This document shows, piece by piece, positions 1 to 64,000 of a DNA stretch of 64,000 bases; positions within the stretch are counted from its first letter, which is position 1; each line of letters opens with the position of its first letter. A model generated the notes under the pieces. It ran no database searches. It was not told where the DNA came from and saw only the letters and a list, made by a program, of their open reading frames with translations. The stretch is from Escherichia phage N2. The stretch lies in sequence record ON645936.1. The stretch is one strand, 5' to 3'. A program made the translations under genes and the position numbers.

Positions 1-2925
<2,925 letters not shown>

Positions 2926-2953
2926 TATTAAAGCATATTAAAGAGGATTAAAA

Positions 2954-4933
2954 ATGACTTTATTATCTCCGGGCATTGAGCTCAAAGAAACTACGGTTCA
3001 AAGCACTGTGGTTAATAACTCTACTGGTACAGCAGCTTTGGCCGGTAAATTCCAGTGGGGTCCTGCTTTTCAGATCAAACAGGTTACAAATGAAGTAGAT
3101 TTAGTTAATACTTTTGGTCAACCTACAGCTGAAACTGCTGATTATTTTATGTCTGCAATGAATTTCTTACAATATGGAAATGATTTGCGAGTTGTGCGTG
3201 CTGTCGATAGAGATACCGCTAAAAACTCATCTCCGATTGCTGGTAATATTGAATACACTATTTCTACCCCAGGTAGTAACTACGCGGTTGGAGATAAAAT
3301 CACAGTTAAGTATGTTTCAGAAGACATTGAAACGGAAGGTAAAATTACCGAAGTAGATGCTGATGGAAAAATTAAGAAAATTAATATTCCTACCGCAAAA
3401 ATTATCGCTAAAGCGAAAGAAGTCGGTGAATATCCAGCATTAGGTTCTAACTGGACCGCGGAAATTTCTTCGTCTTCCTCTGGTTTAGCTGCAGTAATAA
3501 CTCTTGGAAAAATTATTACTGATTCTGGTATTTTATTAGCTGAGATTGAAAATGCTGAAGCTGCTATGACAGCAGTTGAATTTCAAACAAATCTCGAAAA
3601 ATATGGAATTCCAGGAGTAGTAGCTCTTTATCCAGGCGAGTTGGGCGATAAAATCGAAATCGAAATCGTATCTAAAGCTGACTACGCAAAAGGAGCTTCT
3701 GCATTACTCCCAATTTATCCAGGTGGCGGAACACGCGCATCTACTGCTAAGGCAGTGTTTGGATATGGACCACAAACTGATTCACAATATGCTATTATAG
3801 TTCGCCGTAATGATGCTATTGTTCAAAGTATTGTTCTTTCAACAAAGCGTGGTGAAAAAGACATTTATGACAGTAACATCTATATTGATGACTTTTTCGC
3901 AAAAGGCGGTTCAGAATATATTTTCGCAACTGCACAAAACTGGCCAGAAGGCTTCTCCGGAATTTTAACTCTGTCTGGTGGATTATCATCAAATGCTGAA
4001 GTAACAGCAGGAGATTTGATGGAAGCCTGGGACTTCTTTGCTGACCGTGAATCTGTTGACGTTCAGTTGTTTATTGCGGGTTCTTGCGCCGGCGAATCTT
4101 TAGAAACAGCATCTACTGTCCAAAAACACGTCGTTTCAATTGGGGATGCTCGCCAAGATTGCTTAGTATTGTGCTCACCACCGCGTGAAACTGTAGTTGG
4201 AATTCCTGTAACTCGTGCTGTTGATAACTTAGTCAATTGGAGAACTGCAGCAGGTTCATACACCGATAATAACTTTAATATCAGTTCAACCTACGCAGCA
4301 ATTGATGGTAACTACAAGTATCAGTATGACAAATATAATGATGTGAATCGTTGGGTTCCATTAGCAGCTGATATTGCCGGTTTATGTGCAAGAACCGATA
4401 ACGTTTCTCAGACTTGGATGTCTCCAGCTGGTTATAATCGCGGCCAGATTCTTAACGTTATTAAACTTGCTATTGAAACTCGCCAGGCGCAGCGCGATCG
4501 TTTATACCAAGAAGCTATCAACCCGGTAACCGGTACAGGTGGTGATGGTTACGTATTGTATGGTGATAAAACAGCTACTTCTGTTCCTTCTCCATTTGAT
4601 CGTATTAACGTTCGTCGTCTGTTTAATATGCTGAAAACGAATATCGGACGTAGTTCAAAATATCGTTTGTTCGAATTAAACAACGCGTTTACTCGTTCAT
4701 CATTCCGCACAGAAACTGCCCAATACTTACAGGGAATTAAAGCTCTCGGTGGAATTTATGAATATCGTGTAGTTTGCGATACAACAAATAACACTCCGTC
4801 AGTAATTGATAGAAATGAGTTTGTTGCAACATTCTACATCCAACCGGCTCGTAGTATAAATTATATCCAACTTAATTTCGTCGCAACTGCTACTGGTGCA
4901 GATTTCGATGAGTTAACTGGTCTTGCAGGTTAA
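2954..4933 (+). CDS. 18: tail sheath protein gp18
   Basis: 659-aa ORF matching T4 gp18 length and N-terminus; preceded by TATAAATA late promoter. Confidence 0.95.
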   Translation: MTLLSPGIELKETTVQSTVVNNSTGTAALAGKFQWGPAFQIKQVTNEVDLVNTFGQPTAETADYFMSAMNFLQYGNDLRVVRAVDRDTAKNSSPIAGNIEYTISTPGSNYAVGDKITVKYVSEDIETEGKITEVDADGKIKKINIPTAKIIAKAKEVGEYPALGSNWTAEISSSSSGLAAVITLGKIITDSGILLAEIENAEAAMTAVEFQTNLEKYGIPGVVALYPGELGDKIEIEIVSKADYAKGASALLPIYPGGGTRASTAKAVFGYGPQTDSQYAIIVRRNDAIVQSIVLSTKRGEKDIYDSNIYIDDFFAKGGSEYIFATAQNWPEGFSGILTLSGGLSSNAEVTAGDLMEAWDFFADRESVDVQLFIAGSCAGESLETASTVQKHVVSIGDARQDCLVLCSPPRETVVGIPVTRAVDNLVNWRTAAGSYTDNNFNISSTYAAIDGNYKYQYDKYNDVNRWVPLAADIAGLCARTDNVSQTWMSPAGYNRGQILNVIKLAIETRQAQRDRLYQEAINPVTGTGGDGYVLYGDKTATSVPSPFDRINVRRLFNMLKTNIGRSSKYRLFELNNAFTRSSFRTETAQYLQGIKALGGIYEYRVVCDTTNNTPSVIDRNEFVATFYIQPARSINYIQLNFVATATGADFDELTGLAG

Positions 4934-4945
4934 TTGATTGATTGT

Positions 4946-4959
4946 GGGGCTTCGGCCCC
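4946..4959 (+). terminator. GC hairpin with UUCG tetraloop after gene 18
   Basis: GGGGC-UUCG-GCCCC; weak U tract, so may be a stability element rather than a terminator. Confidence 0.45.
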
Positions 4960-4976
4960 TATTCTCGAGGAAACAA

Positions 4977-5582
4977 GTGATTATTTCTAAGTTTGTTACA
5001 ATAAAACCAAGAAATCATTCAAAAATGTGGTCGACAATTCTAGGATATAAAGTATCATATCATGATACAGTATCTGTTCCAATAGAATTAATGCCAAAGA
5101 ATAGTAATAAAATAGTTGACGCTAAATGTGATTTGTGCGGTATTAAATTTAGTAGAAGCATTCAGCTTTTAAATAGAACACCTACACATGCATGTAGAAA
5201 ATGTAGCATTAAACAAGTTGCTATTAAAAATTCGGAAGTTCAATCCGGAATAAGCAGACCATGGCAAAGAGGCGATAAACACCCTCGATGGACTGGTAAA
5301 AGAAAAGAGTTTGCATTATATGCTAGTAGAGTTCATTCTATAACTAAGTCAGCTAAAATAAGAAAAATTTGGTCAAAATGGCCGAATGCTGATAAAATAG
5401 GAGTGTGCGGTGTAGAAGGTGCTTACCAACTCGATCATAAAGTATCTATCAAATATGGATTTGATAATTTAATTCCGCCGGAAATTATAGCAAGCGTAAA
5501 AAATTTAGAAATAATCACTTGGGAATCTAACCGAGAAAAGTCAAAAAGAAATAGCGTAGATCTTTGGGATTTACTAGAATGA
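4977..5582 (+). CDS. HNH-family homing endonuclease-like protein inserted between genes 18 and 19 (start uncertain: GTG 4977 with GAGGA SD, or ATG 5025)
   Basis: C-terminal HNH-like motif (..YQLDHKVSIKYGFDN..NLEIITWESNREK) plus Cys pairs CDLCG / HACRKC; absent from this position in T4 as I recall it. Confidence 0.7.
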   Translation: MIISKFVTIKPRNHSKMWSTILGYKVSYHDTVSVPIELMPKNSNKIVDAKCDLCGIKFSRSIQLLNRTPTHACRKCSIKQVAIKNSEVQSGISRPWQRGDKHPRWTGKRKEFALYASRVHSITKSAKIRKIWSKWPNADKIGVCGVEGAYQLDHKVSIKYGFDNLIPPEIIASVKNLEIITWESNREKSKRNSVDLWDLLE

Positions 5583-5589
5583 TTCTAAA

Positions 5590-5607
5590 GGCCTGTTTCG
5601 GCAGGCC
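5590..5607 (+). terminator. hairpin after the HNH gene
   Basis: GGCCTG-TTTCGG-CAGGCC. Confidence 0.4.
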
Positions 5608-5608
5608 A

Positions 5609-5616
5609 TATAAATA
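5609..5616 (+). promoter_or_regulatory. late promoter TATAAATA immediately after hairpin
   Basis: Exact octamer. Confidence 0.6.
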
Positions 5617-5667
5617 CACTATATCCTTAATTCTTTAATTCTATATGCCCTAGGTTAAACATAGGGA

Positions 5668-5675
5668 TATAAATA
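5668..5675 (+). promoter_or_regulatory. late promoter TATAAATA (gene 19)
   Basis: Exact octamer 15 nt upstream of gene 19 ATG. Confidence 0.75.
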
Positions 5676-5689
5676 CTACAGAGGCTAAT

Positions 5690-6181
5690 ATGTTTGTAGA
5701 TGATGTAACACGAGCGTTTGAATCTGGTGATTTTGCTCGACCTAACTTATTCCAAGTAGAAATTTCTTATCTTGGACAAAATTTTACGTTTCAATGTAAA
5801 GCCACTGCTTTACCAGCTGGTATTGTAGAAAAAATTCCAGTCGGATTTATGAACCGTAAAATTAACGTAGCAGGCGATCGTACATTCGATGACTGGACTG
5901 TTACAGTAATGAACGATGAGGCACATGATGCTCGCCAGAAGTTCGTTGATTGGCAAAGCATTGCTGCGGGACAAGGAAACGAAATTACTGGTGGAAAACC
6001 TGCAGAGTATAAAAAGAGCGCTATCGTTCGTCAATATGCTCGTGACGCTAAAACAGTAACAAAAGAAATTGAAATTAAAGGTCTGTGGCCTACTAACGTG
6101 GGTGAACTTCAATTAGATTGGGATTCAAACAATGAAATCCAAACATTTGAAGTAACTCTTGCTCTCGATTATTGGGAATAA
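5690..6181 (+). CDS. 19: tail tube protein gp19
   Basis: 163-aa ORF, T4 gp19-like; late promoter and SD upstream. Confidence 0.95.
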   Translation: MFVDDVTRAFESGDFARPNLFQVEISYLGQNFTFQCKATALPAGIVEKIPVGFMNRKINVAGDRTFDDWTVTVMNDEAHDARQKFVDWQSIAAGQGNEITGGKPAEYKKSAIVRQYARDAKTVTKEIEIKGLWPTNVGELQLDWDSNNEIQTFEVTLALDYWE

Positions 6182-6213
6182 AATGAATGGGGAGAAATCC
6201 CCATCCTGCTTAA

Positions 6214-7838
<1,625 letters not shown>

Positions 7839-7839
<1 letters not shown>

Positions 7840-8087
7840 TGGAAGGTTTAATTGAAGCTATTAAATCAAACGACCTCGTAGCCGCTCGTAAATTCTTTGC
7901 TGAAGCCATGGCTGCAAGAACGATTGATTTAATTAAAGAAGAAAAAATCGCTATCGCTCGTAATTTCTTAATCGAAGGTGAAGAACCTGATGATGAGGAT
8001 GATGAAGACGAGGATGATGACGAAGATAGCGATGATAAAGACGACAAAAAAGACAAAGACTCTGACGAAGACGAGGATGATGAATAA
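7839..8087 (+). CDS. 67: prohead core protein gp67 with acidic D/E-rich tail
   Basis: 82-aa ORF; ATGA overlap with gene 20 stop; synteny. Confidence 0.85.
7981..8087 (+). repeat. low-complexity GAT/GAA-rich tract encoding the acidic tail of gp67
   Basis: [32 protein letters not shown]. Confidence 0.6.
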
Positions 8088-8512
8088 TGCTTCTGATCCC
8101 TGAAACTCATGAATTAGTTCTCGAGAATGTCGAAGCACTTATTCCTGAAGCACAGGGTCGCTTTGACGAATTGTCTTCTGCTTTAAATAAAGACGATATA
8201 AATACAATTGTCGAGAATATGCTTGATGATGAAACTGATTTAGCAATTGCATTAGCTTCTATTAATGAAGATATGCCGCTAAATGAATTCATCGTTAAAC
8301 ATGTTTCTGCTCGTGGTGAAATTACACGTACTAAAGACCGCAAGACGCGTGAACGTAATGCATTTCAAACCACCGGGCTGTCTAAAGCAAAACGTAGACA
8401 AATTGCTCGCAAAGCTACCAAAACGAAGATTGCCAATCCAGCAGGTCAATCTCGTGCTCAGCGTAAGCGTAAAAAAGCTCTTAAACGCCGTAAAGCATTA
8501 GGATTAAGCTAA
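8087..8512 (+). CDS. 68: prohead core protein gp68
   Basis: 141-aa ORF; start overlaps gene 67 stop; synteny. Confidence 0.85.
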
Positions 8513-9150
8513 TGAATGAACCCCAATTACTAATTGAAACTTGGGGTCAACCTGGCGAAATTATTGATGGTGTGCCAATGCTTGAATCCCACGATGGAAA
8601 AGACTTAGGTTTAAAACCTGGTTTATACATCGAAGGAATATTCATGCAAGCGGAAGTCGTCAATAGAAATAAACGTCTTTATCCAAAACGCATATTAGAA
8701 AAAGCGGTAAAAGACTATATCAATGAGCAAGTTTTAACTAAACAAGCTCTCGGAGAATTAAATCATCCTCCACGCGCTAATGTTGACCCGATGCAAGCCG
8801 CTATCATTATAGAAGATATGTGGTGGAAAGGAAATGACGTATACGGACGAGCTCGTGTTATTGAAGGTGACCACGGTCCTGGAGATAAATTAGCAGCTAA
8901 TATTCGTGCCGGATGGATTCCAGGAGTTTCTTCTCGTGGATTAGGTTCATTGACTGACACAAATAAAGGTTATCGTATCGTAAACGAAGGATTCAAATTA
9001 ACTGTAGGTGTTGATGCAGTATGGGGTCCAAGTGCTCCAGATGCATGGGTAACTCCTAAGGAAATTACCGAATCACAGACGGCGGAAGCCGATACAAGTG
9101 CCGATGACGCCTATATGGCTCTCGCAGAGGCCATGAAAAAAGCGTTATAA
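8512..9150 (+). CDS. 21: prohead core scaffold protein and protease gp21
   Basis: 212-aa ORF matching T4 gp21 length and position. Confidence 0.93.
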   Translation: MNEPQLLIETWGQPGEIIDGVPMLESHDGKDLGLKPGLYIEGIFMQAEVVNRNKRLYPKRILEKAVKDYINEQVLTKQALGELNHPPRANVDPMQAAIIIEDMWWKGNDVYGRARVIEGDHGPGDKLAANIRAGWIPGVSSRGLGSLTDTNKGYRIVNEGFKLTVGVDAVWGPSAPDAWVTPKEITESQTAEADTSADDAYMALAEAMKKAL

Positions 9151-9153
9151 ATA
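9146..9153 (+). promoter_or_regulatory. late promoter TATAAATA (gene 22)
   Basis: Exact octamer. Confidence 0.7.
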
Positions 9154-9180
9154 TTATTATCTAAACAACAGGACTACAAA

Positions 9181-9990
9181 ATGCTTAAAGAACAACTGAT
9201 TGCCGAAGCGCAGAAAATTGATGCTTCCGTTGCTCTTGATAGTATTTTCGAATCAGTTAATATTTCTCCGGAAGCAAAAGAAACTTTCGGCACTGTATTC
9301 GAAGCTACCGTCAAGCAGCACGCCGTTAAATTAGCTGAATCTCATATCGCTAAAATTGCTGAAAAAGCAGAAGAAGAAGTAGAAAAAAATAAAGAAGAAG
9401 CCGAAGAAAAAGCTGAGAAGAAAATCGCTGAGCAAGCTTCTAAATTCATTGACCATCTTGCAAAAGAATGGCTCGCTGAAAATAAATTAGCAGTTGATAA
9501 AGGCATCAAAGCCGAACTGTTTGAATCCATGCTTGGTGGATTAAAAGAGCTCTTTGTTGAACACAACGTTGTTGTTCCAGAAGAATCAGTTGATATTGTA
9601 GCTGAAATGGAAGAAGAGCTGCAAGAACATAAAGAAGAATCAGCTCGTCTGTTCGAAGAACTCAGCATGCGCGACGCATATATCAATTATGTGCAGCGTG
9701 AAGTGGCATTGAGCGAAAGTACTAAAGATCTGACTGAGTCTCAAAAAGAAAAAGTCTCTGCTCTGGTCGAAGGTATGGATTATTCAGATGAATTCTCAAG
9801 TAAATTGAGTGCCATCGTAGAAATGGTGAAGAAGTCTAATAAAGATGAAAGCACTATTACTGAGGGTATAAATACTCCTGATACTGAAGCAGCCGGACTG
9901 AATTTCGTCACTGAAGCTGTAGAAGATAAAGCTGCACCTGGTGCAGAAGATATTGTAAGTGTATATGCGAAAGTCGCATCTCGTTTCTAA
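9181..9990 (+). CDS. 22: prohead core scaffold protein gp22
   Basis: 269-aa acidic coiled-coil-like protein; late promoter upstream; synteny. Confidence 0.93.
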   Translation: MLKEQLIAEAQKIDASVALDSIFESVNISPEAKETFGTVFEATVKQHAVKLAESHIAKIAEKAEEEVEKNKEEAEEKAEKKIAEQASKFIDHLAKEWLAENKLAVDKGIKAELFESMLGGLKELFVEHNVVVPEESVDIVAEMEEELQEHKEESARLFEELSMRDAYINYVQREVALSESTKDLTESQKEKVSALVEGMDYSDEFSSKLSAIVEMVKKSNKDESTITEGINTPDTEAAGLNFVTEAVEDKAAPGAEDIVSVYAKVASRF

Positions 9991-10008
9991 TTTTAAAGGT
10001 TAACACAA

Positions 10009-11574
10009 ATGACTATCAAAACTAAAGCTGAACTTTTGAACAAATGGAAGCCATTACTGGAAGGTGAAGGCCTGCCGGAAATCGCTAATAGCAAGCAGGC
10101 TATTATCGCTAAAATCTTCGAAAACCAGGAAAAAGATTTCGAAGTATCCCCTGAATATAAAGACGAGAAAATCGCTCAGGCATTTGGTTCTTTCTTGACC
10201 GAAGCTGAAATTGGTGGTGACCACGGTTATAATGCTACCAACATCGCTGCAGGTCAGACTTCTGGCGCAGTAACTCAGATTGGCCCAGCTGTTATGGGTA
10301 TGGTACGTCGTGCCATTCCTAACCTGATTGCTTTCGATATTTGCGGTGTTCAGCCGATGAACAGCCCGACTGGCCAGGTATTCGCACTGCGTGCAGTATA
10401 CGGTAAAGACCCGGTCGCTTCTGGTGCTAAAGAAGCATTCCACCCAATGTATGGTCCAGATGCAATGTTCTCTGGTCAGGGTGCTGCTAAGAAATTCACA
10501 GCTCTGGCTGCTAGCACACAAACCGTTGTAGGTGATATCTATACTCACTTCTTCCAGGACACTGGTACTGTGTATCTGCAAGCTTCCGCTGTAGTAACAA
10601 TCGATCCTAGTGCTAGTGATGCAGCTAAATTAGATGCTGAAATTAAGAAACAAATGGAAGCTGGTGCACTGGTAGAAATCGCTGAAGGTATGGCTACTTC
10701 TATTGCTGAACTTCAGGAAGGTTTCAATGGTTCTACCGATAACCCATGGAATGAAATGGGCTTCCGTATCGATAAACAAGTTATCGAAGCTAAATCTCGC
10801 CAGCTGAAAGCTGCTTACTCTATCGAATTAGCACAAGACCTCCGCGCTGTTCACGGTATGGATGCTGATGCTGAACTGTCTGGCATTCTGGCTACAGAAA
10901 TTATGCTGGAAATCAACCGTGAAGTTGTTGATTGGATTAACTACTCCGCTCAGGTTGGTAAATCTGGTATGACCCTGACTCCAGGTTCTAAAGCTGGTGT
11001 ATTTGACTTCCAGGATCCGATTGATATTCGTGGTGCTCGCTGGGCGGGTGAATCCTTTAAAGCTCTGTTGTTCCAGATTGACAAAGAAGCAGTTGAAATT
11101 GCTCGTCAGACCGGTCGTGGTGAAGGTAACTTCATTATCGCTTCCCGTAACGTAGTTAACGTTCTGGCTTCAGTTGATACCGGCATTTCTTATGCTGCAC
11201 AAGGTCTGGCTACCGGCTTTAACACTGATACTACCAAGTCAGTATTTGCTGGTGTTCTGGGTGGTAAATACCGTGTATATATCGACCAGTATGCTAAACA
11301 GGATTATTTCACTGTAGGTTATAAAGGTCCGAACGAAATGGATGCTGGTATTTACTATGCTCCATATGTAGCTCTGACTCCGCTGCGTGGTTCCGATCCG
11401 AAGAACTTCCAACCAGTAATGGGATTCAAAACTCGTTACGGTATCGGTATCAACCCATTTGCAGAATCCGCTGCTCAGGCTCCGGCTTCTCGCATTCAAA
11501 GCGGTATGCCTTCTATTCTGAATAGCCTTGGTAAAAACGCTTACTTCCGCCGTGTATATGTTAAAGGTATCTAA
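10009..11574 (+). CDS. 23: major capsid protein gp23
   Basis: 521-aa ORF with T4 gp23-like sequence; strongly biased codon usage; followed by terminator hairpin. Confidence 0.97.
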   Translation: MTIKTKAELLNKWKPLLEGEGLPEIANSKQAIIAKIFENQEKDFEVSPEYKDEKIAQAFGSFLTEAEIGGDHGYNATNIAAGQTSGAVTQIGPAVMGMVRRAIPNLIAFDICGVQPMNSPTGQVFALRAVYGKDPVASGAKEAFHPMYGPDAMFSGQGAAKKFTALAASTQTVVGDIYTHFFQDTGTVYLQASAVVTIDPSASDAAKLDAEIKKQMEAGALVEIAEGMATSIAELQEGFNGSTDNPWNEMGFRIDKQVIEAKSRQLKAAYSIELAQDLRAVHGMDADAELSGILATEIMLEINREVVDWINYSAQVGKSGMTLTPGSKAGVFDFQDPIDIRGARWAGESFKALLFQIDKEAVEIARQTGRGEGNFIIASRNVVNVLASVDTGISYAAQGLATGFNTDTTKSVFAGVLGGKYRVYIDQYAKQDYFTVGYKGPNEMDAGIYYAPYVALTPLRGSDPKNFQPVMGFKTRYGIGINPFAESAAQAPASRIQSGMPSILNSLGKNAYFRRVYVKGI

Positions 11575-11588
11575 TCTTTGACGATTTA

Positions 11589-11612
11589 AGGGACCTTCGG
11601 GTCCCTTTAGTT
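11589..11612 (+). terminator. rho-independent terminator after gene 23
   Basis: AGGGACC-UUCG-GGUCCCU followed by T-rich run. Confidence 0.7.
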
Positions 11613-11622
11613 GTTTTTATGG

Positions 11623-11630
11623 TATAAATA
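11623..11630 (+). promoter_or_regulatory. late promoter TATAAATA (gene 24)
   Basis: Exact octamer after gene 23 terminator. Confidence 0.75.
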
Positions 11631-11657
11631 AATCATATAAACCAAAAGGAAAGCGCA

Positions 11658-12941
11658 ATGGCTAAAATCAACGAACTTCTGCGCGAGTCAACCACAACGA
11701 ATAGCAACTCAATCGGTCGCCCAAATCTCGTTGCTTTGACTCGCGCTACCACTAAATTAATATATTCCGACATTGTAGCAACACAAAGAACTAATCAACC
11801 TGTTGCTGCTTTTTATGGTATCAAATACCTTAACCCAGACAATGAATTTACATTTAAAACTGGTGCTACTTACGCTGGCGAAGCTGGGTACGTAGACCGA
11901 GAACAAATCACAGAATTAACAGAAGAGTCTAAATTAACTCTCAATAAAGGCGATTTATTCAAATATAATAATATCGTTTATAAAGTATTAGAAGATACAC
12001 CATTTGCTGATATTGAAGAAAGCGATTTAGAATTAGCTCTTCAGATTGCAATTGTTCTTTTAAAGGTTCGTCTATTTTCTGATGCAGCATCAACAAGCAA
12101 ATTTGAAAGCTCTGATAGCGAAATTGCGGATGCTAGATTCCAGATTAATAAATGGCAAACCGCAGTTAAATCTCGTAAACTTAAAACTGGCATTACAGTT
12201 GAATTAGCACAAGATTTAGAAGCAAATGGATTCGATGCTCCTAATTTCTTGGAAGATTTGCTTGCAACTGAAATGGCGGATGAAATCAATAAAGATATTC
12301 TGCAATCTTTGATTACAGTATCAAAACGCTATAAAGTTACAGGAATTACTGATACTGGATTCATTGATTTGAGTTATGCATCTGCACCTGAAGCTGGTCG
12401 TTCATTATACCGAATGGTGTGTGAAATGGTTTCGCATATCCAAAAAGAATCAACTTATACTGCAACGTTCTGTGTTGCTTCAGCTCGTGCCGCTGCGATT
12501 CTTGCTGCATCAGGTTGGTTAAAACATAAACCAGAAGATGATAAATATCTTTCACAAAATGCCTATGGGTTCTTAGCTAATGGTTTACCGCTTTATTGCG
12601 ATACTAACAGCCCATTAGATTATGTAATCGTTGGCGTAGTAGAAAATATTGGTGAAAAAGAAATTGTCGGATCAATTTTCTATGCTCCGTATACAGAAGG
12701 TCTTGACTTAGATGACCCTGAACATGTAGGTGCATTTAAAGTTGTAGTTGATCCAGAAAGCTTACAACCATCTATCGGTTTATTGGTTAGATATGCTTTA
12801 TCTGCAAATCCTTACACTGTAGCAAAAGATGAAAAAGAAGCAAGAATAATTGATGGTGGAGACATGGATAAAATGGCGGGTCGTTCAGATTTGTCTGTTT
12901 TATTAGGTGTTAAATTACCAAAAATTATCGTTGATGAATAA
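11658..12941 (+). CDS. 24: capsid vertex protein gp24
   Basis: 427-aa ORF; gp23 paralog position; late promoter upstream. Confidence 0.93.
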   Translation: MAKINELLRESTTTNSNSIGRPNLVALTRATTKLIYSDIVATQRTNQPVAAFYGIKYLNPDNEFTFKTGATYAGEAGYVDREQITELTEESKLTLNKGDLFKYNNIVYKVLEDTPFADIEESDLELALQIAIVLLKVRLFSDAASTSKFESSDSEIADARFQINKWQTAVKSRKLKTGITVELAQDLEANGFDAPNFLEDLLATEMADEINKDILQSLITVSKRYKVTGITDTGFIDLSYASAPEAGRSLYRMVCEMVSHIQKESTYTATFCVASARAAAILAASGWLKHKPEDDKYLSQNAYGFLANGLPLYCDTNSPLDYVIVGVVENIGEKEIVGSIFYAPYTEGLDLDDPEHVGAFKVVVDPESLQPSIGLLVRYALSANPYTVAKDEKEARIIDGGDMDKMAGRSDLSVLLGVKLPKIIVDE

Positions 12942-12944
12942 AAC

Positions 12945-12968
12945 AAAGGGACCAAAAGGTCCCTTTTT
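12945..12968. terminator. bidirectional terminator between gene 24 and rnlB
   Basis: AAAGGGACC-AAAA-GGUCCCUUUUU, A/T runs on both sides. Confidence 0.7.
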
Positions 12969-12970
12969 AT

Positions 12971-13975
12971 TTAACTTACCAATTCAATCCAAGCCGGACG
13001 AAGTACATCTTGTACCATTTTAACTAATTCCTTTTTAATCAAAGAAGGATTATCCGCTTGAGTTAGAGTAATACCTTCACGAGAAGTTTCTTCCAAAATA
13101 TCTTGAACAGTTAGCCCCATCACCTTTCCAAAATCTTTTGGACCAATTTCGCCAATTTTAGAAATAACATTATTTACTCGGTTCAGTGTAACGTAGCAAG
13201 CTAAAATTCCCAGCAATTTATTATCAGCTTCTGACAACTCAACTTTAGCTTTAATAGGCTTATCAGACTTTTTCTTTTCGCTAAATTTAGAGTTCTTGCA
13301 TTTAATAGCGACACGATTGCCATTAGGCATCCAAGAAGGATAACAAGGTTTCAATACATATCCTTCAGCAGTAAATACTTCGCCTTTTGCTTCGGCATTC
13401 CAAACGCATTTATTTGCATCAACTAATCCAGCATGGTCTACTGTAAAATTATAATCCTGGACGACAGAATCTAAATCATTTGGCAATTTAATAAGTTCTT
13501 CAAATTTACCACGACCCAAAAGTGGAGCCATTTTAAATTTGAATGTATTACAGAATGATTCCATCATATAATCATCGACATAAGTCACATCACCACTTTC
13601 TGTAGTAACAATAATGTCAAATACATAAAAATCTTTATCACCATAATCGACATTCTTCTGAATGCCAGGTCCAGCGAATTCGCCGAAGACTTGATAAGAT
13701 ACAACTGCCGAAGTTTCCATAATATCTTGTACTGCTTTAATGGAATCAGCGTAATTCTTTAGAATAATTTCATACCCAAAGAAATCTTCAGCAGGAAGAA
13801 TCGGTCCAGTACGTTTAGCACAAGTTGCTTTATCGCGTTCAATAATCAGTGAGAAATTTGTGCCATGAATCTTTTCACGAGCTACCCATTCGCCGCCAGT
13901 CAATCCTAAACTGTAAAGTTTTTCAATGAACTTAGAATTGTAATGATTTTCAAGACTGCTATACTTTTTAAACAT
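12971..13975 (-). CDS. rnlB: RNA ligase 2 (Rnl2)
   Basis: 334-aa ORF; nucleotidyltransferase motif I KIHGTN; T4 rnlB position after gene 24. Confidence 0.93.
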
Positions 13976-13984
13976 AATTAATCC

Positions 13985-14263
13985 TCAAAATGTAATTTCT
14001 AACCAATCACCATCACGCTGATCACTATTGACTTTAAAGCTAAATCCTTCTTTTCTCAGCCAATCACCAATTTCTTCAGTAATCAATTTATCGCGAGCAG
14101 TGCAATAATAACTAAAATATGTTTTACCTTGCTCAGCTGCTTTATTAGCAAGTTCCGAAAAATCTTTAATAAAACACTCTAGTTTAAACTGTTTACTTTT
14201 AAGTGCTTTTTCGCGTAATTGATTAGCGAAAGATTCATTTTCATAAAAATCATACTGTTCCAT
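13985..14263 (-). CDS. hypothetical protein (T4 24.2 position)
   Basis: 92-aa ORF, tight packing with neighbours. Confidence 0.6.
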   Translation of the reverse strand: MEQYDFYENESFANQLREKALKSKQFKLECFIKDFSELANKAAEQGKTYFSYYCTARDKLITEEIGDWLRKEGFSFKVNSDQRDGDWLEITF

Positions 14264-14465
14264 TTTTCACCTTTTTATTAATATGTCTTTTTCTATAGAC
14301 AACTTTTTCTCGAGTCTCAAATTTATTCTTAGCAGTCATAGCTCGAGCCCATAATACAGCCACTTCCTTTGCCTGTAAGTTCAATTCACGAGCAATTTCA
14401 ATGAATGACTTTCCAGACTCATGGAGTGTAAACACCACAACCTCAGTTCTCATAATCAATCTCAT
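14250..14465 (-). CDS. hypothetical protein (T4 24.3 position)
   Basis: 71-aa ORF overlapping start of downstream ORF. Confidence 0.55.
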   Translation of the reverse strand: MRLIMRTEVVVFTLHESGKSFIEIARELNLQAKEVAVLWARAMTAKNKFETREKVVYRKRHINKKVKNGTV

Positions 14466-14553
14466 GTTATCGAGTTAATGCCATTATATACAACGTTTTC
14501 TGATTGTGTTTTGCGTGCTTTCAAAATGAAGAAAGGGGCCGAAGCCCCTAAGA

Positions 14554-15684
14554 TTATGGATAGGTATAGATGATACCAGTTTCTAAAGCAGTTTTATGAA
14601 TGATGTATCCATTACGCGATTCTTGGACATCAACTTCTGGATAATCTTTCATCATCTTCTGGAGAGTGTAACGATGCAGGTAGTATTTACTATCTGGATC
14701 GTCAGTTTTCCAATCTTTACCTTCTTCAGTCATTTTTTGGATTTCATCCATAACCCACCAACCGCACCAGATGTAAGCTGAAGTACGATGTGGAAGAGGA
14801 TGGACATAAGGCAATTCACCTTCTGGTTCTGGAGCAACTTTATCAGTTACCTGAACTTGACCTGTTGCTGTAATAGTTTTGCTATCATAATCAGCAGCAG
14901 TAACAGTTGCAGTAACTTCAATAGTTTGACTTCCAATAGATGAGGTATCAACTGTATATACATTAGTTGACCCTTCTACAGGAGAAGAATCTTTCTTCCA
15001 CGAGTAAGTAATTTGTGCTTCTTCTGGAGCACCCGTAACATTAGCCGTAAATGTAGCCGAAGCATCTTTCTGAACGTTAATAGAAGGAGGAGTCAATGTA
15101 ACCTGTGGATTCATTGTCTTCTTATTAACCGTTAATGACACTTCATTAGAAGTAACGCTTAGTGCATCATAATCTGTCGCGGTTACTTGAGCTATACACT
15201 TGATTTTTTTAACTCCGCTTGTGGTAGGAGTGTAATTGAATGTAGCGCTAGTTGCTTCGTCCACAGGAGAATCATCTACATACCACTGATACGTAGCAGA
15301 TGCTCCATCAGGTTGAGAAGCTAAGGCAGCAGTAAATTGAACTGGGGTTCCGATTACTCCAGCGTCAGGGTTATCAGGAGTTACAGCCAATGTAGTTGAC
15401 TGAGTTTTATTTTTAACTGTGATAGTTGTTGTCGCTTCAGCCGTTTCCGGGCCTCCTTCAGAAAGTGTATTTGTTGCAACAACTTTAATTGTTTTTGTTC
15501 CAGCAGGTCCTTTTAATACATAATTAAAAGTTGCTTCAGCTCCATCTTGTGGAACATTATCTACGCTCCAAGCATATGTAATAGGTCCATCTCCAGTTTG
15601 ACCACTGGGTGTAGCAGTAAACTGCTGAGTCTGATCTATAACTCCAGTAGGTGTTTTAGGAGTTATATCAACTGTAAAAGTCAT
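14554..15684 (-). CDS. hoc: highly immunogenic outer capsid protein Hoc (Ig-like repeats)
   Basis: 376-aa ORF with T4 Hoc-like sequence. Confidence 0.95.
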   Translation of the reverse strand: MTFTVDITPKTPTGVIDQTQQFTATPSGQTGDGPITYAWSVDNVPQDGAEATFNYVLKGPAGTKTIKVVATNTLSEGGPETAEATTTITVKNKTQSTTLAVTPDNPDAGVIGTPVQFTAALASQPDGASATYQWYVDDSPVDEATSATFNYTPTTSGVKKIKCIAQVTATDYDALSVTSNEVSLTVNKKTMNPQVTLTPPSINVQKDASATFTANVTGAPEEAQITYSWKKDSSPVEGSTNVYTVDTSSIGSQTIEVTATVTAADYDSKTITATGQVQVTDKVAPEPEGELPYVHPLPHRTSAYIWCGWWVMDEIQKMTEEGKDWKTDDPDSKYYLHRYTLQKMMKDYPEVDVQESRNGYIIHKTALETGIIYTYP

Positions 15685-15693
15685 AAGTTATCC

Positions 15694-16374
15694 TTATTTT
15701 AATGTTACGAAAGAAGAATTGCGTGTTTCACGAATTAAAACTGATCCATCACGATTAATGTAATAAATTAAGCTAAATAAAGTTTGGTGTGCTGACGCGT
15801 GTTCAAAACTAGTTGGGTGAGATTTCCAATCCGGAGTTTCAGCTATCCATTGATAAATCCACCAAGGAACAGTGCAGAATCCTGGATTTTTTCCAATCAG
15901 CTGAAGATTCGGACTAAAGTTTTCCGGAAGAGTAAATACAGACGGCTTTTCAGATTCAATAATCTCAGCTACAGCCTGTTCAAATTTTTCTTCAACAAAA
16001 GGAGTATCTTCAATCAAAACATCGGTATTTTCGGGAATTTTATCCATTTCTACTACTTCAATTTTAATATCAGATTTAACCGGAGAATCAATCAGAAGTG
16101 CTGCTTCTGGATTGACTTCTTCATCGTCATATTTTAACCCCTCTGCGGCATCAGCAGCATCAATTAAGTCTTTAATAGATAACCCATCAGTCTCTGGCAT
16201 AGGTTCACTAGCGAGCTTCTGGAGGGCTTCTTCAATATCAGCAACGATATTATCAAAAGATTTATTCTTTTTGACCTTTATACCAAACTGTTCAGCGTAT
16301 TCAGCTAATTTAGCTTTAGCTTCTTTGTTATCATCAAGAGCCTTCAGCTCTGCAATATAATCTTTATCTATCAT
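15694..16374 (-). CDS. inh: inhibitor of prohead protease (Inh)-like acidic protein
   Basis: 226-aa ORF between hoc and uvsW as in T4. Confidence 0.75.
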   Translation of the reverse strand: MIDKDYIAELKALDDNKEAKAKLAEYAEQFGIKVKKNKSFDNIVADIEEALQKLASEPMPETDGLSIKDLIDAADAAEGLKYDDEEVNPEAALLIDSPVKSDIKIEVVEMDKIPENTDVLIEDTPFVEEKFEQAVAEIIESEKPSVFTLPENFSPNLQLIGKNPGFCTVPWWIYQWIAETPDWKSHPTSFEHASAHQTLFSLIYYINRDGSVLIRETRNSSFVTLK

Positions 16375-16387
16375 AATATTTCCTCAG

Positions 16388-16395
16388 TATAAATA
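16388..16395 (+). promoter_or_regulatory. late promoter TATAAATA (uvsW)
   Basis: Exact octamer 30 nt upstream of uvsW ATG. Confidence 0.7.
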
Positions 16396-16424
16396 TAGAT
16401 ATATTTATTACATGGTATTTAGAC

Positions 16425-17936
16425 ATGACTGACATTAAAGTACATTTTTATGATTTTAGTCACGTGAGAATTGATTGTGAAGAAAGTACATTTCATGAAC
16501 TCCGTGATTTCTTTAGCTTCGAAGCTGACGGGTATCGGTTTAATCCGAAGTACAGATATGGCAACTGGGATGGACGAATCCGTCTTTTAGATTATAATCG
16601 CCTTCTTCCGTTCGGATTAGTCGGGCAAATTAAAAAGTTCTGTGATAACTTTGGCTATAAAGCCTGGATTGACCCGCAAATTAACGAAAAAGAAGAATTA
16701 TCAAGAAAAGATTTTGATGAATGGCTTTCTAAATTAGAAATCTATTCAGGCAATAAAAGAATTGAACCGCATTGGTATCAAAAAGATGCAGTGTTCGAAG
16801 GATTAGTTAATCGTCGTAGAATTCTTAATCTTCCAACATCCGCAGGTAAATCCTTAATTCAAGCTTTGCTTGCACGTTATTATTTGGAAAATTATGAAGG
16901 TAAAATTCTTATCATTGTTCCAACAACTGCTCTGACAACTCAGATGGCTGATGACTTTGTTGACTATCGTTTATTCAGTCATGCAATGATAAAGAAAATC
17001 GGTGGTGGAGCATCAAAAGATGATAAATATAAAAATGATGCACCAGTCGTTGTTGGTACATGGCAAACTGTAGTTAAACAACCAAAAGAATGGTTCTCAC
17101 AGTTTGGAATGATGATGAATGATGAATGCCATCTTGCTACAGGAAAAAGTATTTCATCTATCATATCAGGTTTAAATAACTGCATGTTCAAATTTGGTTT
17201 GTCTGGTTCATTACGTGATGGCAAAGCCAATATCATGCAGTATGTTGGAATGTTTGGTGAAATATTTAAGCCAGTAACGACTTCTAAATTAATGGAAGAT
17301 GGACAAGTAACTGAGCTAAAAATTAATAGTATTTTTCTTCGCTATCCCGATGAGTTCACTACTAAATTAAAGGGAAAAACTTACCAAGAAGAAATAAAAA
17401 TTATTACTGGGCTCAGTAAAAGAAATAAATGGATCGCTAAATTAGCTATTAAGCTTGCGCAAAAAGATGAAAACGCTTTTGTCATGTTTAAACATGTATC
17501 GCATGGTAAAGCTATTTTCGATTTAATTAAAAATGAATACGATAAAGTTTATTACGTATCAGGGGAAGTTGATACCGAAACCCGCAACGTAATGAAAACC
17601 TTAGCTGAAAATGGTAAAGGAATAATTATAGTAGCGAGTTATGGTGTATTTTCTACTGGTATTTCAGTTAAAAATCTGCATCATGTTGTTTTAGCGCACG
17701 GCGTTAAATCAAAAATCATTGTATTACAAACAATCGGTCGTGTATTACGTAAGCATGGTTCTAAAACAGTCGCAACAGTCTGGGACCTCATAGATGATTG
17801 TGGCGTTAAGCCAAAATCTGCTAATACGAAAAAGAAATATGTCCATTTGAACTATCTTTTAAAACACGGCATTGATCGTATTCAGCGCTACGCAGATGAA
17901 AAATTTAATTACGTAATGAAAACAGTTAATTTATAA
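16425..17936 (+). CDS. uvsW: UvsW RNA-DNA and DNA-DNA helicase
   Basis: 503-aa ORF; helicase motifs PTSAGKS and DECH; late promoter upstream. Confidence 0.95.
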   Translation: MTDIKVHFYDFSHVRIDCEESTFHELRDFFSFEADGYRFNPKYRYGNWDGRIRLLDYNRLLPFGLVGQIKKFCDNFGYKAWIDPQINEKEELSRKDFDEWLSKLEIYSGNKRIEPHWYQKDAVFEGLVNRRRILNLPTSAGKSLIQALLARYYLENYEGKILIIVPTTALTTQMADDFVDYRLFSHAMIKKIGGGASKDDKYKNDAPVVVGTWQTVVKQPKEWFSQFGMMMNDECHLATGKSISSIISGLNNCMFKFGLSGSLRDGKANIMQYVGMFGEIFKPVTTSKLMEDGQVTELKINSIFLRYPDEFTTKLKGKTYQEEIKIITGLSKRNKWIAKLAIKLAQKDENAFVMFKHVSHGKAIFDLIKNEYDKVYYVSGEVDTETRNVMKTLAENGKGIIIVASYGVFSTGISVKNLHHVVLAHGVKSKIIVLQTIGRVLRKHGSKTVATVWDLIDDCGVKPKSANTKKKYVHLNYLLKHGIDRIQRYADEKFNYVMKTVNL

Positions 17937-17950
17937 GGGCTTCGGCCCTT
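17937..17950 (+). terminator. hairpin after uvsW
   Basis: GGGC-UUCG-GCCC followed by TTT. Confidence 0.45.
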
Positions 17951-18192
17951 TGGAGAAAAAGATGTTACTAGGATTTAAACAATTTCTTTATGAAGCTTCT
18001 ATTGATGAATTTATGGGTAAAATTGCCTCTTGCCAAACATTAGAAGGTCTAGAAGAACTTGAAGCTTATTATAAGAAAAGAGTTAAAGAAACTGAATTAA
18101 AAGATACTGATGACATCTCTGTCAGAGATGCTTTGGCAGGAAAAAGAGCTGAATTAGAAGATTCAGACGATGAAGTAGAAGAAAGCTTTTAA
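17950..18192 (+). CDS. uvsW.1: UvsW.1 small acidic protein
   Basis: 80-aa ORF directly after uvsW, preceded by hairpin. Confidence 0.7.
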   Translation: MEKKMLLGFKQFLYEASIDEFMGKIASCQTLEGLEELEAYYKKRVKETELKDTDDISVRDALAGKRAELEDSDDEVEESF

Positions 18193-18247
18193 ATTAAAAA
18201 AGGCCCAACCAAAAAGGAAGGGCCAAAACTATAGACTAAAGGTCACA

Positions 18248-18478
18248 CTATAGCAAAAGTTGAGTTTCATTTAATTGTTCTTCCGAACTTTCTGAAACTG
18301 GTAGTTCTTTAATGTAATTATAGCAAGGCCCAGGATGTACAGGACCTTTGTCTGTTTCAACAACCAATGCAGAATCGATTGGAGTTTTACAGACAACACA
18401 AATCTTATCTGACATGATTGTCTCCTTTTGAATATAGTAATATTTATAAACCCATTTTAATCCGCATTTCTTGTACAC
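18248..18478 (-). CDS. hypothetical protein (T4 uvsY.-2 position), Cys-containing
   Basis: 76-aa ORF. Confidence 0.55.
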   Translation of the reverse strand: MYKKCGLKWVYKYYYIQKETIMSDKICVVCKTPIDSALVVETDKGPVHPGPCYNYIKELPVSESSEEQLNETQLLL

Positions 18479-18538
18479 GGATTAAGCAAGCTTCCATCTC
18501 TGCTAATAGTCGAAATACTTCTTTATAATCTGTCATAT

Positions 18539-18766
18539 TTACCCCATATCTCTCATATGCATATCAATGCCCATATCTTTAGAATAAAAATATTCATCAA
18601 GATATCCGGCAAATTTTCCTTTAATATAAAGGACATCTTCACCACATGGGTGGTCGGCCAGGATACGAATATCCTGACGCTTAAGATTATACTTTTTCAT
18701 TAAGAATTGAATTTCCGTTTCAAATTCTTCTTCATAATTAAAAGCATCATCAATGCTATATCTCAT
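18539..18766 (-). CDS. hypothetical protein (T4 uvsY.-1 position)
   Basis: 75-aa ORF; start overlaps uvsY stop. Confidence 0.6.
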   Translation of the reverse strand: MRYSIDDAFNYEEEFETEIQFLMKKYNLKRQDIRILADHPCGEDVLYIKGKFAGYLDEYFYSKDMGIDMHMRDMG

Positions 18767-19179
18767 TATTTTCCAGCCTCAAATGCCCGCATGTCTTGAA
18801 TATGCTTAATAGCAAATCCTCGTGATTTGATAGCATCAAGAGCTCCGCTACAGAAATCTAATAAAATTCCCCAATACTGTAATGAAGTATCAACTTTTAA
18901 AACATCCTTATCAGCTGATAGAACTGTCTTCATTTCTGATTTCTCATAACGGTCCATACTAAATTCATCACCATCTCCTCGTCCCGAGTAGTAGTCTAAT
19001 CTAGCTTTAAGAGCAACTTTTTTCTGTGCGTCAATTCTAAGCATTTCCTTTTTAATACTTGAATGCTTATTGAGCCATTTACTATATAACATCACATTAT
19101 TAGCTGCTTCATACTGTAATTTAGTCGAATCTATAAACACATCTTTCTTCAATTCTTCTTGAAGATCTTCTAATTTCAT
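18766..19179 (-). CDS. uvsY: recombination mediator UvsY
   Basis: 137-aa ORF with T4 UvsY-like sequence; MotA-box middle promoter upstream. Confidence 0.95.
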   Translation of the reverse strand: MKLEDLQEELKKDVFIDSTKLQYEAANNVMLYSKWLNKHSSIKKEMLRIDAQKKVALKARLDYYSGRGDGDEFSMDRYEKSEMKTVLSADKDVLKVDTSLQYWGILLDFCSGALDAIKSRGFAIKHIQDMRAFEAGK

Positions 19180-19219
19180 ATTGTTCTCTATTCAATTGTT
19201 ATTGGATGGACTTAGATTC

Positions 19220-19247
19220 ATTATACCACGTTTACGCGTGAAGCATT
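19220..19247 (-). promoter_or_regulatory. middle promoter: MotA box AATGCTTCA plus -10 TATAAT (uvsY)
   Basis: MotA-box consensus about 12 nt upstream of TATAAT on minus strand. Confidence 0.6.
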
Positions 19248-19644
19248 ATACTCTATTACTGGAAGCCAGTTGCAGTTTTATCTGCTCAATATCATCAGGG
19301 TTATCGATGACTGAAAAGCGTATTTCTACTATCAGAGTATAATCATCATAAACTGGTATTACATTAACTGCTAATTTATCAATACGCGGCTCATAGTTTC
19401 TTACTGCGCTTTCGATGTTACGCTCAACTGTATCAGCAGTAAGAGGAGTCATATTCTCAAAAAGCTGATCAGATAAATCGCATCCAAATTCTGGGTCAAA
19501 AGGTCTCGACCCTTTTCTGGTTGTAATAATTCCTAAAAGGCTATTTTTAATTGACCTTAATCCAAGAGATCTAGAAACATCTTTGTCCCAATCCATTTTC
19601 ATTTCTGGGTCAATGTCAGAATAAAGCTTATTAATATTTGCCAT
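19246..19644 (-). CDS. 25: baseplate wedge protein gp25
   Basis: 132-aa ORF, T4 gp25-like. Confidence 0.93.
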   Translation of the reverse strand: MANINKLYSDIDPEMKMDWDKDVSRSLGLRSIKNSLLGIITTRKGSRPFDPEFGCDLSDQLFENMTPLTADTVERNIESAVRNYEPRIDKLAVNVIPVYDDYTLIVEIRFSVIDNPDDIEQIKLQLASSNRV

Positions 19645-20270
19645 TACAATAGCTCAAAGAATTCTTTGAGTCCTCTTATTACATGAGCGTGAGATTTTCC
19701 ACACTCTGGACACTTAATTGGAACAGCCAAATACACAGTAGGCTTTAAAAGCATATCTTTTATAGCTACAATATCTGACTCTGTGATGATAGAATATAAA
19801 TCTTCCAACTCTTTTTCATTTAAGTCTTCAACTGGAATGCTTTCCCCGTTAGCATGAATCGTTTCTATGCATGATACTATCATGTGGGCTATATTTTTAT
19901 CATCAAAAATTTTAGGGTAATGGAACTTAATTTTAATGTCACCCAGTGTATACCAGAGGTCTTCTGGTGCATCTATTTGCGTATGTAATAGATTTATATG
20001 GGTTGGTATTTCAGTTCCACAGGTGCACTTCCAGGAGTTTTCGTGATTAACTTCTCCAAGAGAATGCGCCCATAAATGAATCAGCAGTAGTTCTGATTCT
20101 TGGCGGTTTAAATCTTTTGCATTTGTGCAGTCTTTGATTAGCTTTTTAACGATCTCTTCTACTGAACCGTTCTTTTTAGCAGTAATAAGTTCTAGATATT
20201 CTTTAAGAGTAAATGCGCGACAGTTGATTATTTTAGAACCAACTCTCACATCAAATTTGTATTCATACAT
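19644..20270 (-). CDS. 26: baseplate hub protein gp26
   Basis: 208-aa ORF; divergent from gene 51 across a shared late promoter. Confidence 0.88.
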
Positions 20271-20291
20271 ATTTAGCTCCTTTATTTATCA

Positions 20292-20299
20292 TATTTATA
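20292..20299 (-). promoter_or_regulatory. late promoter TATAAATA on minus strand (genes 26/25)
   Basis: Reverse complement of TATTTATA. Confidence 0.7.
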
Positions 20300-20303
20300 A
20301 ATA
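20296..20303 (+). promoter_or_regulatory. late promoter TATAAATA (gene 51)
   Basis: Part of palindromic TATTTATAAATA. Confidence 0.7.
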
Positions 20304-20320
20304 GAATAAAAGGAGCATCT

Positions 20321-21070
20321 ATGGCAAACATTATTCGTTGTAAATTACCAGATGGTGTTCATCGTTTTAAACCATTTACGGTAGAAGATTATCGAGATTT
20401 TTTGTTAGTTCGAAACGATATAGAACATCGGTCACCACAAGAACAAAAAGAAATAATTGCTGATTTAATTGCTGATTATTTTGGAGACTATCCGAAGACT
20501 TGGCAACCATTTATATTTTTACAGGTATTTGTAGGGTCAATAGGTAAAACTAAAGTACCGGTCATATTTGTATGTCCAAAATGTAAAAAAGAAAAGACAG
20601 TTCCATTTGAAATATATCAAAAAGAATTAAAGGAACCTGTTTTTGATGTAGCTAATGTTAAAATTAAATTAAAGTTTCCTTCTAAGTTTTATGAAAATAA
20701 AGCAAAGATGATTACTGAAAATATTCATTCTGTTCAAGTAGATGAAACATGGTATGATTGGAAGGAAATTAGTGAATCAAGTCAAATAGAACTTGTTGAT
20801 GCCATCGAGATAGAAACATTAGAAAAAATTCTCGATGCAATGAATCCTATTAATTTAACATTGCATATGTCCTGCTGTGATAAGTATGTAAAAAAATACA
20901 CTGATATAGTAGATGTGTTTAAGCTATTAGTTAACCCAGATGAGATATTTACTTTTTATCAAATTAATCACACACTCGTAAAAAGTAATTATAGCTTAAA
21001 TTCAATAATGAAAATGATTCCTGCCGAGCGCGGATTCGTATTAAAACTGATTGAGAAGGATAAACAATAA
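20321..21070 (+). CDS. 51: baseplate hub assembly catalyst gp51
   Basis: 249-aa ORF; synteny; late promoter upstream. Confidence 0.88.
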
Positions 21071-22245
21071 TGAGTATGTTGCAACGCCCAGGATATCCAA
21101 ATCTCAGCGTTAAATTATTTGATAGCTACGACGCTTGGAGTAATAATAGATTTGTTGAATTAGCTGCTACTATTACCACGTTAACTATGCGGGATTCTCT
21201 TTATGGCCGAAATGAAGGAATGCTGCAGTTTTATGATTCTAAAAACATCCATACAAAAATGGATGGAAATGAAATAATTCAGATTTCTGTAGCTAATGCA
21301 AACGATATTAATAATGTTAAAACAAGAATTTATGGATGTAAGCATTTTTCTGTGTCAGTAGATTCAAAGGGTGATAACATCATTGCTATTGAATTGGGAA
21401 CTATTCATTCCATAGAAAATCTTAAATTTGGTAGACCGTTTTTCCCTGATGCAGGTGAATCTATAAAGGAAATGCTTGGCGTCATTTATCAAGACCGTAC
21501 GCTATTGACTCCAGCGATAAATGCTATAAATGCTTATGTTCCTGATATTCCGTGGACTAGTACATTTGAAAACTATTTGTCGTATGTTAGAGAAGTTGCT
21601 CTAGCTGTAGGAAGTGACAAATTTGTATTTGTATGGCAAGACATCATGGGAGTTAACATGATGGACTATGACATGATGATAAATCAAGAACCATATCCAA
21701 TGATTGTCGGTGAGCCATCTTTAATAGGTCAATTCATCCAAGAATTAAAATATCCATTAGCATATGATTTCGTTTGGTTGACTAAATCGAATCCTCACAA
21801 ACGTGACCCAATGAAAAATGCTACTATCTATGCTCATTCATTTTTAGATTCTTCATTGCCAATGATTACTACAGGAAAGGGCGAAAACTCTATTGTAGTG
21901 TCAAGGTCAGGTGCTTATTCTGAAATGACTTATAGGAATGGATATGAAGAAGCTATTCGTCTTCAAACTATGGCGCAATACGATGGCTATGCTAAATGTT
22001 CTACTGTCGGTAATTTTAACTTGACACCTGGCGTTAAAATTATTTTTAATGATAGTAAAAACCAATTTAAAACAGAATTTTACGTTGATGAAGTTATTCA
22101 CGAATTATCCAATAATAATTCAGTAACTCATCTTTATATGTTCACTAATGCAACGAAACTGGAAACAATAGATCCAGTTAAGGTTAAAAATGAATTTAAA
22201 TCTGATACTACCACTGAAGAAAGTAGTTCTTCCAATAAGCAATAA
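21070..22245 (+). CDS. 27: baseplate hub protein gp27
   Basis: 391-aa ORF matching T4 gp27. Confidence 0.93.
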
Positions 22246-22723
22246 AGAAATTTCTATTCCTAAAATGGGTCTTAAACATTATAACATTTTAAAAGATGTT
22301 AAAGGACCCGATGAAAATTTAAAACTTTTGATCGATTCTATTTGTCCAAATTTATCACCGGCAGAAGTTGATTTCGTTTCTATTCATTTATTGGAATTTA
22401 ATGGAAAGATTAAATCTCGTAAAGAAATAGATGGTTATACTTATGACATTAATGATGTTTATGTATGCCAAAGATTGGAATTTCAATACCAAGGAAATAC
22501 ATTTTATTTTAGACCTCCTGGAAAATTTGAACAATTTTTAACGGTGAGCGATATGTTATCCAAATGCTTGCTTAAGGTCAATGATGAAGTTAAAGAAATT
22601 AATTTTCTTGAGATGCCAGCATTCGTTTTAAAATGGGCAAATGACATTTTTACAACTTTAGCAATTCCTGGCCCTAATGGTCCAATAACCGGAATTGGCA
22701 ATATTATTGGATTATTTGAATGA
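22190..22723 (+). CDS. 28: baseplate distal hub protein gp28
   Basis: 177-aa ORF overlapping 3' end of gene 27; synteny. Confidence 0.85.
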
Positions 22724-24492
22724 AAAAGCCACAAGAAATGCAAACGATGCGTAGAAAAGTTATTTCAGATAATAAACCAACACAGGAAGCGGCTAAATCC
22801 GCTTCTAACACTTTATCTGGACTTAACGATATATCTACGAAATTGGATGATGCTCAAGCTGCTTCTGAATTAATTGCTCAAACTGTCGAAGAAAAATCGA
22901 ATGAAATAATTGGAGCAATTGACAACGTAGAAAGCGCAGTGAGTGATACTACTGCCGGTTCTGAGTTAATTGCTGAAACTGTCGAAATTGGCAATAATAT
23001 TAATAAAGAAATCGGTGAATCACTCGGGAGCAAATTAGATAAATTAACAAGTTTACTAGAACAAAAAATTCAGACAGCTGGAATTCAACAGACGGGAACT
23101 AGTTTAGCTACGGTTGAAAGCGCTATTCCTGTTAAAGTTGTTGAGGATGATACAGCTGAATCTGTGGGTCCTTTATTACCGGCTCCTGAAGCAGTTAATA
23201 ATGATCCTGATGCTGATTTTTTCCCTACCCCTCAGCCAGTTGAACCTAAACAAGAATCGCCAGAAGAAAAACAGAAAAAAGACGCATTTAACTTAAAATT
23301 ATCTCAAGCTTTAGATAAATTAACGAAGACTGTTGATTTTGGATTTAAGAAATCTATTTCAATTACTGATAAAATATCAAGCATGCTATTTAAGTATACC
23401 GTCAGTGCTGCTATTGAAGCTGCTAAAATGACAGCAATGATATTGGCTGTTGTTGTCGGAATAGACCTGTTGATGGTTCATTTCAAATATTGGTCAGATA
23501 AATTTTCACAGGCTTGGGATTTGTTTAGTTCAAACTTTACTAAATTCTCTAGCGAAACCGGAACATGGGGTCCTTTATTACAGAGCATCTTTAGTTCTAT
23601 TGATGAAATTAAAAAATTCTGGGAAGAGGGAGATTGGGGTGGTTTGACGGTAGCTATTGTAGAAGGGCTTGGAAAGGTTCTTTATAATTTAGGTGAACTT
23701 ATTCAGCTTGGAATGGCTAAATTATCTGCGGCAATTCTTCGAGTTATTCCTGGTATGAAGGATACTGCTGATGAAGTAGAAGGAAGAGCACTAGAAAATT
23801 TCCAAAATACTACAAATGCTTCTCTTAGCAAAGAAGACCAAGAAAAAGTTGCAAATTATCAATATAAAAGAATGAATGGAGACCTTGGTCCGATAGCAAA
23901 AGGGTTAGACAAAATTGCGAACTGGAAAACTCGTGCATCTAACTGGATTCGTGGTGTTGATAATAAAGAAGCACTAACGACTGATGAAGAGAGAGCAGAG
24001 GAAGAAGAAAAATTAAAGCAACTTTCTCCGGAGGAAGCTAAAATTGCTTTAATGAAAGCTAATGAAGCTCGTGCTGCTATGAATCGTTTTGATCAATATG
24101 CCGATTCAGCTGACATGAGTAAAGATTCAACGGTTAAATCAGTTGAAGCTGCCTATGAAGACCTTAAAAAACGGATGGATGACCCGGATTTAAATAATTC
24201 ACCGGCAGTTAAAAAAGAACTTGCTGCTAGATTTTCTAAAATTGATGCTACTTATCAAGAGCTCAAGAAAAATCAGCCTAATGCCAAACCTGAAACTTCT
24301 GCTAAATCGCCAGAAGCAAAACAAGTCCAGGTTATTGAAAAGAACAAAGCACAGCAAGCTCCTGTTCAACAAGCATCTCCTTCGATCAATAATACTAATA
24401 ATGTTATTAAGAAAAATACTGTCGTTCATAATATGACACCCGTAACGAGCACGACTGCTCCTGGTGTATTTGATGCGACTGGAGTTAATTAA
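22720..24492 (+). CDS. 29: baseplate hub / tail length tape-measure protein gp29
   Basis: 590-aa ORF; synteny. Confidence 0.9.
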   Translation: MKKPQEMQTMRRKVISDNKPTQEAAKSASNTLSGLNDISTKLDDAQAASELIAQTVEEKSNEIIGAIDNVESAVSDTTAGSELIAETVEIGNNINKEIGESLGSKLDKLTSLLEQKIQTAGIQQTGTSLATVESAIPVKVVEDDTAESVGPLLPAPEAVNNDPDADFFPTPQPVEPKQESPEEKQKKDAFNLKLSQALDKLTKTVDFGFKKSISITDKISSMLFKYTVSAAIEAAKMTAMILAVVVGIDLLMVHFKYWSDKFSQAWDLFSSNFTKFSSETGTWGPLLQSIFSSIDEIKKFWEEGDWGGLTVAIVEGLGKVLYNLGELIQLGMAKLSAAILRVIPGMKDTADEVEGRALENFQNTTNASLSKEDQEKVANYQYKRMNGDLGPIAKGLDKIANWKTRASNWIRGVDNKEALTTDEERAEEEEKLKQLSPEEAKIALMKANEARAAMNRFDQYADSADMSKDSTVKSVEAAYEDLKKRMDDPDLNNSPAVKKELAARFSKIDATYQELKKNQPNAKPETSAKSPEAKQVQVIEKNKAQQAPVQQASPSINNTNNVIKKNTVVHNMTPVTSTTAPGVFDATGVN

Positions 24493-24500
24493 GGAATAAT

Positions 24501-25595
24501 ATGGCAATTGTTAAAGAAATAACTGCTGATTTAATTAAAAAGTCCGGTGAAAAAATTTCAGCCGGACAGAGTACTAAATCAGAAGTAGGAACTAAAACAT
24601 ACACTGCCCAGTTTCCAACTGGGCGTGCTAGTGGTAATGACACTACAGGGGACTTCCAGGTAACAGATCTATATAAGAATGGATTATTATTTACTGCATA
24701 CAATATGTCATCTAGGGATTCTGGAAGTCTTAGATCGATGAGATCTAACTACTCTTCTTCATCTTCGAGTATTTTACGTACGGCCAGAAACACTATCAGT
24801 AATACAGTATCAAAACTGTCAAATGGATTAATATCAGATAATAATTCAGGAACAATAAGTAAAGCCCCTGTCGCAAACATTCTTTTACCAAGATCTAAAT
24901 CTGATGTTGATACATCATCACATAGATTTAATGATGTTCAAGAAAGTCTTATCAGCAGAGGCGGAGGTACTGCTACTGGTGTGCTAAGTAATATTGCTTC
25001 AACTGCAGTATTTGGGGCACTGGAAAGTATAACGCAAGGTATAATGGCTGATAATAATGAACAGATTTATACGACAGCCAGAAGTATGTATGGCGGTGCT
25101 GAGAATAGAACTAAAGTGTTTACATGGGATTTGACGCCACGTTCAACAGAAGATTTAATGGCTATTATTAATATCTATCAATATTTTAACTATTTTTCTT
25201 ATGGTGAAACGGGTAAATCTCAATACGCTGCTGAAATAAAGGGGTATTTAGATGATTGGTATCGTTCTACTTTAATTGAACCTTTATCTCCGGAAGACGC
25301 AGCTAAAAATAAAACGCTATTTGAGAAAATGACATCGAGTTTAACTAACGTTCTAGTAGTTTCAAACCCGACAATTTGGATGGTGAAAAACTTTGGCGCA
25401 ACATCTAAGTTTGATGGAAAAACGGAAATATTTGGCCCATGCCAAATACAGAGCATCAGATTTGATAAAACACCTAATGGTAACTTTAACGGATTAGCTA
25501 TTGCTCCAAACCTCCCTAGTACATTTACTCTTGAGATTACTATGAGAGAAATTATCACGTTAAACCGTGCTTCTTTATATGCGGGGACTTTTTAA
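24501..25595 (+). CDS. 48: baseplate tail tube cap gp48
   Basis: 364-aa ORF; synteny. Confidence 0.9.
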   Translation: MAIVKEITADLIKKSGEKISAGQSTKSEVGTKTYTAQFPTGRASGNDTTGDFQVTDLYKNGLLFTAYNMSSRDSGSLRSMRSNYSSSSSSILRTARNTISNTVSKLSNGLISDNNSGTISKAPVANILLPRSKSDVDTSSHRFNDVQESLISRGGGTATGVLSNIASTAVFGALESITQGIMADNNEQIYTTARSMYGGAENRTKVFTWDLTPRSTEDLMAIINIYQYFNYFSYGETGKSQYAAEIKGYLDDWYRSTLIEPLSPEDAAKNKTLFEKMTSSLTNVLVVSNPTIWMVKNFGATSKFDGKTEIFGPCQIQSIRFDKTPNGNFNGLAIAPNLPSTFTLEITMREIITLNRASLYAGTF

Positions 25596-26560
25596 TGTAT
25601 TCTTTAGAGGAATTTAATAATCAAGCAATAAACGCAGATTTCCAACGTAATAATATGTTTAGCTGCGTTTTTGCGACAACTCCATCAACTAAAAGCTCTT
25701 CGTTGATAAGTTCAATTAGCAACTTTTCTTATAATAACTTGGGTCTAAATTCAGATTGGTTAGGATTGACTCAAGGCGATATTAATCAGGGAATTACAAC
25801 GCTAATTACTGCTGGCACACAAAAACTGATAAGAAAATCAGGGGTTAGTAAATATCTTATTGGTGCCATGAGTCAACGTACAGTTCAAAGTTTATTAGGC
25901 TCATTTACAGTTGGTACATATTTAATTGACTTCTTTAACATGGCATATAACTCATCTGGATTGATGATATACTCCGTAAAAATGCCAGAGAATAGATTAT
26001 CCTATGAAACTGACTGGAACTATAATTCTCCTAATATTCGTATAACTGGGAGAGAATTAGACCCTTTGGTTATTTCATTTAGAATGGATTCAGAGTCGTG
26101 TAATTATCGTGCAATGCAAGACTGGGTTAACGCTGTTCAAGACCCAGTAACTGGACTGCGTGCGTTGCCACAAGATGTCGAGGCAGACATTCAGGTTAAT
26201 CTTCATGCTCGTAATGGATTACCTCATACTGCAGTGATGTTCACCGGATGCATTCCAGTGTCAGTGAGCGCTCCTGAGTTATCATATGATGGAGATAACC
26301 AAATAACTACATTTGATGTTACTTTTGCGTATAGAGTCATGCAGGCTGGAGCAGTTGATAGACAAGCTGCGCTTGAGTGGCTTGAATCTGCTGCTATAAA
26401 TGGCATTCAAAGCGTTCTCGGAAATAGTGGAGGTGTTACTGGACTATCTAATTCGCTTTCACGACTTAGTAGATTAGGAGGAACTGCGGGAAGCATTTCA
26501 AACATTAATACTATGACGGGAATTGTCAATTCGCAAAGTAAAATATTAGGAGCAATATAA
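25595..26560 (+). CDS. 54: baseplate tail tube initiator gp54
   Basis: 321-aa ORF; gp19/gp48-like sequence; followed by bidirectional terminator. Confidence 0.9.
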   Translation: MYSLEEFNNQAINADFQRNNMFSCVFATTPSTKSSSLISSISNFSYNNLGLNSDWLGLTQGDINQGITTLITAGTQKLIRKSGVSKYLIGAMSQRTVQSLLGSFTVGTYLIDFFNMAYNSSGLMIYSVKMPENRLSYETDWNYNSPNIRITGRELDPLVISFRMDSESCNYRAMQDWVNAVQDPVTGLRALPQDVEADIQVNLHARNGLPHTAVMFTGCIPVSVSAPELSYDGDNQITTFDVTFAYRVMQAGAVDRQAALEWLESAAINGIQSVLGNSGGVTGLSNSLSRLSRLGGTAGSISNINTMTGIVNSQSKILGAI

Positions 26561-26564
26561 CAAT

Positions 26565-26590
26565 GGGGACCTTTCGGTCCCCATATTTTT
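26565..26590. terminator. bidirectional terminator between gene 54 and the minus-strand early block
   Basis: GGGGACC-UUUC-GGUCCCC followed by T-rich run. Confidence 0.65.
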
Positions 26591-26879
26591 ATTTACGGAA
26601 TGAAATAAAAGCAGCAACTGAAGCAACTAAACTGTCTTCAATATAAACTTCAATTTTTACCGGAGCTTCTGACTCAAATTTACCTGTTACTACACCTTGG
26701 AAAATGCTTTCAGTCTGCTCTGGCTTTGAAAAATTTTCAGAAGGAAAAATTCCGAACTTTTTATCTGTTCCAAAAATTTTGATAAATTCATCATAAACTG
26801 CTTCATTAAAAGCATTATCAGCAGGAATAACGCCTTCAACTACAAGTTCTTGACCTAAAAAGCGCAAAGAAGATTTCAT
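26589..26879 (-). CDS. hypothetical protein (alt.-3-like position)
   Basis: 96-aa ORF with GAGGA SD; early promoter upstream. Confidence 0.6.
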   Translation of the reverse strand: MKSSLRFLGQELVVEGVIPADNAFNEAVYDEFIKIFGTDKKFGIFPSENFSKPEQTESIFQGVVTGKFESEAPVKIEVYIEDSLVASVAAFISFRK

Positions 26880-26910
26880 TTTATGTTCCTCATGTTATGT
26901 CAGTAAATCT

Positions 26911-26940
26911 ACTATAACACAACACGAGGGACTTGTAAAC
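26911..26940 (-). promoter_or_regulatory. early promoter (-35 GTTTAC, 17-nt spacer, -10 TATAGT)
   Basis: Motifs on minus strand upstream of ORF 26589..26879. Confidence 0.55.
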
Positions 26941-27298
26941 TACATTTTGAACTTTTTAGTACGCGTAATAGGCATGCGTCGATTTTATACTGTTTCATTG
27001 TTTGAAGAGCAGTATCAAAAACCGCATTAATGACACCAATTGGATTTCCACCCAAGTTTTTAAGTTTAACTAATGATAGTTTCTCATTAACACCTATCAT
27101 TACGATATGCATCATTTTATCGCCTGGCTTAACGTTTTTATTTGTATCACCGCCAGAGGTGTATGTACAAAATCTAAATCCAGGAAGCACGCTTTCTTCG
27201 CCGGCTTGAATAGCAAAAATTTGAGGTATTTTATGCTTAGGATTTAAGTTAACAACCGGCGCCGAAGCGCCGTCAAATAATTCTGTAATAAGTTCCAT
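26912..27298 (-). CDS. paralog of the Alt N-terminal domain
   Basis: 128-aa ORF whose sequence parallels Alt residues 2-125 (MELITELFD..NLNPK.KIPQIF..C.YTSGGDTN..GDKMMHIV..MRQYKIDAC). Confidence 0.7.
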   Translation of the reverse strand: MELITELFDGASAPVVNLNPKHKIPQIFAIQAGEESVLPGFRFCTYTSGGDTNKNVKPGDKMMHIVMIGVNEKLSLVKLKNLGGNPIGVINAVFDTALQTMKQYKIDACLLRVLKSSKCSLQVPRVVL

Positions 27299-27301
27299 GA
27301 T

Positions 27302-29398
27302 TTATCCTTGAACGAACTTGTAAGGCATGTTTGTAATATCTATGCAAGACGCAATAATTCCGAGAGATGATTCTGCTTTCTGTTTAACATTTGATGAAAC
27401 AAATGATGCAAAGTCAACTCTGTCTTCTATTTCAATATCACCTGTCATTGCAACTACTTCGCCGGTTTCCATTAGACGGTCACCGTCATAAATTACTGAT
27501 TCGGTGAGTTCTTCCGTAGTCATAACTTCGGCTTGAATGAGTTTTGTATTATTAAATGTTATTCCGTCATTATTAGAAGCATCAGTTATTTTGTTAACTT
27601 TGACCATCAATCCGCGCGGTAGAATAACTTCAGCTTCTGATGCTATTCCGAGACTTCCTGGATATACAACATTAACTTTATGAGCTCCATCAATTGCCCA
27701 TCCTATTTGAACTTTAACATATTCAGGATTTTCTTTATACGCTCTTATTTCGCTTGGATTAATAGTTATTCCTTCTTCATTTTTATCAACCGTTAATTCA
27801 TTGCGAGCTTCTGGTTCTAAAAGACCGATACCAGCATGTGTAATTCCAAAACGTCCAAAAATGATAGGAGTTAAAGAAGTAGATACAAAATTTCTGAAAT
27901 AGAACACTTTATTTTTAACTAGTGCTTCGTATATAGGAGCAGTCATACTTTGAGCACGATAAACTGTAATGCCTTCTGGTATACGGTCACCATTTTCAAA
28001 GGCTGAATCTAAATTATTTATCGCAGATTCAATTTCTTTTTCACTCATTACCTCATATCGTTCTGGATTGTAGCGGCCTAAAAGAAGATTATTGATGTCA
28101 GTATATCCTGCTCCACAATACTCTCTAATGCCGCGCTTTTGTGATGGAGTATATTTAGAACCATCACGGGCAATAGTAATATCAATCATTGGACCTGCAC
28201 CAACTCCAGAAAAACTATAAATCATTCGTTTGAGGAATACAGTTTTTGCTGCGTTCCAGGAATTTTTAGTTATTTCTTCCCAGACTTCATCTGACTGTCC
28301 TTTGCGGGTTTTATTATGTGTATCAAGCCAATTATCTTTATATTCTTCAAAGAATTGATTAACAGCTGCTGCGTATTTCTCTAAACATTTTATTGAAGTA
28401 GTTGGTTCATTTTTGATCGCATTAAGAATTACATCTTTAATTTTTTCAGAAACCTCATCAACCTCACTTTTTGAAACGAATTTATAGTAATGGCGAAGTT
28501 CATTTGTAGTTCCTTCGGCAATAATTTTTGCTGCCTTAGTTTTAGAAGCTAATGAATTAATTCCAAGCTTCATTTCTTCTGCTTCGGGAATTAAAGGAGC
28601 GGTAGCAGGTTTATTAAAATTGGCTGCGGTAGATTCATACTTCTGGAATAATTCGCTTTCAAATCTAGAAGATTCTAATGATTGACTTTGTGCAATTGCT
28701 CTACGGGAAATTTTAACTTTAACGATTACAGCTTGGTCAGAACGTTTATCATTTTCTTGCGCAATAGATGCTGCAATTGCCTCATTTTTAGTTACTTGAG
28801 CTCCAGTATCTTTGTTGATATAAACATCGCCGACCTTCGATTCAACTTTAGTAAAGAGCTCGGTACTAATTTCCGGAACTCCTGGAATGTCTTCTAATGA
28901 TACATTTTTGCGATGTATAAGAATATATGCATACTTTTTATCGTAATCCCAGATTTCCTTAAGAAGGACGTATCTGCCACCTGAACGACTACGGATAAGT
29001 CTATCAGCAATAACTTGAATTTGTCGAGCTTGACCAGCAGTTTTAGACTTAAGAATACGAAGCATACAAGCATCAATTTTATACTGGCGCATCGTCTGCA
29101 TTGCAACAGTAAAAACTGAATTGATATAATTAATTGGGCTTGGACCGAGACCTTTTAATTTAGCAATTGAACCTTTAGCAGTTAATGTAAAAGGAACAAT
29201 ATGCATCATTTTATCGCCCATCTTTAAATCACGGTTAGTATCACCTCCAGATGTATAGGTACATAAACGAAAGCCCGGTTGTTCAATTGCATCATCAACA
29301 TGAACTGAAAAAATTTGTGGTATTTTCTTCTTTGGATTTAAGTTTGTAATCGGAAGAGTAGTATCTTCGTCAAATAATTCTGTAATAAGTTCCATCAT
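27302..29398 (-). CDS. alt: Alt ADP-ribosyltransferase (packaged into the head)
   Basis: 698-aa ORF, T4 Alt-like; TATAAATA late promoter upstream on minus strand. Confidence 0.9.
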   Translation of the reverse strand: MMELITELFDEDTTLPITNLNPKKKIPQIFSVHVDDAIEQPGFRLCTYTSGGDTNRDLKMGDKMMHIVPFTLTAKGSIAKLKGLGPSPINYINSVFTVAMQTMRQYKIDACMLRILKSKTAGQARQIQVIADRLIRSRSGGRYVLLKEIWDYDKKYAYILIHRKNVSLEDIPGVPEISTELFTKVESKVGDVYINKDTGAQVTKNEAIAASIAQENDKRSDQAVIVKVKISRRAIAQSQSLESSRFESELFQKYESTAANFNKPATAPLIPEAEEMKLGINSLASKTKAAKIIAEGTTNELRHYYKFVSKSEVDEVSEKIKDVILNAIKNEPTTSIKCLEKYAAAVNQFFEEYKDNWLDTHNKTRKGQSDEVWEEITKNSWNAAKTVFLKRMIYSFSGVGAGPMIDITIARDGSKYTPSQKRGIREYCGAGYTDINNLLLGRYNPERYEVMSEKEIESAINNLDSAFENGDRIPEGITVYRAQSMTAPIYEALVKNKVFYFRNFVSTSLTPIIFGRFGITHAGIGLLEPEARNELTVDKNEEGITINPSEIRAYKENPEYVKVQIGWAIDGAHKVNVVYPGSLGIASEAEVILPRGLMVKVNKITDASNNDGITFNNTKLIQAEVMTTEELTESVIYDGDRLMETGEVVAMTGDIEIEDRVDFASFVSSNVKQKAESSLGIIASCIDITNMPYKFVQG

Positions 29399-29418
29399 AT
29401 CCTCTCTAGTGTTTATTC

Positions 29419-29426
29419 TATTTATA
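29419..29426 (-). promoter_or_regulatory. late promoter TATAAATA on minus strand (alt)
   Basis: Reverse complement of TATTTATA about 20 nt upstream of alt ATG. Confidence 0.65.
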
Positions 29427-29447
29427 AAATTAAAGGCCTGAAGGCCT

Positions 29448-29636
29448 TTAATAATCTAGTGGTAAGAGAGTACGATATATTTCAAACTTTGGCCCTTTTT
29501 CATAGGCATCAAATGTTTCTGTGAATTTATTATAAGCATATGCATCTACAAATTCGAGAACGATTTGTGATACAGAAGTAGAAACATCTCCACCTTCTTT
29601 TTGAGCCACGACAATTGTTTCTAAGTAAGCTTTCAT
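29448..29636 (-). CDS. hypothetical small protein
   Basis: 62-aa ORF overlapping ligase gene stop. Confidence 0.5.
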   Translation of the reverse strand: MKAYLETIVVAQKEGGDVSTSVSQIVLEFVDAYAYNKFTETFDAYEKGPKFEIYRTLLPLDY

Positions 29637-31093
29637 AGACCAGTTACCTCATGAAAATCACCAAATACATCCTCGAATGTATTAGCTTTAGTTTTATCTT
29701 CACGTAAACGAATCGCAATCGGAAGAAATAATTTAACGTAATCAGTGCGGCCATCAGATTTTAACCAACCGTTGCATTCGCACTCTAGAATTTTTCCAAT
29801 ATAATAATTTTGGTTTTCCATAATGCGAGTACGGTCAAGTTCATGTGATTTTACACCAGCTTTATCTTTTAAGCCTGAACCTGCATTGACTTTAATTTTT
29901 CCACACTCTGATTCAAGAATAAATCCACCAGCTTTAGTAGGGTCTTTACGGTGAGGATAAATTCCTACAATTTTTAAATCAACATCAATTACTTCTTTAA
30001 ATTTATAGAGATTTTTTGAACGAGCATTTTCCCACAATCCATCTGTATTTTTGAGAATAATACCTTCAAGACCTTGGTCAATATACTTTTTATAAATTAC
30101 CTTAGCTTCATCTAGGTTATTTACTACTTGGTTTTCAATTAAAATTACTTTATCATATCCTGATGTCATTTGTTCTAGTTTAGAAAAACGTACATCATAT
30201 TTTAAACGAAACGTCGGAAGACCGTATATTTCTACTAACGGAACATAATCCCAGACCTGAAACTTCATGCATTTGGCTTCTTTTTCGGAAATGGTTCCTT
30301 TTAAGGATTTATTGGCGATTCCATTAGAAGCAGTACGAGATTCCGCTACTTCGGCGAATTCTTTAGCTTTGCTAATTTCAGGAGTGTCAAAAAGAAAATC
30401 TAGGCCTTCTGGTTCCTTTTCAACTTGCTCATGGTATACCAATTCGCCATCGATTAACACGCCTTCTGGATGAATCTGGCGGGCTTCAGCAGTCATTTTG
30501 ATTAACTCTTCCTTAAGAAGATCTAATCCTAGGTATTCATTGCCAGCTCGCGATAAAAGACGAACATCATCTAATTCATCACCTCGGACTTCAGCAAAAC
30601 ACCGAGCTCCATCTGCTTTTAACTGCGCAAAAGCTGGAAATTTGATATTCTTACTAATGCCTTTTTCATCATAAGAACTTGCAAGCATTTGAGGTTGTTC
30701 AGGAATTAAACCTGGCCAAACTTTGTTTGCAATAGATACTGAAGCACCGCATTCAAGGTCTCGCATCATAACTCGACGTAGTACTTCAACATCATCCTTT
30801 TTACCATCGGTGATATACCCAGTTAATTCCTCAATTGCTGCATTTCCAGTCAATTTCCGAGTAGCTAACGTAAATTCAATAAAGTCAAGCATATCGGTAA
30901 TGGTCAGCATTCCAAAACTCTGGGTAGCAATACCAGGCTTAGGCCATTTCTTGATATAATACTGTAACCCACGAGAATAAGTCAGACGATATACTCGTTT
31001 AAGCAATTCATTATCTTTATTCTTTTCAAGAATTGCTTGCTTCTGCTTAGTTGATCCAATAGATGCTATTTCATTCAGAATTTTAAGAATCAT
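29633..31093 (-). CDS. 30: ATP-dependent DNA ligase gp30
   Basis: 486-aa ORF; adenylation motif KADGAR; T4 DNA ligase-like N-terminus. Confidence 0.97.
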   Translation of the reverse strand: MILKILNEIASIGSTKQKQAILEKNKDNELLKRVYRLTYSRGLQYYIKKWPKPGIATQSFGMLTITDMLDFIEFTLATRKLTGNAAIEELTGYITDGKKDDVEVLRRVMMRDLECGASVSIANKVWPGLIPEQPQMLASSYDEKGISKNIKFPAFAQLKADGARCFAEVRGDELDDVRLLSRAGNEYLGLDLLKEELIKMTAEARQIHPEGVLIDGELVYHEQVEKEPEGLDFLFDTPEISKAKEFAEVAESRTASNGIANKSLKGTISEKEAKCMKFQVWDYVPLVEIYGLPTFRLKYDVRFSKLEQMTSGYDKVILIENQVVNNLDEAKVIYKKYIDQGLEGIILKNTDGLWENARSKNLYKFKEVIDVDLKIVGIYPHRKDPTKAGGFILESECGKIKVNAGSGLKDKAGVKSHELDRTRIMENQNYYIGKILECECNGWLKSDGRTDYVKLFLPIAIRLREDKTKANTFEDVFGDFHEVTGL

Positions 31094-31357
31094 TGCTCAT
31101 CCTTCAAAGTTTGGTTTACAGCTCTATTATAAATCAATTCATCATTAAGCTCAGGCAAAGACTTATGATATGTAGTTCTAACTTTATTTCCTTGCATCCA
31201 GTGCTTGACGTAAATGAAACCTTGCTCTACACATTTTTAAAAATTCGTTCGTCTTTTTGAGCTCGGAATTCTGGATTGCATCTAAAAAATTGATTTACGT
31301 GACCGTAATCACGTGTAGTATTACCTTCATTTTCATAAATAGTGTGAACGACAAACA

Positions 31358-32221
31358 TTAGAATGCTCCTTGGAAAATATTATCACCACTAGTAAATCTA
31401 TTAAAATACCCTGCATCACCAGGCTTAGTATAACTCCACGTATGGAATGGATTCATATGATACGGGTGTGTATAATATGGATTATATGGATGTGTATAAT
31501 ATGGATTATACGGATTAAATCCAGGAGTTCTCCAGGTAGTGTTCCAGCGAAAAGAATCGTTTTTAATCATCTTTTCAATTACATCTTTTATAGCTTTTTC
31601 ACTATCAAAACTTTCTTTATTTTCCTTTGGTGAAAAAAGCTTATTCTCTACATCGTTCCATGTATAAACTCGCTGAGCAGTTTTTGGAATACTGTCACGT
31701 TCCCCTCGAGCCATCCAATAAACTGGAACATTTAATATTTCACTCGCATGATCGCAGTGGTGAGCGAGATCGTCAATATAACAAATTACGTTATATTTCT
31801 CTTTTGCCTTTTTGAACAACTCTTCTTTTGAAGAATCATGGCCACACATCAGTACTTCTGAGAAGGCACCAGGAAAAAGAGCATTCAAATTAAATTGACG
31901 ATTCAGCAGAGCGTCAATAGAATCACCCAGTGCTGTAACAGCTACAAAATTATAATCTTCTTTTAATTTGTTAATTACACACAGAGCATCTTTATATGGA
32001 GACAAGTAACGAATAAAATCCGAACGATTGTATTTTTCAATTAACTTGACGCCAAGTTCTTCATCACAATTAAAAAGTTTACCAGGAGAAATAAATTTTT
32101 CATCTTGGATCATTTTTAAAATATGTTCCAACGGAAGATTATATTTCTGAGCAAAATAAGGAAGGCCTGATTGCCAGCTTAAGCATACTCCATCAATATC
32201 AGTTAAAATAGTAGGCTTCAT
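31358..32221 (-). CDS. 30.2: HAD-like hydrolase fold protein with C-terminal Tyr/Pro-rich tandem repeat (T4 30.2 position)
   Basis: 287-aa ORF; N-terminal DIDGV motif; NPYYTHPY repeated. Confidence 0.7.
   Translation of the reverse strand: MKPTILTDIDGVCLSWQSGLPYFAQKYNLPLEHILKMIQDEKFISPGKLFNCDEELGVKLIEKYNRSDFIRYLSPYKDALCVINKLKEDYNFVAVTALGDSIDALLNRQFNLNALFPGAFSEVLMCGHDSSKEELFKKAKEKYNVICYIDDLAHHCDHASEILNVPVYWMARGERDSIPKTAQRVYTWNDVENKLFSPKENKESFDSEKAIKDVIEKMIKNDSFRWNTTWRTPGFNPYNPYYTHPYNPYYTHPYHMNPFHTWSYTKPGDAGYFNRFTSGDNIFQGAF
31465..31515 (-). repeat. tandem duplication of a 24-bp unit inside the 30.2-like gene, encoding YNPYYTHP twice
   Basis: Direct repeat tgtgtataatatggattata(t/c)gga x2 on plus strand. 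Confidence 0.6.
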
Positions 32222-32682
32222 AGAGAGTCTCTTAATAGGTTTAACACATCAATAAATTCAGCTTCGGTTAGTATTGTATCATCTTTTGTTAGACCACTAG
32301 CCATGCTGTGCTTCAAAACTTTTCCTTTCGAGGCTTGTAATGCATCACGAAAACCCTTGTTTTGAATCGCTGCTTCAAAATATGCATTTGTGTATAATTC
32401 TTTCCACGCCGGAGAGTATCTTGAAAACGGAACTCCAAGCCAGAAGAGGGTCCCACGGTCCTGAGCTCTAGCATAAGACCTTCCAGCTTGTTGAGCGGCA
32501 AGCCCGGATAACCCAAATATACGACGTTGTTGTTCAACATTTTTCACCTTGCATCCTTGGAGGAATCCTTCAAGACCTCCAAATTGAATACCATCCATAA
32601 CGAAAGGCCATTGGGCGAAATTGCTTAATGCACATGATGGCCATCTAAAATTGCTTCTTATCTCTAGCTCAGACATTTTCAA
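32218..32682 (-). CDS. 30.3: NADAR (YbiA/DUF1768-like) domain protein (T4 30.3 position)
   Basis: 154-aa ORF with NADAR-like conserved pattern (LSNF..PF..DG..F...E.F.Q..K). Confidence 0.75.
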   Translation of the reverse strand: MKMSELEIRSNFRWPSCALSNFAQWPFVMDGIQFGGLEGFLQGCKVKNVEQQRRIFGLSGLAAQQAGRSYARAQDRGTLFWLGVPFSRYSPAWKELYTNAYFEAAIQNKGFRDALQASKGKVLKHSMASGLTKDDTILTEAEFIDVLNLLRDSL

Positions 32683-32875
32683 TACTTATAATTTCAACAT
32701 CAGCCCAATGACCATAGCAAGGAAGACGAAATTCAACTGGCCAGTTAGGGTCCTTTTCTAATATAATAGACTTAACTTGCGGTTCTTCGTGTTCATCAGT
32801 ATACGGACCTTTATACGTTACTTTATATGTGACCTTAATGTACTGAATTCCAAAAATCTTATTAATTATATTCAT
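32669..32875 (-). CDS. hypothetical protein
   Basis: 68-aa ORF in tightly packed early operon. Confidence 0.5.
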   Translation of the reverse strand: MNIINKIFGIQYIKVTYKVTYKGPYTDEHEEPQVKSIILEKDPNWPVEFRLPCYGHWADVEIISIENV

Positions 32876-33069
32876 ACTAATTCCTTTAATCCATAGATAG
32901 GAGATAATTCATCACCCATACGAAGGTCTTCATTTCCATCTACCCAAGAAACAATATAAGCCTCTTTTATTTGAATACCACTCCATTTAAATGGAGGTAG
33001 AACCTTAGAAATTAATCCAGGTATACCAACTCCCTTTAATTCAACAGTTTGACCTAAAAAGAATTTCAT
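32872..33069 (-). CDS. hypothetical protein
   Basis: 65-aa ORF; start/stop overlap with neighbours. Confidence 0.5.
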   Translation of the reverse strand: MKFFLGQTVELKGVGIPGLISKVLPPFKWSGIQIKEAYIVSWVDGNEDLRMGDELSPIYGLKELV

Positions 33070-33356
33070 TAAAACCTCATCTGAAACCCGTGTGATTTAA
33101 CATTACCGCCACCAATATCAGAAATGTTAATTTCACGCGCAATTGAAGGGTCAATATCAATTTCACGATTGAGTTTAGTGATAGCTAGGGTATCACGGCC
33201 ATTTACAGTACGGAACTCTAAAGGGCAGACTACATTAACGTAGTTTTTAATCGATTCACTGGTAGGCTGCAAATGAGCAGGAAGGTCTTTAGGTGCCTTT
33301 GAGAAAACCACTTCACAGAAATTTTTGCGGGTATCAAAATAAGTAGTCATAAACAT
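33069..33356 (-). CDS. hypothetical protein
   Basis: 95-aa ORF with SD. Confidence 0.55.
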   Translation of the reverse strand: MFMTTYFDTRKNFCEVVFSKAPKDLPAHLQPTSESIKNYVNVVCPLEFRTVNGRDTLAITKLNREIDIDPSIAREINISDIGGGNVKSHGFQMRF

Positions 33357-33397
33357 AATATTTTCCTCAATAGGGGGCCGAAGCCCCTCATTTTATT

Positions 33398-33775
33398 TTA
33401 AATATCAAATTCGTTAAGAACTACATCAAAGATTGCTTCAAGATGCTCAGGTTTAGCTCTATTACTCAGAATATGACGAATCCAAGTTTTAACCAGAAGC
33501 TTACGATTAACGCCATTCCAGCAAGGATGAGTCCCTAAATCGCGTTGACGAAAATCATCATCTAATGCGATTTTAAAAGAAGAACCTTCTTTCGTGATTG
33601 AAACCGTGATGCCATTTTCAAATCGCATATAAACGTAGTTAGGAGTCATATACTGTTCAATTTCGCATACTGATCCATTTTGATGTTTCCAAAGGCAGAT
33701 AGTATCAATAGAACCTGCAATACCATTAGAAACATATTTACGTTCAAAGTTGATGTAGTTCATTTTATTCTCCAA
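33398..33775 (-). CDS. hypothetical protein
   Basis: 125-aa ORF; early promoter and SD upstream. Confidence 0.55.
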   Translation of the reverse strand: MENKMNYINFERKYVSNGIAGSIDTICLWKHQNGSVCEIEQYMTPNYVYMRFENGITVSITKEGSSFKIALDDDFRQRDLGTHPCWNGVNRKLLVKTWIRHILSNRAKPEHLEAIFDVVLNEFDI

Positions 33776-33799
33776 GGTGTTTAATTGCGGTACAGGTAT

Positions 33800-33828
33800 A
33801 TAATATCATATCCTGTACCAAAGTAAAC
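33800..33828 (-). promoter_or_regulatory. early promoter (GTTTAC-N17-TATTAT)
   Basis: Upstream of ORF 33398..33775. Confidence 0.5.
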
Positions 33829-33830
33829 AA

Positions 33831-34163
33831 TTATTTTACTACTTTCCAATGCTGCATGTCAAGTTTACCAACTTTTTTCATCTTCTCAATTAAGCGTTCG
33901 GCACGTTGGCGAGCTGTAACATAATGCCATTCGCCTAATTCATTTTGTTCAATTTTTCCAACGATTACTGTATTCAATTCATAAATCCAACCAGTAAAGA
34001 AATTATGAACTTGGATTGCAAAGGTGAAATCTGTTCCCATACCTTCTGTTGTTTCTACTTCAATAATATCACCTTCAACTGCCATTAAGAACCACATAGT
34101 TTCATCATATTTACCATTGAAGCATTTAGTTTTAACTGTAGCGTTCAGATTAATCGTTTTCAT
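33831..34163 (-). CDS. hypothetical protein
   Basis: 110-aa ORF; early promoter and SD upstream. Confidence 0.55.
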   Translation of the reverse strand: MKTINLNATVKTKCFNGKYDETMWFLMAVEGDIIEVETTEGMGTDFTFAIQVHNFFTGWIYELNTVIVGKIEQNELGEWHYVTARQRAERLIEKMKKVGKLDMQHWKVVK

Positions 34164-34191
34164 TTTATTCTCCTTTGTTGGTGTAAGATAA

Positions 34192-34220
34192 TACTATCAC
34201 AAAGGAACCATACTGTAAAC
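34192..34220 (-). promoter_or_regulatory. early promoter (GTTTAC-N17-ATAGTA)
   Basis: Upstream of ORF 33831..34163. Confidence 0.5.
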
Positions 34221-34239
34221 AACTTTATGCAATCTTTGG

Positions 34240-34268
34240 AAAATAAAAAAGGACTCCCGAAGGAGTCC
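34240..34268 (-). terminator. rho-independent terminator on minus strand
   Basis: GGACUCC-UUCG-GGAGUCC followed by UUUUUUAUUUU. Confidence 0.65.
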
Positions 34269-34273
34269 TCAAC

Positions 34274-34450
34274 TTATGCTTTCTGCTTACCAAAACGAGA
34301 AGCATCATCTCGAAGAACCGCACGTGCTCGGCGCATGATCTTCTCAACAGTTTGATTGATACGAGAGTTCGACCCACGCTTGTAGCCAGCGCGTTTAGAA
34401 TCACCAACTTTCTTTTCAACTGCTTTCTTTGCTTTAGCTTGTTTTGCCAT
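34274..34450 (-). CDS. small lysine/arginine-rich basic protein
   Basis: ORF from MAKQAKAKK; followed by terminator hairpin. Confidence 0.5.
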   Translation of the reverse strand: MAKQAKAKKAVEKKVGDSKRAGYKRGSNSRINQTVEKIMRRARAVLRDDASRFGKQKA

Positions 34451-34569
34451 TATAAATTCTCTTTTAAATGAAAATGCAGGACTTATTGGCATTGCCTGCG
34501 CAAGCCCTCAAGGGGAACATAGGTTTTGAATATTTACCGACAGGATAACCATAAACCTCGTCAACATAA

Positions 34570-34818
34570 TTACTTCAGTGTTACCACAAAGTGACGAACT
34601 GCTTTTCGTGCAGCAGAAGCCAGAGGCTTAGCATATTTAAGTTCATCTTTTTCCTGAAGCTCAGCAGCTAATGCAGTTTGAGCAGGATTCAGATGTTTGA
34701 AATAACGCAGGATTTCAAGAGCTTCGGCTTCAACATCAATAGATGCGCCATAGTTTTCGTGACCATTATTCCATGCGTTTCGTTGCAGTTCAAGAGCGTG
34801 TTGTAATTGTTTAATCAT
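34570..34818 (-). CDS. rIII: rIII lysis inhibition accessory protein
   Basis: 82-aa ORF with T4 rIII-like sequence and position before gene 31. Confidence 0.88.
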   Translation of the reverse strand: MIKQLQHALELQRNAWNNGHENYGASIDVEAEALEILRYFKHLNPAQTALAAELQEKDELKYAKPLASAARKAVRHFVVTLK

Positions 34819-34965
34819 TTAAAAATTCTCGTTAGAGATTAAAACTCGGTAGTCACGTTCTTCTGAATTTCATCTTCTTTCGACAGATCTCTCAGTTGTA
34901 GACTACCACATAGAATTGTTCGGTTAACTTATTATTCCGACACCCAATTCATATTATTATTTATA

Positions 34966-35301
34966 TCACTTATAAAGACACGGAATAGCTTTATAGTGAC
35001 AGGTAACAAATTTTTGTTTAATTTCTTTTGGCTGCTTAAGACCCAGAGCTACAAAAGGATGTGGAACGTTTCGAATTTGACCAACTGGAAGAGAAGTCAA
35101 ATCACCAACTTCGCAGAAACCTTCAGGAACATCAGGACCAACAGAGTGAATTACACACAGTTCAGGAACTTCACCTTGAACACGTTTACCGATAATAAGT
35201 CCTGATTCTGTAACTTCTTCATCACCGGCTTGTGCAGGTTCAGAAACTAAAATAACATATTCACCGACAGCACGAATTGGTAGCTGTTGTACTTCAGACA
35301 T
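34966..35301 (-). CDS. 31: co-chaperonin gp31 (GroES analogue)
   Basis: 111-aa ORF with T4 gp31-like sequence. Confidence 0.95.
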
Positions 35302-35358
35302 CGTTTTTCCTTTTTTGTTAACAGATAAATTAATAATAACAAATAATTCTTAAAGCAT

Positions 35359-35667
35359 TTATTTACCAATAAATTGGAGCAAATGCTTAACTTTCATACC
35401 ATTAACAGAAATCAATTTGTCAATAGAAAAACCTCGCCAAGCGCCAAGTTCAACATCAAATACTGGAATCATATCCGTAGATTCTTTCCGAGTAGATTCA
35501 GTCAATTTACCAGTTTGCATGGTTGGCATAAAGTCTGCATCACGAGTACCTTTCATAGTACGAATAGTACCATCAGACTTTTCAAAAACTACGTTTGAAA
35601 CACCCATGGACAATTTAGTTTTCAAAATTTCACGAATTGCTACTTTCTGTTCAGTTGTCAATTTCAT
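35359..35667 (-). CDS. hypothetical protein (T4 31.1 position)
   Basis: 102-aa ORF. Confidence 0.6.
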   Translation of the reverse strand: MKLTTEQKVAIREILKTKLSMGVSNVVFEKSDGTIRTMKGTRDADFMPTMQTGKLTESTRKESTDMIPVFDVELGAWRGFSIDKLISVNGMKVKHLLQFIGK

Positions 35668-35904
35668 TTATTTACCTATTACAGTTTTAATATGGGTTGT
35701 TCCACGTTCTTTAAGAGTGGAAAGCAATTTTTGGCATTTTTCTAAATCAGATTTCCAACTATACGGTCTATCAATACAAACCCATTCTGACTTATAATAC
35801 TGCTTCCATTTAGAGAAAAAATATTTCTTATACTCTACAGCAAATGAAATGTTCTCGTTAGAATAAGAACTAATTGCTGTGAGTTGTACCAAACGAAATT
35901 TCAT
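35668..35904 (-). CDS. hypothetical protein (T4 31.2 position)
   Basis: 78-aa ORF. Confidence 0.55.
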   Translation of the reverse strand: MKFRLVQLTAISSYSNENISFAVEYKKYFFSKWKQYYKSEWVCIDRPYSWKSDLEKCQKLLSTLKERGTTHIKTVIGK

Positions 35905-36485
35905 TATTCACCACAGAATTCGTTGATATTTTCCCAGTTTAACTTATTCAAGTTTTTCTTAGGAACATTAAACACTTCAATACCTGCATTTCGCAGAATA
36001 TCATCCCAGCCAGGTTTATTTTTATCGTATGTTTCGCAATAAACTAGCTTTTTAATACCAGATTGAGCTATCGCTTTTGCGCAATCCGGACATGGAGAAA
36101 GTGTTACATACATAGTAGCACCTTCAATTGAAGAACCGTTTCGTGCAGCAAACAAAATTGCATTTAGTTCAGCATGAATTTCATTTTTAGACGACCATTC
36201 AGAGTGAGCGCTACGATGTTCTTTCGCCAAGACAAAACGATCAGTTGAACCAAATGATACGCATTCAGGCTTATGACCTTGAATGATAGTATGTTTAGGC
36301 TTATTCAACAACCAACCTTGCTCAGCAGCATAATCACAACAGTTCACACCCCCTGCGGGTGAACCATTATATCCGGTAGAAATAATACGTCCATTCTTTT
36401 CAATTACTGCTCCTACCTTCCAGGAGCAACATTTTGATTCCTGCGATACTAAATATGCAATTTGAAGTACTGTACTCGCTTTCAT
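35904..36485 (-). CDS. cd: dCMP deaminase
   Basis: 193-aa ORF; zinc-binding HAE / PCxxC deaminase motifs (TLSPCPDCAKAI). Confidence 0.95.
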   Translation of the reverse strand: MKASTVLQIAYLVSQESKCCSWKVGAVIEKNGRIISTGYNGSPAGGVNCCDYAAEQGWLLNKPKHTIIQGHKPECVSFGSTDRFVLAKEHRSAHSEWSSKNEIHAELNAILFAARNGSSIEGATMYVTLSPCPDCAKAIAQSGIKKLVYCETYDKNKPGWDDILRNAGIEVFNVPKKNLNKLNWENINEFCGE

Positions 36486-36820
36486 TTCATAATCACCAGA
36501 TAAGCAGATTTAGTAGTTTCAACACGATAAATTTCGTGACGAAGTTTAGTTATACTTTTAATAACAGAACTAATTATATTCTGCCCATCTTTAAAGCGGT
36601 TTTTCTTATCAATAAAAACTGCGCCAGTCATCTTTTTGTGAAGCTCAACTGGATACTTCGTCACAATAATAGCATCATACACAGAAGGATGAATACTATT
36701 CACCAGAGTGTCATTCATTAAAGTTATTCTAATGAACTGTGCTGTTTCAGAGTCAAGCGCTCTATGATCGCCAGTATCATTTTCAAGACAATTATCAATT
36801 ATATCAGTTAAATTCATCAT
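36482..36820 (-). CDS. hypothetical protein (cd.1 position)
   Basis: 112-aa ORF. Confidence 0.55.
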   Translation of the reverse strand: MMNLTDIIDNCLENDTGDHRALDSETAQFIRITLMNDTLVNSIHPSVYDAIIVTKYPVELHKKMTGAVFIDKKNRFKDGQNIISSVIKSITKLRHEIYRVETTKSAYLVIMK

Positions 36821-37053
36821 AGTACGCCATACACCCTTTGTGCTTCAACTAATCCATCAAAATCCAATTTGAGATGTGTTATTTGATCACCATCACCTGG
36901 ATTCACAATTACTAATACTGAACGAGGAGTTTCGGTAATAACACGAACCGATGTTTCAGGAAATCGTTCAGAAACCTTATTTACCAATTCCTGTGCAAAT
37001 AGTTTAACTTTTTCTTGGAATTCTTTAACAGTAATCGGTTTTTCACTTAGCAT
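36817..37053 (-). CDS. hypothetical protein
   Basis: 78-aa ORF. Confidence 0.55.
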   Translation of the reverse strand: MLSEKPITVKEFQEKVKLFAQELVNKVSERFPETSVRVITETPRSVLVIVNPGDGDQITHLKLDFDGLVEAQRVYGVL

Positions 37054-37574
37054 GTTGATCCCAGCTCCTTACTTTCAACGTTTTTAACTAATTTGACAGA
37101 AACTAATTCAGCATCTTGAGTAATCATTACCGGACCTTCTTCATACTCTTCAAGATATTCTAGAGCTTTCTTTTTAGCTTCTTCCTTCGTATCAGTTTGA
37201 GCATAGATATAAAACATACAACCAGTAATACCTACTACTTTCCACTTAATTTCTTTATCAGTTTTAATTTCAAATTTACTTACAGAATCATCTTTTTGAA
37301 CTTCTTCGAAAAAAGAATATTCTAGCATATAAGCAATTGAAAACAACGGGCTAACTTTATAGGATTCACCCATTACATCAACAGCTTTATACCAACAATC
37401 ATCAATTTCGCGTTTAATGCTAATAACATTTTTCGCAGGATCTATTTTTACTTTAAATGAATTTTCCCCAATAAACTGGGCAATTCGTTTATTAGCCCCG
37501 CAAGTTTCATTAAAAATATCTTTATATCCAGCTTTAAAGCGATAAACCTTATCTTCTTCAAACCATTCGCTCAT
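37047..37574 (-). CDS. hypothetical protein
   Basis: 175-aa ORF with SD; early promoter upstream. Confidence 0.6.
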   Translation of the reverse strand: MSEWFEEDKVYRFKAGYKDIFNETCGANKRIAQFIGENSFKVKIDPAKNVISIKREIDDCWYKAVDVMGESYKVSPLFSIAYMLEYSFFEEVQKDDSVSKFEIKTDKEIKWKVVGITGCMFYIYAQTDTKEEAKKKALEYLEEYEEGPVMITQDAELVSVKLVKNVESKELGSTC

Positions 37575-37603
37575 TTCAATTTCCTCATTTGTTTTGGTAG
37601 AGC

Positions 37604-37634
37604 TATAATATCACAACTCTACCGTAAAGTAAAC
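37604..37634 (-). promoter_or_regulatory. early promoter (GTTTAC-N17-ATATTAT)
   Basis: Upstream of ORF 37047..37574. Confidence 0.5.
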
Positions 37635-37636
37635 TG

Positions 37637-37912
37637 TTAAATTGCTTTGAATTCTGATGTCTGCGATTCAAAACGAATATCGCCTTTGATAACTAACTCA
37701 GCATCAAGACCGAATACGACAATGATATGCGCAGAACTTGGATACAGCGTAATGGCAATAGAATCCACCTGGTCTGGAAGCAAAGTGTTCAATACATGAG
37801 TCACTTGAGCATGAATTCGAAGCTCAGCTGCGTTATCAAGTTTTTCAAACATATTATTAGCGATAATTTGGCTAAACACTACTTCTACGATTTTAGAGTA
37901 AGTCGGAAACAT
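37637..37912 (-). CDS. hypothetical protein
   Basis: 91-aa ORF. Confidence 0.5.
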   Translation of the reverse strand: MFPTYSKIVEVVFSQIIANNMFEKLDNAAELRIHAQVTHVLNTLLPDQVDSIAITLYPSSAHIIVVFGLDAELVIKGDIRFESQTSEFKAI

Positions 37913-37976
37913 ATTTACCTCACATAATTTTCTTCAAGCCAATCAATAATAGACAAAGTTTCATGGTGCCAAGCCA

Positions 37977-39195
<1,219 letters not shown>

Positions 39196-39199
<4 letters not shown>

Positions 39200-39426
39200 T
39201 TATTTTTCTCAACCAATGATTGAATATAATCATGCAGGTCTTTAGATGCTTTACCCCACTTATTTTGGTATTCATTTTTAAGATTAGCACGTGATTGAGC
39301 TAATAAAACATCATTAGTTGGAGGTAAAGATTCTAATCGTTGAATCTGACGTCCATAAATCATTGCAGCCATCTCGGATTCATAAATCAATCCTTTGAGA
39401 TGTTCAAATTGATGCCATGAAATCAT
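39196..39426 (-). CDS. hypothetical protein
   Basis: 76-aa ORF. Confidence 0.5.
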
Positions 39427-39722
39427 TTACATTTATCCTCTTTTAGCTCTTGACGATAATAACATATCATAGTTTTTTGGTCATGTACATATCGTTTTAC
39501 ATCATTAAGCCAAATACGAAATTCCTGGGAATCTTCAAATGGCATACCGACCCAAGCTTTACCATCAATAACTTTAACTTGCCAAGATAGTTTAGCTTCA
39601 TCATATGACTTTATTTGCACAGGCCAATTAGGATGAACTGTTTCTTTCTTTACTTCTAGAGGCTTTGTCGAACAACCAACTAGAAGACCAATAGATAATA
39701 TTACTGCCGATAGTTTAATCAT
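39423..39722 (-). CDS. putative outer-membrane spanin lipoprotein (o-spanin, T4 pseT.2-like)
   Basis: Signal peptide with lipobox LLVGC at residues 13-17; adjacent to i-spanin candidate. Confidence 0.65.
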   Translation of the reverse strand: MIKLSAVILSIGLLVGCSTKPLEVKKETVHPNWPVQIKSYDEAKLSWQVKVIDGKAWVGMPFEDSQEFRIWLNDVKRYVHDQKTMICYYRQELKEDKCK

Positions 39723-40072
39723 TTAGAAAGGTCCTGGATGTCTTCTGCGAACTTGTTGAAGGAGTTGTTGATTTGTTTTTCAACCAATCCTGGCTTATGA
39801 GCCACCACATCCGCCTTCTTTGCGTCTTTGCGCAGTTTTTCATTTTCACGCTCAATAGCAGCAATTGCCTCACGATTTTTATTATTCATCGCATCAATAT
39901 AATTATACTGAATTCGCAAATTATCTAATGCTAAAGCGTTTTCATTGGCTGTTTTTGTAATTTCAGTAACCGATGTTTCTAATCTTTCTACCTTATTTTT
40001 TAAAATAATAGATGTTCCGCCAAATGCTATTACAAGTAATAGCAATCCAGCTGTAAAATTACTTACATGCAT
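39719..40072 (-). CDS. putative inner-membrane spanin (i-spanin, T4 pseT.3-like)
   Basis: N-terminal transmembrane segment GLLLLVIAFGGTSIIL followed by charged coiled-coil-like region; precedes lipoprotein gene. Confidence 0.65.
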   Translation of the reverse strand: MHVSNFTAGLLLLVIAFGGTSIILKNKVERLETSVTEITKTANENALALDNLRIQYNYIDAMNNKNREAIAAIERENEKLRKDAKKADVVAHKPGLVEKQINNSFNKFAEDIQDLSK

Positions 40073-40569
40073 AAAGTTTTAATAACCTCTACAATATCGT
40101 CTTGAGAAAGACCGTTAATTAAAATATGATGTTCAGCCGGAGATTTAGAAATTTTAAAGCATGCCTCAACATCTTCTGCCATATCTGATGCGCTACGATT
40201 TGGATTACTAATTCCAAGACGATGTTTTCCCGTCAAAGGATTAACGATGATGTAGCATTTACAATTATTGATATGAACATTAGGTTGAGTCTGATTAATG
40301 AACACATCACAATCATATTTCGCAAGCTGATTTTCTAAAAAGACTTTCATCTCCTCAACCGCATCAGGAAGCATATCACGGGCTTGCTCAAGACGACGAT
40401 TTCGATATTCTTTAATGGTCGTTTTCCGCTTGACTTGCTTAGCTAAATCTTTCTTAAGATCGGTGATATATCCAACTCGACGATTTCCTTTGAATACAGA
40501 AATCCCATCTGTAGTATCACCATATGCTTCAACGACCATTTCAGTAGTAATAAGCTGTAAATCCATCAT
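40063..40569 (-). CDS. alc: Alc-like protein (inhibitor of host transcription on cytosine DNA)
   Basis: 168-aa ORF between the pseT cluster and rnlA as in T4; early promoter immediately upstream. Confidence 0.7.
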   Translation of the reverse strand: MMDLQLITTEMVVEAYGDTTDGISVFKGNRRVGYITDLKKDLAKQVKRKTTIKEYRNRRLEQARDMLPDAVEEMKVFLENQLAKYDCDVFINQTQPNVHINNCKCYIIVNPLTGKHRLGISNPNRSASDMAEDVEACFKISKSPAEHHILINGLSQDDIVEVIKTLCM

Positions 40570-40597
40570 AAAGTCCTCATGTTATGTCAGTAAAATT

Positions 40598-40627
40598 ACT
40601 ATAACACAACACGAGGGACTTGTAAAC
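40598..40627 (-). promoter_or_regulatory. early promoter (-35 GTTTAC, -10 TATAGT) upstream of alc
   Basis: Near-identical copy of the 26911..26940 promoter. Confidence 0.55.
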
Positions 40628-40630
40628 AGC

Positions 40631-42218
<1,588 letters not shown>

Positions 42219-42226
42219 AATAAAAT

Positions 42227-42240
42227 GGGCCTTGCGGCCC
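42227..42240 (-). promoter_or_regulatory. hairpin bridging a distant SD (GGAG) to the denA start codon
   Basis: TAAGGAGU-GGGCC GCAA GGCCC-AUUUUAUU-AUG on minus strand. Confidence 0.45.
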
Positions 42241-42245
42241 ACTCC

Positions 42246-43424
42246 TTAAAAATATTTTTTAAAACTCATCATAACTTTATCATCAACATCATTATCAATC
42301 TGTGCTACAAGGTAAGATGACAGTTCTACTTCTTGTGGTGCAGATTGAACATTATCAGAATTAAGGTATTCACGAATCCAAGGATATGGATGTTTAACCG
42401 GAGCATCGGTAATTGGACATGGAAGACCACACTGTTTCATACGAGATACAGTTAAGTAATCAATAAAGCTCCACATGCTATTTGTATTTAATCCAGGAAC
42501 ATCGCCATCTTTAAATAAATGAACTGCCCAATCTTTTTCTTGGCGGTTAACTTCCATGAAAATATCAACTGCTTCTTGTTCACACTCTTGAGCAATTTTA
42601 ACCCATTCATCACCATCAGTACCGGATTGAAGTTGACGAATAATATATTGAGTGCCTTTAAGGTGAAGCTGCTCATCACGTGCAATGAACTTCATAATCT
42701 TGGCATTACCTTCCATGATTTCCATGTTCTTATGGAAGTTAAAGGTACATGCAAAAGATACATAAAAACGAATAGCTTCTAAGGCATTAATAACGTGCAA
42801 ACAGAGGTAAAGAGATTTCATTAGTGCTCGTTTAGCTTCGGCTTCTTGTTTAATAGCTCGATTTAAACGAAAAACAGCATCAGGAGATTCTTTAGCTAGT
42901 TCTGTAAATTCTTTAGCATTTTCCCATTCACGGGTTTTAGTCAGAACATCATCATAATAGCGACCGATAGATTCAGCACGTTTCATAATAGCTTTATCTA
43001 GTACAATCTCATCAAATACCTTCGATGGATCAGTATAAAGATTTCGCATGATATGAGTATATGAACGACTGTGAATAGTTTCACTAAAAGTCCATGTAGC
43101 AACCCATGTATCAAGGCTTGGGTCTGAAATTAATGACATAAGTACAGCAGACGGCGCACGACCTTGAATACTATCAAGTAATGATTGATACTTCAGATTA
43201 TTAGTAAAAATATTTTGTTGATACTGAGGAAGCTTATTAAACTGTGCAGCATCCATCATCAAGTTTACTTCTTCCGGACGCCAGAAAAACGAGAGCGAAC
43301 GTTCAATAAGTTCTTCAAATACTCGATGCCGTTGAATATCATAACGCGCAATACCAAGACCTGAACCAAAAAACATAGGTTCTTTTAAAACATCGACCTG
43401 TTTAGTATTAAAAACTGTACTCAT
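42246..43424 (-). CDS. nrdB: ribonucleotide reductase small subunit, uninterrupted
   Basis: 392-aa continuous ORF with di-iron/radical subunit character. Confidence 0.93.
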   Translation of the reverse strand: MSTVFNTKQVDVLKEPMFFGSGLGIARYDIQRHRVFEELIERSLSFFWRPEEVNLMMDAAQFNKLPQYQQNIFTNNLKYQSLLDSIQGRAPSAVLMSLISDPSLDTWVATWTFSETIHSRSYTHIMRNLYTDPSKVFDEIVLDKAIMKRAESIGRYYDDVLTKTREWENAKEFTELAKESPDAVFRLNRAIKQEAEAKRALMKSLYLCLHVINALEAIRFYVSFACTFNFHKNMEIMEGNAKIMKFIARDEQLHLKGTQYIIRQLQSGTDGDEWVKIAQECEQEAVDIFMEVNRQEKDWAVHLFKDGDVPGLNTNSMWSFIDYLTVSRMKQCGLPCPITDAPVKHPYPWIREYLNSDNVQSAPQEVELSSYLVAQIDNDVDDKVMMSFKKYF

Positions 43425-45016
43425 TATTTTGTCCTGTAAACTAAATTTCCACAGTCCCAGATTCTTCTAAGACCATTTGCATAACAATTTTCTACTTCAG
43501 TTATTGTATCATCATAATTTTTAAGCTTGTTTTTAAGCTTATGTTTCATATAGCTTGAGCGGTGAAATACCTCTCCTTTATCGACGTACCAATAACATGG
43601 CTCAGAGATATGACTAAATTCCATGACAGAGTCATAAACATTTGATAATGTACTGCACCATCTTCGATTGCCATAAGATAGACAATTAATTCCTTTTAAT
43701 AATTTTGAGGCTCCTCCTACAACACAAACCCCTAATTTTGAACACATCCTTAAAAGTTCATCACCTGAGCTATATCTAGATTTACCGATAGAAATAATTT
43801 GAACTAACTCATTATTGTAATAAAGTCCTTTATACGTATGAGCTCCTGAGCAAAATCCTTGAAGATGATTCTTATTAATAAATTCTTTTGCCTCATCCTT
43901 ATTAACAAACCGTGCTTTGCATTTTCGGGCTGGTATTCTTTCTGATAATCCTAATTTATGCTTTATAATGGATTTCCAGATCTCTCTTTTTGTATCATCA
44001 ATCCATTCATTTTCGAAGATGTGAAGTAATTGAATTCCTTGTGCTTCACACATCTCTGTCTTCATCAAATGATAAGTTTCTTTAATTTTATCTGTTTCCT
44101 TTGACCCGCTAGAATGCCAATAAATTCCATCGTATTCTATAGCCAATTTTTTCTCAGGAATGTAAATATCTAATTCATACGGAGGAATAATTTTTCTAGT
44201 TTCTACGCAATCAAATCCTAGATCTAAAATGAATTGCTCTATAGAACTTTGAGTATAATGAACGTCAATTAGTCCTTTGGATGAAAGAGCTCTATAAGCC
44301 GTCATCCGAGAACAATTTGCTAATTGTTGTAGTTCTTCTATAGAAATTTTGTAATTGATTTTATCTAGTATATCATGATTAATATGACCGTTATTTTTAA
44401 TAGATTTTCCTATAGATGAATATAACGATGCCTTATATTCTTCAGTCCAATTTAATTTAGTCTTCTTAGATTTTTCGCGAGATTTTCTAGAATGCAGAAT
44501 ATCAACTGATTTACCGTTTTCTATAACTTTTCTCGCTTCTTTCACACTTTCTAATTGTGAATTATGCGTTACCCCATATCGTTCAATTAAAGTTTTTCTA
44601 TTTTTATTTCTTGAAATTTTTTGATGAGTTGTTCCATATTTTTCTAAAGAATTTTTGTGTTGAAGTTCAGACAAATATTTTTTATATTTTTCTTTTCCGC
44701 CAAAATTTGTATCACGGCTTTGAATTCTCTTATCCGCGAAAAATATCCCTGCGCAGGATTTACTACATGTTGCTGGAAATACACGTTTCTTTGCTGTTTT
44801 CAGAGAAATGAAATTTCCACAAACTGCACATTTTAGATCGTTAATGTCAATGCCTTCCATAATTTGGAACACATTGAGCTTAAAATCTATTCCATCAGTT
44901 AGAAGAGCTTTATCTTCTTCTGTTAGTCTAGATTTAAGTTTTTCTTCTCCAAATGGAAGAAACTTTCCGTTTTTGTATATATTATCAAACATAGCGTTAT
45001 TCTTAGTTAACCACAT
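43424..45016 (-). CDS. multidomain putative homing endonuclease: Cys-pair zinc ribbon, Lys-rich linker, Vsr/DUF559-like PD-(D/E)xK motif, unknown C-terminal domain
   Basis: 530-aa ORF between nrdB and nrdA; motifs CAVCGN..CSKSCAG and YELDIYIPEKKLAIEYDGIYWHS. Confidence 0.6.
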   Translation of the reverse strand: MWLTKNNAMFDNIYKNGKFLPFGEEKLKSRLTEEDKALLTDGIDFKLNVFQIMEGIDINDLKCAVCGNFISLKTAKKRVFPATCSKSCAGIFFADKRIQSRDTNFGGKEKYKKYLSELQHKNSLEKYGTTHQKISRNKNRKTLIERYGVTHNSQLESVKEARKVIENGKSVDILHSRKSREKSKKTKLNWTEEYKASLYSSIGKSIKNNGHINHDILDKINYKISIEELQQLANCSRMTAYRALSSKGLIDVHYTQSSIEQFILDLGFDCVETRKIIPPYELDIYIPEKKLAIEYDGIYWHSSGSKETDKIKETYHLMKTEMCEAQGIQLLHIFENEWIDDTKREIWKSIIKHKLGLSERIPARKCKARFVNKDEAKEFINKNHLQGFCSGAHTYKGLYYNNELVQIISIGKSRYSSGDELLRMCSKLGVCVVGGASKLLKGINCLSYGNRRWCSTLSNVYDSVMEFSHISEPCYWYVDKGEVFHRSSYMKHKLKNKLKNYDDTITEVENCYANGLRRIWDCGNLVYRTK

Positions 45017-45032
45017 CCTTGTGGTAATTATA

Positions 45033-47297
45033 TCATAATTTACAGGATGAACAATCTTCAGCTTTTGGAGTTTCTATTTCGTAATCATCAGTACCGGAAC
45101 CGTCGCGGGTATTATGATAATAGAAATTTTTTCCGCCAAAATACCAAAAATACAAAAGGTCATCAATCATTATTGACATTGGAACCTTTCCTTTTGGAAA
45201 AATCTGCGGGTCATAATATGTATTCGCTGAAGCTGATTGACATACCCATTTCAACATAATAGCTACTTGCGTAAGATAAGGTTTATTACCTTTCTTAGCT
45301 AATTTCCACGTATAATCATAGAGGTCTATGTTATGCTCAATATTGGGCACGACTTGATTAAAGGAACCCTCTTTTGATTCTTTAACAGAGACTGGTCCAC
45401 GTGGAGGCTCGATACCGTTTGTACTGTTAGAAACTTGGGAAGATGACTCACATGGCATAAGTGCTGATAATGTGCTATTACGGATGCCAAAGAGCTTAAG
45501 GTCTTCCCGCAGCGACGACCAGTCACAAACGTATTTTGGAGCTGCGATTTGGTCAATCTTTTTATTGTACCAGTCGATAGGTAATTCGCCTCGAGACCAA
45601 CGAGTGTCTGAATAATATTCGCAAGGTCCTTTTTCTTTGGCGAGCTTAATGGATGCTTTAATGAGTCCATACTGTAATCTCTCAAATAGTTCATGTGTTA
45701 AATCGTTAGCATCTTCATAAGAAGCAAAGTTACTTGCCAGCCAAGCTGCATAGTTAGTAACACCTACACCGAGGTTACGACGCTTTTTAGCTTTTTCTGC
45801 TTCAGGAACTGGATATCCTTGGTAATCCAAAAGATTATCAAGAGCACGAACTTGAACTTCTGCCAATTCATTAATTTTATCTTGGTCTTGCCAATCGAAG
45901 TTATCTAATACAAATGCGCTAAGGGTACACAATCCAATTTCAGCATCAGGACTATTCACATCATTTGTTGGAATAGCAATTTCACAGCACAAGTTACTCT
46001 GACGAATAGGTGCCTTTTCACGAATAAACGGAGTATAGTTATTCGTATTATCAATGAACTGCACATAAATCCTTGCTGTTCCTGAACGTTCAGTCATGAG
46101 CAATTCAAATAGTTCACGGGCTTTAATACGCTTTTTGCGAATATTAGGGTCTTTTTCTGCGGCTTCATACAATTCACGGAAACGGTCTTGGTCTTTAAAA
46201 TAAGAATAATAAAGCTCGCCACCCATTTCGTGTGGACTGAACAAAGTAATGTAGTCGTTCTTTCCAAAACGTTCCATCATCAAATCATTCAGTTGAACGC
46301 CATAATCCATATGACGGATACGGTTTTCTTCTACGCCTTTGTTATTTTTCAAAACGAGAAGATTTTCAACTTCCAAATGCCAAATAGGATAATAAGCAGT
46401 AGCAGCGCCGCCACGAATTCCGCCTTGTGAACATGATTTAACAGCAGTCTGAAAATGTTTCCAAAAAGGAATAACGCCAGTATGACGCACTTCACCTGTG
46501 CCAATCTTAGAACCTTCGGCACGAATCATACCAACGTTAATACCAATTCCAGCGCGTTTGGAGATATATTCAACAATTGAAGCAGAAGCCTTATTGATAG
46601 ACTTCAGCGAATCACCTGCTTCAATAACAACGCATGAACTAAACTGTCGAGTTGGAGTACGACAACCAGCCATAATAGGAGTTGGCAATGAAATCTGTCG
46701 AGTAGATACTGCTTCATAAAAACGGATAACGTGTTTTAATCTATCAACAGGTTCATCTTGATGCAATGCCATTCCAATAGTCATAAATGCAAACTGTGGA
46801 GTTTCATAAATTTGACCAGTGGTTTTATCTTTAACGAGATATTTTTCTTTTAATTGCATCGCCCCGGAATAAGTAAATTCCATATCCCGCTCGTGCTTAA
46901 TTTTTGATTCTAAAAATGTAATTTCTTCTGCTGAATATTTTGACAATAATTCAGGGTCATATTTACCTTCATTTACACAGTAAGAAATATGGTCAATAAA
47001 TGAACGGGGCTCATACTGTCCGTACACGTGTTTACGAAGAGCAAACATTAAACAGCGTGCAGCTACGTATTGATAATCAGGCTCTTCAACTGAAATAGAA
47101 TTCGCAGCAGCCTTAATTACAATGGTTTGAATGTCATCAGTGGTCATTCCATCACGGAGATATGATTTAATATTTTCATATAATTCATAAGGATCTACTG
47201 ATGTTCCTTCAGCTGCCCAAGATAAAACTTTAATAATTTTTTGTGGGTCAAAGCTCTGAGAAACACCACTACTTTTGATAACATTAATTAATTGCAT
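45033..47297 (-). CDS. nrdA: ribonucleotide reductase large subunit
   Basis: 754-aa ORF from MQLINVIKSSG with GAGGA SD; the 29-codon upstream extension in the track is rejected. Confidence 0.95.
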   Translation of the reverse strand: MQLINVIKSSGVSQSFDPQKIIKVLSWAAEGTSVDPYELYENIKSYLRDGMTTDDIQTIVIKAAANSISVEEPDYQYVAARCLMFALRKHVYGQYEPRSFIDHISYCVNEGKYDPELLSKYSAEEITFLESKIKHERDMEFTYSGAMQLKEKYLVKDKTTGQIYETPQFAFMTIGMALHQDEPVDRLKHVIRFYEAVSTRQISLPTPIMAGCRTPTRQFSSCVVIEAGDSLKSINKASASIVEYISKRAGIGINVGMIRAEGSKIGTGEVRHTGVIPFWKHFQTAVKSCSQGGIRGGAATAYYPIWHLEVENLLVLKNNKGVEENRIRHMDYGVQLNDLMMERFGKNDYITLFSPHEMGGELYYSYFKDQDRFRELYEAAEKDPNIRKKRIKARELFELLMTERSGTARIYVQFIDNTNNYTPFIREKAPIRQSNLCCEIAIPTNDVNSPDAEIGLCTLSAFVLDNFDWQDQDKINELAEVQVRALDNLLDYQGYPVPEAEKAKKRRNLGVGVTNYAAWLASNFASYEDANDLTHELFERLQYGLIKASIKLAKEKGPCEYYSDTRWSRGELPIDWYNKKIDQIAAPKYVCDWSSLREDLKLFGIRNSTLSALMPCESSSQVSNSTNGIEPPRGPVSVKESKEGSFNQVVPNIEHNIDLYDYTWKLAKKGNKPYLTQVAIMLKWVCQSASANTYYDPQIFPKGKVPMSIMIDDLLYFWYFGGKNFYYHNTRDGSGTDDYEIETPKAEDCSSCKL

Positions 47298-47322
47298 AAG
47301 TCCTCTGTAGTAAGTTACCCCA

Positions 47323-47330
47323 TATAAATA
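47323..47330 (+). promoter_or_regulatory. late promoter TATAAATA driving the free-standing GIY-YIG endonuclease gene
   Basis: Exact octamer 23 nt upstream of ATG, followed by AGGAG SD. Confidence 0.7.
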
Positions 47331-47352
47331 TAATTTTATATAGGAGAATATA

Positions 47353-48084
47353 ATGAAATCTGGAATATATGCTATTATAAACACTAAAACTAATAAGCAC
47401 TATATAGGAAGTGCAATTAATTTTGAAGAACGATGGAAACGACACTTTAAAGATTTAGATAATGGAAATCATCATTCAATAAAGCTGCAGCGTTCTTATA
47501 ATAAGCATGGTAAAGATGCTTTCGTATGTAAAATCATAGAAGAACTTCCATACGAAAAATCTATCATTATTGAACGTGAAAATTATTGGATGCATGAATA
47601 TGACTCAAAGGAAAATGGGTATAATATAGCAGACGCATCGTTTGGGGATACCTTATCTCATCACCCAAGAAAGCAAGAAATCCTTAATAAAATTTCAAAT
47701 GCAATTAAAAATAATAATTCAAAATTATCACCAGAAGAACTTAAGCAAAAACATGGTAGACCTAGAGACATCAAAGGTAAAACTATAGAAGAACACTATG
47801 GGTTAGATCGTGCTATAGAAATAAGCAAAAAGTTCCAAGAAAGAAACGCTGCACTTAATATGAAAGGCATCAATAATCCATATTACGGACAGACGCATAC
47901 CAATGAAGTTAGAAAACGAATTTCTGACTCACAGAGAGGTAAAAAGAAACCCCATCTAAGAGTAAGTATAGATGGGGTAGAATATCCAACAATAGCAGAA
48001 GCTGTGCGTCAAACCGGAATAAGCAGAAAACTTATATCTAAAAGATGCGCTCTAGATTGCTGGGAATCATATTTATACTGCTAA
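47353..48084 (+). CDS. free-standing GIY-YIG homing endonuclease of the I-TevI family
   Basis: 243-aa ORF; N-terminal [46 protein letters not shown] closely parallels I-TevI catalytic domain; TATAAATA late promoter and AGGAG SD upstream. Confidence 0.85.
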
Positions 48085-48330
48085 AGTTCTACATTCGTCA
48101 TATTGTTTTTCCGTTAAAACAGTAATATCATAATAGCAATCAGAAGAAGTTTTAACTGTGGAAATTTTATTATCAAAATACTCACGAGTCATTTTATGAG
48201 TATAATATTTTTTGCCATAAATGATAATAGGCTGTTCTGGTCCTGGAACTTCTAACTCGCTTGGATTAGGAAGTGTAAAAAGAACGATACCAGAAGTATC
48301 TTTAAATCGTAAAATCATATATCCTCGCAA
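48073..48330 (-). CDS. hypothetical small protein downstream of td
   Basis: 85-aa ORF with GAGGA SD; 3' end overlaps the endonuclease ORF on opposite strand. Confidence 0.5.
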
Positions 48331-48341
48331 TTAAATTAAAA

Positions 48342-48653
48342 TTATACCGCCATTTTTCCTTTCAAGACACCGTGGGACTGATAATCTTTGAGAACGAAAT
48401 CTTTAGGCCTGAGTTTAAGAATGTATTCCAATTGTTCTTTAGTAGAAAGATAACGGAATTTATAAGGTAATCCGCCTATTACCAGTTCACAAAGCTCTTT
48501 AGATTCACGACGCAAAATTTCTTTACATTGTTCTACGTGATTCATATAGATATGAGTATTACCACCAGAAAATATCAAATCTCCTGGAATAAGATTACAC
48601 ATCTTAGCTACAATATGAACTAACGCAGCATATGATGCAATATTAAATGGAAG
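48342..48653 (-). CDS. td: thymidylate synthase, exon 2
   Basis: Encodes LPFNIASYA... ThyA C-terminal region; joins in frame to exon 1 after intron removal. Confidence 0.9.
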   Translation of the reverse strand, partial: LPFNIASYAALVHIVAKMCNLIPGDLIFSGGNTHIYMNHVEQCKEILRRESKELCELVIGGLPYKFRYLSTKEQLEYILKLRPKDFVLKDYQSHGVLKGKMAV

Positions 48654-48907
48654 CATTATGTTCAGATAAGGTCGTTAATCTTATCCCGGAATTATATCCA
48701 GCTGCATGTCACCATACAGATCAGACTATATCTCCATCTTGATGAAGCAAGATGTCTATCGTTTCGAGTCACTTGACCCTACTCCCCAAAGGGATAGTCG
48801 TTAGGCATTTAGTTCAAAAGAACATTTAGCACGGGATTGTCTACTAGAGAGGTTCCCCGTTTAGATAGATTACAAGTATAAGTCACCTTATACTCAGGCC
48901 TCAATTA
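48654..48907 (-). ncRNA. group I self-splicing intron in td, ORF-less (about 254 nt)
   Basis: Starts UAAUUGAGGCCUGAGUAUAAGGUGACUUAUACUUGUAAUCUAUCUAAACGGGGAACC after exon-1 ...CUUGGGU, ends ...CUGAACAUAAUG before exon 2, matching remembered T4 td intron ends. Confidence 0.85.
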
Positions 48908-49456
48908 ACCCAAGAACACGTCAACACTTCTTTGATACCACTGCAAATCCAAATAGCCATTACGCACATTAAACTGATAGAACATATGACAAGGCGGTAA
49001 TGCCATTTGCTTGAGTTCAGCTGGATTCCATGCAGAAACAACTTGACGTCTATCATTTGGCAGTTTTTTAATACGATCAATAACTTCTACAATTTGGTCT
49101 ACACCACCAAAATCACGCCACTGTTTTCCATAAATTGGACCAAGTTCACCACTATGATATCCTAAATCTTTTGCTTGATTTTCGTAATTTTCATCCCAGA
49201 CTGTTTTGCCTTGAATTAATGAATCGTGTTGAATTAATCGTAAATCATTGACATTTGTGCTTCCTGATAAAAACCAAAGTAGCTCAGCAATGCAAGCTTT
49301 CCAGGCGAGCTTCTTAGTTGTTACTGCAGGAAAACCTTTAGTTAAATCCCAGCGTAATTTAGTACCGAACAAAGCAATTGTTCCTGTGCCTGTTCGGTCA
49401 TCAGTTTCATAGCCATTTTCAAAAATGTCTTTAATTAAATCTTGGTATTGTTTCAT
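48908..49456 (-). CDS. td: thymidylate synthase, exon 1
   Basis: 183 codons ending ...QRSVDVFLG, followed by in-frame UAA at intron start. Confidence 0.9.
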
Positions 49457-49501
49457 TTAGTACCTTATATAAATTATAATACATTTTATGAAGCTAAATA
49501 A

Positions 49502-49864
49502 TCAATACGGTTTAGCATCAAATTTTCTTTCGATTTCAGGAGTGAAATATAATTCTTTACCACGTTTGGAAAAACGACCAATAATATGATAATTATTCTC
49601 ATCAAACGTGATATTGCCAATATCCATAGCTTTCAACCAAATATCGATATTTCTATCTAGTTTTATATCAAAATTCCAATACGGAGAACTATTACCGAAA
49701 ATACTGCAAGCGGATTCAGTGCAATAACTGCTGCTATAAATCTTGTCTTTGGGAACTACTAATTGATAGACGCCTTTAATAAACTGAGGACCCTGCCATT
49801 TTGGTTGTTTCGCGTCTTTTTCTAATAGAATAGGGTAATAATTAAAGTTCATATTTTCCGCCAC
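49502..49864 (-). CDS. hypothetical protein inserted between frd and td
   Basis: 120-aa ORF with no recognisable motifs. Confidence 0.6.
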   Translation of the reverse strand: MAENMNFNYYPILLEKDAKQPKWQGPQFIKGVYQLVVPKDKIYSSSYCTESACSIFGNSSPYWNFDIKLDRNIDIWLKAMDIGNITFDENNYHIIGRFSKRGKELYFTPEIERKFDAKPY

Positions 49865-49872
49865 GCGTTATT

Positions 49873-50699
<827 letters not shown>

Positions 50700-50709
50700 A
50701 TTATTTTCC

Positions 50710-50952
50710 TTAAACAGACTTTTTCACAATTTTCCAATCAGCTTTAAACTGTTCAACGTCAGAATGGTAAATCCAGAATCCTGCGCTTTCTCCATCCTCA
50801 TAAAGAGGGCATCCATCGCATTCATCTTCCCATCCCATATCACGTAAAAGTTGTTCAGCTTTTTCAACGAGTTCAGAATCTTTACCGATGATATTAAAAT
50901 ACCATTTACCTCTAACTTCTGAATCTTTGATGCTCTGGCGTTGTAATCTCAT
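50710..50952 (-). CDS. hypothetical protein
   Basis: 80-aa ORF; early promoter and GGAGAA SD upstream. Confidence 0.55.
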   Translation of the reverse strand: MRLQRQSIKDSEVRGKWYFNIIGKDSELVEKAEQLLRDMGWEDECDGCPLYEDGESAGFWIYHSDVEQFKADWKIVKKSV

Positions 50953-50978
50953 TTTATTCTCCTTAGTTGATAGGGTAA

Positions 50979-51007
50979 TAGTATCACACTACTACCCTGT
51001 TGTAAAC
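50979..51007 (-). promoter_or_regulatory. early promoter (GTTTAC-N17-ATACTAT)
   Basis: Upstream of ORF 50710..50952. Confidence 0.5.
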
Positions 51008-51387
51008 TACTTTTTGAAAGTTTTTCGCAAAAGTTCAATGATTTCATCTACATTGTTTTCGTCTACAATGCAGTGAATTTTTGTTACGCCAGAAATCTTG
51101 TCTTCGACTTCATCTTCTTCAGAAGTCGGTTCTTTATACTCACGAAAACAATGAAATTCGTCTTCGCAAATTTCTAAAAGTCTATCTTTGAGATAAAAAT
51201 GCTTTCCATTTGCACATTCAATGTGTTTTACTGCTTTGTATCCATTGGCGACTGAAACTTCTTTAACTTCAAACCATCCGCCATTATCTCGAATAGCTTT
51301 AACTATTGATGAATTAGAACGTGGACTATAATTAATAAATGTATCAATAAGTCTTGGAACAAGTTCATACTTTCTACCAGTATACAT
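51007..51387 (-). CDS. hypothetical protein
   Basis: 126-aa ORF with GAGGA SD. Confidence 0.55.
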   Translation of the reverse strand: MYTGRKYELVPRLIDTFINYSPRSNSSIVKAIRDNGGWFEVKEVSVANGYKAVKHIECANGKHFYLKDRLLEICEDEFHCFREYKEPTSEEDEVEDKISGVTKIHCIVDENNVDEIIELLRKTFKK

Positions 51388-51431
51388 TGCGTTTTCCTCA
51401 TTTTAATAGGGGCTTGATAGCCCCTTGATAA

Positions 51432-51659
51432 TTACTGCTCAATAAATCCTGTGTAAAATTCTACATCTTCAGCATCCATACCGTCACAATATTCATTAAC
51501 CATAAATTGTTTAAGACGATTTAAAGGACCTTCAATAACAACTGAAACATTGCAATTAGGATCATTTAGTGCGCTTATGATACGGAGTTCAGGATAACGA
51601 TTACAAATAATTTCTTCAATATATTCAAAATCAACAACATCAATATCAATTTTAGCCAT
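51432..51659 (-). CDS. hypothetical small acidic protein
   Basis: Start MAKIDIDVV with AGAGGA SD; longer track ORF rejected. Confidence 0.5.
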
Positions 51660-51763
51660 GTTATTTTCCTCTTTAATCATCATCAGCAGTATTGCCGATA
51701 GTTGTATAGTACCACAGTATGCTTTGGTTGTAAACCGTTTTGTGAAAAAATTTTTGAAATAAA

Positions 51764-51790
51764 AAAAGGGGACCTCTAGGGTCCCCAATT
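51764..51790 (-). terminator. terminator after gene 32
   Basis: GGGGACC-hairpin followed by U run on minus strand. Confidence 0.65.
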
Positions 51791-51808
51791 AATTAGTAAT
51801 ATAATCTA

Positions 51809-52717
51809 TTAAAGGTCATTCAAAAGGTCATCCAGGTCCGTGTCATCAGCACTAGATGAACTGCCAGAGCTTGAGCTCATAAAATCATCTTCAGTTTTTG
51901 TTTTGAAGTCATCAACATTGAATGCATCCAAATCATCAGCAACTTTATCAGCTTTCTTAGCGGCAGTTGCTGCGGCACCACCCATAGCAGCAGTTCCCAT
52001 AACTTGACTGAACTTAGTGCTCAGTTCTTCAAACGATTTGAATTTATCTTTAGAAGTCATTTCAGAAAGGTCAACCATTTGTTCGAACAGTTCTTTCTGG
52101 AAAGATTCATCATCAATGTTTGGAATCGCAGATTGATTCAGGAATTTAGATTCGTCGTAGTTACTAAAACCAGAAACTTGTTTAACTTTCAGTACAAAGT
52201 TAGCACCTTCCCACGGACAAGTTACATCAACCGGAGTTTCACCCATTTCAACATCAACTGCAATCATCGCGTTGATTTTATCCCAGATTTTCTTACCGAA
52301 ACGGTATTTAAATACTTTACCTTCGTTTTCTGGAGCAGCTGGGTCTTTTACTACAAGAATGTTAGCCCAGTAAGAAGTTTTACGTTTAACAAGACTGTAC
52401 TCTTTATTGTCAGTGTTGTACAGATCATTTTTACTGATGTACTGACATACTGGACAAGAATCGTAATCACCGTAGGTAGATGAGCATGTTTCGATATACC
52501 ATTTACCATTTTTCTTGAAACCGTGATTTACAAGAAGTGCGAATGGTGCTTGTTCATCATTTTTAGACGGAAGAAAACGAATTACTGCTTGACCGTTACC
52601 CGCATTATCGAGTTTCAGTTTCCACTCGCCTTTATCTTCAGAAGAAAAACCACCTTTATTTCCAGCCAGTTTAGCCATTTGCGCAGCGAGTTCAGCAGTA
52701 GATTTACGTTTAAACAT
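51809..52717 (-). CDS. 32: single-stranded DNA-binding protein gp32
   Basis: 302-aa ORF with T4 gp32-like sequence; AU-rich translational operator upstream. Confidence 0.97.
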
Positions 52718-52790
52718 TTTTATTTCCTTTTTAATTTAATTAACAGTTGGTGCTATGACGATGTATGACCTCATAGCTGGTCAGTGAGAT
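52718..52790 (-). promoter_or_regulatory. gene 32 translational operator region
   Basis: ...UUAAUUAAAUUAAAAAGGAAAUAAAAUG immediately upstream of gene 32 start. Confidence 0.6.
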
Positions 52791-52792
52791 AA

Positions 52793-52818
52793 TTATAATC
52801 TATTTATAATAAGCAATT
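52793..52818 (-). promoter_or_regulatory. promoter cluster upstream of gene 32: MotA box AATTGCTTA, -10 TATAAT and overlapping TATAAATA
   Basis: Motifs read on minus strand. Confidence 0.55.
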
Positions 52819-53470
52819 AATACTTGCAAGATTTCACAGTTTCAATGAAAACACTTTTAGCTTTCTGTGAATCAATATTTAAAATTTTTCTATAAGCCTT
52901 TAACTTTATAGAATAATTATTCCAGACTAAATTATCAGTCTGTTCATCATGTTTATCAATTATATTTAAAAACGAATCAAGCAAGATAAACGTCTCAAAC
53001 GAAATTATATTCGATTGAAGCAGTTTAAAAATATAACTTGATTGAACTTTTGGATTATACTCAAAGATTTCTTTAAAAGCAGAAACTTCAACTTTTTTAC
53101 TAAAATAATAAATGTTGCGAATATCTTCTTCAAACTTAAATTTAATTTGCTTTAAGCGTCCGATATATTCACGATAAAACACAAGTGCATCAGCGTCAGA
53201 GATGTCACCAATCCAAGCATCCTGGTTAGCAACAAGATTGCTTATAAAGATTAAAGCAAGTTCCTTTAATTTATATTTTTCTGATAACTTCTGGAAAAAA
53301 TACTTATCCCTTCGCTTTTGATAAGCGGCATCAGACACCCGCATGCACCAATTATACTTAATTACATCATACTTTCCATTCATATGTTGTTTTATCATTA
53401 AGTATAATTTATAAACTGATTTACCATCAATGTATCTTTCACCACCAGCAGGCATGCGGAGTTTAATCAT
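52817..53470 (-). CDS. 59: helicase loader gp59
   Basis: 217-aa ORF matching T4 gp59 length and position. Confidence 0.88.
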   Translation of the reverse strand: MIKLRMPAGGERYIDGKSVYKLYLMIKQHMNGKYDVIKYNWCMRVSDAAYQKRRDKYFFQKLSEKYKLKELALIFISNLVANQDAWIGDISDADALVFYREYIGRLKQIKFKFEEDIRNIYYFSKKVEVSAFKEIFEYNPKVQSSYIFKLLQSNIISFETFILLDSFLNIIDKHDEQTDNLVWNNYSIKLKAYRKILNIDSQKAKSVFIETVKSCKY

Positions 53471-53805
53471 AGTAGAAAATCTAATGTATTAGTTTTTTCA
53501 CAACGAACAACAGAAGGACGTAAAAGATTTTCGTCAATAGCTTCTGACTGAATTTTTTCAATTATACCCGAAGGAATAAATTTAGCAAATTGAGTTTCAG
53601 GAATAGAATTTTCTTCCAAGAATGCTGTTGTAGCTTCAAGATAACTCATTCCAAACTCTTCTACCATTTTTTCAATAATAAATCCATTTTCTTGACGGTC
53701 AAGAAGCTTTGCAATTTCATCCTTTTCTTTCTTAATTGAAAGTTCTTTTTCTGAAAGACCGGTCTCATCGACTGGACGAATATCATTTAGAGAAAACTGT
53801 GTCAT
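53467..53805 (-). CDS. 33: late transcription co-activator gp33
   Basis: 112 aa from MTQFSL; between 59 and dsbA. Confidence 0.8.
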   Translation of the reverse strand: MTQFSLNDIRPVDETGLSEKELSIKKEKDEIAKLLDRQENGFIIEKMVEEFGMSYLEATTAFLEENSIPETQFAKFIPSGIIEKIQSEAIDENLLRPSVVRCEKTNTLDFLL

Positions 53806-54052
53806 AAAGTTCAACTACCTCTTCAGTTTCAGCTTCAAACACATCACGGTTATCTTTATGATACAAAGCTAAAAGACGATTAAACATCTTACCATCAACA
53901 CCAAGTTCATCTTTAGCACGAATTCGAATATCTTTAATCAATTCATTATAACCGGAAATTTTCAGTTTATGATCAGATGCTTCTTTAATAAATTTAGCTA
54001 AGTCTTCGCCATGGATAGCTTCATCAAATTCAACCATTTCTTTTTTAGCCAT
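53783..54052 (-). CDS. dsbA: dsDNA-binding protein DsbA
   Basis: 89-aa ORF at the T4 dsbA position. Confidence 0.8.
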   Translation of the reverse strand: MAKKEMVEFDEAIHGEDLAKFIKEASDHKLKISGYNELIKDIRIRAKDELGVDGKMFNRLLALYHKDNRDVFEAETEEVVELYDTVFSK

Positions 54053-54060
54053 TATTCACC

Positions 54061-54978
54061 TCAAAATTCATTAATGCTATTAGTTAATTTAGAAAGACCC
54101 GCTTTTACAAAATATGAATAAATTTTGCCACGCGGTGGTAATTTATATGAATTATAGTAATTCACAATGTTTGAAGCAATATTATCAGGAATATAATCAA
54201 AATCAATTAGAACTAAATTTTCTTTATATCGATTATATTCAGATTCAGTGAGAAGCACTTTAGCTTGCTCACGGTCATTAGCGATAGCTTCAACAATAGA
54301 GGTTTTCATTGAAGGAGTTCGTTCACCTTCAACTCTGGTAAACCAAAAGTCAGATCGTACTTTAACTGAAGCAACGTTATCCTTTTTATCACCCTTAAGA
54401 ATTTTAGTCATACAGTCAATTTCAGCAGAACCGCTTTTAATTTTAACCCATTTCTTATGCATCGGTGACCATTGCTTAACATTTGGATACTTGTGAAGTT
54501 GAGTAAAGTCACCATCCGATGAAATGATTAAAATCTTGTGTCCTTCTAAAGAGAACTTTTTAACAAGAACAGCGATATGGTCATCTGCTTCATACTTATC
54601 AATATCCATAACAGTGTATGGCATATAAGCTTTCAATTCATCTATAACTTTATGACTGGATTCAAAATAACCTTCCCAGTCCCAAGTAGATTCTTCTCGT
54701 GCTTTTCCACGGTTTTTCTTATAGTAATAAGCAAAATCACGACGCCAATATCCTGATTTTGCGTTATCGATACACAGTACAATTTTAGTGTATCCAAGAG
54801 TTTTTGCTTTTTTGACATTAAACTTAATTGAGTTCAATATCAAATGACGAACCATTGATAAATTAATTTTTTCTTTATCTGGAAAGTTTACTAAAGCAGT
54901 TGAAAGCGCAATCTGACTAAAGTCAATTAAGCAAATTCCTTCTTTGTAATCTTCATCCAGCATCATTTCTAAATCCAT
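54061..54978 (-). CDS. rnh: RNase H (5'-3' exonuclease / flap endonuclease)
   Basis: 305 aa from MDLEMMLDEDY. Confidence 0.9.
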   Translation of the reverse strand: MDLEMMLDEDYKEGICLIDFSQIALSTALVNFPDKEKINLSMVRHLILNSIKFNVKKAKTLGYTKIVLCIDNAKSGYWRRDFAYYYKKNRGKAREESTWDWEGYFESSHKVIDELKAYMPYTVMDIDKYEADDHIAVLVKKFSLEGHKILIISSDGDFTQLHKYPNVKQWSPMHKKWVKIKSGSAEIDCMTKILKGDKKDNVASVKVRSDFWFTRVEGERTPSMKTSIVEAIANDREQAKVLLTESEYNRYKENLVLIDFDYIPDNIASNIVNYYNSYKLPPRGKIYSYFVKAGLSKLTNSINEF

Positions 54979-55040
54979 ATGAACCTCGTTCAATTAGTGA
55001 GATTTCTATTATATACCATCCAAATCTTAAAGTAAACAAG

Positions 55041-55048
55041 TATAAATA
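55041..55048 (+). promoter_or_regulatory. late promoter TATAAATA (gene 34)
   Basis: Exact octamer upstream of gene 34. Confidence 0.75.
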
Positions 55049-55082
55049 CTTATTATTGAAAACACAATAGGAGCCCGGGAGA

Positions 55083-58000
55083 ATGGCCGAGATTAAAAGA
55101 AAGTTCAGAGCAGAAGACGGTCTGGACGCAGGTGGCGATAAAATAATCAACGTAGCTTTAGCTGATCGTACCGTAGGAACTGACGGTGTCAACGTTGATT
55201 ACTTAATTCAAGAAAACACAGTTCAACAATACGATCCAACTCGTGGATATTTAAAAGATTTTGTAATCATTTATGATAACCGCTTTTGGGCTGCTATAAA
55301 TGATATTCCAAAACCAGCAGGAGCTTTTAATAGCGTACGTTGGAGATCATTACGTACTGATGCTAATTGGACAACTGTTTCATCAGGACCTTATCAATTA
55401 AAGTCAGGCGAATCAATTTCAGTTGATACTGCAGCCGGTAATGACATTACATTTACTTTGCCATCTTCTCCAATTGATGGAGATACTATCGTTCTCCAAG
55501 ACATTGGAGGAAAACCTGGTGTTAACCAAGTTTTAATTACAGCTCCGGTGCAAAGCATTGTAAATTTTAGAGGTCAGCAAGTACGATCAGTACTAATGAC
55601 TCATCCAAAATCACAGATAGTTTTAATTTTTAGTAATCGTCTGTGGCAAATGTACGTTGCTGATTATAGCAGAGAAGCTGCAATTGTAACACCGGCAAGT
55701 CTTTATCAGGCGCAATCTAACGATTTTATCGTGCGTAGATTTACTTCCGCTGCGCCGATTAATATTAAACTTCCGAGATTTGCTAATCATGGCGATATTA
55801 TTAATTTCGTCGATTTAGATAAACTAAATCCGCTTTATCATACAATTGTTACTACATACGATGAAACGACTTCAATACAAGAAGTTGGAACTCATTCCAT
55901 TGAAGGCCGTACAACAATTGACGGTTTCTTGATGTTTGATGATAATGAGAAATTGTGGAGATTGTTTGACGGGGATAGTAAAGCACGTTTACGTATTATA
56001 ACAACTAATTCAAATATTCGTCCAAATGAAGAAGTCATGGTATTTGGAGCGAATAACGGAACAACCCAAACAATTGAACTTCAACTTCCAACCGATATTT
56101 CCATTGGTGATACTGTTAAAATTTCCATGAATTACATGAGAAAAGACCAAACAGTTAAAATCAAAGCTGCCGGTGAAGATAAAATTGCTTCTTCAGTTCA
56201 ATTGTTGCAATTCCCAAAACGTTCAGAGTATCCGCCTGAAGCTGAATGGGTGACTGTTCAAGAATTAGTTTTTAACGGCGAAACTAATTATGTTCCAGTT
56301 TTAGAGCTTGCTTATATAGAAGATTCTGACGGAAAATACTGGGTTGTACAACAAAACGTTCCAACCGTAGAAAGAGTTGATTCTTTAAATGATTCTACTA
56401 GAGCAAGATTAGGCGTGATTGCTTTAGCTACACAAGCTCAAGCTAATGTCGATTTAGAAAATTCTCCACAAAAAGAATTAGCAATTACTCCAGAAACATT
56501 AGCTAACCGTACTGCTACAGAAACTCGTAGAGGTATCGCAAGAATAGCAACCACTGCTCAAGTGAATCAGAACACTACATTCTCTTTTGCTGATGATATT
56601 ATCATCACTCCTAAAAAGCTGAATGAAAGAACTGCTACAGAAACTCGTAGAGGTGTTGCTGAAATTGCTACGCAACAGGAAACTAATGCAGGTACTGATG
56701 ATACTACAATCATCACTCCTAAAAAGCTTCAAGCTCGACAAGGTTCTGAATCATTATCTGGTATTGTAACCTTTGTATCTACCGCAGGAGCTACTCCAGC
56801 TTCTAGTCGTGAATTAAATGGTACAAACGTTTATAATAAAAACACTAATAATTTAGTTGTTTCGCCTAAAGCTTTGGATCAGTATAAAGCTACTCCAACG
56901 CAACAAGGTGCAGTAATTTTAGCAGTTGAAAGTGAAGTAATTGCTGGACAAAGCCAAGAAGGATGGGCAAATGCGGTTGTAACGCCAGAAACGTTACATA
57001 AAAAGACATCAACTGATGCAAGAATTGGTTTAATTGAAATTGCTACGCAAAGTGAAGTTAATACAGGAACTGATTATACTCGTGCAGTCACTCCTAAAAC
57101 TTTAAATGACCGTAAAGCAACTGAAAGTTTAAGTGGTATAGCTGAAATTGCTACACAAGTTGAATTCGACGCAGGCGTCGACGATACTCGTATCTCTACA
57201 CCATTAAAAATTAAAACCAGATTTAATAGTACTGATCGTACTTCTGTTGTTGCTCTATCTGGATTAGTTGAATCAGGAACTCTCTGGGACCATTATACCC
57301 TTAATATTCTTGAAGCAAATGAGACACAACGTGGTACACTTCGTGTGGCTACGCAAGTTGAAGCTGCTGCAGGAACATTAGATAATGTTTTAATAACTCC
57401 TAAAAAGCTTTTAGGTACTAAATCTACTGAAGCACAGGAAGGTGTTATTAAAGTTGCAACTCAGTCTGAAACTGTAGTTGGAACGTCAGCAAATACTGCT
57501 GTATCTCCAAAAAATTTAAAATGGATTGTACAGAGTGAACCTACTTGGGCAGCTACTACTCTGGTAAGAGGTTTTGTTAAAACTTCATCTGGTTCAATTA
57601 CATTCGTTGGTAATGATACAGTTGGTTCAACACAGTCATTAGAATTATACGAGAAAAATAGCTATGCAGTATCACCATATGAATTAAACCGTGTATTAGC
57701 AAATTATTTGCCGTTAAAAGCAAAAGCCGTAGATAGTAATTTACTGGATGGTCTAGATTCATCTCAGTTCATTCGTAGGGATATTGCACAAACGGTTAAT
57801 GGTTCACTAACCTTAACCCAACAAACGAATCTGAGTGCCCCTCTTGTATCATCTAGTACTGCTACGTTTGGTGGATCAGTTTCAGCAAATAGTACACTAA
57901 CCATTTCTAATACTGATGGAACAGCAACTCGTCTGATTTTTGAGAAAGGACCTCAAACTGGAACGAACCCGGCTCAAACGATGACAGTCAGCGTGTGGGG

Positions 58001-58955
58001 GAATCAATTTAGTGGGGAATCAAACACAACACGTTCTACCGTATTTGAAGTTAGTGATGAAACATCTTATCACTTTTATTCTCAACGCGATAAAGATGGT
58101 AATATAGCATTTAGCATTAATGGTACTGTAATGCCAATAAATGTGAATGCTTTAGGTTCTTTGAACGCGAACGGCGTTGCAACATTCGGTAGTTCAGTTA
58201 CTGCTAATGGCGAATTTATCAGTAAATCGTCGAATGCTTTTAGAGCAATAAACGGTGATTATGGATTCTTTATTCGTAATGATGCTGCTAACACCTATTT
58301 TATGCTTACTGCATCTGGCGATCAGACTGGTGGATTTAATGGATTACGTCCATTATCAATTAATAATCAATCTGGTCAAGTAACGATTGGTGAAAGCTTA
58401 ATCATTGCCAAAGGTGCTACTATAACTTCAGGTGGTTTAACTGTCAACTCGAGAATTCGTTCTCAGGGTACTAAAACCGCTGATTTATACACCCGTGCAC
58501 CGACATCTGATACTGTAGGATTCTGGTCAATCGATATTAACGATTCAGCTACTTATAACCAATTCCCGGGTTATTTTAAAATGGTTGAAAAAACTAATGA
58601 AGTGACTGGACTTCCATACTTAGAACGTGGCGAAGAGGTTAAATCTCCTGGTACATTGACTCAGTTTGGTAACACACTCGATTCGCTTTACCAAGATTGG
58701 ATTACTTATCCAACGACCCCAGAAGCGCGCACCACTCGCTGGACACGTACATGGCAGAAAACCAAAAATTCTTGGTCAAGCTTTGTTCAGGTATTTGATG
58801 GAGGTAACCCTCCTCAGCCATCTGATATCGGTGCTTTACCATCTGATAATGCTACAATGGGGAATCTTACTATTCGTGATTTCTTACGAATTGGTAATGT
58901 TCGCATTGTTCCTGACCCAGTGAATAAATCTGTTAAATTTGAATGGGTTGAATAA
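55083..58955 (+). CDS. 34: long tail fibre proximal subunit gp34
   Basis: 1290-aa ORF with internal repeats; late promoter upstream. Confidence 0.95.
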   Translation: MAEIKRKFRAEDGLDAGGDKIINVALADRTVGTDGVNVDYLIQENTVQQYDPTRGYLKDFVIIYDNRFWAAINDIPKPAGAFNSVRWRSLRTDANWTTVSSGPYQLKSGESISVDTAAGNDITFTLPSSPIDGDTIVLQDIGGKPGVNQVLITAPVQSIVNFRGQQVRSVLMTHPKSQIVLIFSNRLWQMYVADYSREAAIVTPASLYQAQSNDFIVRRFTSAAPINIKLPRFANHGDIINFVDLDKLNPLYHTIVTTYDETTSIQEVGTHSIEGRTTIDGFLMFDDNEKLWRLFDGDSKARLRIITTNSNIRPNEEVMVFGANNGTTQTIELQLPTDISIGDTVKISMNYMRKDQTVKIKAAGEDKIASSVQLLQFPKRSEYPPEAEWVTVQELVFNGETNYVPVLELAYIEDSDGKYWVVQQNVPTVERVDSLNDSTRARLGVIALATQAQANVDLENSPQKELAITPETLANRTATETRRGIARIATTAQVNQNTTFSFADDIIITPKKLNERTATETRRGVAEIATQQETNAGTDDTTIITPKKLQARQGSESLSGIVTFVSTAGATPASSRELNGTNVYNKNTNNLVVSPKALDQYKATPTQQGAVILAVESEVIAGQSQEGWANAVVTPETLHKKTSTDARIGLIEIATQSEVNTGTDYTRAVTPKTLNDRKATESLSGIAEIATQVEFDAGVDDTRISTPLKIKTRFNSTDRTSVVALSGLVESGTLWDHYTLNILEANETQRGTLRVATQVEAAAGTLDNVLITPKKLLGTKSTEAQEGVIKVATQSETVVGTSANTAVSPKNLKWIVQSEPTWAATTLVRGFVKTSSGSITFVGNDTVGSTQSLELYEKNSYAVSPYELNRVLANYLPLKAKAVDSNLLDGLDSSQFIRRDIAQTVNGSLTLTQQTNLSAPLVSSSTATFGGSVSANSTLTISNTDGTATRLIFEKGPQTGTNPAQTMTVSVWGNQFSGESNTTRSTVFEVSDETSYHFYSQRDKDGNIAFSINGTVMPINVNALGSLNANGVATFGSSVTANGEFISKSSNAFRAINGDYGFFIRNDAANTYFMLTASGDQTGGFNGLRPLSINNQSGQVTIGESLIIAKGATITSGGLTVNSRIRSQGTKTADLYTRAPTSDTVGFWSIDINDSATYNQFPGYFKMVEKTNEVTGLPYLERGEEVKSPGTLTQFGNTLDSLYQDWITYPTTPEARTTRWTRTWQKTKNSWSSFVQVFDGGNPPQPSDIGALPSDNATMGNLTIRDFLRIGNVRIVPDPVNKSVKFEWVE

Positions 58956-58963
58956 GAGGTATT

Positions 58964-60079
58964 ATGGAAAAATTTATGGCAGAGTTTGGACAAGGATATG
59001 TCCAAACGCCATTTTTATCGGAAAGCAATTCAGTAAGATACAAAATAAGCATAGCGGGTTCTTGCCCGCTTTCTACAGCAGGACCATACGTTAAATTTCA
59101 GGATAATCCTATCGGAAGTCAAACATTTAGCGCAGGACTTCATTTAAGAGTTTTTGACCCTTCTACAGGAGCATTAGTTGATAGTAAGTCATATGCTTTT
59201 TCGACTTCAAATGATACTACATCAGCTGCTTTTGTTAGTTTCATGAATTCTTTTTCAAACAACAGACTTGTTGCTATATTAACCAGCGGAAAGGTTAATT
59301 TTCCTCCTGAGGTAGTATCTTGGCTAAGAGCCGCGGGAACGTCTGCTTTTCCATCTGATTCTATATTGTCAAGATTTGACGTATCATATGCTGCTTTTTA
59401 CACTTCTTCTAAAAGAGCTATTGCATTAGAGCATGTTAAACTGAGCAACAGAAAAAGCACAGATGACTATCAAACTATTTTAGATGTGGTGTTTGACAGT
59501 TTAGAAGACGTTGGAGCTACCGGCTTTCCAAGAAGAACGTATGAAAGCGTTGAGCAATTTATGTCAGCGGTTGGTGGAACTAATAACGAAATTGCGCGAT
59601 TGCCAACTTCAGCTGCCATAAGTAAATTATCTGATTATAATTTAATTCCTGGTGATGTTCTTTATCTTAAAACACAGCTATACGCCGATGCTGATTTACT
59701 TGCGCTTGGAACCACAAATATATCTATCCGTTTTTATAATGCATCAAATGGATATATTTCTTCAACACAAGCTGAGTTTACCGGGCAAGCTGGGTCTTGG
59801 GAATTAAAAGAAGATTATGTAGTTGTTCCAGAAAACGCTGTGGGATTTACGATATATGCACAAAGAACTGCACAAGCTGGCCAAGGTGGCATGAGAAATT
59901 TAAGCTTTTCTGAAGTATCAAGAAACGGCGGTATTTCAAAACCTGCTGAATTTGGCGTCAATGGTATTCGTGTTAATTATATCTGTGAATCTGCTTCACC
60001 TCCGGATATAATGGTACTTCCTACACAAGCATCGTCTAAAACTGGTAAAGTGTTTGGGCAAGAATTTAGAGAAGTATAA
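58964..60079 (+). CDS. 35: long tail fibre hinge connector gp35
   Basis: 371-aa ORF; synteny. Confidence 0.9.
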   Translation: MEKFMAEFGQGYVQTPFLSESNSVRYKISIAGSCPLSTAGPYVKFQDNPIGSQTFSAGLHLRVFDPSTGALVDSKSYAFSTSNDTTSAAFVSFMNSFSNNRLVAILTSGKVNFPPEVVSWLRAAGTSAFPSDSILSRFDVSYAAFYTSSKRAIALEHVKLSNRKSTDDYQTILDVVFDSLEDVGATGFPRRTYESVEQFMSAVGGTNNEIARLPTSAAISKLSDYNLIPGDVLYLKTQLYADADLLALGTTNISIRFYNASNGYISSTQAEFTGQAGSWELKEDYVVVPENAVGFTIYAQRTAQAGQGGMRNLSFSEVSRNGGISKPAEFGVNGIRVNYICESASPPDIMVLPTQASSKTGKVFGQEFREV

Positions 60080-60084
60080 ATTGA

Positions 60085-60107
60085 GGGAGCCTTCGGGTTC
60101 CCTTTTT
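60085..60107 (+). terminator. terminator after gene 35
   Basis: GGGAGCC-UUCG-GGUUCCC followed by TTTTT. Confidence 0.65.
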
Positions 60108-60110
60108 CTT

Positions 60111-60118
60111 TATAAATA
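60111..60118 (+). promoter_or_regulatory. late promoter TATAAATA (gene 36)
   Basis: Exact octamer after gene 35 terminator. Confidence 0.75.
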
Positions 60119-60141
60119 CTATTAAAATAAAGGGGCATACA

Positions 60142-60807
60142 ATGGCTGATTTAAAAGTAGGTTCAACAACTGGAGGCTCTGTCATTTGGCATCAAGGAAA
60201 TTTTCCATTGAATCCAGCCGGTGACGATGTACTCTATAAATCATTTAAAATATATTCAGAATATAATAAACCACAAGCTGCTGATAACGATTTCGTTTCT
60301 AAAGCTAATGGTGGTACTTATGCGTCAAAGGTAACATTTAACGGCGGCGTGCAAATACCATATGCTATAAACAATACAAACCAAAGCGGTATTTATCCTG
60401 GCAATGGTGATGCTGCTACTTTTGATACAGCAAATATTGATATTGTTTCATGGTATGGTATTGGTTTTAAATCATCACAGGGTTCAGCAGCCAGAACTGT
60501 AGTAATCAATACACGTAATGGTGATATTAGTACAAAAGGTGTTGTATCCGCTGCAGGTCAAGTAAGAAGTGATATGCCGACGCCAATTGCAGCGAATGAC
60601 CTTACTAGAAAGGACTATGTTGATGGAGCAATAAATACTGTTACGGCAAATGCGAACTCTAGGGTGTTGCGTTCTGGTGACACTATGATTGGTAATTTAA
60701 CCGCACCAAACTTTTTCTCGCAGAATCCTGCATCTCAACCTTCTCACGTTCCACGATTTGACCAAATCGTAATTAAGGATTCTGTTCAAGATTTCGGCTA
60801 TTATTAA
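60142..60807 (+). CDS. 36: long tail fibre distal connector gp36
   Basis: 221-aa ORF; late promoter upstream. Confidence 0.9.
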
Positions 60808-60815
60808 GAGGACTT

Positions 60816-63800
60816 ATGGCTACTTTAAAACAAATACAATTTAAAAGAAGCAAAACCGCAGGTGCACGTCCTGCTGCTTCAGTATTAGCCGAAGGTGAAT
60901 TGGCTATAAACTTAAAAGATAGAACAATTTTTACTAAAGATGATACAGGAAATATCATTGACTTAAGCATTTCTGCTGGTGGTAATATCAGTGGAAATAT
61001 CACTCAAACCGGAGATTATACACAGACTGGAAAATTTAATTTAATTGGTCCGCAAATTGTAGCAAGCGGTGGATATATTGAGTTTAATTATCGTACGACT
61101 GGAAGCGGCTCGTGGTCTGGTCAACACGCTGCAAAAGCTCCAATTTTTGTAGATTTGAGCTCCGCTCTTTCCACATCTGAATATAATCCTATAATTAAAC
61201 AGCGCTTTAAAGATGGAACTTTTTCTGTTGGTACGTTAGTAAATGAAGGAAGTTTTAAGATTCATTATATCAATGAATCGGGAACTTCAAAATACTGGAC
61301 ATTTCGTAGAGATGGTGGATTTGTTGTTGATACAGGAAGTTTGACAGTATCAGATGGTAATATTTCTGCATCAGGCAATATTAACTCGGCAACTGGATTT
61401 GTTTCTGCACCACGCGTCAATACAAAAAATATTAACTTGAGTTCTAAAACCTTTATCACGAATAATGACGCGGGTTATGACATTGTTTCTTTACCTACCT
61501 GGGTTTATAACCCACCGGCCGATGGTTCCGACAATACTACAAATGGATTGAACTATTTGCGTAAATTACGTGCATCAAGTGCAGCAAGTATTTTCCATGA
61601 AATTGCCGATTGCCGAAAAGGTAAGCCACAAGAAATTTCTTGGTGGACAGGCGTAGGCCCGGAATCTTTCCTATGGGCGTTTGATATCTCCGGTCGTATT
61701 ACTGCAGGTAAATCTATTTCAGTAGGTCTTCCTGATAACGGTGCAAATGGACGTTATCCTTTAGATTCTGCCATTTCTATCGGTATTGCAATTGGTGATA
61801 ATGACACCGGTATTAAATGGGTCCGCGATGGCGTTTATGACCTGATGGCTAACGGTATTTCATCCGCTACCATTTTGAACAACGGTATTAATAGTACTAA
61901 AAAATTGATGGTTGGTTATAGCCGCGATTCTGGTACTACTTGGGATTACCCAAATAACAACCAAGCAATGTTTACTGCGCGTACCGATGTTGATGGTAAT
62001 AATAACGGCGATGGTCAGACTCATATCGGTTATAACAGTAATTCTAAAATGTATCACTATTTCCGTGGCACGGGTCGTATGTCTGTTAGCATGGGCGATG
62101 GACTTCTTGTTGAGCCAGGTATTTTAGATATTAAAACTGGGTCTAATAGAGTTGCTATTAGAGCAGATGGTACATTTGACTCAACTCAACGTATTTCAAT
62201 GCGTACGGGCTTGTTTTTAAATGGTGATGATAATACCAATGCTTTGTCATTTAAAGCTCCTTCCGGTGTAGATGGTACCAAAACTATTAACTGGGATGCA
62301 GGCACTCGTAACGGACAGAATAAAAATACTGTTTCAATTAAAGCATGGGGTAATGCCTTTAACTCAGTTCCCGGTATTAGAGAAACTGTATTTGAAGTAT
62401 ATGATTCACAAGGTTATTATTTTTATTCACAACGCCAGCGCCCAGAAGGTTCTGAAACTGTTGGGCCCGTTGTAACCCAGTTCAATGGACCAGTTAATGC
62501 TAACGGCTCTATTAGCACTGCAGGAAATCTTAAAGTTGATGGTTTAAGCACTTTAAACGGTAATGTTACAATGAAGAACGGCTTGTTTGTCCAAGGTGGT
62601 TCTTCTATTACCGGACAAGTAAAAATTGGTGGAACAGCTGATGCATTAAGAATTTGGAATGCCGAATACGGTGCTATTTTCCGTCGCTCAGAAACAGCAT
62701 TACATATTATCCCGACTCCTAAAGATGCTGGTGAAAGTGGTGGAATAAGTAATCTCCGCCCATTAAGTATTAGTCTTAATAATGGTATGGTACAAATGCG
62801 TCATTCGGTTACATTAGGCGACGATGGATTAGGCGGCAATATGGTTACTATTGATAATGATAGTAAACTTGTTGTGATAACTTCTAATACCAGATTAAGC
62901 CCTAATTTCCGCATGCAAATAGGCCACTCGTCTTATATTGATGTTGAATGCACTAACTCTGTTCGCCCGGCAGGTGCTGGTTCGTTTGCTTCACAGAATA
63001 ACGAAAATGTTCGTGCACCGTTCTATATGAATATCGACCGTGGTGATAATAGTACTTATATTCCAATTTTGAAGCAACGTTACGTTCAAGGAGATAGTAC
63101 TTATTCTATTGGCACCTTAATTTCTCAAGGAGACTTCCGCGTACATTATCACCAGGGCACTAGTACTACCGGAACTGATATAAGTTGGGAATTCCGTCGT
63201 ACTGGTGACTTCCGCACACCTGGTAAAATTATTGCCGGTGCTGCTACTCTTGGCACTGATGGCAATATTACGGGTGGTTCTGGTAACTTTGCTAACTTAA
63301 ACAGTACAATTGAATCACTTAAAACTGATATTGTTTCAAGTTATCCTATTGGAGCTCCAATTCCATGGCCAACGGATACTCCTCCTGACGGTTACGCTAT
63401 TATGGAAGGTCAGACTTTTGATAAGTCTGCATATCCAAAGCTAGCTGTTGCATATCCTAGCGGTGTTATTCCAGATATGCGCGGGCAGACTATCAAGGGT
63501 AAACCAAGCGGTCGTGATGTTTTGAGCGCAGAAGCAGATGGTGTTAAGGCTCATAGCCATAGTGCATCTGCTTCAAATACTGACTTAGGCACTAAAACCA
63601 CATCAAGCTTTGACTATGGTACGAAGAACACTAATAGTACTGGTGCTCACACTCACTCTGTAAGTGGTACAACAAGTGCTGCTGGTAACCACGCTCATCA
63701 CTTAGGTCTACTATTAGTTATCGGCGATGATGCTTTGTACGGTTATACAACCATTGGTAACAGTCTACCTAGAACACTTGACTGGCTTGACAAAGAGACA

Positions 63801-63890
63801 ATAAGTTCCCTAACACTAACACAACTGGTAACCATACACACACATGGTCTGGTACTACAAGCGGTGCTGGTGACCATTCCCACTCTGTAG
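60816..63890 (+). CDS. 37: long tail fibre distal subunit gp37; reading frame breaks near 63791-63812 and the His-box tip continues in another frame to the window end
   Basis: 1024-aa ORF; remaining HxH-box sequence ..[58 protein letters not shown] is read in the frame of codon 63791. Confidence 0.85.
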
Positions 63891-64000
63891 GTATTGGTGC
63901 TCATACCCACACGGTAGCGATTGGTTCGCATGGTCATACTATCACTGTAAATAGTACAGGTAATACAGAAAACACGGTTAAAAACATTGCTTTTAACTAT

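Follow-up and report, generated by a model that had tools for sequence, protein, structure and literature searches.

Genes 18 and 19 of T4-like phages encode the tail sheath and the tail tube. In the stretch of DNA analysed here, 64,000 nucleotides of Escherichia phage N2 (ON645936.1; "the window" below), an open reading frame of about 200 codons lies between them, which raises the question of what this ORF encodes and how it came to sit inside the late structural operon. A sequence-only reading, made without database searches, had proposed a homing endonuclease of the Mob type. From comparative sequence evidence we conclude that ORF 4977-5582 is probably a free-standing homing endonuclease gene of the HNH (beta-beta-alpha-metal) superfamily at the sheath/tube site, with nuclease activity and homing as its predicted properties.

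An insertion between the tail sheath and tail tube genes

The window is a segment of a T4-like (Tequatrovirus) genome with the gene order 17-18-ORF-19-20. The features that define the locus are the following.

2954-4933, + strand: gene 18 (tail sheath), the upstream neighbour; a 659-aa ORF, tail sheath in matching records
4934-5581, no strand: segment inserted relative to T4; 648 nt in place of T4's TACGGTGC, from alignment with T4 and RB9
4967-4979, + strand: putative Shine-Dalgarno sequence GAGGA (4967-4971) and GTG start (4977-4979), from the sequence and the PHROG 5104 alignment
4977-5582, + strand: predicted HNH endonuclease gene; 201 aa plus stop, 200 of 201 residues identical to T6ORF160
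5690-6181, + strand: gene 19 (tail tube), the downstream neighbour, from ORF calling and matching records

The gap between genes 18 and 19 measures 756 nt in the window versus 116 nt in T4, where the spacer contains no gene, in agreement with the sequence-only reading. That reading had also proposed a comparison of the junction across T4-like genomes. Insert boundaries were inspected in 16 phages, to which T2 (empty) and T6 (carrier) were added, for a total of 8 empty-site phages and 10 carriers, and this set an inserted junction against an empty one, with identical boundaries in all 18 and with the gene absent from T4 itself. The 8-nt TACGGTGC is present in all eight empty-site phages, T4 and T2 included. 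On the right, the insert ends at the stop codon of the ORF (TGA, 5580-5582), and from 5582 to 5689 the window is 100% identical to T4. The segment is an insertion with exact boundaries among near-identical phages.

Since the ORF lies in the 17-18-19-20 block, with the large terminase gene about 2 kb away and the portal gene 0.7 kb away, its product might be taken for an HNH accessory of the DNA-packaging machine, as in HK97-like phages, in which HNH proteins assist the terminase. We find this barely plausible. Gene 18 separates the ORF from gene 17, so that the adjacency to terminase characteristic of HK97 gp74 is absent at this locus, and T4 gp17 has a nuclease of its own. Moreover, the ORF is missing from T4, T2 and most close relatives with the same packaging genes, and its own relatives adjoin helicase, SbcCD-like, baseplate and capsid genes.

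Several potential regulatory elements surround the ORF.

4946-4959, + strand: leader hairpin GGGGC-UUCG-GCCCC, from folding; travels with the insert in both alleles (see below)
5590-5607, + strand: hairpin after gene 18, GGCCUGU-UUCG-GCAGGCC, native; z = -3.1, also in T4
5609-5616 and 5668-5675, + strand: two late-promoter motifs TATAAATA upstream of gene 19, native by identity with T4

The ORF had been described as bracketed by a hairpin after gene 18 and by a hairpin plus two late promoters before gene 19. All of these elements are present, but the bracketing holds only on the upstream side: since the insert ends at 5581, the downstream hairpin and both promoter motifs are native T4 features that lie outside it. 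The leader hairpin is conserved in nine carriers. We considered it as an intrinsic terminator and rejected this role, as it has no T-run, was not called by the terminator scan, and has a fold that is not significant against shuffled sequences. A leader fold that hides the ribosome-binding site was also dismissed, because the predicted fold contains no strong sequestering pairing, unlike the situation in mobE. In the window as a whole, TATAAATA occurs 19 times versus 8.9 times expected. The intergenic leader of the ORF has no copy of its own and the closest one upstream is at 2918; for this reason a late message that starts at this motif and includes gene 18 would probably also carry the ORF, which would be translated from GTG 4977.

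The choice of GTG 4977 needs some justification, because the stop-to-stop ORF (4938-5582, 214 aa) begins mechanically with TTG 4938. The sequence-only reading had favoured a non-ATG start, either this GTG with its GAGGA or else ATG 5025 as an alternative. GTG 4977, 5 nt downstream of GAGGA, is most likely the real start and gives a protein of 201 aa, in line with the roughly 200 aa estimated before. The PHROG 5104 alignment begins exactly at the GTG 4977 residue, the N-terminus MIISKxV is kept across homologues (I2 in at least 90% of the sequences), distant homologues have an ATG start at the aligned position, and AF2 confidence for residues 1-10 is 94. The GTG and the frame are intact in nine carriers and in T6. 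GenBank start calls for this ORF vary among GTG, ATG 5025 and the upstream TTG. Product names are equally inconsistent and include hypothetical protein, holin, head morphogenesis protein and type II restriction enzyme.

The ORF is under purifying selection. In all ten copies examined the reading frame is unbroken. The window differs from PP01 by 13 synonymous and no non-synonymous substitutions, and allele A copies in general show 13 synonymous versus 0-1 non-synonymous differences (pN/pS about 0-0.1).

A predicted HNH domain behind a cysteine module

Two motifs stand out in the protein, and both had been pointed out by the sequence-only reading as pairs of cysteines and a C-terminal HNH-like motif.

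5127-5204, + strand: C51-x2-C54 ... C73-x2-C76 module, predicted to bind zinc and DNA, from conservation and weak profile matches
5433-5540, + strand: predicted HNH catalytic motif D153-H154 ... N176 ... N185-R-x-K188

Cysteines C51/C54 and C73/C76 vary little or not at all, both in an alignment of 43 homologues and in 50 diverse relatives, and are predicted to bind zinc. The module matches the DUF4379 treble-clef model weakly, below the Pfam cut-off. A further weak match, to PHROG 12131 ("homing endonuclease"), covers residues 29-100 of the 214-aa ORF, which correspond to residues 16-87 of the 201-aa protein.

In the C-terminal part, the alignment of 43 homologues contains a conserved block, YQLDHKVS...NLEIITWExNRxK. 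In the 50 diverse relatives, D153, H154, N176 and N185 are invariant and K188 is conserved in at least 90%. We take the D-H ... N ... N-x-x-K pattern and its spacing to resemble the HNH motif of Cas9. The AF2 model of the protein is confident, and a beta-hairpin and a helix around a predicted metal site, as expected of the HNH / beta-beta-alpha-metal superfamily, were identified. The nearest solved folds are the Gme HNH nicking endonuclease (4h9d), the HNH protein of phage GVE2 (5h0o), the HNH domains of Cas9 and the T5 nicking endonuclease SciA (9qgx), all of which have the beta-beta-alpha-metal core in common with the ORF protein; in a Foldseek search of the PDB no match reached E ≤ 0.001. 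Detection of an HNH fold had been named as the check on the earlier reading, and the fold was detected. The data show an HNH fold with invariant catalytic residues in the C-terminal domain, and suggest that the protein is a nuclease.

Family libraries gave a different picture. Curated HNH models (Pfam PF01844, PF13392, PF14279 and others) matched neither the protein nor its C-terminal 73 aa at E values up to 1-10, and Pfam HNH models matched none of the 50 relatives at E values up to 0.01. NCBIfam and PADLOC scans of the protein returned no meaningful match. The Pfam matches of the protein, to Prim-Pol, DUF4379 and a C2H2 finger, were all weak and below the cut-offs. PDB searches by single sequence and by profile found weak zinc-finger look-alikes and no HNH protein. 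Only PHROG 5104 was matched over the full length (E = 5.4e-82, profile positions 1-209 of 228). The ORF is thus a full-length member of PHROG 5104, which carries the label "unknown function" and no functional assignment; the HNH and homing reading is added here.

The failure of every family library to recognise the domain could be taken to mean that the ORF is an inactive or decaying relic, a passenger without a working nuclease, and there is precedent in T4 itself, which carries defective homing genes such as I-TevIII (PMC2988022). Nevertheless, we judge this very unlikely in view of the intact frames and low pN/pS, the catalytic residues that are invariant in 50 diverse relatives, the confident AF2 model, and a family that amounts to 6,541 representative clusters (see below).

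The library results also bear on the possibility of a type II restriction endonuclease, the function stated in the GenBank product names of Klebsiella phages Roth19 and Roth21. This is hardly credible. Scans of Pfam, NCBIfam and PADLOC yielded no restriction-enzyme family, a methyltransferase partner is missing from the neighbourhood, which consists of the sheath and tube genes, and the names given in other records (holin, head morphogenesis or hypothetical) indicate that product names are unreliable for this gene.

Alleles, relatives and a hot spot in gene 18

About 521 records at the Tequatrovirus level match the flanks with at least 90% identity. Among them, 116 cover at least 80% of the ORF-containing query, so that about 22% are carriers. 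A protein at least 95% identical to that of the window (allele A) is encoded in 69 records. The other carriers, about 47 by subtraction, appear to hold a second allele (B), as in RB9, HP3, Pinarejo and ZCEC15; coverage of the ORF-region query is about 54% for records with allele B. The two alleles have the leader and the last ~330 nt in common. Their proteins are only 33% identical over residues 1-125 versus 87% over residues 126-201, and the N-terminal half of allele B has 61% identity with its counterpart in Klebsiella phage Roth21. Judged from these comparisons, a predicted nuclease domain is joined to a variable N-terminal module for which DNA binding is predicted. Of the classical phages, T2 and T4 have empty sites, and the T6 gene, recorded as "T6ORF160, hypothetical protein", is of the allele A type.

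Outside the genus, tblastn found homologues in 239 phage records. The homologue lies directly after the sheath gene in all four phages that were examined (Klebsiella Roth21, Acinetobacter AbTZA1, Vibrio VmeM-32 and Sinorhizobium phiM7). A scan of viral contigs identified 80 loci, about 45 of them adjoining gp18. When only loci whose match takes in the N-terminal part were considered, 30 of 33 were in a gp18/gp19 context, in phages with portal proteins about 40% identical to that of the window. In one contig (L031) the copy between genes 18 and 19 is full-length and runs on the opposite strand, and this inverted orientation argues for an independent insertion at the sheath/tube site.

Relatives that share mainly the HNH half are located elsewhere, although some of them, for example at locus L053, have the cysteine module as well. 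Their locations are downstream of a gene for a baseplate wedge protein, a DnaB-like helicase or the major head protein, and between genes of the SbcD-like and SbcC-like type. Such niches are typical sites for free-standing homing genes. Some of the relatives contain NUMOD3, HTH or DUF7487 modules. In an exhaustive profile search, the family comprised 6,541 representative clusters at E ≤ 0.001 and 1,740 at E ≤ 1e-10. It appears essentially restricted to phages, because among 185,579 species-representative bacterial and archaeal genomes there were two matches, both on MAG contigs of phage size (151-172 kb). No paralogue of the ORF was found in the window. ORF 41808-42242, considered as a further GIY-YIG homing gene, corresponds to T4 denA.

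Three lines of evidence support the homing reading: the presence or absence of the gene with identical boundaries among near-identical phages, the occupation of the sheath/tube site in T4-like phages that are only very distantly related, with one inverted copy, and the location of nuclease-half relatives next to other core genes. As a counterpoint, occurrence at one locus in divergent phages, with a divergence close to that of the neighbouring genes, also fits vertical inheritance with losses. The gene might accordingly be a long-resident and beneficial accessory nuclease, vertically inherited, frequently lost and not actively homing. Such a nuclease might degrade the DNA of competing phages or of the host, or counter a defence system, and endonucleases of this type are reported to help in phage competition (PMC11620839). 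The strong purifying selection would agree with such a role, as would the maintenance of one locus across several Straboviridae subfamilies and beyond and the identity between allele B and Roth21 of about 64%, near the values for the flanking gp18 (72%) and gp19 (67%). Against it, the ORF is dispensable, since T4, T2 and about 78% of Tequatrovirus records do without it, and a single genus contains two alleles with N-terminal halves only 33% identical between near-identical flanks. The inverted copy, the two-allele mosaic, the one precise junction common to all empty sites and the relatives in other classic homing-gene niches favour mobility, and we consider the resident nuclease unlikely.

If the gene homes, traces of its activity might be expected in the adjacent DNA, and a conspicuous anomaly is present there.

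4850-4882, + strand: hot spot of mostly silent substitutions at the 3' end of gene 18, from comparison with T4

In these 33 nt, located 50-85 nt upstream of the insertion, the window differs from T4 at 14 positions, versus 0.77 expected from the local background (P ~1.6e-13), with a single amino-acid change (T to Q). The hot spot encodes ARSINYI(T/Q)LNFV, part of the motif PARSINYIxLNFVA, which is better conserved in all distant carriers than any other stretch of the sheath C-terminus. The flanks, 1 kb to the left of the insertion and about 0.66 kb to its right, were compared in a non-random sample of seven empty-site, five allele A and four allele B phages; for T2 and T6 the comparison covered the last 120 nt of gene 18. 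All ten carriers examined have a non-T4 version of the hot spot, and each allele has its own (A in 6 of 6, T6 included; B in 4 of 4). The T4-type sequence was seen in empty-site phages only, namely T4 and PYPS2T. Of the eight empty-site phages, six likewise have non-T4 versions, including T2, whose hot spot is of the allele B type, and at least five hot-spot haplotypes exist within the genus.

Within the flanks compared (up to 1 kb), no SNP was perfectly associated with the presence of the gene. A chimeric query in which the allele A leader followed the T4 hot spot, and which addresses allele A only, found no record that combines both among 76 with at least 80% coverage; at full coverage, no record exceeded 94.2% identity. 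The 49 nt between the hot spot and the insertion are ordinary Tequatrovirus sequence, indicating that the hot spot is not simply foreign DNA dragged in with the cassette. Carriers of other genera do not have a nucleotide version of the hot spot in common. We also considered TATAAATT (4855-4862), present in the non-T4 versions, as a late promoter, and rejected it since it is found in the window at chance frequency (13 copies versus 12.2 expected). The pattern is suggestive of a recoded recognition or cleavage site, or of patchy co-conversion, and the hot spot may mark a candidate cleavage site.

Proposed mechanism and comparison with known systems

By analogy with MobE, SegF and SegG (PMC2988022, PMC2993671), the following sequence of events can be envisaged. 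The N-terminal half of the protein (residues 1 to ~125), with its four-cysteine module, would bind a specific sequence located at the end of gene 18, or close to it, in the DNA of a co-infecting phage that lacks the ORF and thus has an empty site. The single C-terminal HNH site would then nick or cut the target DNA, and recombinational repair off the carrier genome would copy the 648-nt cassette, together with some flanking sequence, into the empty site. Carriers may be protected against their own enzyme by loss of the 8-nt junction, by the recoded sequence at 4850-4882, or by both.

A more specific version of this scheme can be put forward tentatively, as a possibility that we ourselves regard as somewhat doubtful: the ORF would represent a single branch of a large HNH family of phages that has gone unrecognised, and its N-terminal module would read the DNA for PARSINYIxLNFVA, ~50-85 nt upstream of the insertion. 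If true, this would explain why the gene tracks the sheath/tube site throughout the T4 superfamily. In that case, an arms race between enzyme and target would have left the hot spot as its footprint, and the two N-terminal alleles would represent two specificities.

Characterised free-standing homing endonucleases are mostly from T4, and such enzymes influence mosaicism and marker exclusion among T4-like phages. The kind of element described here is well known and the gene is present in more than 100 public genomes, so that its existence will not surprise a specialist. We found no paper on this ORF in the searchable literature. What is new is the large phage HNH family without a model, the domain order, which is reversed relative to Mob proteins, the fidelity to the sheath/tube site, and a candidate target that can be tested. 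The family, restricted to phages, is an annotation gap, as it is missed by Pfam, NCBIfam and PADLOC and labelled "unknown function" in PHROGs; a named family model would fix hundreds of annotations. The late tail operon is also an unusual place for a homing gene, which would rather be sought among nucleotide-metabolism genes. With T6 (T6ORF160) as a carrier and T4 and T2 with empty sites, the prediction is easy to test in classical phages. Finally, the ORF could help to explain local recombination boundaries in therapeutic Tequatrovirus genomes.

Among known systems, MobA-E of T4 are the obvious comparison. Like the ORF, they are small genes in intergenic gaps between conserved genes, usually in the same orientation (the L031 copy is inverted), and have a patchy distribution among close relatives. 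Their proteins likewise have an HNH-type active site and a separate, presumed DNA-binding part, and the expectation for a Mob-like enzyme, namely that it nicks or cuts a conserved neighbouring gene in phages that lack it (PMC2988022), would extend to the ORF. The resemblance does not reach to homology. In the review of T4 mobile elements, Mob proteins have an N-terminal HNH and a C-terminal DNA-binding region (PMC2988022), the reverse of the order in the ORF protein. In MobE, the Mob protein tested, the HNH is at residues 21-44 and matches PF01844, whereas in the ORF protein it is at residues 150-188 and matches no Pfam HNH model, and comparison of the ORF family profile with MobE by hhalign gave a probability of 0.07%. 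Mob genes are also found among nucleotide-metabolism genes and the ORF in the late structural operon. On this comparison with MobE, we reject "mob-type" in the sense of common descent. What survives of the original proposal is a free-standing HNH gene for which comparative evidence favours homing. Petrov et al. (2010) tabulate one "other HNH" in T6, possibly T6ORF160.

SegF and SegG of T4 differ from the ORF in their catalytic family, which is GIY-YIG instead of HNH, and in the case of the ORF both target and co-conversion are proposed from polymorphism. Their mode of action offers a parallel: SegF and SegG cut within a conserved neighbouring gene at a distance from their insertion point, their homing is accompanied by co-conversion of flanking markers, and the target is recoded in the carrier genome (PMC2993671, PMC2988022), a pattern that the hot spot at the end of gene 18 fits.

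Sequence variation and naming around the HNH endonuclease gene

At the left junction of the insert that carries the HNH endonuclease gene (4934-4945), phages with this gene between genes 18 and 19 differ by small TTGA-type repeats. The version in the window is TTGATTGATTGT, and those of the other carriers are TTGATTGT, TTGATAA, TTTATTGT, TTGATAT or TTGATTAT. The hairpin that follows this variable junction is unchanged among carriers. Further upstream, the 33-nt stretch 4850-4882 at the 3' end of gene 18 exists in at least five nucleotide versions within one genus (window compared with T2, T4, wV7, EC128 and SP21535), and the one in SP21535 resembles a cross between two of these. Silent diversity in this stretch is unusually high, given that the encoded peptide is nearly invariant.

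The same HNH gene appears in GenBank homologue records as hypothetical protein, HNH endonuclease, holin, putative head morphogenesis protein, 19.1 or type II restriction endonuclease, and four different start codons have been annotated for it.

Relatives of the gene and of its surroundings

Members of the HNH family were also found in other viral sequences:

L031, 2887-3477, opposite strand to gp18/gp19: full-length family member, 196 aa (E = 9e-63)
L062, 403-4748 (and L063): three tandem family ORFs of 367, 313 and 275 aa on a single viral contig

The first of these copies lies between gp18 and gp19 in the genome of an uncultured T4-like phage, and a similar, weaker case adjoins the 3' end of gp18 in another locus (L060). 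In the tandem array, the second and third ORFs are separated by a short gp18-like fragment.

Two relatives differ near gene 20. Annotation splits the portal gene of Ptacy1496 into two CDS (L003, 2366-2801). Downstream of the insert, at a distance of about 0.9 kb, the Ptacy1496 sequence diverges from that of the others. In SP21535 (L088), the 19/20 spacer is 2 nt longer. These differences may represent further small insertions or indels.

Candidate mobile elements near nrdA, nrdB and td

The thymidylate synthase frame is seemingly broken (48342-49456, minus strand): of the 266 positions in the Pfam model, a 183-aa ORF (48905-49456) matches no more than 1-175, which fits a td intron. Inside this putative intron, no I-TevI-sized ORF was found on that strand. 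The neighboring region contains:

42246-43424: nrdB
43424-45016, minus strand: 530-aa ORF, flanked by nrdB and nrdA
45033-47384: nrdA
47353-48084, plus strand: 243-aa ORF with GIY-YIG domain, NUMOD3 motif and I-TevI-like DNA-binding domain

The 243-aa ORF, which occupies the place of T4 nrdA.1 and nrdA.2, shares about 32 nt with the start of nrdA, and both nrdA and td lie on the opposite strand. A TATAAATA motif is located 30 nt upstream of it (47323-47330). The ORF resembles a homing gene of the seg-like kind, unusually oriented.

The nrdB/nrdA interval, filled by the 530-aa ORF in the window, is occupied by mobE and nrdB.1 in T4. The sole Pfam match of this ORF, to REase_MTES_1575, is weak and under the cut-off (E = 1.7e-4). 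The niche of mobE may here have been taken by a different mobile nuclease.

Follow-up and report, generated by a model that had tools for sequence, protein, structure and literature searches.

The inh-uvsW junction of phage N2

The stretch of DNA considered here, referred to throughout as the window, comprises 64,000 nt of Escherichia phage N2 (ON645936.1), a T4-like phage of the genus Tequatrovirus. When aligned with the T4 genome (NC_000866), the window is colinear with the region from ~95.6 kb to ~159.3 kb, and with ~97% identity to its best database matches it represents a distinct mosaic phage. The following features lie at and around the junction between inh and uvsW (window coordinates and strand):

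15694..16374, minus strand: inh (hoc.1), encoding a minor head protein of 226 aa, an inhibitor of the gp21 prohead protease (PHROG 1051, E 4e-102)
16375..16424, no strand: inh-uvsW intergenic spacer of 50 bp as defined by the ORF coordinates, the proposed vacant segE site
16380..16386, minus strand: putative Shine-Dalgarno sequence of inh, TGAGGAA, with GAGG 8 nt before the ATG, read from the sequence
16388..16395, plus strand: T4-type late promoter box TATAAATA facing uvsW, an exact match, 29 nt ahead of the uvsW ATG
16402..16409, minus strand: late-promoter-like box AATAAATA (plus-strand letters TATTTATT) facing inh, with one mismatch, read from the sequence
16412..16430, plus strand: 19 bases replacing 635 bp of T4 (the segE ORF, its leader and a 2-bp spacer), from blastn and pairwise alignment
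16425..16556, plus strand: diverged 5' patch of uvsW (codons 1-44) in the form of the segE-less haplotype, the presumed SegE target region, delimited by alignment with T4
16425..17936, plus strand: uvsW, encoding a DNA/RNA-DNA helicase of 503 aa (Pfam UvsW_N, E 7e-43; ResIII, DEAD, Helicase_C)
17962..18192, plus strand: uvsW.1, a separate ORF encoding 76 aa from an internal ATG of ORF 17950..18192 (Pfam UvsW-1, E 1.7e-30)

The two genes are divergent and adjacent, and no endonuclease ORF separates them: no ORF of at least 40 aa lies wholly inside the 50-bp gap, and neither the ORF list nor tblastn revealed, in N2, a GIY-YIG ORF at this place. What N2 carries at this locus is a target allele and not the endonuclease element itself. 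The first-pass annotation had described a gap of 50 bp with a late promoter in it, and its coordinates prove exact, with TATAAATA at 16388..16395 (+). Ahead of N2 uvsW, in the place taken by GAGGA or AAGGA in other genera, a clear Shine-Dalgarno sequence is absent, so the details of how uvsW is expressed from this allele are uncertain. With regard to the 3' end of the gene, the T4 RefSeq entry NC_000866 still shows uvsW as a single CDS of 1764 bp (112677..114440) with a note on 'sequence discrepancies'; the separate uvsW (503 aa) and uvsW.1 (76 aa) of N2 correspond to the corrected T4 organisation, and this split has been described (PMC1524935).

Comparison with T4 at the junction

The first-pass annotation had also placed segE near uvsW in T4. 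The T4 record indeed places it there and nowhere else, between inh (111327..112007, minus strand) and uvsW (from 112677, plus strand), in the form of a free-standing GIY-YIG homing endonuclease gene of 618 bp (112057..112674, plus strand). By blastn and pairwise alignment, the two genomes part at 16411/16431 in N2 versus 112044/112680 in T4, and the left breakpoint of the 19-base N2 segment falls right after TATTTATTAC. A tblastn search with T4 SegE as the query found no homologue anywhere in the 64-kb window. Flanking homology, of the kind that double-strand-break repair requires, is present to the left and right of the insertion: over 718 bp on the left the identity is 97-100%, with the same range for inh up to the junction, and the right flank starts at 74% for 132 bp before rising to 95-100%. 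The first 37 bases of the spacer, with both promoter boxes included, are the same in N2 and T4; in T4, then, segE stands behind this very late promoter, in agreement with a review that places the segE promoter in the non-coding DNA upstream of the gene (PMC2988022). Wherever segE is present, it directly follows TATTTAT(A/T)AC, at a point downstream of the two boxes, both of which stay intact.

How common is the compact junction? A 221-bp query across the N2 junction matched 606 records of the INPHARED phage collection, of which 441 have it uninterrupted (at least 80% query cover in one match), and in ~165 only the left 72 bases matched, up to the segE insertion point; segE itself is present in 159 INPHARED records, in all of them at 95% identity or more. 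A UvsW-based search of IMG/VR returned 31 distinct loci, mostly from other T4-like genera with 71-79% aa identity in UvsW. There, inh and uvsW are 49-58 bp apart in 28 loci, and four contigs (L007-L010) have a 50-bp spacer identical to that of N2. Three of the 31 loci (L011-L013) carry, at the same position between inh and uvsW, SegE-like ORFs with 47-65% aa identity to SegE, and since these phages belong to other lineages, the association of the SegE family with the site is old. The SegE-like ORFs lie at 1171..1914 in L011 and at 1887..2501 in L012 and L013; in the latter two the N-terminal part seems to be without a standard ATG start, possibly a sign of decay. On these counts most relatives have the compact junction, which is probably also the ancestral state, and it is T4, not N2, that is the exception. 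The segE-less state itself is already known, as the relatives RB30 and RB52 and the SegE-driven exclusion were described in 1997, and in this respect the N2 junction is ordinary.

A face-to-face pair of late-promoter boxes

Octamers of the TATAAATA type occur 19 times in the N2 window, compared with 8.85 +/- 2.8 expected. The copy at 16388..16395 is no chance match because an exact TATAAATA faces uvsW, identically placed, in all 28 compact IMG/VR junctions, including those of genera with 71-79% identity; it is also found in T4 and in L011-L013. Six bases downstream and in the same register, TATTTATA stands in 23 of the 28 compact loci, and read on the minus strand it is an exact TATAAATA facing inh; N2 and its closest relatives have the one-mismatch version of this inh-facing box, TATTTATT, at 16402..16409. 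The two opposed boxes of N2 form a perfect 9-nt inverted repeat. As an arrangement, the face-to-face pair TATAAATA-N6-TATTTATA/T is kept in 28/28 compact loci from several T4-like genera (L007-L037, about 2465..2490). Existing records point the same way: in that of phage ASO78A both boxes are annotated as late promoters, the inh-facing one with one mismatch, and in that of phage fPS-65 the plus-strand box is so annotated. UvsW is known to be expressed from a late promoter, after which it shuts down R-loop-dependent origins (PMC3016281).

Judging from the usual geometry of late promoters, which puts the transcript start ~6 nt past the box, transcripts are predicted to start near 16402 (plus strand, uvsW) and 16395 (minus strand, inh), so that their 5' ends would share a few bases, with both promoters presumed to be active. 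A terminator scan found no terminator-like site inside the 50-bp gap, no Rfam family matched it, and its predicted RNA fold is unremarkable (z = -0.57). A scan for sigma-70 promoters gave no more sites than in shuffled sequence and is uninformative for a region transcribed late.

The diverged 5' patch of uvsW

Immediately to the right of the insertion point, the uvsW genes of N2 and T4 differ far more than in the flanks, where the identity is about 96-100%. Over codons 1-44, 34 of 132 nt differ (26%, i.e. 74% identity), affecting 22 codons synonymously and three non-synonymously, while the next 132 nt (44 codons) contain just six nucleotide differences. Patch divergence of this sort beside the site is what one usually sees where a homing endonuclease has its target. 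A T4-type patch (at least 95% identity) is found in 158 records versus the 159 with segE, near-equal counts from which we infer that they are the same phages, and it accordingly appears that the first ~130 bp of uvsW move, in a recoded version, together with segE. Which of the two patch types is ancestral cannot be told from outgroups, because the types are 74% identical to each other and each is 64-75% identical to every one of the 31 outgroup loci.

The pairing of segE with the T4-type patch is not strict: UFV10 (L038), PD112 (L039) and CJY920 (L040), phages without segE, carry hybrid patches (about 895..1030), which are of the window type for the first ~85-120 nt from the junction and of the T4 type beyond. 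Recombination breakpoints must therefore have fallen inside the diverged patch. Kadyrov reportedly mapped, in 1997, the SegE cut to the 5' end of uvsW in RB30 and saw T4 DNA cut less efficiently. Could the first ~130 bp of uvsW be a transferable 'immunity patch' that moves together with segE? The counts of 158 and 159, the divergence of the patches at the level seen between genera, and the hybrids, in which just the ~85 nt next to the junction stay of the window type, all prompt this idea, which we put forward tentatively and regard as somewhat more doubtful than not. If it were true, the natural hybrids would map the determinants of SegE specificity to uvsW codons 1-28, and the N2 window would carry a fully susceptible allele.

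Alternative explanations for the empty junction

A compact junction could in principle also be a secondary deletion scar, left after the near-precise loss of an ancestral segE or SegE-like gene, such as closes the life cycle of a homing endonuclease. Several details of the uvsW leader fit such a history: the SegE-like gene of L011 (247 aa) is preceded by TATTTATTAC-ATGG, so that L011 and N2 have in common the six bases ACATGG after the promoter pair; UvsW of L011 starts MTDIKVH like that of N2, as opposed to MDIKVH in T4; and the N2 leader has lost the Shine-Dalgarno sequence kept in other genera. Against this, a junction of 49-58 bp with the same promoter geometry recurs in 28 of 31 loci across genera and is most simply taken as ancestral, and the end of the N2 leader (...TTAGACATG) is also found in the distant L037 (AATTAGACATG), a locus that looks never to have been occupied, so ordinary drift explains the leader sequence of N2. 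Remnants of segE were not detectable in the window by tblastn either. On account of the geometry conserved across genera and the leader end shared with L037, a deletion origin was judged unlikely.

Even less needs to be conceded to the two other readings. That the spacer might hold a further functional element beyond promoters and leaders (a small RNA, a terminator or a small gene) is suggested by its perfect 9-nt inverted repeat and by a conservation that is strong for non-coding DNA; however, the repeat amounts to no more than the TATAAATA boxes facing each other, the conservation is limited to these boxes and the inh Shine-Dalgarno sequence, and the negative Rfam, terminator, ORF and folding results for the gap given above make such an element very improbable. 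As for segE having gone missing through an assembly or sequencing artefact, no point in favour was found, and 441 independent phage records with a closely matching uninterrupted junction, the identical 50-bp spacer in four IMG/VR contigs and the intact reading frames of both inh and uvsW leave this explanation with practically no credit. An unoccupied homing site, by contrast with all three, remains the preferred reading of the N2 junction.

The wider endonuclease complement and other differences from T4

Is the inh-uvsW site the only one at which N2 departs from T4 in this manner? The endonuclease complements were compared by means of the alignment of the window with T4, tblastn searches with T4 endonucleases and family scans. 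The earlier suggestion that the set of homing endonucleases differs from that of T4 was confirmed by the whole-window alignment and by tblastn: segD, segE, segG, mobE, the I-TevI ORF and the nrdB intron with I-TevIII are all absent from the 64-kb window. The sites and genes concerned are these:

4938..5582, plus strand: ORF of 214 aa between gene 18 (tail sheath) and gene 19, within a 647-bp insertion relative to T4
11586..11645: empty segD site between genes 23 and 24, 60 bp versus 789 bp in T4 (alignment with T4)
43424..45016, minus strand: 'homing endonuclease' ORF of 530 aa (PHROG 3339, E 3e-151; weak Pfam MTES_1575 nuclease hit)
47353..48084, plus strand: free-standing gene for a GIY-YIG/NUMOD3/I-TevI-DNA-binding protein of 243 aa, 46% identical to T4 I-TevI over its full length
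48342..49456, minus strand: td, with a group I intron without an ORF at about 48702..48917 (Rfam RF00028, 72.6 bits)
52781..52815: empty segG site between genes 32 and 59, 35 bp (alignment with T4)

In addition, nrdB of N2 is intron-less, the 600-bp intron of T4 (with I-TevIII) being missing at 42749. The 530-aa ORF fills the gap between nrdB and nrdA, where T4 has nrdB.1 and mobE, and as a Hef-type endonuclease has been reported to replace mobE in phage U5 (PMC2988022), this ORF may be of the same type. The 243-aa I-TevI-like gene sits between nrdA and td and occurs in just 26 phage records: eight are of Escherichia/Shigella phages (seven distinct phages) at 98-99% identity, and 18 are of Klebsiella T4-like phages at 90-93%, where it likewise lies beside td. 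The pairing of a free-standing endonuclease with an ORF-less intron is known as 'collaborative homing', which the layout of the I-TevI-like gene and the ORF-less td intron in N2 would seem to resemble. The 214-aa ORF shows, by eye, CxxC pairs and an HNH-like C-terminal motif; it belongs to PHROG 5104 (function unknown), with a weak match to a homing-endonuclease PHROG, and of the 502 records that matched, 69 contain the 647-bp insertion, those of T6 and PD112 among them. Altogether, the set of selfish endonuclease genes in N2 differs from that of T4 at eight or more loci.

Differences of other kinds are scattered over the window as well, the following being insertions or extra sequence relative to T4, all of unknown function:

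18449..18549: 101 extra bp between uvsY.-2 and uvsY.-1 (alignment with T4)
37047..37574, minus strand: ORF of 175 aa between cd.2 and cd.3 (PHROG 3710)
38879..39199, minus strand: ORF of 106 aa beside pseT (PHROG 2364)
49502..49864, minus strand: ORF of 120 aa between td and frd (PHROG 1928)

Tail-fibre gene 37 is strongly diverged from T4 in its distal part (60962..63676), with 70-78% identity in blocks and two stretches (1287 bp and 172 bp) lying outside the blastn alignment; its sequence suggests a receptor specificity different from that of T4.

Predicted SegE homing and marker exclusion

What, then, would an empty junction mean for N2 in a mixed infection? According to PMC2330249, SegE cleaves the hoc.1(inh)-uvsW region of the segE-less phages RB30 and RB52, and it homes with an efficiency of almost 100%, the flanks being co-converted; Edgell's review likewise names uvsW as the SegE target (PMC2988022). 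The first-pass annotation had considered the difference in endonucleases useful for predicting marker exclusion between N2 and T4, a link that fits well with the published cleavage and homing (PMC2330249; PMC2988022). On all the above grounds, we hold it highly probable (roughly 90%) that N2, a Tequatrovirus phage, has at this junction the segE homing site in its unoccupied form. That the allele is sensitive to SegE is expected, on the assumption that its RB30-like organisation has the same consequence.

The sequence of events could be imagined as follows. The two overlapping late boxes placed face to face in the 50-bp spacer would drive the divergent genes inh and uvsW, such that late in infection transcription by gp55-RNA polymerase would begin near 16402 for uvsW and near 16395 for inh/hoc. 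T4 and about one in four of its sequenced relatives have segE inserted just downstream of the promoter pair, in the uvsW leader, where it would make use of uvsW's own late promoter. N2 has neither segE nor the recoded T4-type patch; upon mixed infection with T4, a SegE cut would thus be expected close to the 5' end of N2 uvsW, and with the break repaired from the T4 copy, the progeny would preferentially inherit the T4 inh-segE-uvsW markers. N2 would in other words be a potential recipient in segE homing, and its inh-uvsW markers would be expected to be locally excluded in crosses with T4, which may be of use in annotation, in the design of phage crosses and in predicting mosaic boundaries.

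Comparison with known systems

The T4 inh-segE-uvsW locus (NC_000866, 111327..114440) is the occupied counterpart of the N2 junction. The flanking genes are the same, and uvsW is ~97% identical beyond codon 44; by contrast, T4 has 635 bp (segE) at the site where N2 has 19 bp, and its UvsW starts MDIK in place of the MTDIK of N2. The closest functional parallel is the hoc.1(inh)-uvsW region of RB30 and RB52 (Kadyrov et al. 1997, cited in PMC2330249), which, as far as the citing source describes it, is of the T-even type with inh and uvsW adjacent and without segE, as in N2, and offers, again like N2, homologous flanks on either side of the T4 segE insertion. Further parallels are provided by SegF beside gene 56 and SegG beside gene 32, with T2 as the related phage (PMC2988022): there, too, a free-standing GIY-YIG gene lies beside its target and is absent from a related phage, polymorphism is clustered at the insertion, and local marker exclusion is expected. 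The segE site differs from both in its gene pair, in lying within a divergent late-promoter region and in that the endonuclease gene would borrow the promoter of its own target.

Follow-up and report, generated by a model that had tools for sequence, protein, structure and literature searches.

A promoter shared by alc and alt.-3 of T4-like phages lies within a predicted RNA hairpin that probably masks the ribosome-binding site

Introduction

Why should a T4-like phage carry one and the same short promoter and leader in front of two genes that lie 13.7 kb apart? The question is raised by a stretch of 64,000 nucleotides of Escherichia phage N2 (sequence record ON645936.1), which was analysed at its full length and is called the window below. 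The window belongs to a Tequatrovirus closest to the record of phage SYGD1, and it is collinear with T4. An earlier note had pointed to a near-identical early promoter and leader present twice in this DNA, and had proposed the duplication of a regulatory cassette or a recombination hotspot. The genes concerned are alc and alt.-3. Alc is an inhibitor of host transcription. Mutations in Alt.-3 can overcome the CmdTAC defence system (PMC11618068). Because of these roles, it is of practical interest how strictly the two proteins are limited to the opening minutes of infection.

Two near-identical copies of a 54-bp promoter cassette

Both copies were found. Read on the minus strand, the cassette is GTTTACAAGTCCCTCGTGTTGTGTTATAGTA[GA/AT]TTTACTGACATAACATGAGGA, and it occupies 26887-26940 (copy A, directly 5' of alt.-3) and 40574-40627 (copy B, directly 5' of alc), with 13,687 bp from start to start. 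Position p of its 54 bp corresponds to 26940-(p-1) in copy A and to 40627-(p-1) in copy B. The earlier note had the places right; its coordinates have to be taken on the minus strand, they are slightly too wide, as they take in flanking bases that have diverged, and the differing positions, estimated there at about four, number 2 of 54, leaving 52/54 identical. The identity runs from the first base of the -35 GTTTAC to the last base of GAGGA, and the flanks are unrelated. T4 carries both copies, 53/54 identical to one another; copy A has an orthologous copy in T4 and RB3, and copy B in T4. The copies are direct repeats flanking an interval with genes 30, 31, cd and pseT, and no third copy was found in the window with up to 3 mismatches allowed.

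Each copy contains a -35, a spacer, a -10, a leader and a Shine-Dalgarno (SD) sequence, as had been described. The -35 is the exact hexamer GTTTAC (26935-26940 in copy A and 40622-40627 in copy B, minus strand), the -10 is TATAGT (26911-26916 and 40598-40603, minus strand) preceded by TGT, i.e. a TGn-extended -10, and the spacer between them is 18 bp counted from GTTTAC or 17 bp counted from TTTACA. These features are those of a T4-type early promoter (Pe). The DNA upstream of the -35 is A-rich in copy A (AAAAAGTTCAAAATGTA); in copy B it is the end of rnlA (CCCAGAAGGATACTAAGCT) and is not markedly A/T-rich. Judging from the promoter geometry, transcription would start around position 37, about 7 nt past the -10.

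The cassettes are like ordinary T4 Pe in their GTTTAC, their TGn-extended -10, a similar start region and the early appearance of the RNA and protein of their genes in T4. However, ordinary Pe have the consensus alone in common, whereas the two cassettes also share the whole spacer and leader. The spacer AAGTCCCTCGTGTTGTG and the leader TGACATAACATGAGGA are the same in both copies and unlike those of every other early promoter in the window; other early-type promoters (at 55037, 37634 and 33828, minus strand) have only GTTTAC and a TATAAT-like -10 in common with the cassette, and 100 dinucleotide shuffles of the window gave no match to it. Considering these two results, the similarity is not limited to the -35 and -10 hexamers, and the conservation exceeds a promoter consensus, as the earlier note had held. 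A likeness due to shared consensus or to chance can therefore be dismissed with near certainty, even though the extended consensus of T4 early promoters comprises an UP element, -35, TGn, -10 and start region (PMC2988021) and the segment TATAGTAGTCTTAC does resemble other early promoters.

Gene context and timing of expression

Copy A serves alt.-3 (26589-26879, minus strand, 96 aa) and copy B serves alc (40063-40569, minus strand, 167/168 aa). Transcripts from upstream genes would enter both copies. Into copy B would read rnlA (RNA ligase 1; 40631-41755, minus strand), whose stop codon lies 3 nt 5' of the -35. Into copy A would read the late gene alt (ADP-ribosyltransferase; 27302-29398, minus strand), and a truncated alt paralog between them (26912-27298, minus strand; T4 alt.-1/alt.-2 region) has a frame that runs into the copy. 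A late-promoter motif TATAAATA just 5' of alt (29419-29426, minus strand) is a candidate source of late read-through into copy A, and no late promoter with this motif occurs in or beside either cassette. The terminator scan detected none between alt and copy A and none between rnlA and copy B; a bidirectional terminator-like hairpin (26563-26584), between alt.-3 and gene 54, ends the transcription unit. Just 5' of rnlA (41770-41803, minus strand) stands a MotA-box-like ATGCTTCC with, at a distance of about 13 nt, TACTAT with TGG; this motif is a candidate middle promoter, and an rnlA promoter is not among the T4 middle promoters of the published list.

In T4 omics data, RNA and protein of alt are late, alt.-1/alt.-2 RNA is middle and its protein not detected (NA), rnlA RNA is early and its protein late, and both alt.-3 and alc are early in RNA and in protein (PMC9697503). 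These timing classes agree with an active early promoter in each cassette.

A predicted hairpin spans the promoter and the Shine-Dalgarno sequence

Reading the cassette as a promoter followed by a leader, as was done before, misses a predicted hairpin in which the spacer and -10 make up the 5' arm and the leader and SD the 3' arm. The predicted pairing joins positions 12-25 to 40-53 and positions 28-31 to 36-39, in total 18 bp. Its 5' side consists of the promoter spacer, beginning with CCUC, and of the TGn and -10 (positions 25-30); its 3' side consists of the leader and the SD GAGG (positions 50-53). In copy A the arms are CCTCGTGTTGTGTT (26916-26929, minus strand), with CCUC as the anti-SD, and GACATAACATGAGG (26888-26901, minus strand), with the SD at 26888-26891, and the -10 lies within the 5' half. 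The arms of copy B lie at 40603-40616 and 40575-40588 (minus strand), with the SD at 40575-40578, and here the helix reaches outward to positions 7-10, where AAGU pairs with ACUU. Spacer and leader would thus be conserved because they are the two arms of a hairpin that covers the -10 and the SD.

Folding of the 54-mer gave a minimum free energy of -22 kcal/mol, with a z-score of about -5.4 to -5.7 and none of 200 shuffles as stable, and the hairpin was retained in folding contexts of 81-250 nt. The predicted energies range from -22 to -28 kcal/mol. The stem, CCUCGUGUUGUGUU/GACAUAACAUGAGG, is A/U-rich and contains three G.U pairs. Because of these pairs the structure in Tequatrovirus is specific to the sense strand, which folds at -24 kcal/mol compared with -14.6 kcal/mol for the antisense strand, a gain of about 9 kcal/mol.

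The partition function was computed for read-through RNA of up to 250 nt and for the transcripts of the cassettes' own promoters. On read-through RNA the probability that the SD is unpaired is at most 0.008 for alc and at most 0.005 for alt.-3. On the alc transcript starting at positions 36-38 it is 0.33-0.77. For the alt.-3 transcript with the same starts it is only about 0.1, within a weak fold of -5 kcal/mol. A weak pairing of this leader with a downstream CUUCU persists, which counts against the model set out below.

No cassette matched a family of Rfam 15 at the gathering score. The window matched Rfam at one place alone, a group I intron (48702-48917, minus strand; RF00028, 72.6 bits). 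Inspection of the Tequatrovirus cassette sequence found no RegB site (GGAG).

Helices ending in the Shine-Dalgarno sequence recur at alc

Among 50,697 phage records searched with blastn, 499 contain the cassette, at 997 places in all and each time with at least 90.7% identity; it occurs twice per genome, always at alt.-3 and alc, and was not found outside close T4 relatives. The earlier suggestion of a duplicated cassette holds in so far as a regulatory cassette is repeated, but the event is neither recent nor local, as both loci are fixed for it in about 499 records. Homologues of Alc are present in 1,136 records, and in other genera the rnlA-alc spacer has an equal length and the same design with a different sequence.

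The alc loci were compared through 39 distinct cassettes from Tequatrovirus, Karamvirus, Gelderlandvirus, Jiaodavirus and Dhakavirus records and from unclassified IMG/VR relatives. In 31 of the 39, at least 3 of the 4 bases of the SD core are paired with the promoter spacer, and shuffled spacers almost never attain the observed pairing energy. In 30/39 an unbroken helix of at least 8 pairs has its end in the SD purine run; these make up 22 distinct helices, and several helix positions carry 3-4 pair types (e.g. TCTCCATTTGGTT/AACCAAATGGAGA, TCCTCATCAG/CTGATGAGGA and CCTCTCGTTTTTG/CAAAAACGAGAGG). These counts come from a per-sequence helix analysis anchored on the SD, which was used because a MAFFT alignment mis-registered the 3' arms between lineages; column-wise covariation on that alignment was set aside. 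The slid-partner control in the helix analysis is not independent, the helices having been selected. Across genera the sense strand does not generally fold better than the antisense strand (p = 0.13); the helices are mostly Watson-Crick there, which makes the test uninformative, and outside Tequatrovirus a role in the DNA is conceivable.

Within Tequatrovirus, the variation falls in the loop (positions 32-35) or mostly preserves the pairing, as do 13 C>U, 16 G>A (which turns a G.U into an A-U pair) and the joint substitutions 15 C>U and 50 G>A; stem substitutions are mostly transitions, which often keep pairing by chance. Pair-breaking changes in the stem were seen once per locus, namely 18 G>A at alt.-3 of RB18 and 40 G>U at alc of PV654517.

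The comparison suggests that the SD-masking design at alc is ancestral in T4-like phages. It is not universal. In the Tegunavirus-like and PEi20-like phages the alc hairpin lies over the -10 and ends before the SD, in the Mosig-like phages and in two others the alc hairpin is small and confined to the spacer, and the VR7-like phages have an extra ORF before alc, without a promoter there. Since some lineages do without masking at alc, it must be dispensable or replaceable. In the VR7-like phages the small ORF stands between rnlA and alc together with a strong terminator hairpin and no early promoter, and a short hairpin, GGTTCCATCA...TGATGAGGACC, nonetheless covers the alc SD.

Origin of the alt.-3 copy and exchange between the two loci

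About 17 genomes from outside Tequatrovirus allowed both loci to be read. These have the long SD-masking hairpin at alc. In front of alt.-3 they carry a different early promoter, which leaves the SD unmasked and forms a mini-hairpin of 4-6 bp in its spacer. This mini-hairpin is conserved, lies wholly inside the -35/-10 spacer with a loop of GGAA/GGAT type, and covaries (CCAC/GTGG, ACACA/TGTGT, TCCAC/GTGGA, CACAC/GTGTG, GCAC/GTGC). The bases just outside the Tequatrovirus cassette at alt.-3, TTCAAAATGTA-GTTTACAA... and ...ACATGAGGA, agree with the sequence found at alt.-3 in other genera. As the design precedes alc in other genera, where the alt.-3 promoter differs, the alc cassette was probably copied onto alt.-3 in an ancestor of Tequatrovirus. 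Ectopic recombination would have overwritten the inner ~40 bp of the alt.-3 promoter and leader.

The two loci were then compared in 11 Tequatrovirus genomes, which are related and hence non-independent, and which had been chosen for divergence. No fixed difference between the loci was found in these 11, and five polymorphisms occur with the same alleles at both (16 G/A, 27 T/C, 29 G/A, 32 G/A and 34 C/T). The sharing of alleles has a naive hypergeometric P of 4e-4. Copies of one genome differ at 2.09 positions on average against 2.86 for between-genome pairs (permutation p = 0.014), and orthologues, with 3.27 and 2.29 differences, are as divergent as the paralogs (2.09) or more so. The shared polymorphisms together with the lack of fixed differences indicate, as far as these sequences go, continuing gene conversion, and short tracts exchanged between alc and alt.-3 may still be homogenising the copies.

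Exchange is also visible in individual genomes. The alc and alt.-3 cassettes of IMG/VR genome 2706795356 are identical in their 3' halves, an independent exchange, and in the RB69-like phage F2 (4669-4765 and 19097-19193) both cassettes share GTTTACAAACAC... and ...ATCAAYAACACGAGGA, a partial exchange. The pair behaves like other cases of concerted evolution by ectopic conversion, with no fixed paralog differences, shared polymorphisms and a similarity within genomes at least as high as between them, but the tract is unlike them in being just 54 bp and purely regulatory, between flanks that are unrelated and have fixed differences. The pair would offer a clear example from nature of a regulatory module of 54 bp moved between loci 13.7 kb apart and then kept identical by gene conversion, which bears on how phage regulatory circuits are rewired.

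A promoter nested in a hairpin that would restrict translation to early transcripts

We consider it fairly probable that the cassette is an early promoter nested in an SD-masking RNA hairpin, and that the pair derives from alc and is kept alike by conversion. Polymerase starting at the cassette's own promoter would begin near position 37, 3' of the 5' arm, and would yield an mRNA with a free or weakly paired SD, which would be translated. Transcripts derived from upstream, i.e. late alt transcripts at copy A and rnlA-traversing transcripts at copy B, would hold both arms and form a helix of 18-22 bp in which the SD is buried. Read-through RNA thus probably has its ribosome-binding site hidden in the hairpin, and we propose that, with the SD buried in this way, alc and alt.-3 are made only while their early promoters fire. 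Strong covariation stands behind this mechanism, of which the translational block is a prediction. The timing of the proteins in T4 is what the model predicts and fits a block of this kind, although it is no proof of one.

The closest functional likeness is to the T4 genes e (lysozyme), soc, 49 and I-TevI, which have hairpins sequestering the ribosome-binding site with an internal promoter (PMC3014915). In those genes the SD lies in the 3' arm on long transcripts, initiation at the promoter within the structure gives a shorter, translated RNA without the 5' arm, and the timing of the protein is set by which promoter made the RNA. The cassette shares this arrangement: the SD is predicted to be paired in a stable helix on the longer transcript, and, with the -10 inside the 5' half, the geometry of the promoter gives an own transcript without the 5' arm. 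In e, soc, 49 and I-TevI, however, the internal promoter is late, and it is early or middle read-through RNA that is silenced; in the cassette the internal promoter is early and of sigma-70 type, and silencing would fall on middle or late read-through. With an early instead of a late internal promoter, the temporal logic is inverted. If the model is true, T4-like phages run the lysozyme-type trick in reverse, and a gene is translatable only from its own early promoter although it is later transcribed in middle and late operons.

The finding is real and non-random and is largely explained by known principles; it is an extension of known T4 biology and not a new kind of system. The searchable literature, whose coverage of the older T4 work is incomplete so that an earlier description is possible, contains no description of the alc/alt.-3 hairpin or of the identity of the two promoters.

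Other roles of the hairpin and of the repeat

The hairpin could act mainly on transcription or on RNA ends, as an attenuator, insulator or 3'-end stabiliser for rnlA or alt transcripts, with the SD merely lying inside it. Such a role has been proposed for the stem-loops of the PeSL (promoter-early stem-loop) cassettes, and in RB49/phi1 those lying over early promoters cut a downstream lacZ about as much as a strong terminator does (PMC2839356). Inverted repeats that cover the -10 and stop short of the SD at the early promoters 55037, 51007, 37634 and 33828 point the same way, as do the alc hairpins of the Tegunavirus-like and PEi20-like phages, which likewise end before the SD. Against this, neither cassette was flagged by the terminator scan, a U-tract is absent after the stem of copy A and copy B has only CUUUAU, and in 30/39 alc cassettes the end of the helix falls precisely in the SD purines and the anti-SD follows directly on the -35, neither of which a pure terminator needs. 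We regard a main role at RNA ends as unlikely, and the two roles are compatible and not mutually exclusive. An intrinsic terminator was rejected, as the tails (AACAUAAAAUG in copy A, CUUUAUGAUG in copy B) contain no U-tract and the scan was negative.

An inverted repeat over the -10 is present in 7 of the 8 strong early-promoter candidates of the window, which suggests a general T-even class of promoter plus hairpin. Most other strong early-type promoters have one (minus-strand -35s at 55037, 51007, 37634, 34220 and 33828). At promoter 34220, 5' of a homologue of 30.8 (33831-34163), the spacer TTCCTTTG also pairs with the SD CAAAGGAG. On a broader reading, repeats centred on the -10 would be general and selected in T-even early promoters, where they would act throughout the genome to make early genes early-only by silencing or insulating all read-through RNA, or would contribute in the DNA to the shut-off of early promoters; the cassette of alc and alt.-3 would be the extreme form, and conversion between promoters would spread the versions that succeed. 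We hold this reading to be rather improbable.

It is improbable, too, that the repeat serves above all for recombination, as a mobile regulatory cassette or PeSL-type linker whose significance lies in promoting deletions, duplications, mini-circles or module exchange. Sequence exchange between the alc and alt.-3 loci is evident, patches of less than 50 bp are all that T4 recombination needs according to Singer et al. 1982, as cited in PMC2839356, and shuffling through PeSL is documented in RB49/phi1 (PMC2839356). But copy number and places are fixed throughout the 499 records, and covariation conserves the hairpin at alc, a sign that it has some function itself. No genome examined shows a deletion or an inversion between the copies, or a rearrangement with a cassette at its junction; among 11 genomes there was no indel bordered by cassettes, and the spacing between the copies (13.2-15.8 kb across genomes) varies through unrelated indels only. 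Genes 30 and 31 are essential in T4 genetics. Excision of the interval that holds them together with cd and pseT should for this reason be lethal. Of the recombination hotspot that had been suggested, what stands is the short conversion tracts between the two loci, and the term applies in no other sense.

One deletion does lie close to copy A. The 128-aa ORF at 26912-27298 (minus strand) is the remnant of a second full-length alt paralog, alt.-2 (685 aa), which is intact in RB3 (2441-4498 of the sequence compared), T2, RB14, AR1 and RB18. The lineage of T4 and the window lost about 1.67 kb of it between two 9-bp direct repeats, CTAAAAAGT. The deletion ends in this repeat 21 bp 5' of the cassette and outside it, so that a cassette-mediated truncation is ruled out, the junction being a separate repeat. 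The T4 annotation describes the remnant as an 'old duplication of the first part of alt'.

The PeSL of RB49 and phi1 have T-even counterparts, called 'PeSL-like', at internal-protein loci (Arbiol et al. 2010, PMC2839356), which the authors of that study regard as analogues and not homologues. Like a PeSL, the cassette has an upstream stop codon, an early promoter, a stem-loop between or over the -35 and -10, and an SD and start codon 3' of it, and it is repeated within the genome as a substrate for homologous exchange. The differences are several. PeSL number about 50 per genome, in hyperplastic regions beside ORFans, whereas the cassette is present in exactly two copies at fixed loci, and one copy serves the conserved gene alc. 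PeSL stems are usually polyG/polyC (GGGG...CCCC), in contrast to the A/U-rich stem with G.U pairs found here. Finally, PeSL are tied to indels and mini-circles and the cassette is without associated rearrangements, and its stem, unlike theirs, specifically covers the SD.

The dyad might also act in the DNA, as a protein operator or an extrudable cruciform that co-regulates both promoters, for instance in early shut-off. It is centred on the -10, such dyads occur at most early-type promoters in the window, both strands fold about equally well outside Tequatrovirus, and the mechanism by which early promoters are shut off is reported to be unknown (PMC2988021). Nevertheless, the sequences of the arms differ between genera and their complementarity alone is conserved, which argues against a sequence-specific protein site. 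In Tequatrovirus, moreover, the three G.U pairs tie the structure to the sense strand, and the 3' arm tracks the SD, an RNA-level signal, and we judge a DNA-level site to be very unlikely.

Follow-up and report, generated by a model that had tools for sequence, protein, structure and literature searches.

The DNA analysed here (the window) is a 64,000-nucleotide stretch of Escherichia phage N2 (ON645936.1). It is a segment of a Tequatrovirus (T4-like) genome, and in megablast the region described below was 97-97.5% identical to many T-even phages of Escherichia, Shigella and Yersinia. Genes 27, 28, 29 (22720-24492), 48 and 54 (25595-26560) lie on the plus strand. Gene 30, which encodes DNA ligase (29633-31093), and alt.1 (29448-29636) lie on the minus strand and converge on the plus-strand genes. 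Between these two groups, three further minus-strand genes are found. The first is alt (27302-29395; 697 aa from its second ATG), which represents the PP01-type allele and whose product is an entire Alt ADP-ribosyltransferase. The second is an ORF of 128 aa (26912-27298), whose ATG start follows the alt stop codon by 3 nt and which is the subject of this study. The third is its downstream neighbour alt.-3 (26589-26879; 96 aa, DUF5498), which lies outside the remnant described below. A bidirectional, intrinsic-terminator-like hairpin (26563-26584) is located between gene 54 and alt.-3, and terminators are annotated at the matching place in phages fPS-90 and Lutter. The order 54, alt.-3, ORF, alt, alt.1, 30 is common to the window and T4. 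[quoted passage not shown] Because T4 Alt starts at the second methionine, the true start of alt is probably 29395. Elsewhere in the window, the ORF at the T4 30.2 position (31358-32221, minus strand; 287 aa) contains a tandem direct repeat of an eight-residue unit, NPYYTHPY NPYYTHPY, near its C-terminus.

The initial annotation described the 128-aa ORF as a relative of the N-terminus of Alt. The pairwise alignment bears out this resemblance: in BLASTP against the adjacent 698-aa Alt, residues 1-116 of the ORF matched residues 2-118 of Alt with 73 identities in 117 positions (62%, E=3e-49), which is far beyond chance. The likeness had been said to run over the first 125 residues of Alt. The N-terminal match stands, but its extent is 116-117 residues and the last 12 residues of the ORF are unrelated: residues 117-128 (SKCSLQVPRVVL) are a frame-shifted read-through without a counterpart in Alt. 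The further claim that the ORF lacks the catalytic region was correct. Pfam places the Alt/VIP2-type ADP-ribosyltransferase domain (PF03496, ADPrib_exo_Tox) at residues 379-628 of Alt (E=1.3e-35). The ORF gave no Pfam match in a scan that lacked the model PF26846, a label for the N-terminal module that is listed for a 92-aa variant from phage SG1, and no catalytic domain with its R, S-T-S and E-x-E motifs was found in it. Among the PHROG families, residues 1-117 of the ORF matched phrog_802 (Alt-like), residues 1-56 matched phrog_23015 (the alt.-1 family, E=1.7e-41) and residues 62-128 matched phrog_15247 (the alt.-2 family, E=5.7e-49). At 90% identity, the ORF protein falls into the cluster of a 685-aa paralog, which has 772 members, that of T2 included. 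Because the word-index homolog search was weak (3 proteins for the ORF and 5 for residues 1-260 of Alt), cluster look-up, an exhaustive search of representatives and tblastn were used in its place. Two database proteins, QUD16148.1 (phage vB_EcoM_SYGD1) and UTQ79515.1, are 100% identical to the product of the ORF. The former carries the misleading label 'ADP-ribosyltransferase exoenzyme', although it contains no transferase domain; for the same reason, the 'ADP-ribosyltransferase' labels on the 128-aa and 92-aa fragments are wrong.

When window positions 26500-29500 were used as a megablast query, most relatives covered 100% of the query, but in two pieces that spanned 4,700 bp as against 3,001 in the window. 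In phage PP01, a full-length second gene between alt and alt.-3, annotated as 'Alt-like RNA polymerase ADP-ribosyltransferase' (685 aa), accounts for the extra DNA. Approximately 400 of approximately 500 Tequatrovirus records have a full-length 685-aa Alt-like ADP-ribosyltransferase at the position of the ORF, and both tandem genes are still present in most Tequatroviruses, for example T2, T6, PP01 and the RB phages. The PP01 paralog (YP_010073571) contains PF03496 at residues 416-620 (E=2.5e-20), and its C-terminus reads KKFKM followed by the stop codon. NCBIfam gave no matches for the ORF, Alt or the paralog. The paralog is 42% identical to Alt from end to end, and the catalytic motifs R, STS and ExE are retained in it. 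The full-length form is therefore ancestral and the short form derived. The opposite course, in which the 685-aa gene was inserted later into a short form, is implausible because the homology of this gene to Alt extends over its full length.

The end points of the missing DNA can be placed precisely. Window positions 26500-26959 correspond to positions 1501-1960 of the PP01 locus, and window positions 26951-29500 correspond to positions 3651-6200. The two matches overlap in a 9-mer, ACTTTTTAG (26951-26959), which marks the deletion junction. In PP01, ACTTTTTAG is found at the 3' end of the paralog (ending at position 1960 of the locus) and an 8/9 copy, ACTCTTTAG, is found at codons 114-116 (ending at 3659); the 1,699 bp between the two copies are missing from the window. 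This repeat was read directly from the sequences, and an automated repeat search of the PP01 paralog did not highlight it. Codons 1-113 of the ORF (26960-27298, minus strand) are the retained 5' end of the full-length paralog, and the DNA of the retained stretch is 97.8% identical to positions 3651-4020 of the PP01 locus, compared with approximately 68% to alt. Since 1,699 leaves a remainder of 1 when divided by 3, the reading frame shifts after the junction. The frame-shifted tail (26912-26950, minus strand) consists of 12 codons and a stop; it runs past the stop codon of the ancestral gene (26940-26942) and on into what used to be intergenic DNA.

The junction sequence, GAACTTTTTAGTACGCG, is identical in all 14 deletion-bearing sequences that were aligned, namely the window, T4 and 12 others. 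This identity marks the deletion as a single event that is shared by T4 and the window. A 191-nt probe across the junction was contiguous in 90 of the 499 matching phage records, T4 included, and was split in the rest, as a full-length gene predicts; these counts are of database records, among them many re-sequenced T4 stocks and GenBank/RefSeq duplicates, and not of independent lineages. The census was built on the GenBank phage collection because an exact search for the junction in IMG/VR gave only 2 contigs.

These results bear on the origin that is given in the T4 annotation. The RefSeq note on the two T4 genes at this locus, alt.-1 and alt.-2, says that they 'together reflect an old duplication of the first part of gene alt', and they appear in Nolan et al. 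2006 (PMC1524935) among the paralogous duplications, as copies of alt. Under such an origin only the first part of alt would have been copied, and the lineage would never have possessed a full-length second gene. However, the remnant matches the full-length paralog's 5' end at approximately 98% identity and the adjoining alt at only approximately 68%, and what follows the junction is the final 20 nt of that paralog together with its 3' flank. Moreover, a short direct repeat stands at both ends of the segment that is missing relative to PP01, and a full-length gene occupies the same site in approximately 400 records. We therefore consider a partial duplication extremely unlikely. The initial annotation had also offered a relic of tandem duplication as one possible reading. 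The ORF is indeed a relic, but the relic of a complete second gene with a 1,699-bp internal deletion, and not a duplicated N-terminal piece.

In the 14 aligned sequences, the frame is kept only in the window, SYGD1 and FL23; it is also intact in FL44. The other 11 carry at least one of three lesions, singly or combined. The first is a stop at codon 6 (27281-27283, minus strand), the codon for the glutamate of a motif for the protease gp21 (ITE-6). This codon is GAA in the window and TAA in F26, SG1, IME537, fPS-90, 235Ecol030PP and slur03. When a 54-nt probe for this allele was used, 45 records matched at 100% (the TAA allele) and 437 matched with one mismatch. In the second lesion, the A5 run at codons 54-55 (27135-27139, minus strand) has become one A shorter. 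The run is intact in the window but one A is absent in T4 and most deletion-bearing phages; in the alignment, the loss was observed in T4, RB59, Pu-Krd-SF6, two IMG/VR contigs, F26, slur03, IME537 and 235Ecol030PP. The third lesion is the loss of one T from a T5 run at codons 93-94 (27017-27021, minus strand), which is intact in the window and shortened in IME537 and 235Ecol030PP.

The same tendency was seen in the lengths of the matches. Among the best 60 deletion-bearing matches, the span was 440 nt in 50, 439 nt in 7 and 441 nt in 3, so that 57 of the 60 are short by 1 or 2 nt. Besides the aligned IME537 and 235Ecol030PP, five more of these 60 have the 439-nt span, as judged from the span only. 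Two of the three full-span matches are SG1, with the stop at codon 6, and SYGD1 is the only full-span match among the 60 without it. Proteins of 92, 67, 66, 64, 62 and 61 aa have been called from the remnant; 2 contigs carry the intact 128-aa protein and 7 carry a variant of 129 aa. At the level of the sequence, this pattern of lesions is the signature of a pseudogene.

One comparison, taken alone, resembles purifying selection. FL23 differs from the window at approximately 20 of 441 nt (approximately 4.5%) but at only 2 of 128 residues, and FL44, with the same haplotype, is likewise intact. However, this haplotype matches the full-length paralogs of Shinka, AR1, RB27 and RB3 at their 5' ends with 98.3-98.9% identity. 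Thus, its divergence, rich in synonymous changes, was most likely imported by recombination from functional alleles. A dN/dS-style argument for or against selection was considered and dropped, because the FL23 haplotype is closer to full-length alleles than to other remnants and the divergence is not independent.

We also compared the expression signals around the ORF. A Shine-Dalgarno sequence, AAGGA (27305-27309, minus strand), lies 6 nt upstream of the ATG within the last codons of alt. PP01 has the identical sequence, and translation of the ancestral full-length paralog began from this region. Upstream of alt stands a T4 late-promoter motif, TATAAATA (29419-29426, minus strand). From this motif as far as the hairpin at 26563-26584, no terminator-like site was detected on the minus strand. 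Therefore, the remnant is probably co-transcribed with alt, and intact-frame alleles (the window, SYGD1, FL23 and FL44) may give rise to a 128-aa polypeptide. Peptides unique to this product would be LFDGASAPVVNLNPK, NVKPGDK and the tail peptide CSLQVPR. Small proteins are easily overlooked in proteomics. In time-resolved omics of T4, the RNAs of alt.-1 and alt.-2 were present ('middle' class) and their proteins were not detected in the proteomes of infected cells, and alt.-3 gave early RNA and early protein (PMC9697503 Table S2). The negative result for the two T4 proteins is weak evidence and concerns the T4 version, which is already split.

At its distal end, the ORF runs into a predicted promoter of alt.-3. 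This sigma-70/T4-early-type site (26911-26939, minus strand) consists of TTTACA, a spacing of 17 nt and TG-n-TATAGT, with 10 of 12 matches and the TG extension present. The ORF overlaps it with its final 10 codons, and phage Lutter has an annotated promoter at the corresponding place. Because the end of the ORF overlaps this predicted promoter, the tail would be translated regulatory DNA. This arrangement raises the possibility that the stretch is retained for its non-coding content. In other words, selection may keep the early promoter of alt.-3, and perhaps features of the transcript or of spacing, and the reading frame may be incidental. The position of the promoter-like site directly upstream of alt.-3, its annotation in Lutter and the early expression of alt.-3 in T4 are consistent with this idea, and the promoter element was left untouched by the distal end point of the deletion. 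However, the promoter covers only approximately 30 nt, and the other approximately 350 nt contain no recognised signal. Moreover, phage ECML-134, in which a hybrid gene occupies the site, has no 5' remnant at all. Non-coding retention is very improbable as the explanation of the remnant; it is compatible with the decay of a deleted gene and is no true competitor to it.

The ORF begins with the N-terminal propeptide of Alt. Alt loses six N-terminal residues through cleavage by gp21 at ITE-6 and 63 C-terminal residues at LTE-619 (PMC5694885). The same site, MELITE followed by L, which has the (L/I)-x-E form of the motif, is present in the ORF. The initial annotation stated that the Alt N-terminus is involved in head packaging in T4. 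Such a role is only partly established: Ali et al. 2017 raised such a role for the Alt propeptides as a possibility, one paper describes a capsid-targeting sequence that is used by all internal proteins, and a 2023 head review describes this sequence as not conserved in core proteins except IPII and IPIII.

The conserved N-terminal region of the family is longer than the ORF. Alt and the paralog, like an aligned set of 52 homologs, are conserved as far as approximately residue 240, and the ORF contains residues 1-116 only, so that it does not contain the complete module of approximately 240 residues. In a survey of 62 representative clusters and, by tblastn, 1,197 phage records, the N-terminal region was found almost only at the start of Alt-like proteins of 600-710 aa. 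Short representatives with this region (141-229 aa) were considered as possible independent stand-alone domains and set aside; several of them end abruptly, as fragments at contig ends or frame-shifted fragments would. In an AlphaFold model of residues 1-260 of Alt (pLDDT 87.4, pTM 0.82), a central strand (109-115) ends just before residue 116, and a helix (123-138) and two strands (142-144 and 155-162) come after it. In the model, the helices and strands beyond residue 116 appear to belong to the same alpha/beta region. Thus, the stub looks structurally incomplete and cut in the middle of the module.

With these results, we can consider whether the ORF encodes a functional stand-alone protein. 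Such a protein would be made late, and its Alt-like N-terminus (MELITE, with the ITE-6 propeptide) would target it to the prohead core, where it could serve as packaged cargo or a decoy, or compete with Alt and so tune how much of it is loaded. In the window, the frame is intact, AAGGA stands 6 nt from the ATG, the late promoter upstream of alt is followed by no terminator-like site on the minus strand before the ORF, and the gp21 motif at ITE-6 is kept. The targeting role of the Alt propeptides that was raised by Ali et al. 2017 and the few amino-acid changes among intact alleles also favour this idea. However, the remnant is knocked out in most carriers, with the codon-6 stop in 45 records, and T4 lives with a split version whose products were not detected. 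In addition, the fragment is cut within the conserved module of approximately 240 residues, its 12-residue tail stems from the translation of promoter DNA, and recombination with functional full-length alleles explains the low amino-acid divergence; the capsid-targeting sequence, moreover, is not conserved beyond IPII and IPIII according to the 2023 head review. We therefore judge a functional protein to be very unlikely. A narrower form of the idea is confined to the phages with an intact frame (the window, SYGD1, FL23 and FL44): the fragment would be translated late, enter the prohead core, be trimmed at ITE-6 and serve as a small injected cargo or as a competitor for the approximately 40 core sites of Alt. 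If this were true, competition with Alt would alter the dose of injected ADP-ribosyltransferase. We consider this form highly improbable. The suggestion in the initial annotation that the product is a packaged decoy or cargo is accordingly not upheld, given that the frame is broken in most phages that share the deletion, that T4 Alt.-1 and Alt.-2 were undetected and that the fragment ends inside the module.

We propose instead that the ORF is, with high probability, a decaying remnant, the 5' stub of a deleted second gene for an Alt-type ADP-ribosyltransferase. The ancestor would have had alt in tandem with a diverged 685-aa paralog between gene 30/alt.1 and alt.-3. A deletion of 1,699 bp between the imperfect 9-nt direct repeats ACTCTTTAG and ACTTTTTAG then removed codons 117-680 of the paralog and with them the whole catalytic domain. 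Translation from the retained start would continue for 12 codons in the new frame, past the old stop and into the predicted alt.-3 promoter, and would end at 26912. The sequences themselves show that the junction is shared, that the frame is shifted, that the catalytic domain is gone and that the remnant corresponds to T4 alt.-1 plus alt.-2; transcription together with alt, a possible product and neutral decay are inferred. Any product would represent only part of a larger fold, cut short, and would have no selected function; the frame survey and the comparisons of domains, model and expression signals gave no evidence of such a function. The remnant would thereafter have decayed neutrally, and the window would keep the original post-deletion frame, which T4 and most other phages have lost.

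The remnant is already known in outline, since it has been flagged for two decades in the T4 annotation and an identical protein is present in GenBank. A literature search for a published derivation of alt.-1 and alt.-2 from a deleted full-length paralog gave only Nolan et al. 2006, in which a full-length duplicate of alt in phage 44RR is also mentioned (PMC1524935). The sole refinement presented here is that the stub comes from the deletion of a full-length paralog and not from a partial duplication. The remnant itself, an ordinary and known kind of pseudogene, is of little importance.

Window alt and PP01 alt are 90-100% identical throughout. Compared with T4 alt in blocks of 50 residues, window alt is a mosaic: it is 94-100% identical at residues 1-250, 24-34% at residues 250-400, 48-64% in the catalytic region and 82-91% at the C-terminus, so that the strong divergence lies between residues 250 and 600 (24-64%). 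The presence of a T4-type stub beside a non-T4 allele of alt points to recombination within the cassette. In ECML-134 (NC_025449.1), a single hybrid Alt-like gene of 686 aa (positions 3001-5061 of the extracted locus) lies between alt.1 and alt.-3. Its residues 1 to approximately 150 are 98-100% identical to window Alt and the rest is 92-100% identical to the PP01 paralog, which is the pattern expected from an unequal crossover between tandem paralogs. The alt locus is a two-gene cassette that changes fast and recombines, and it exists in at least three forms, namely two genes, a gene with a stub, and a single hybrid. This variability fits recent evidence that host defences such as Mokosh are countered by variants of Alt (bioRxiv 10.1101/2025.11.20.689424).

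Names and host labels at this locus should be read with care. In RB32 (DQ904452.1 / NC_008515.1), the name 'alt.-2' is given to the gene that underlies the match to the second paralog's 5' end; in RefSeq this gene is an 'Alt-like RNA polymerase ADP-ribosyltransferase'. Thus, 'alt.-2' denotes a 67-aa out-of-frame fragment in T4 and an apparently complete enzyme in RB32. Enterococcus faecalis is given as the source of alt.-2 and Alt fragments (MFP9202583.1; a 355-aa partial sequence), and 'Pseudomonas phage PsgM02F' is 99% identical in the alt region; these labels look like contamination or mislabelling.

Finally, the ORF can be compared with three known systems. T4 Alt (gpAlt) is an NAD+:arginine ADP-ribosyltransferase that is packaged in the head and injected, and its 116 N-terminal residues, MELITE included, are 62% identical to the ORF. 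Unlike Alt, the ORF has no catalytic domain and no C-terminal propeptide, and it has only about half of the conserved N-terminal module. The full-length paralog is much closer: 115 of its residues 1-116 are identical to those of the ORF, and the two have the same upstream sequence, the same Shine-Dalgarno sequence and the same position after alt. The difference is that the window lacks paralog codons 117-680, PF03496 among them; PP01 and T2 have full-length copies. The third system is T4 alt.-1 (NP_049810, 61 aa) plus alt.-2 (NP_049809, 67 aa), with which the initial annotation had proposed a comparison. This comparison revealed the same remnant with the same junction: the two T4 genes lie at the same locus in the same segment of 386/387 nt, with approximately 97% DNA identity. 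T4 lacks one A of the A5 run at codons 54-55, whereas the frame in the window is continuous over 128 aa. Because of this 1-nt loss, alt.-1 ends early in T4 and alt.-2 is an out-of-frame restart. The alignment thus identifies the ORF as the intact-frame allele of T4 alt.-1 plus alt.-2. The T4 note can be sharpened in the same sense: alt.-1 and alt.-2 would be the leftovers of a complete second Alt-type enzyme, which most relatives of T4 still encode.

Follow-up and report, generated by a model that had tools for sequence, protein, structure and literature searches.

An intact adfN (gene 30.3) allele in Escherichia phage N2 and the predicted NADAR fold of its product

The adfN locus

The window that we analysed comprises 64,000 nt of Escherichia phage N2 (ON645936.1), and all positions are counted from its start. 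Its minus strand contains an uninterrupted open frame at 32218..32682, which the first-pass annotation had described as encoding a 154-aa product (154 codons counted from a TTG). The ORF is real, but its start most likely has to be moved to an ATG at 32676, two codons further inside, which yields a protein of 152 aa. We prefer this ATG because T4 gene 30.3 in RefSeq (459 nt) starts at the equivalent codon, and because the published numbering of residues E36 and K43 (PMC11825919) fits only this start. The gene and its immediate surroundings are as follows:

32218..32676, minus strand: adfN, orthologous to gene 30.3 of T4 (stop codon 32218-32220); its predicted product is a phage-type NADAR of 152 aa that acts as a DNA guanine ADP-ribosylglycohydrolase
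32677..32682, minus strand: extra codons TTG AAA upstream of the ATG, probably not translated (judging from the T4 annotation, the E36/K43 numbering and the sequence itself)
32669..32875, minus strand: gene 30.4; its stop and the start of adfN share 8 nt (ATGTCTGA)
31358..32221, minus strand: gene 30.2; its start and the stop of adfN share 4 nt (ATGA), and it encodes a putative HAD-fold hydrolase ending in a disordered tail rich in Pro, Tyr and Asn

The adfN product is identical to gp30.3 of T4 (RefSeq NP_049816) at 151 of 152 positions; the alignment is full-length, with no frameshift relative to T4, and the sole change is I125M. This residue is two positions away from His123, and Met is frequent there in our family alignment of 60 sequences. 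With the Pfam family PF08010 (Phage_30_3, "Bacteriophage protein GP30.3"; cut-off 36) the protein scores 235.3 bits and aligns to the complete model (positions 1-138 of 138). Exactly the same protein is listed for 135 contigs under the name "hypothetical protein" and occurs in many sequenced Tequatrovirus genomes, and the 2.1-kb region around the gene is 96-97% identical to many genomes of this genus. Compared with L007, from among the relatives that are ~85% identical, adfN shows 50 synonymous and 22 non-synonymous codon changes; the excess of synonymous changes indicates that the frame is under purifying selection, and hence that it is a coding gene and no chance ORF. The 90%-identity protein cluster that includes the window protein also holds 30.2 proteins of 278-284 aa, one of them as the representative, which is presumably a clustering artefact.

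Gene 30.2 is annotated as hypothetical and has no Pfam match. Its profile matches 5'(3')-deoxyribonucleotidase (E 0.0095), residues D8, D10, K132, D150 and D151 are invariant, and the DxD, K and DD motifs are intact. The C-terminal tail is predicted to be disordered and, relative to T4, carries a 30-nt tandem duplication (insertion at ~31469-31498) that repeats PYNPYYTH. All 13 close loci retain the 4-nt overlap with adfN, but only one distant locus does. A literature search on the function of 30.2 returned nothing relevant.

Further along, gene 30.1 (DUF3045; 31094-31358, minus strand) is frameshifted: it has A5 at 31234-31238, whereas the run is A6 in T4 and in four close relatives. The frameshift leaves a 43-aa ORF, and the remaining T4-like protein is intact in another frame, so that either the homopolymer was misread in sequencing or the mutation is very recent. 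Inside adfN, in another frame, there is also an intact 75-codon ORF, 30.3' (32313-32540, minus strand), for which the T4 annotation gives an internal translation product. We do not regard it as a second, conserved product: its ATG is lost in 8 of the 13 close loci (replaced by ACG or ATx), a further locus, L012, has an internal stop, and its amino-acid identity (47/76) has decayed faster than that of the main frame (65/76).

A scan of positions 31000-35500 for promoters and terminators gave matches not above the shuffled expectation and no clear signal for adfN. The best sigma-70-like match (33833-33862, minus strand; TTGACA, 18 nt, TAAAAT, 11/12) is located at the 3' end of 30.8 and directed toward 30.7-30.3; adfN may be transcribed from it as an early promoter. 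The 30.7-30.6 intergenic gap contains a perfect G+C-rich hairpin (GGGGGCCGAAGCCCC) at 33373-33388, which the scan marked as a possible terminator for the plus strand alone; the genes there run on the minus strand.

Assignment to the NADAR superfamily

The first-pass annotation attributed a YbiA/NADAR signature to this protein. The signature is present as far as profile and fold methods are concerned, but it is invisible to a direct Pfam search: the adfN product does not match the NADAR family PF08719 even at E <= 10, and retrieves only PF08010 and a noise match. Other searches with the single protein were negative as well, with nothing relevant found by phmmer among all PDB chains (one irrelevant match at E 0.6) and no match in NCBIfam. 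PADLOC detected neither adfN nor either of its neighbour genes, and the PHROGs assignment is phrog_652, labelled "unknown function". Since these searches fail and Pfam keeps the protein in the separate family PF08010, membership in the NADAR superfamily is argued here from profile and fold comparisons.

With the family alignment of 60 sequences (A2) as a profile, a search identified E. coli YbiA (2b3w) with an E-value of 0.005. Pfam NADAR is matched at E <= 0.01 by 8 of the 60 members, although none of them reaches the gathering threshold of PF08719 (35.1 bits; best score 32.3 bits). Profile-profile comparison of A2 with YbiA by hhalign gave a probability of 94% and E 1.3e-7 over 91 columns, and pairwise BLAST with YbiA revealed a common ungapped N-terminal motif, SNFAxWP..DG......E.(Y/F)FQ..K, in which 12 of 28 positions are identical. 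An AlphaFold2 model derived from A2 (pLDDT 93, pTM 0.88) matches 2b3w in Foldseek (E 5.8e-5) and has the predicted YbiA fold, i.e. a helical core with small beta-sheets at its flanks. The hhalign and Foldseek results and the motif shared with YbiA bear out the original proposal of a NADAR-domain protein and confirm, at the level of profiles and predicted structure, that the adfN product is a minimal NADAR-fold enzyme composed of the core domain only.

Active site and C-terminal helix

Alignment and modelling place the following elements in the gene:

32569..32571, minus strand: Glu36 codon GAA, invariant in the 60 family members, aligned to YbiA E48
32548..32550, minus strand: Lys43 codon AAG, at least 90% conserved in the family, aligned to YbiA K55
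32308..32310, minus strand: His123 codon CAC, invariant in the 60 sequences, in the last beta-strand (predicted, residues 120-123)
32302..32304, minus strand: codon 125, ATG (Met; Ile in T4 AdfN), from the alignment to T4 gp30.3
32221..32265, minus strand: C-terminal alpha-helix, residues 138-152, predicted from the model as helical over 138-151; intact, with full-length alignment to T4

Glu36 is equivalent to E48 of YbiA, E43 of the Phytophthora nicotianae (Pn) NADAR and E88 of the E. coli C7 NADAR, and the Glu at the Pn E43/C7 E88 position coordinates the distal ribose (PMC11543638). Lys43 is equivalent to YbiA K55, Pn K50 and C7 K95; the Lys at the Pn K50/C7 K95 position coordinates the phosphates, and K95 is essential in the C7 enzyme (PMC11543638). 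The alignment from hhalign ends by pairing K122 with YbiA V124, so that H123 falls on YbiA E125. The residue in this last strand is Glu in YbiA-type, Asp in DarG1-type and His in phage NADARs (PMC11125620, PMC11543638, PMC12945103), and the His is a published hallmark of the gp30.3 NADAR subfamily (PMC11125620, PMC11543638). Judged by its PF08010 match, the last-strand His and a core-only architecture with a C-terminal helix, the window protein belongs to the phage NADAR (gp30.3) family of the AdfN-T4 type.

Comparison with known NADAR systems

The closest known relative is T4 AdfN, which agrees with the window protein in length, in E36, K43 and H123, in the C-terminal helix and in the flanking genes (30.4 upstream and 30.2 downstream, both overlapping), and differs from it by one conservative change, I125M. 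The orthologue at the same locus of RB69 is a naturally defective allele: a T insertion at nt 411 removes the last 15 residues, i.e. the C-terminal helix, whereas the window allele is full length. The RB69 truncation reduces activity, and RB69 is sensitive to DarTG1 (PMC11825919).

The DarG1 antitoxins (E. coli C7 NADAR; Geobacter lovleyi NADAR, PDB 8bat) are associated with DarT1, whereas adfN has no adjacent DarT gene. They possess an N-terminal extension that is absent from AdfN (152 aa, compared with 219 residues in the G. lovleyi chain); the NADAR motif begins at residue 17 of AdfN and thus leaves little room for such an extension. Their catalytic Asp in the last strand is His123 in AdfN, and AdfN cannot substitute for them as an antitoxin in uninfected cells (PMC11825919). 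With 30.4 and 30.2 as neighbours, no PADLOC match, no N-terminal extension and His rather than Asp, we rejected identification of the window protein as a DarG1 antitoxin.

E. coli YbiA (2b3w) and the P. nicotianae NADAR (PDB 8bau) are 18-20% identical to AdfN. Members of the YbiA family have Glu in the last strand where AdfN has His (His123 at the position of YbiA E125), and on this basis we also rejected membership in the YbiA subfamily. YbiA has a riboflavin-related housekeeping role and does not protect against DarT1 in vivo (PMC11125620, PMC11543638).

Finally, AdfN-Bas32 and AdfN-Bas60 from T5-like and Vequintavirinae phages are, like AdfN, orphan phage NADARs that reverse DarT1 modification of guanine, but unlike AdfN-T4 they come from other, independently acquired NADAR clades and are active even when no phage is infecting the cell; the T4-type enzyme depends on the T-even context (PMC11825919).

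Function of AdfN

The first-pass annotation considered the function of this protein as not established in T4-like phages, a statement that is now outdated: it was published in 2024-2025, and UniProt names the T4 protein "Anti-DarT factor NADAR" (NADAR_BPT4). Johannesman et al. [quoted passage not shown] T4 and T2 mutants deleted for adfN form no plaques on hosts with DarTG1, and RB69 is fully rescued there when adfN is supplied ectopically; to overcome this system T4 and T2 require the gene, and for RB69 it is enough (PMC11825919). Purified AdfN-T4 strips ADP-ribose from DNA in vitro and its E36A variant does not; the catalytic mutants E36A and K43A are impaired, and in vivo they still rescue RB69 partially (PMC11825919). 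The anti-DarT role that had been proposed from the sequence is thus upheld by the T4 and T2 deletions, the RB69 rescue and the in vitro de-ADP-ribosylation by a 99%-identical protein (PMC11825919, PMC11125620).

The specificity is narrow: AdfN acts against DarTG1 (guanine) only and leaves the thymine-specific DarTG2 unaffected (PMC11825919), and in vitro the T4 NADAR is guanine-specific and does not cleave thymidine-linked ADP-ribose (PMC11125620), nor is it active on cytidine-linked ADP-ribose (PMC12945103). According to the introduction of the latter paper, RNA carrying guanine-linked ADP-ribose is a further in vitro substrate of NADARs (PMC12945103), and AdfN might clear guanine ADP-ribosylation of RNA too, or marks from further toxins. 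The 2024 paper in Toxins gives its "T4 phage NADAR (gp30.3)" construct as residues 1-208, whereas T4 gp30.3 has 152 aa (PMC11125620).

We conclude that the window gene is very probably adfN, encoding a NADAR DNA ADP-ribosylglycohydrolase that reverses the guanine-ADP-ribose placed by DarT1 on phage DNA. According to the proposed mechanism, in a host with the DarTG1 toxin-antitoxin system the DarT1 toxin would attach ADP-ribose to N2 of guanine in phage DNA and thereby block its replication; AdfN would hydrolyse the guanine-ADP-ribose bond and free the ADP-ribose, so that replication could go on. Glu36 would position the distal ribose, Lys43 would hold the phosphates, and His123 would take the position of the catalytic Glu/Asp of other NADARs. 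Activity and phenotype in this picture are those of the T4 protein as reported in the literature; identity, fold, catalytic residues and the intact C-terminal helix are our observations on the window allele.

Gene neighbourhood and a possible accessory factor of AdfN

The gene order around adfN is that of T4: 31, rIII, 30.9 to 30.4, 30.3, 30.2, 30.1, 30 (ligase), alt.1, alt. The first-pass annotation had remarked on the closeness of alt, and indeed alt (27302..29398) is situated 2.8 kb away on the same minus strand, with 30.2, the frameshifted 30.1, gene 30 and alt.1 in between. The alt allele itself is a mosaic relative to T4 Alt (69% identity overall, 698 vs 682 aa), with residues 1-250 and the last ~100 near-identical and the middle, including the catalytic region, strongly diverged; loci L002 and L003 have the same allele type.

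We compared the neighbours of adfN with T4 proteins in 80 viral loci encoding a homologue, 66 of them "distant", i.e. with a homologue less than 60% identical. Within 6 kb in these 66 loci we found ligase in 8, 30.2 in 7, cd in 7, gp31 in 6 and Alt in 2. A widely conserved neighbour that could give a clue to the AdfN cofactor was sought among the distant loci and none emerged, ligase (8/66) being the best; the sharing of ligase, 30.2, cd and gp31 can be attributed to the T4-core gene order. With Alt nearby in only 2 of the 66, the proximity of adfN and alt reflects local T4 gene order and no functional linkage. We therefore dropped the idea of a functional adfN-alt link, and the earlier suggestion, prompted by the closeness of alt, that the protein takes part in the phage's own ADP-ribosylation finds no support.

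The target of Alt is arginine on proteins, which counts against the view that AdfN modulates the phage's own ADP-ribosylation by removing from host proteins or RNA the marks that Alt, ModA or ModB leave there. The location of alt on the same strand and the in vitro activity of NADARs on guanine-linked ADP-ribose of RNA (PMC12945103, introduction) would agree with such a role. However, four genes separate adfN from an alt gene that is rarely nearby in distant loci, the reported substrates of the T4 NADAR are guanine-linked ADP-ribose on DNA (PMC11125620) and RNA (PMC12945103), it is inactive on the thymidine- and cytidine-linked forms (PMC11125620, PMC12945103), and DarTG1 fully accounts for the deletion phenotype (PMC11825919). 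We consider this view highly unlikely.

Hydrolysis of guanine-ADP-ribose, our preferred reading, nevertheless does not by itself explain the action of AdfN-T4, since the protein fails to neutralise DarT1 in uninfected E. coli (PMC11125620, PMC11825919) and rescues T5 and Bas25 only weakly (PMC11825919). DNA hypermodification is not required, and Johannesman et al. inferred an additional T-even factor for full activity (PMC11825919). This factor could be a conserved neighbour of adfN, the leading candidate being 30.2, with which AdfN would form a two-gene repair module; we regard this as improbable, but if true, 30.2 could for example localise AdfN or dispose of the released ADP-ribose.

Partial rescue of RB69 by the E36A and K43A variants, together with another phage NADAR cited by the same authors as independent of enzymatic activity (PMC11825919), could instead suggest that AdfN acts mainly without catalysis and, in the manner of AdfA, binds or sequesters DarT1 or the DNA that it targets. 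Against this, a bacterial two-hybrid assay detected no binding between AdfN and DarT1, and E36A loses de-ADP-ribosylation in vitro (PMC11825919). The equivalent E88A substitution in the E. coli C7 NADAR has a minor effect only (PMC11543638), which can explain the partial rescue by E36A, and we give a mainly non-catalytic mode of action almost no weight. That AdfN is instead a YbiA-type housekeeping N-glycosidase, which destroys reactive riboflavin-pathway intermediates as described for E. coli YbiA and is no DNA repair enzyme, is extremely unlikely given the replacement of YbiA E125 by His, the position of the gp30.3 cluster nearest to the DarG1 antitoxins in the published phylogeny, and the DNA de-ADP-ribosylation and DarTG1 phenotype demonstrated for the T4 protein (PMC11825919).

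Conclusions

From its near-identity to T4 AdfN, we infer that the I125M allele of phage N2 behaves like the T4 protein, and since the allele is intact, phage N2 should resist DarTG1, unlike RB69. For the genome, the practical value of this analysis is the annotation of adfN. The case also shows that reading the sequence alone can lead to the correct function of a gene that remains hypothetical or unknown in GenBank, in PHROGs and in the name of its Pfam family. The underlying biology is already known from the published work, namely that DNA modified by DarT1 is repaired by an orphan enzyme of T-even phages that resembles an antitoxin.

Follow-up and report, generated by a model that had tools for sequence, protein, structure and literature searches.

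Two split translational initiation regions have been described for phage T4, those of genes 38 and 25, in which RNA structures shorten the spacing between the Shine-Dalgarno (SD) sequence and the initiator AUG, which falls from 22 to 5 nt in gene 38 and from 27 to 11 nt in gene 25 (PMC3014915). Mutations that destabilize these structures lower initiation, and the gene 25 structure is conserved solely in close T-even phages (PMC3014915). We have analyzed the junction between nrdB and denA in Escherichia phage N2 (ON645936.1), using a stretch of 64,000 nt from that record (hereafter, the window) and reading the junction as minus-strand RNA. Judged from its sequence, this junction is probably (we would say about 0.6) a split, hairpin-bridged initiation region of the gene 38/25 type. 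It is then likely to be a third example of a known trick and not a new mechanism, and denA would provide the third split ribosome-binding site of T4 and the sole one in a prereplicative gene. We found no published report of a split ribosome-binding site specific to denA, of terminator mapping or of ribosome profiling at this junction, although Malys & Nivinskas 2009, Tseng 1990 and Miller 2003 may mention denA.

The intronless nrdB coding sequence (42246..43424, minus strand, 392 aa) was taken from the list of open reading frames and carries this name in the annotation of relatives. Its UAA stop codon (42248..42246) supplies the first bases of the SD sequence UAAGGAG (42242..42248), whose GGAG core occupies positions 42245..42242. 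A single U (42241) links GGAG to a 14-nt hairpin (42227..42240) consisting of 5 G/C pairs and a GCAA loop of the GNRA tetraloop class. There follows an A/U-rich spacer of 8 nt, AUUUUAUU (42219..42226), which contains no SD and is a candidate U-tract for a weak intrinsic terminator, and then the AUG (42218..42216) of denA, the gene for the 136-aa GIY-YIG endonuclease II (41808..42218, also from the list of open reading frames). All of these elements are on the minus strand, where the RNA reads ...AAA UAU UUU UAA GGAG U GGGCC GCAA GGCCC AUUUUAUU AUG AAA GAA. The sequence and its coordinates confirm the order of stop codon, GGAG-U, hairpin and AUG given in the original prediction, which also named GGAG correctly as the only SD; the SD is, however, more extensive than GGAG, sharing bases with the nrdB stop codon, and the distance to the AUG, which had been put at about 28 nt, has to be corrected, since the first G is at -27 and 23 nt lie between GGAG and AUG.

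UAAGGAG was the only SD-like sequence to the 5' side of the denA AUG, with a duplex energy against the anti-SD sequence of -7.8 kcal/mol, compared with +2.6 kcal/mol for the segment that follows the hairpin. The nrdB stop codon and the denA start codon are 27 nt apart with the stable hairpin within this interval, and the linear GGAG-to-AUG gap of 23 nt becomes 9 nt (1 + 8) when the 14 nt of the hairpin are subtracted. The prediction that the hairpin would bring the SD to functional spacing is in accord with this value, which falls within the 5-11 nt of the known members.

We suggest that initiation on denA may proceed as follows. The gene would be read from transcripts running through nrdB. 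The 8 nt between hairpin and AUG are too few to accommodate a promoter for this gene alone, so that the hairpin is part of the initiation region in every denA message that has a normal leader. In unfolded RNA the 23 nt between SD and AUG would be too great a distance, and formation of the hairpin would loop out 14 nt to leave 9 nt between GGAG and AUG, with which the anti-SD of the 30S subunit could pair with UAAGGAG while the AUG is placed in the P site. We infer from this arrangement that folding of the hairpin stimulates initiation. The overlap of the SD with the nrdB stop codon also makes some coupling of denA translation to that of nrdB likely: ribosomes that finish nrdB would be expected to melt the 5' arm of the hairpin, which would refold after their release and present the site.

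Among the known split regions, that of gene 38 is closest to the junction studied here. We read it from the T4T record, as the window stops about 24 nt short of the gene 37 stop codon. Its sequence is UAA GGAG A GGGGC UUCG GCCCC UUCUAAAU AUG, and it matches the denA region position for position in its layout of 4+1+14+8 nt, in the presence of the upstream gene's UAA within the SD, and in having a 5-bp G/C stem, a stable tetraloop and an A/U-rich spacer of 8 nt. The loops differ, being UUCG in gene 38 and GCAA in denA of the T4 type, although UUCG is also the loop of denA in most other genera. Furthermore, gene 38 belongs to the late genes and is encoded on the opposite strand, whereas denA is prereplicative; sequestration of GGAG is predicted to be greater for denA than for gene 38; and the gene 38 site is experimentally supported, whereas the denA site is known from sequence and prediction. 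The gene 25 region, GAGGA-[CUCAAAGAAUUCUUUGAG]-CUAUUGUA-AUG (19642..19675, minus strand; PMC3014915), served as a positive control internal to the window. As in denA, the SD and AUG are parted by a hairpin, with a post-hairpin spacer of 8 nt. The gene 25 hairpin, however, is 18 nt in length, has a 7-bp stem rich in A/U (-6.4 kcal/mol) and is contained in the gene 26 coding sequence, in contrast to the G/C-rich, intergenic denA hairpin (-10 kcal/mol) with its terminator-like tail. Also, the gene 26 stop codon overlaps the gene 25 AUG (UAAUG), unlike the situation in denA. Compared with stop/start coupling of the ATGA or UAAUG kind in general, the denA junction is similar in that its SD overlaps the upstream stop codon, and different in its 27-nt gap and hairpin.

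The SD-hairpin-AUG arrangement was rare. Of 720 candidate ATGs in the window, just 2 exhibited it, those of denA and gene 25. When the rule-based scan covered about 2,000 ATGs (the window plus the rest of T4T, together equivalent to a T4 genome), the sole additions to these were gene 38 and one weak internal ATG. Hairpins as such were common, with 14 loci in the window having a perfect 5-bp tetraloop hairpin with at least 4 G/C pairs (about 1.5 expected). T4-type intergenic hairpins of the form GGGNC-tetraloop-GNCCC are of the same kind as that of denA, and are terminator/stabilizer elements or the stem-loops of PeSL cassettes. At the other hairpin loci that we examined the SD of the next gene is to the 3' side of the hairpin, as seen for the hairpins at 33387..33374, 51423..51410 and 17936..17949 and for the Krischvirus denA leader. 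The 5' location of the denA SD is, therefore, special and not a default order.

We compared 25 distinct variants of the nrdB-denA junction in Tevenvirinae phages, drawn from Tequatrovirus, Mosigvirus, Dhakavirus, Jiaodavirus, Yersinia phage TG1 and many IMG/VR contigs, among which DenA identity ranges from 60 to 100%. The same order was observed in all 25: a stop codon overlapping the SD region, a G+C hairpin, 6-10 U-rich nt and the AUG, with the spacer of 6-10 nt measured from the maximal Watson-Crick stem. The AAGG core is present in 23 of the variants and the remaining 2 carry AAGAGAGGG; the AAGG(A/U/C) motif to the 5' side of the hairpin is conserved although UAA is its only coding part. 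Variants L042 and L043 have a weak upstream SD only (AAGAGA, -1.7 kcal/mol), and across the set the anti-SD duplex 5' of the hairpin ranges from -1.7 to -7.8 kcal/mol. No SD-like sequence was detected between hairpin and AUG in any of the 25 variants (anti-SD duplex of at least -0.1 kcal/mol in this segment). AGG and AUG are 23-29 nt apart in linear RNA and 6-14 nt, mostly 8-11, with the hairpin removed; this near-constancy of length could in part be caused by a low frequency of indels and not by selection for spacing. The loop is GCAA or GUAA (GNRA) in the T4 type, where the change between these two, which leaves it a GNRA loop, was the sole loop polymorphism seen, and UUCG (UNCG) in most other genera.

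The stem also exhibited covariation. Three stem positions covaried; the score over the 25 variants was 0.44, compared with 0.19 for shuffles, and none of 500 shuffles scored as high; 89% of the cells were paired, and there were 27 double-change cells where shuffles gave 9.6. Two-sided changes were found at 5 of 7 stem pairs (pair 14-21 occurs as GC, CG, AU and GU, pair 11-24 as GC and AU, and pair 10-25 as AU, GC, UA and CG), and controls with slid partners were far lower. In silico, then, the split ribosome-binding site of the original prediction withstood each test by which it might have been overturned, and is well supported by the absence of another SD, by conservation and covariation, and by the geometry of genes 38 and 25.

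Related phages differ in whether they have the element. Much as the gene 25 structure is limited to close T-even phages, the SD-hairpin-AUG arrangement of denA was seen in Tevenvirinae and not at denA of Krischvirus, Tulanevirus or Slopekvirus. Yersinia phage fHe-Yen9-01 has neither hairpin nor SD at this junction, and its nrdB stop codon and denA start codon overlap as ATGA, from which it appears that coupling alone can suffice for denA.

The predicted fold of the junction raised the question of whether the structure might be mainly inhibitory. The core hairpin (-10.0 kcal/mol) has an ensemble frequency of 0.976, and in the minimum-energy fold of the T4 type (ViennaRNA) the stem is lengthened by U-A, G-U, A-U, G-U and G-U pairs down to GGAG, to yield an extended 10-bp stem of -16.4 kcal/mol (z = -4.3; 0 of 200 shuffles folded equally well). 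If this stem paired GGAG(U) with the U-tract and hid the SD, it would limit the synthesis of a potentially harmful nuclease, and denA would be translated only after opening of the stem, as might be brought about by ribosomes that terminate on nrdB. The greater stability of the extended fold relative to the core is in favor of such a role, as is the low predicted accessibility of GGAG, which is unpaired in T4-type denA with a probability of 0.01-0.30 (93-nt context) compared with 0.33-0.40 in gene 38. In several other genera the minimum-energy fold likewise has AAGGA paired to the pyrimidine tail, and T4 has SD-sequestering hairpins at gene e, I-TevI and others (PMC3014915). Yet, pairing in the lower stem is not maintained among relatives (12 of the 25 variants leave pair 9-26 open), the G-U and A-U pairs of this part should be displaceable by the anti-SD duplex of -7.8 kcal/mol, and the experimentally supported sites of genes 38 and 25 show similar partial pairing of the SD in prediction. 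Moreover, RNA that was fully open would have its SD 23 nt from the AUG and be non-functional, so the bridge formed by the core hairpin would still be required. We consider a mainly inhibitory structure improbable, while noting from the folding model that the extended form, in burying GGAG, could also dampen initiation at the bridged site.

The GGAG sequence itself could have another significance, as a target for the RegB endoribonuclease by which denA mRNA is inactivated early in infection. RegB cuts at GGAG in the intergenic initiation regions of early genes, and the fourth G of the denA GGAG lies at the foot of the hairpin. However, the denA sequence GGAGUGGGCCG does not fit the strong-site consensus GGAGRAYARAA (PMC3014915), a stable hairpin follows it, and secondary structure is protective. 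In addition, conservation of GGAG is limited to the T4 type together with a few further lineages; in most genera GGAA, GGAC, GGAU or GGU takes its place while the rest of the element persists. On these three counts (consensus, adjoining hairpin and poor conservation of GGAG) we rejected a RegB site as the main function; it seems to us very improbable that this is what GGAG chiefly serves.

More serious consideration was given to termination. The hairpin could be chiefly a Rho-independent terminator or attenuator that also acts as a barrier to 3'-exonucleases on nrdB RNA, in which case the SD-hairpin-AUG geometry would be incidental, and low amounts of DenA would be made from read-through RNA by termination-reinitiation after nrdB, with AAGGA merely retaining the 30S subunit. 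The G/C stem is followed by AUUUUAUU, in which 6 of 8 nt are U; over the variants, the U content of the 8 nt past the core stem averages 4.9, a mean that takes in two mis-anchored variants. The purine-rich AAGGA is able to pair with this tract in the manner of an A-tract, the GenBank annotation of phages G50 (-15.3) and MM02 (-12.4) gives a 'putative transcriptional terminator' here, and in fHe-Yen9-01 the ATGA overlap stands in place of the entire element. T4-type G/C stem-loops have been shown to end transcription (PMC2839356), and a comparable hairpin at mobE brings about 30-50% termination (PMC2790892).

Against termination as the chief role, the stem comprises just 5-6 Watson-Crick pairs (5 G/C, or 6 when U-A is counted) and the run of U is broken. 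A consensus terminator scan did not report it, but that scan lengthens the stem by way of the G-U pairs, which leaves too few T in the tail, and its silence is not evidence against termination. A terminator would leave unexplained the conserved GG after the stop codon, the lack of an SD to the 3' side of the hairpin and the fixed distance of 6-10 nt to the AUG, whereas other hairpins in the genome have an SD and AUG 15-25 nt downstream. An efficient terminator would also silence denA, as there is no promoter between hairpin and AUG; a search of the minus strand from 41000 to 46000 for a late (TATAAATA) or MotA-box promoter from which denA might be transcribed was negative. Finally, the gene 38 element, of identical build, has been described as a translational enhancer. 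On balance, we find it doubtful that termination and stabilization account for the element in the main.

Termination need not, however, be opposed to the split initiation region. The 2 roles are mutually compatible and a dual role is plausible; the hairpin and U-rich tail may, in addition, serve as a weak terminator or a 3' stabilizer of nrdB RNA. Automated 'terminator' labels at nrdB-denA may mislabel or half describe a translational element. Together, bridging of the SD, coupling to nrdB and weak termination or 3' protection could give a step-down from an abundant reductase subunit to a nuclease. We also put forward, tentatively and as an idea that may well prove wrong, that a stop-fused SD, a 14-nt G/C tetraloop hairpin, 8 nt and an AUG make up a junction cassette of dual function that T-even phages can reuse and that is present at both 37-38 and nrdB-denA. 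Such a cassette would use one hairpin to partially terminate or stabilize the upstream message, to bridge the split SD and to tie initiation to refolding. Expression would be stepped down in a hard-wired manner from abundant gp37 or NrdB to low-copy gp38 or EndoII, and the cassette would offer, as a natural part of small size, a means of holding the expression of neighboring genes at a fixed ratio. The 25 covarying natural variants, with the exact gene 38 layout, form a ready set for the study of how the 30S subunit accommodates a hairpin between SD and AUG.

We also considered whether the denA hairpin belongs to a PeSL cassette, which consists of a stem-loop and a strong sigma-70-like early promoter, the stem-loops of which terminate transcription (PMC2839356). 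This identity was rejected, since the 8 nt between hairpin and AUG include no promoter-like site; denA differs from these stem-loops in having no early promoter after its own, and its stem is short for a terminator. A search of positions 41500..43000 against Rfam in E-value mode gave sub-threshold chance matches only (L20_leader, 23 bits, cutoff 58.7).

For denA, an alternative start at an in-frame GUG (42240..42242, minus strand) would yield a product of 144 aa, and were this the start, the hairpin would be coding sequence. The GenBank annotation of T4T does begin the gene at this GTG (CDS 137533..137967), and the corresponding codon is an annotated ATG in two Dhakavirus records. However, an in-frame ATG or GTG occurs there in only 4 of the 25 variants; in 12 of 25 the length of the junction is not divisible by 3, and in others the place is taken by an in-frame stop or non-start codon. 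AAGGA directly adjoins the GUG, with a spacing of 0-1 nt. Conservation of the DenA protein across genera begins from M1 (MKEIA or MKDIA), and the endonuclease II construct of PDB 2WSH is a His-tag joined to MKEIA, the 136-aa form, with which the E118A numbering agrees. We regard initiation at the GUG as scarcely credible; by sequence comparison, the AUG at 42218..42216 is almost certainly the true start and the GUG almost certainly unused. The doubt that the original prediction cast on the GUG was, thus, well placed, as this codon is not conserved and the crystallized protein begins MKEIA. Its placement of the codon inside the hairpin holds for the extended G-U stem and not for the core, since the GUG spans the last G of GGAG, the linking U and the first base of the stem. 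The denA product has been annotated in GenBank as 136, 144 or 145 aa, an inconsistency that the conserved AUG settles at 136 aa.

On the minus strand, the RNA at the nrdB-denA junction reads ...UAU UUU UAA GGAG U GGGCC GCAA GGCCC AUUUUAUU AUG AAA GAA, and the order of elements in the denA leader is, apart from small corrections, that of the original prediction. The nrdB stop codon UAA (42248..42246) is followed by GGAG (42245..42242), a hairpin (42240..42227), the spacer AUUUUAUU (42226..42219) and the denA AUG (42218..42216). GGAG, which had been named as the Shine-Dalgarno (SD) sequence, is present, but the full element is UAAGGAG and incorporates the nrdB stop codon; it does lie far from the AUG, with its first G at -27 and not at about 28 nt. 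As had also been proposed, removal of the hairpin shortens the gap between GGAG and AUG, from 23 nt in the linear RNA to 9 nt. The alternative GUG (42242..42240) is in-frame, but sits at the foot of the hairpin, overlapping the SD, rather than inside it. The core hairpin carries a GNRA tetraloop (-10.0 kcal/mol); ViennaRNA favours a 10-bp stem (-16.4 kcal/mol, z = -4.3), extended by G-U and A-U pairing between GGAGU and AUUUU.

The phage is a Tequatrovirus (T4-like), matching Shigella phage SH-2 best (99.8%) and T4T (HM137666) at 97.5%. Genes denA (endonuclease II) and rnlA, around the junction, are on the minus strand, as is nrdB (43424..42246, 392 aa), a continuous reading frame that, unlike the nrdB of HM137666, has no intron.

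A hairpin between SD and AUG is known to shorten the spacing in T4 genes 38 and 25, from 22 to 5 nt and from 27 to 11 nt, and destabilizing mutations there reduce initiation (PMC3014915); that review, which cites genes 38 and 25, does not name denA. The experimentally described gene 25 site lies at 19675..19642 (minus), GAGGA-[CUCAAAGAAUUCUUUGAG]-CUAUUGUA-AUG, with a hairpin of -6.4 kcal/mol and a post-hairpin spacer of 8 nt; the gene 26 stop overlaps the gene 25 start there (UAAUG). Gene 38 is located just past the window end, and its sequence, taken from HM137666, is UAA GGAG A GGGGC UUCG GCCCC UUCUAAAU AUG. The gene 38 and denA sites share an identical 4+1+14+8 layout, and in both the upstream stop codon is fused to the SD. 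We scanned the window and HM137666 (1-97 kb and 159.5-168.9 kb; about 2,000 ATGs) for an SD (GGAG, GAGG, AGGA or AAGG), 0-3 nt, a hairpin of -5 kcal/mol or lower, 4-11 nt without an SD-like triplet, and an ATG followed by at least 30 codons. Both known cases were recovered, and the sole additions were denA and a weak match at an ATG internal to nrdC.6 (comparison locus L061, ~2628; HM137666 52527, minus), AAAGGA-ta-[TGACCTTTATGGTCG]-gcta-ATG, with a 4-bp stem of -5.8 kcal/mol. This last match is probably spurious, although an internal start at that ATG is conceivable.

We read the junction in named Mosigvirus, Dhakavirus and Jiaodavirus phages and in 46 IMG/VR loci found through DenA alignment, which gave 25 distinct sequences. 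The order of parts was identical in all 25: stop codon with SD, 0-3 nt, G/C hairpin, 6-10 U-rich nt, AUG. Representative junctions are UAAGGAC GGGAC UUCG GUCCC ACUUUAUU AUG (Mosigvirus), UAAGGAAU GGGGC UUCG GCCCC UUAUUGCU AUG (Dhakavirus) and UAAGGAAA GGGGC UUCG GCCCC UCUUUAUU AUG (Jiaodavirus). The loop is usually UUCG, with GCAA in the T4 type (GUAA in one variant) and UUAG, UUUG and a 5-nt loop in one variant each. In the alignment used for covariation the helix is 89% paired, and five of seven pairs changed on both sides; double-change cells numbered 27, as against 9.6 in shuffles, and the covariation score was 0.44, as against 0.19, a value reached by none of 500 shuffles. Controls with slid partners all scored far below the true pairing. 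These comparisons show that the RNA structure at the junction is real and under selection.

The stop codon UAA is immediately followed by (A)(A)GG(A/U/C), except in two variants, which have GAGAGGG instead; the two G's, although noncoding, are almost invariant, while adjacent positions vary. GGAG is also a possible target of RegB, but its context departs from the consensus of strong sites, and the motif lacks conservation among the variants. The predicted lower stem, in turn, hides GGAG in the T4 type, so that the element may also limit expression: the probability of GGAG being unpaired was 0.01-0.30 for T4-type denA versus 0.33-0.40 for gene 38 and 0.2-0.75 for gene 25. This lower stem is not conserved, however, pair 9-26 being unpaired in 12 of the 25 variants.

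Across the 25 variants, the duplex energy of the pre-hairpin segment with the 16S 3' end was -1.7 to -7.8 kcal/mol; between hairpin and AUG there was no SD-like pairing in any of them, and the energy was never better than -0.1 kcal/mol. AGG core and AUG were 23-29 nt apart in linear RNA and 6-14 nt, mostly 8-11, without the maximal Watson-Crick hairpin. The denA start is annotated at the GTG in HM137666 (137533..137967; locus L003, 759..1193; 144 aa), at an ATG inside the SD/hairpin foot in two Dhakavirus records (locus L004, 859..1296; locus L006, 1259..1696; 145 aa), and at the conserved ATG in the other records (136 aa). The 2 upstream starts are very probably misannotated, because their position is not conserved, DenA proteins align from M1, and in the crystallized endonuclease II (PDB 2WSH) MKEIA... 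comes after a His-tag. Only 4 of the 25 variants have an in-frame ATG or GTG where T4 has the GUG; in 12 the junction length is not divisible by three, and others have a stop or non-start codon there.

These comparative and structural observations, together with the exact correspondence to gene 38, support the predicted split ribosome-binding site, bridged by a hairpin, as the best model of the denA leader. Looping out of the hairpin would leave UAAGGAG 9 nt from the AUG, and denA would be a further split site of the gene 38/25 kind, unless older literature already lists it. The 8 nt that separate the hairpin from the AUG are too few for a promoter, so every denA message with an ordinary leader includes the hairpin in its initiation region. 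No late (TATAAATA) or MotA-box motif was found on the minus strand from 41000 to 46000, and sigma-70-like matches were at shuffle level. Two GenBank pipelines annotate a terminator here; the G/C hairpin and the U-rich tail behind it are built like a short intrinsic terminator, and similar stem-loops of T4-type phages do terminate transcription (PMC2839356; PMC2790892). Termination alone would leave unexplained the conserved GG, the missing downstream SD and the constrained spacing; a partial terminator or RNA-stabilizer role is compatible with the split site.

Some translational coupling of denA to nrdB is likely: the SD shares bases with the nrdB stop codon, and a ribosome terminating there would melt the 5' arm, whose refolding upon release would present the site. 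A coupling component is also supported by Yersinia phage fHe-Yen9-01 (KY593455; locus L037, ~1490..1503), whose nrdB stop and denA start form an ATGA overlap (ACTTATGA), with neither hairpin nor SD; its relative TG1 retains a hairpin. The sequence similarity of fHe-Yen9-01 to its relatives phiR1-RT and TG1 sets in near the start of denA (query position 300 of 601), a pattern suggestive of a recombination junction at that point.

Outside the Tevenvirinae, in the Krischvirus, Tulanevirus and Slopekvirus genomes read, denA does not adjoin nrdB. The Krischvirus leader has the usual order, hairpin, GAGGAAAGGA, AUG, and in the other two the genes upstream of denA overlap or are tightly packed. The split arrangement thus accompanies nrdB-denA adjacency in the T-even group, a restriction resembling that of the gene 25 site, which is confined to close T-even phages (PMC3014915).

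The window (36% G+C) contains 14 loci with a perfect 5-bp stem that has at least 4 G/C pairs and closes a 4-nt loop, about 9-fold more than the ~1.5 expected from shuffles; selection has thus favoured G/C tetraloop hairpins in the genome at large. The loci include 4946, 11591, 12949, 14535, 17936, 26567, 27258, 33374 and 51410; the majority are intergenic, most loops read UUCG or GNRA in the transcribed strand, and an SD and AUG, or a late promoter, come after several of them. At the other loci examined (33387..33374, 51423..51410 and 17936..17949) the SD of the next gene comes after the hairpin, whereas at denA it precedes it; the denA copy of this common hairpin is distinguished by its position.

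Between nrdA and nrdB, a 530-aa homing endonuclease reading frame (43424..45016, minus; phrog_3339, E = 3e-151; phrog_559, HNH endonuclease) occupies the position of the 141-aa mobE of T4. Because the T4 nrdB middle promoter lies within mobE (PMC2790892), promoter supply to nrdB and denA may differ from that of T4. Tail-fibre gene 37 also appears to be frameshifted (63780..63890, plus): the reading frame from 60816 ends at TAG (63888..63890), but the conserved gp37 C-terminal region (...NIAFNY) continues from about 63791, in a different frame, as far as the end of the window. In the alignment with the closest phage, sutha (99.0%), 402 nt of sutha correspond to 401 nt here, which points to either a 1-nt indel or an error in sequencing.
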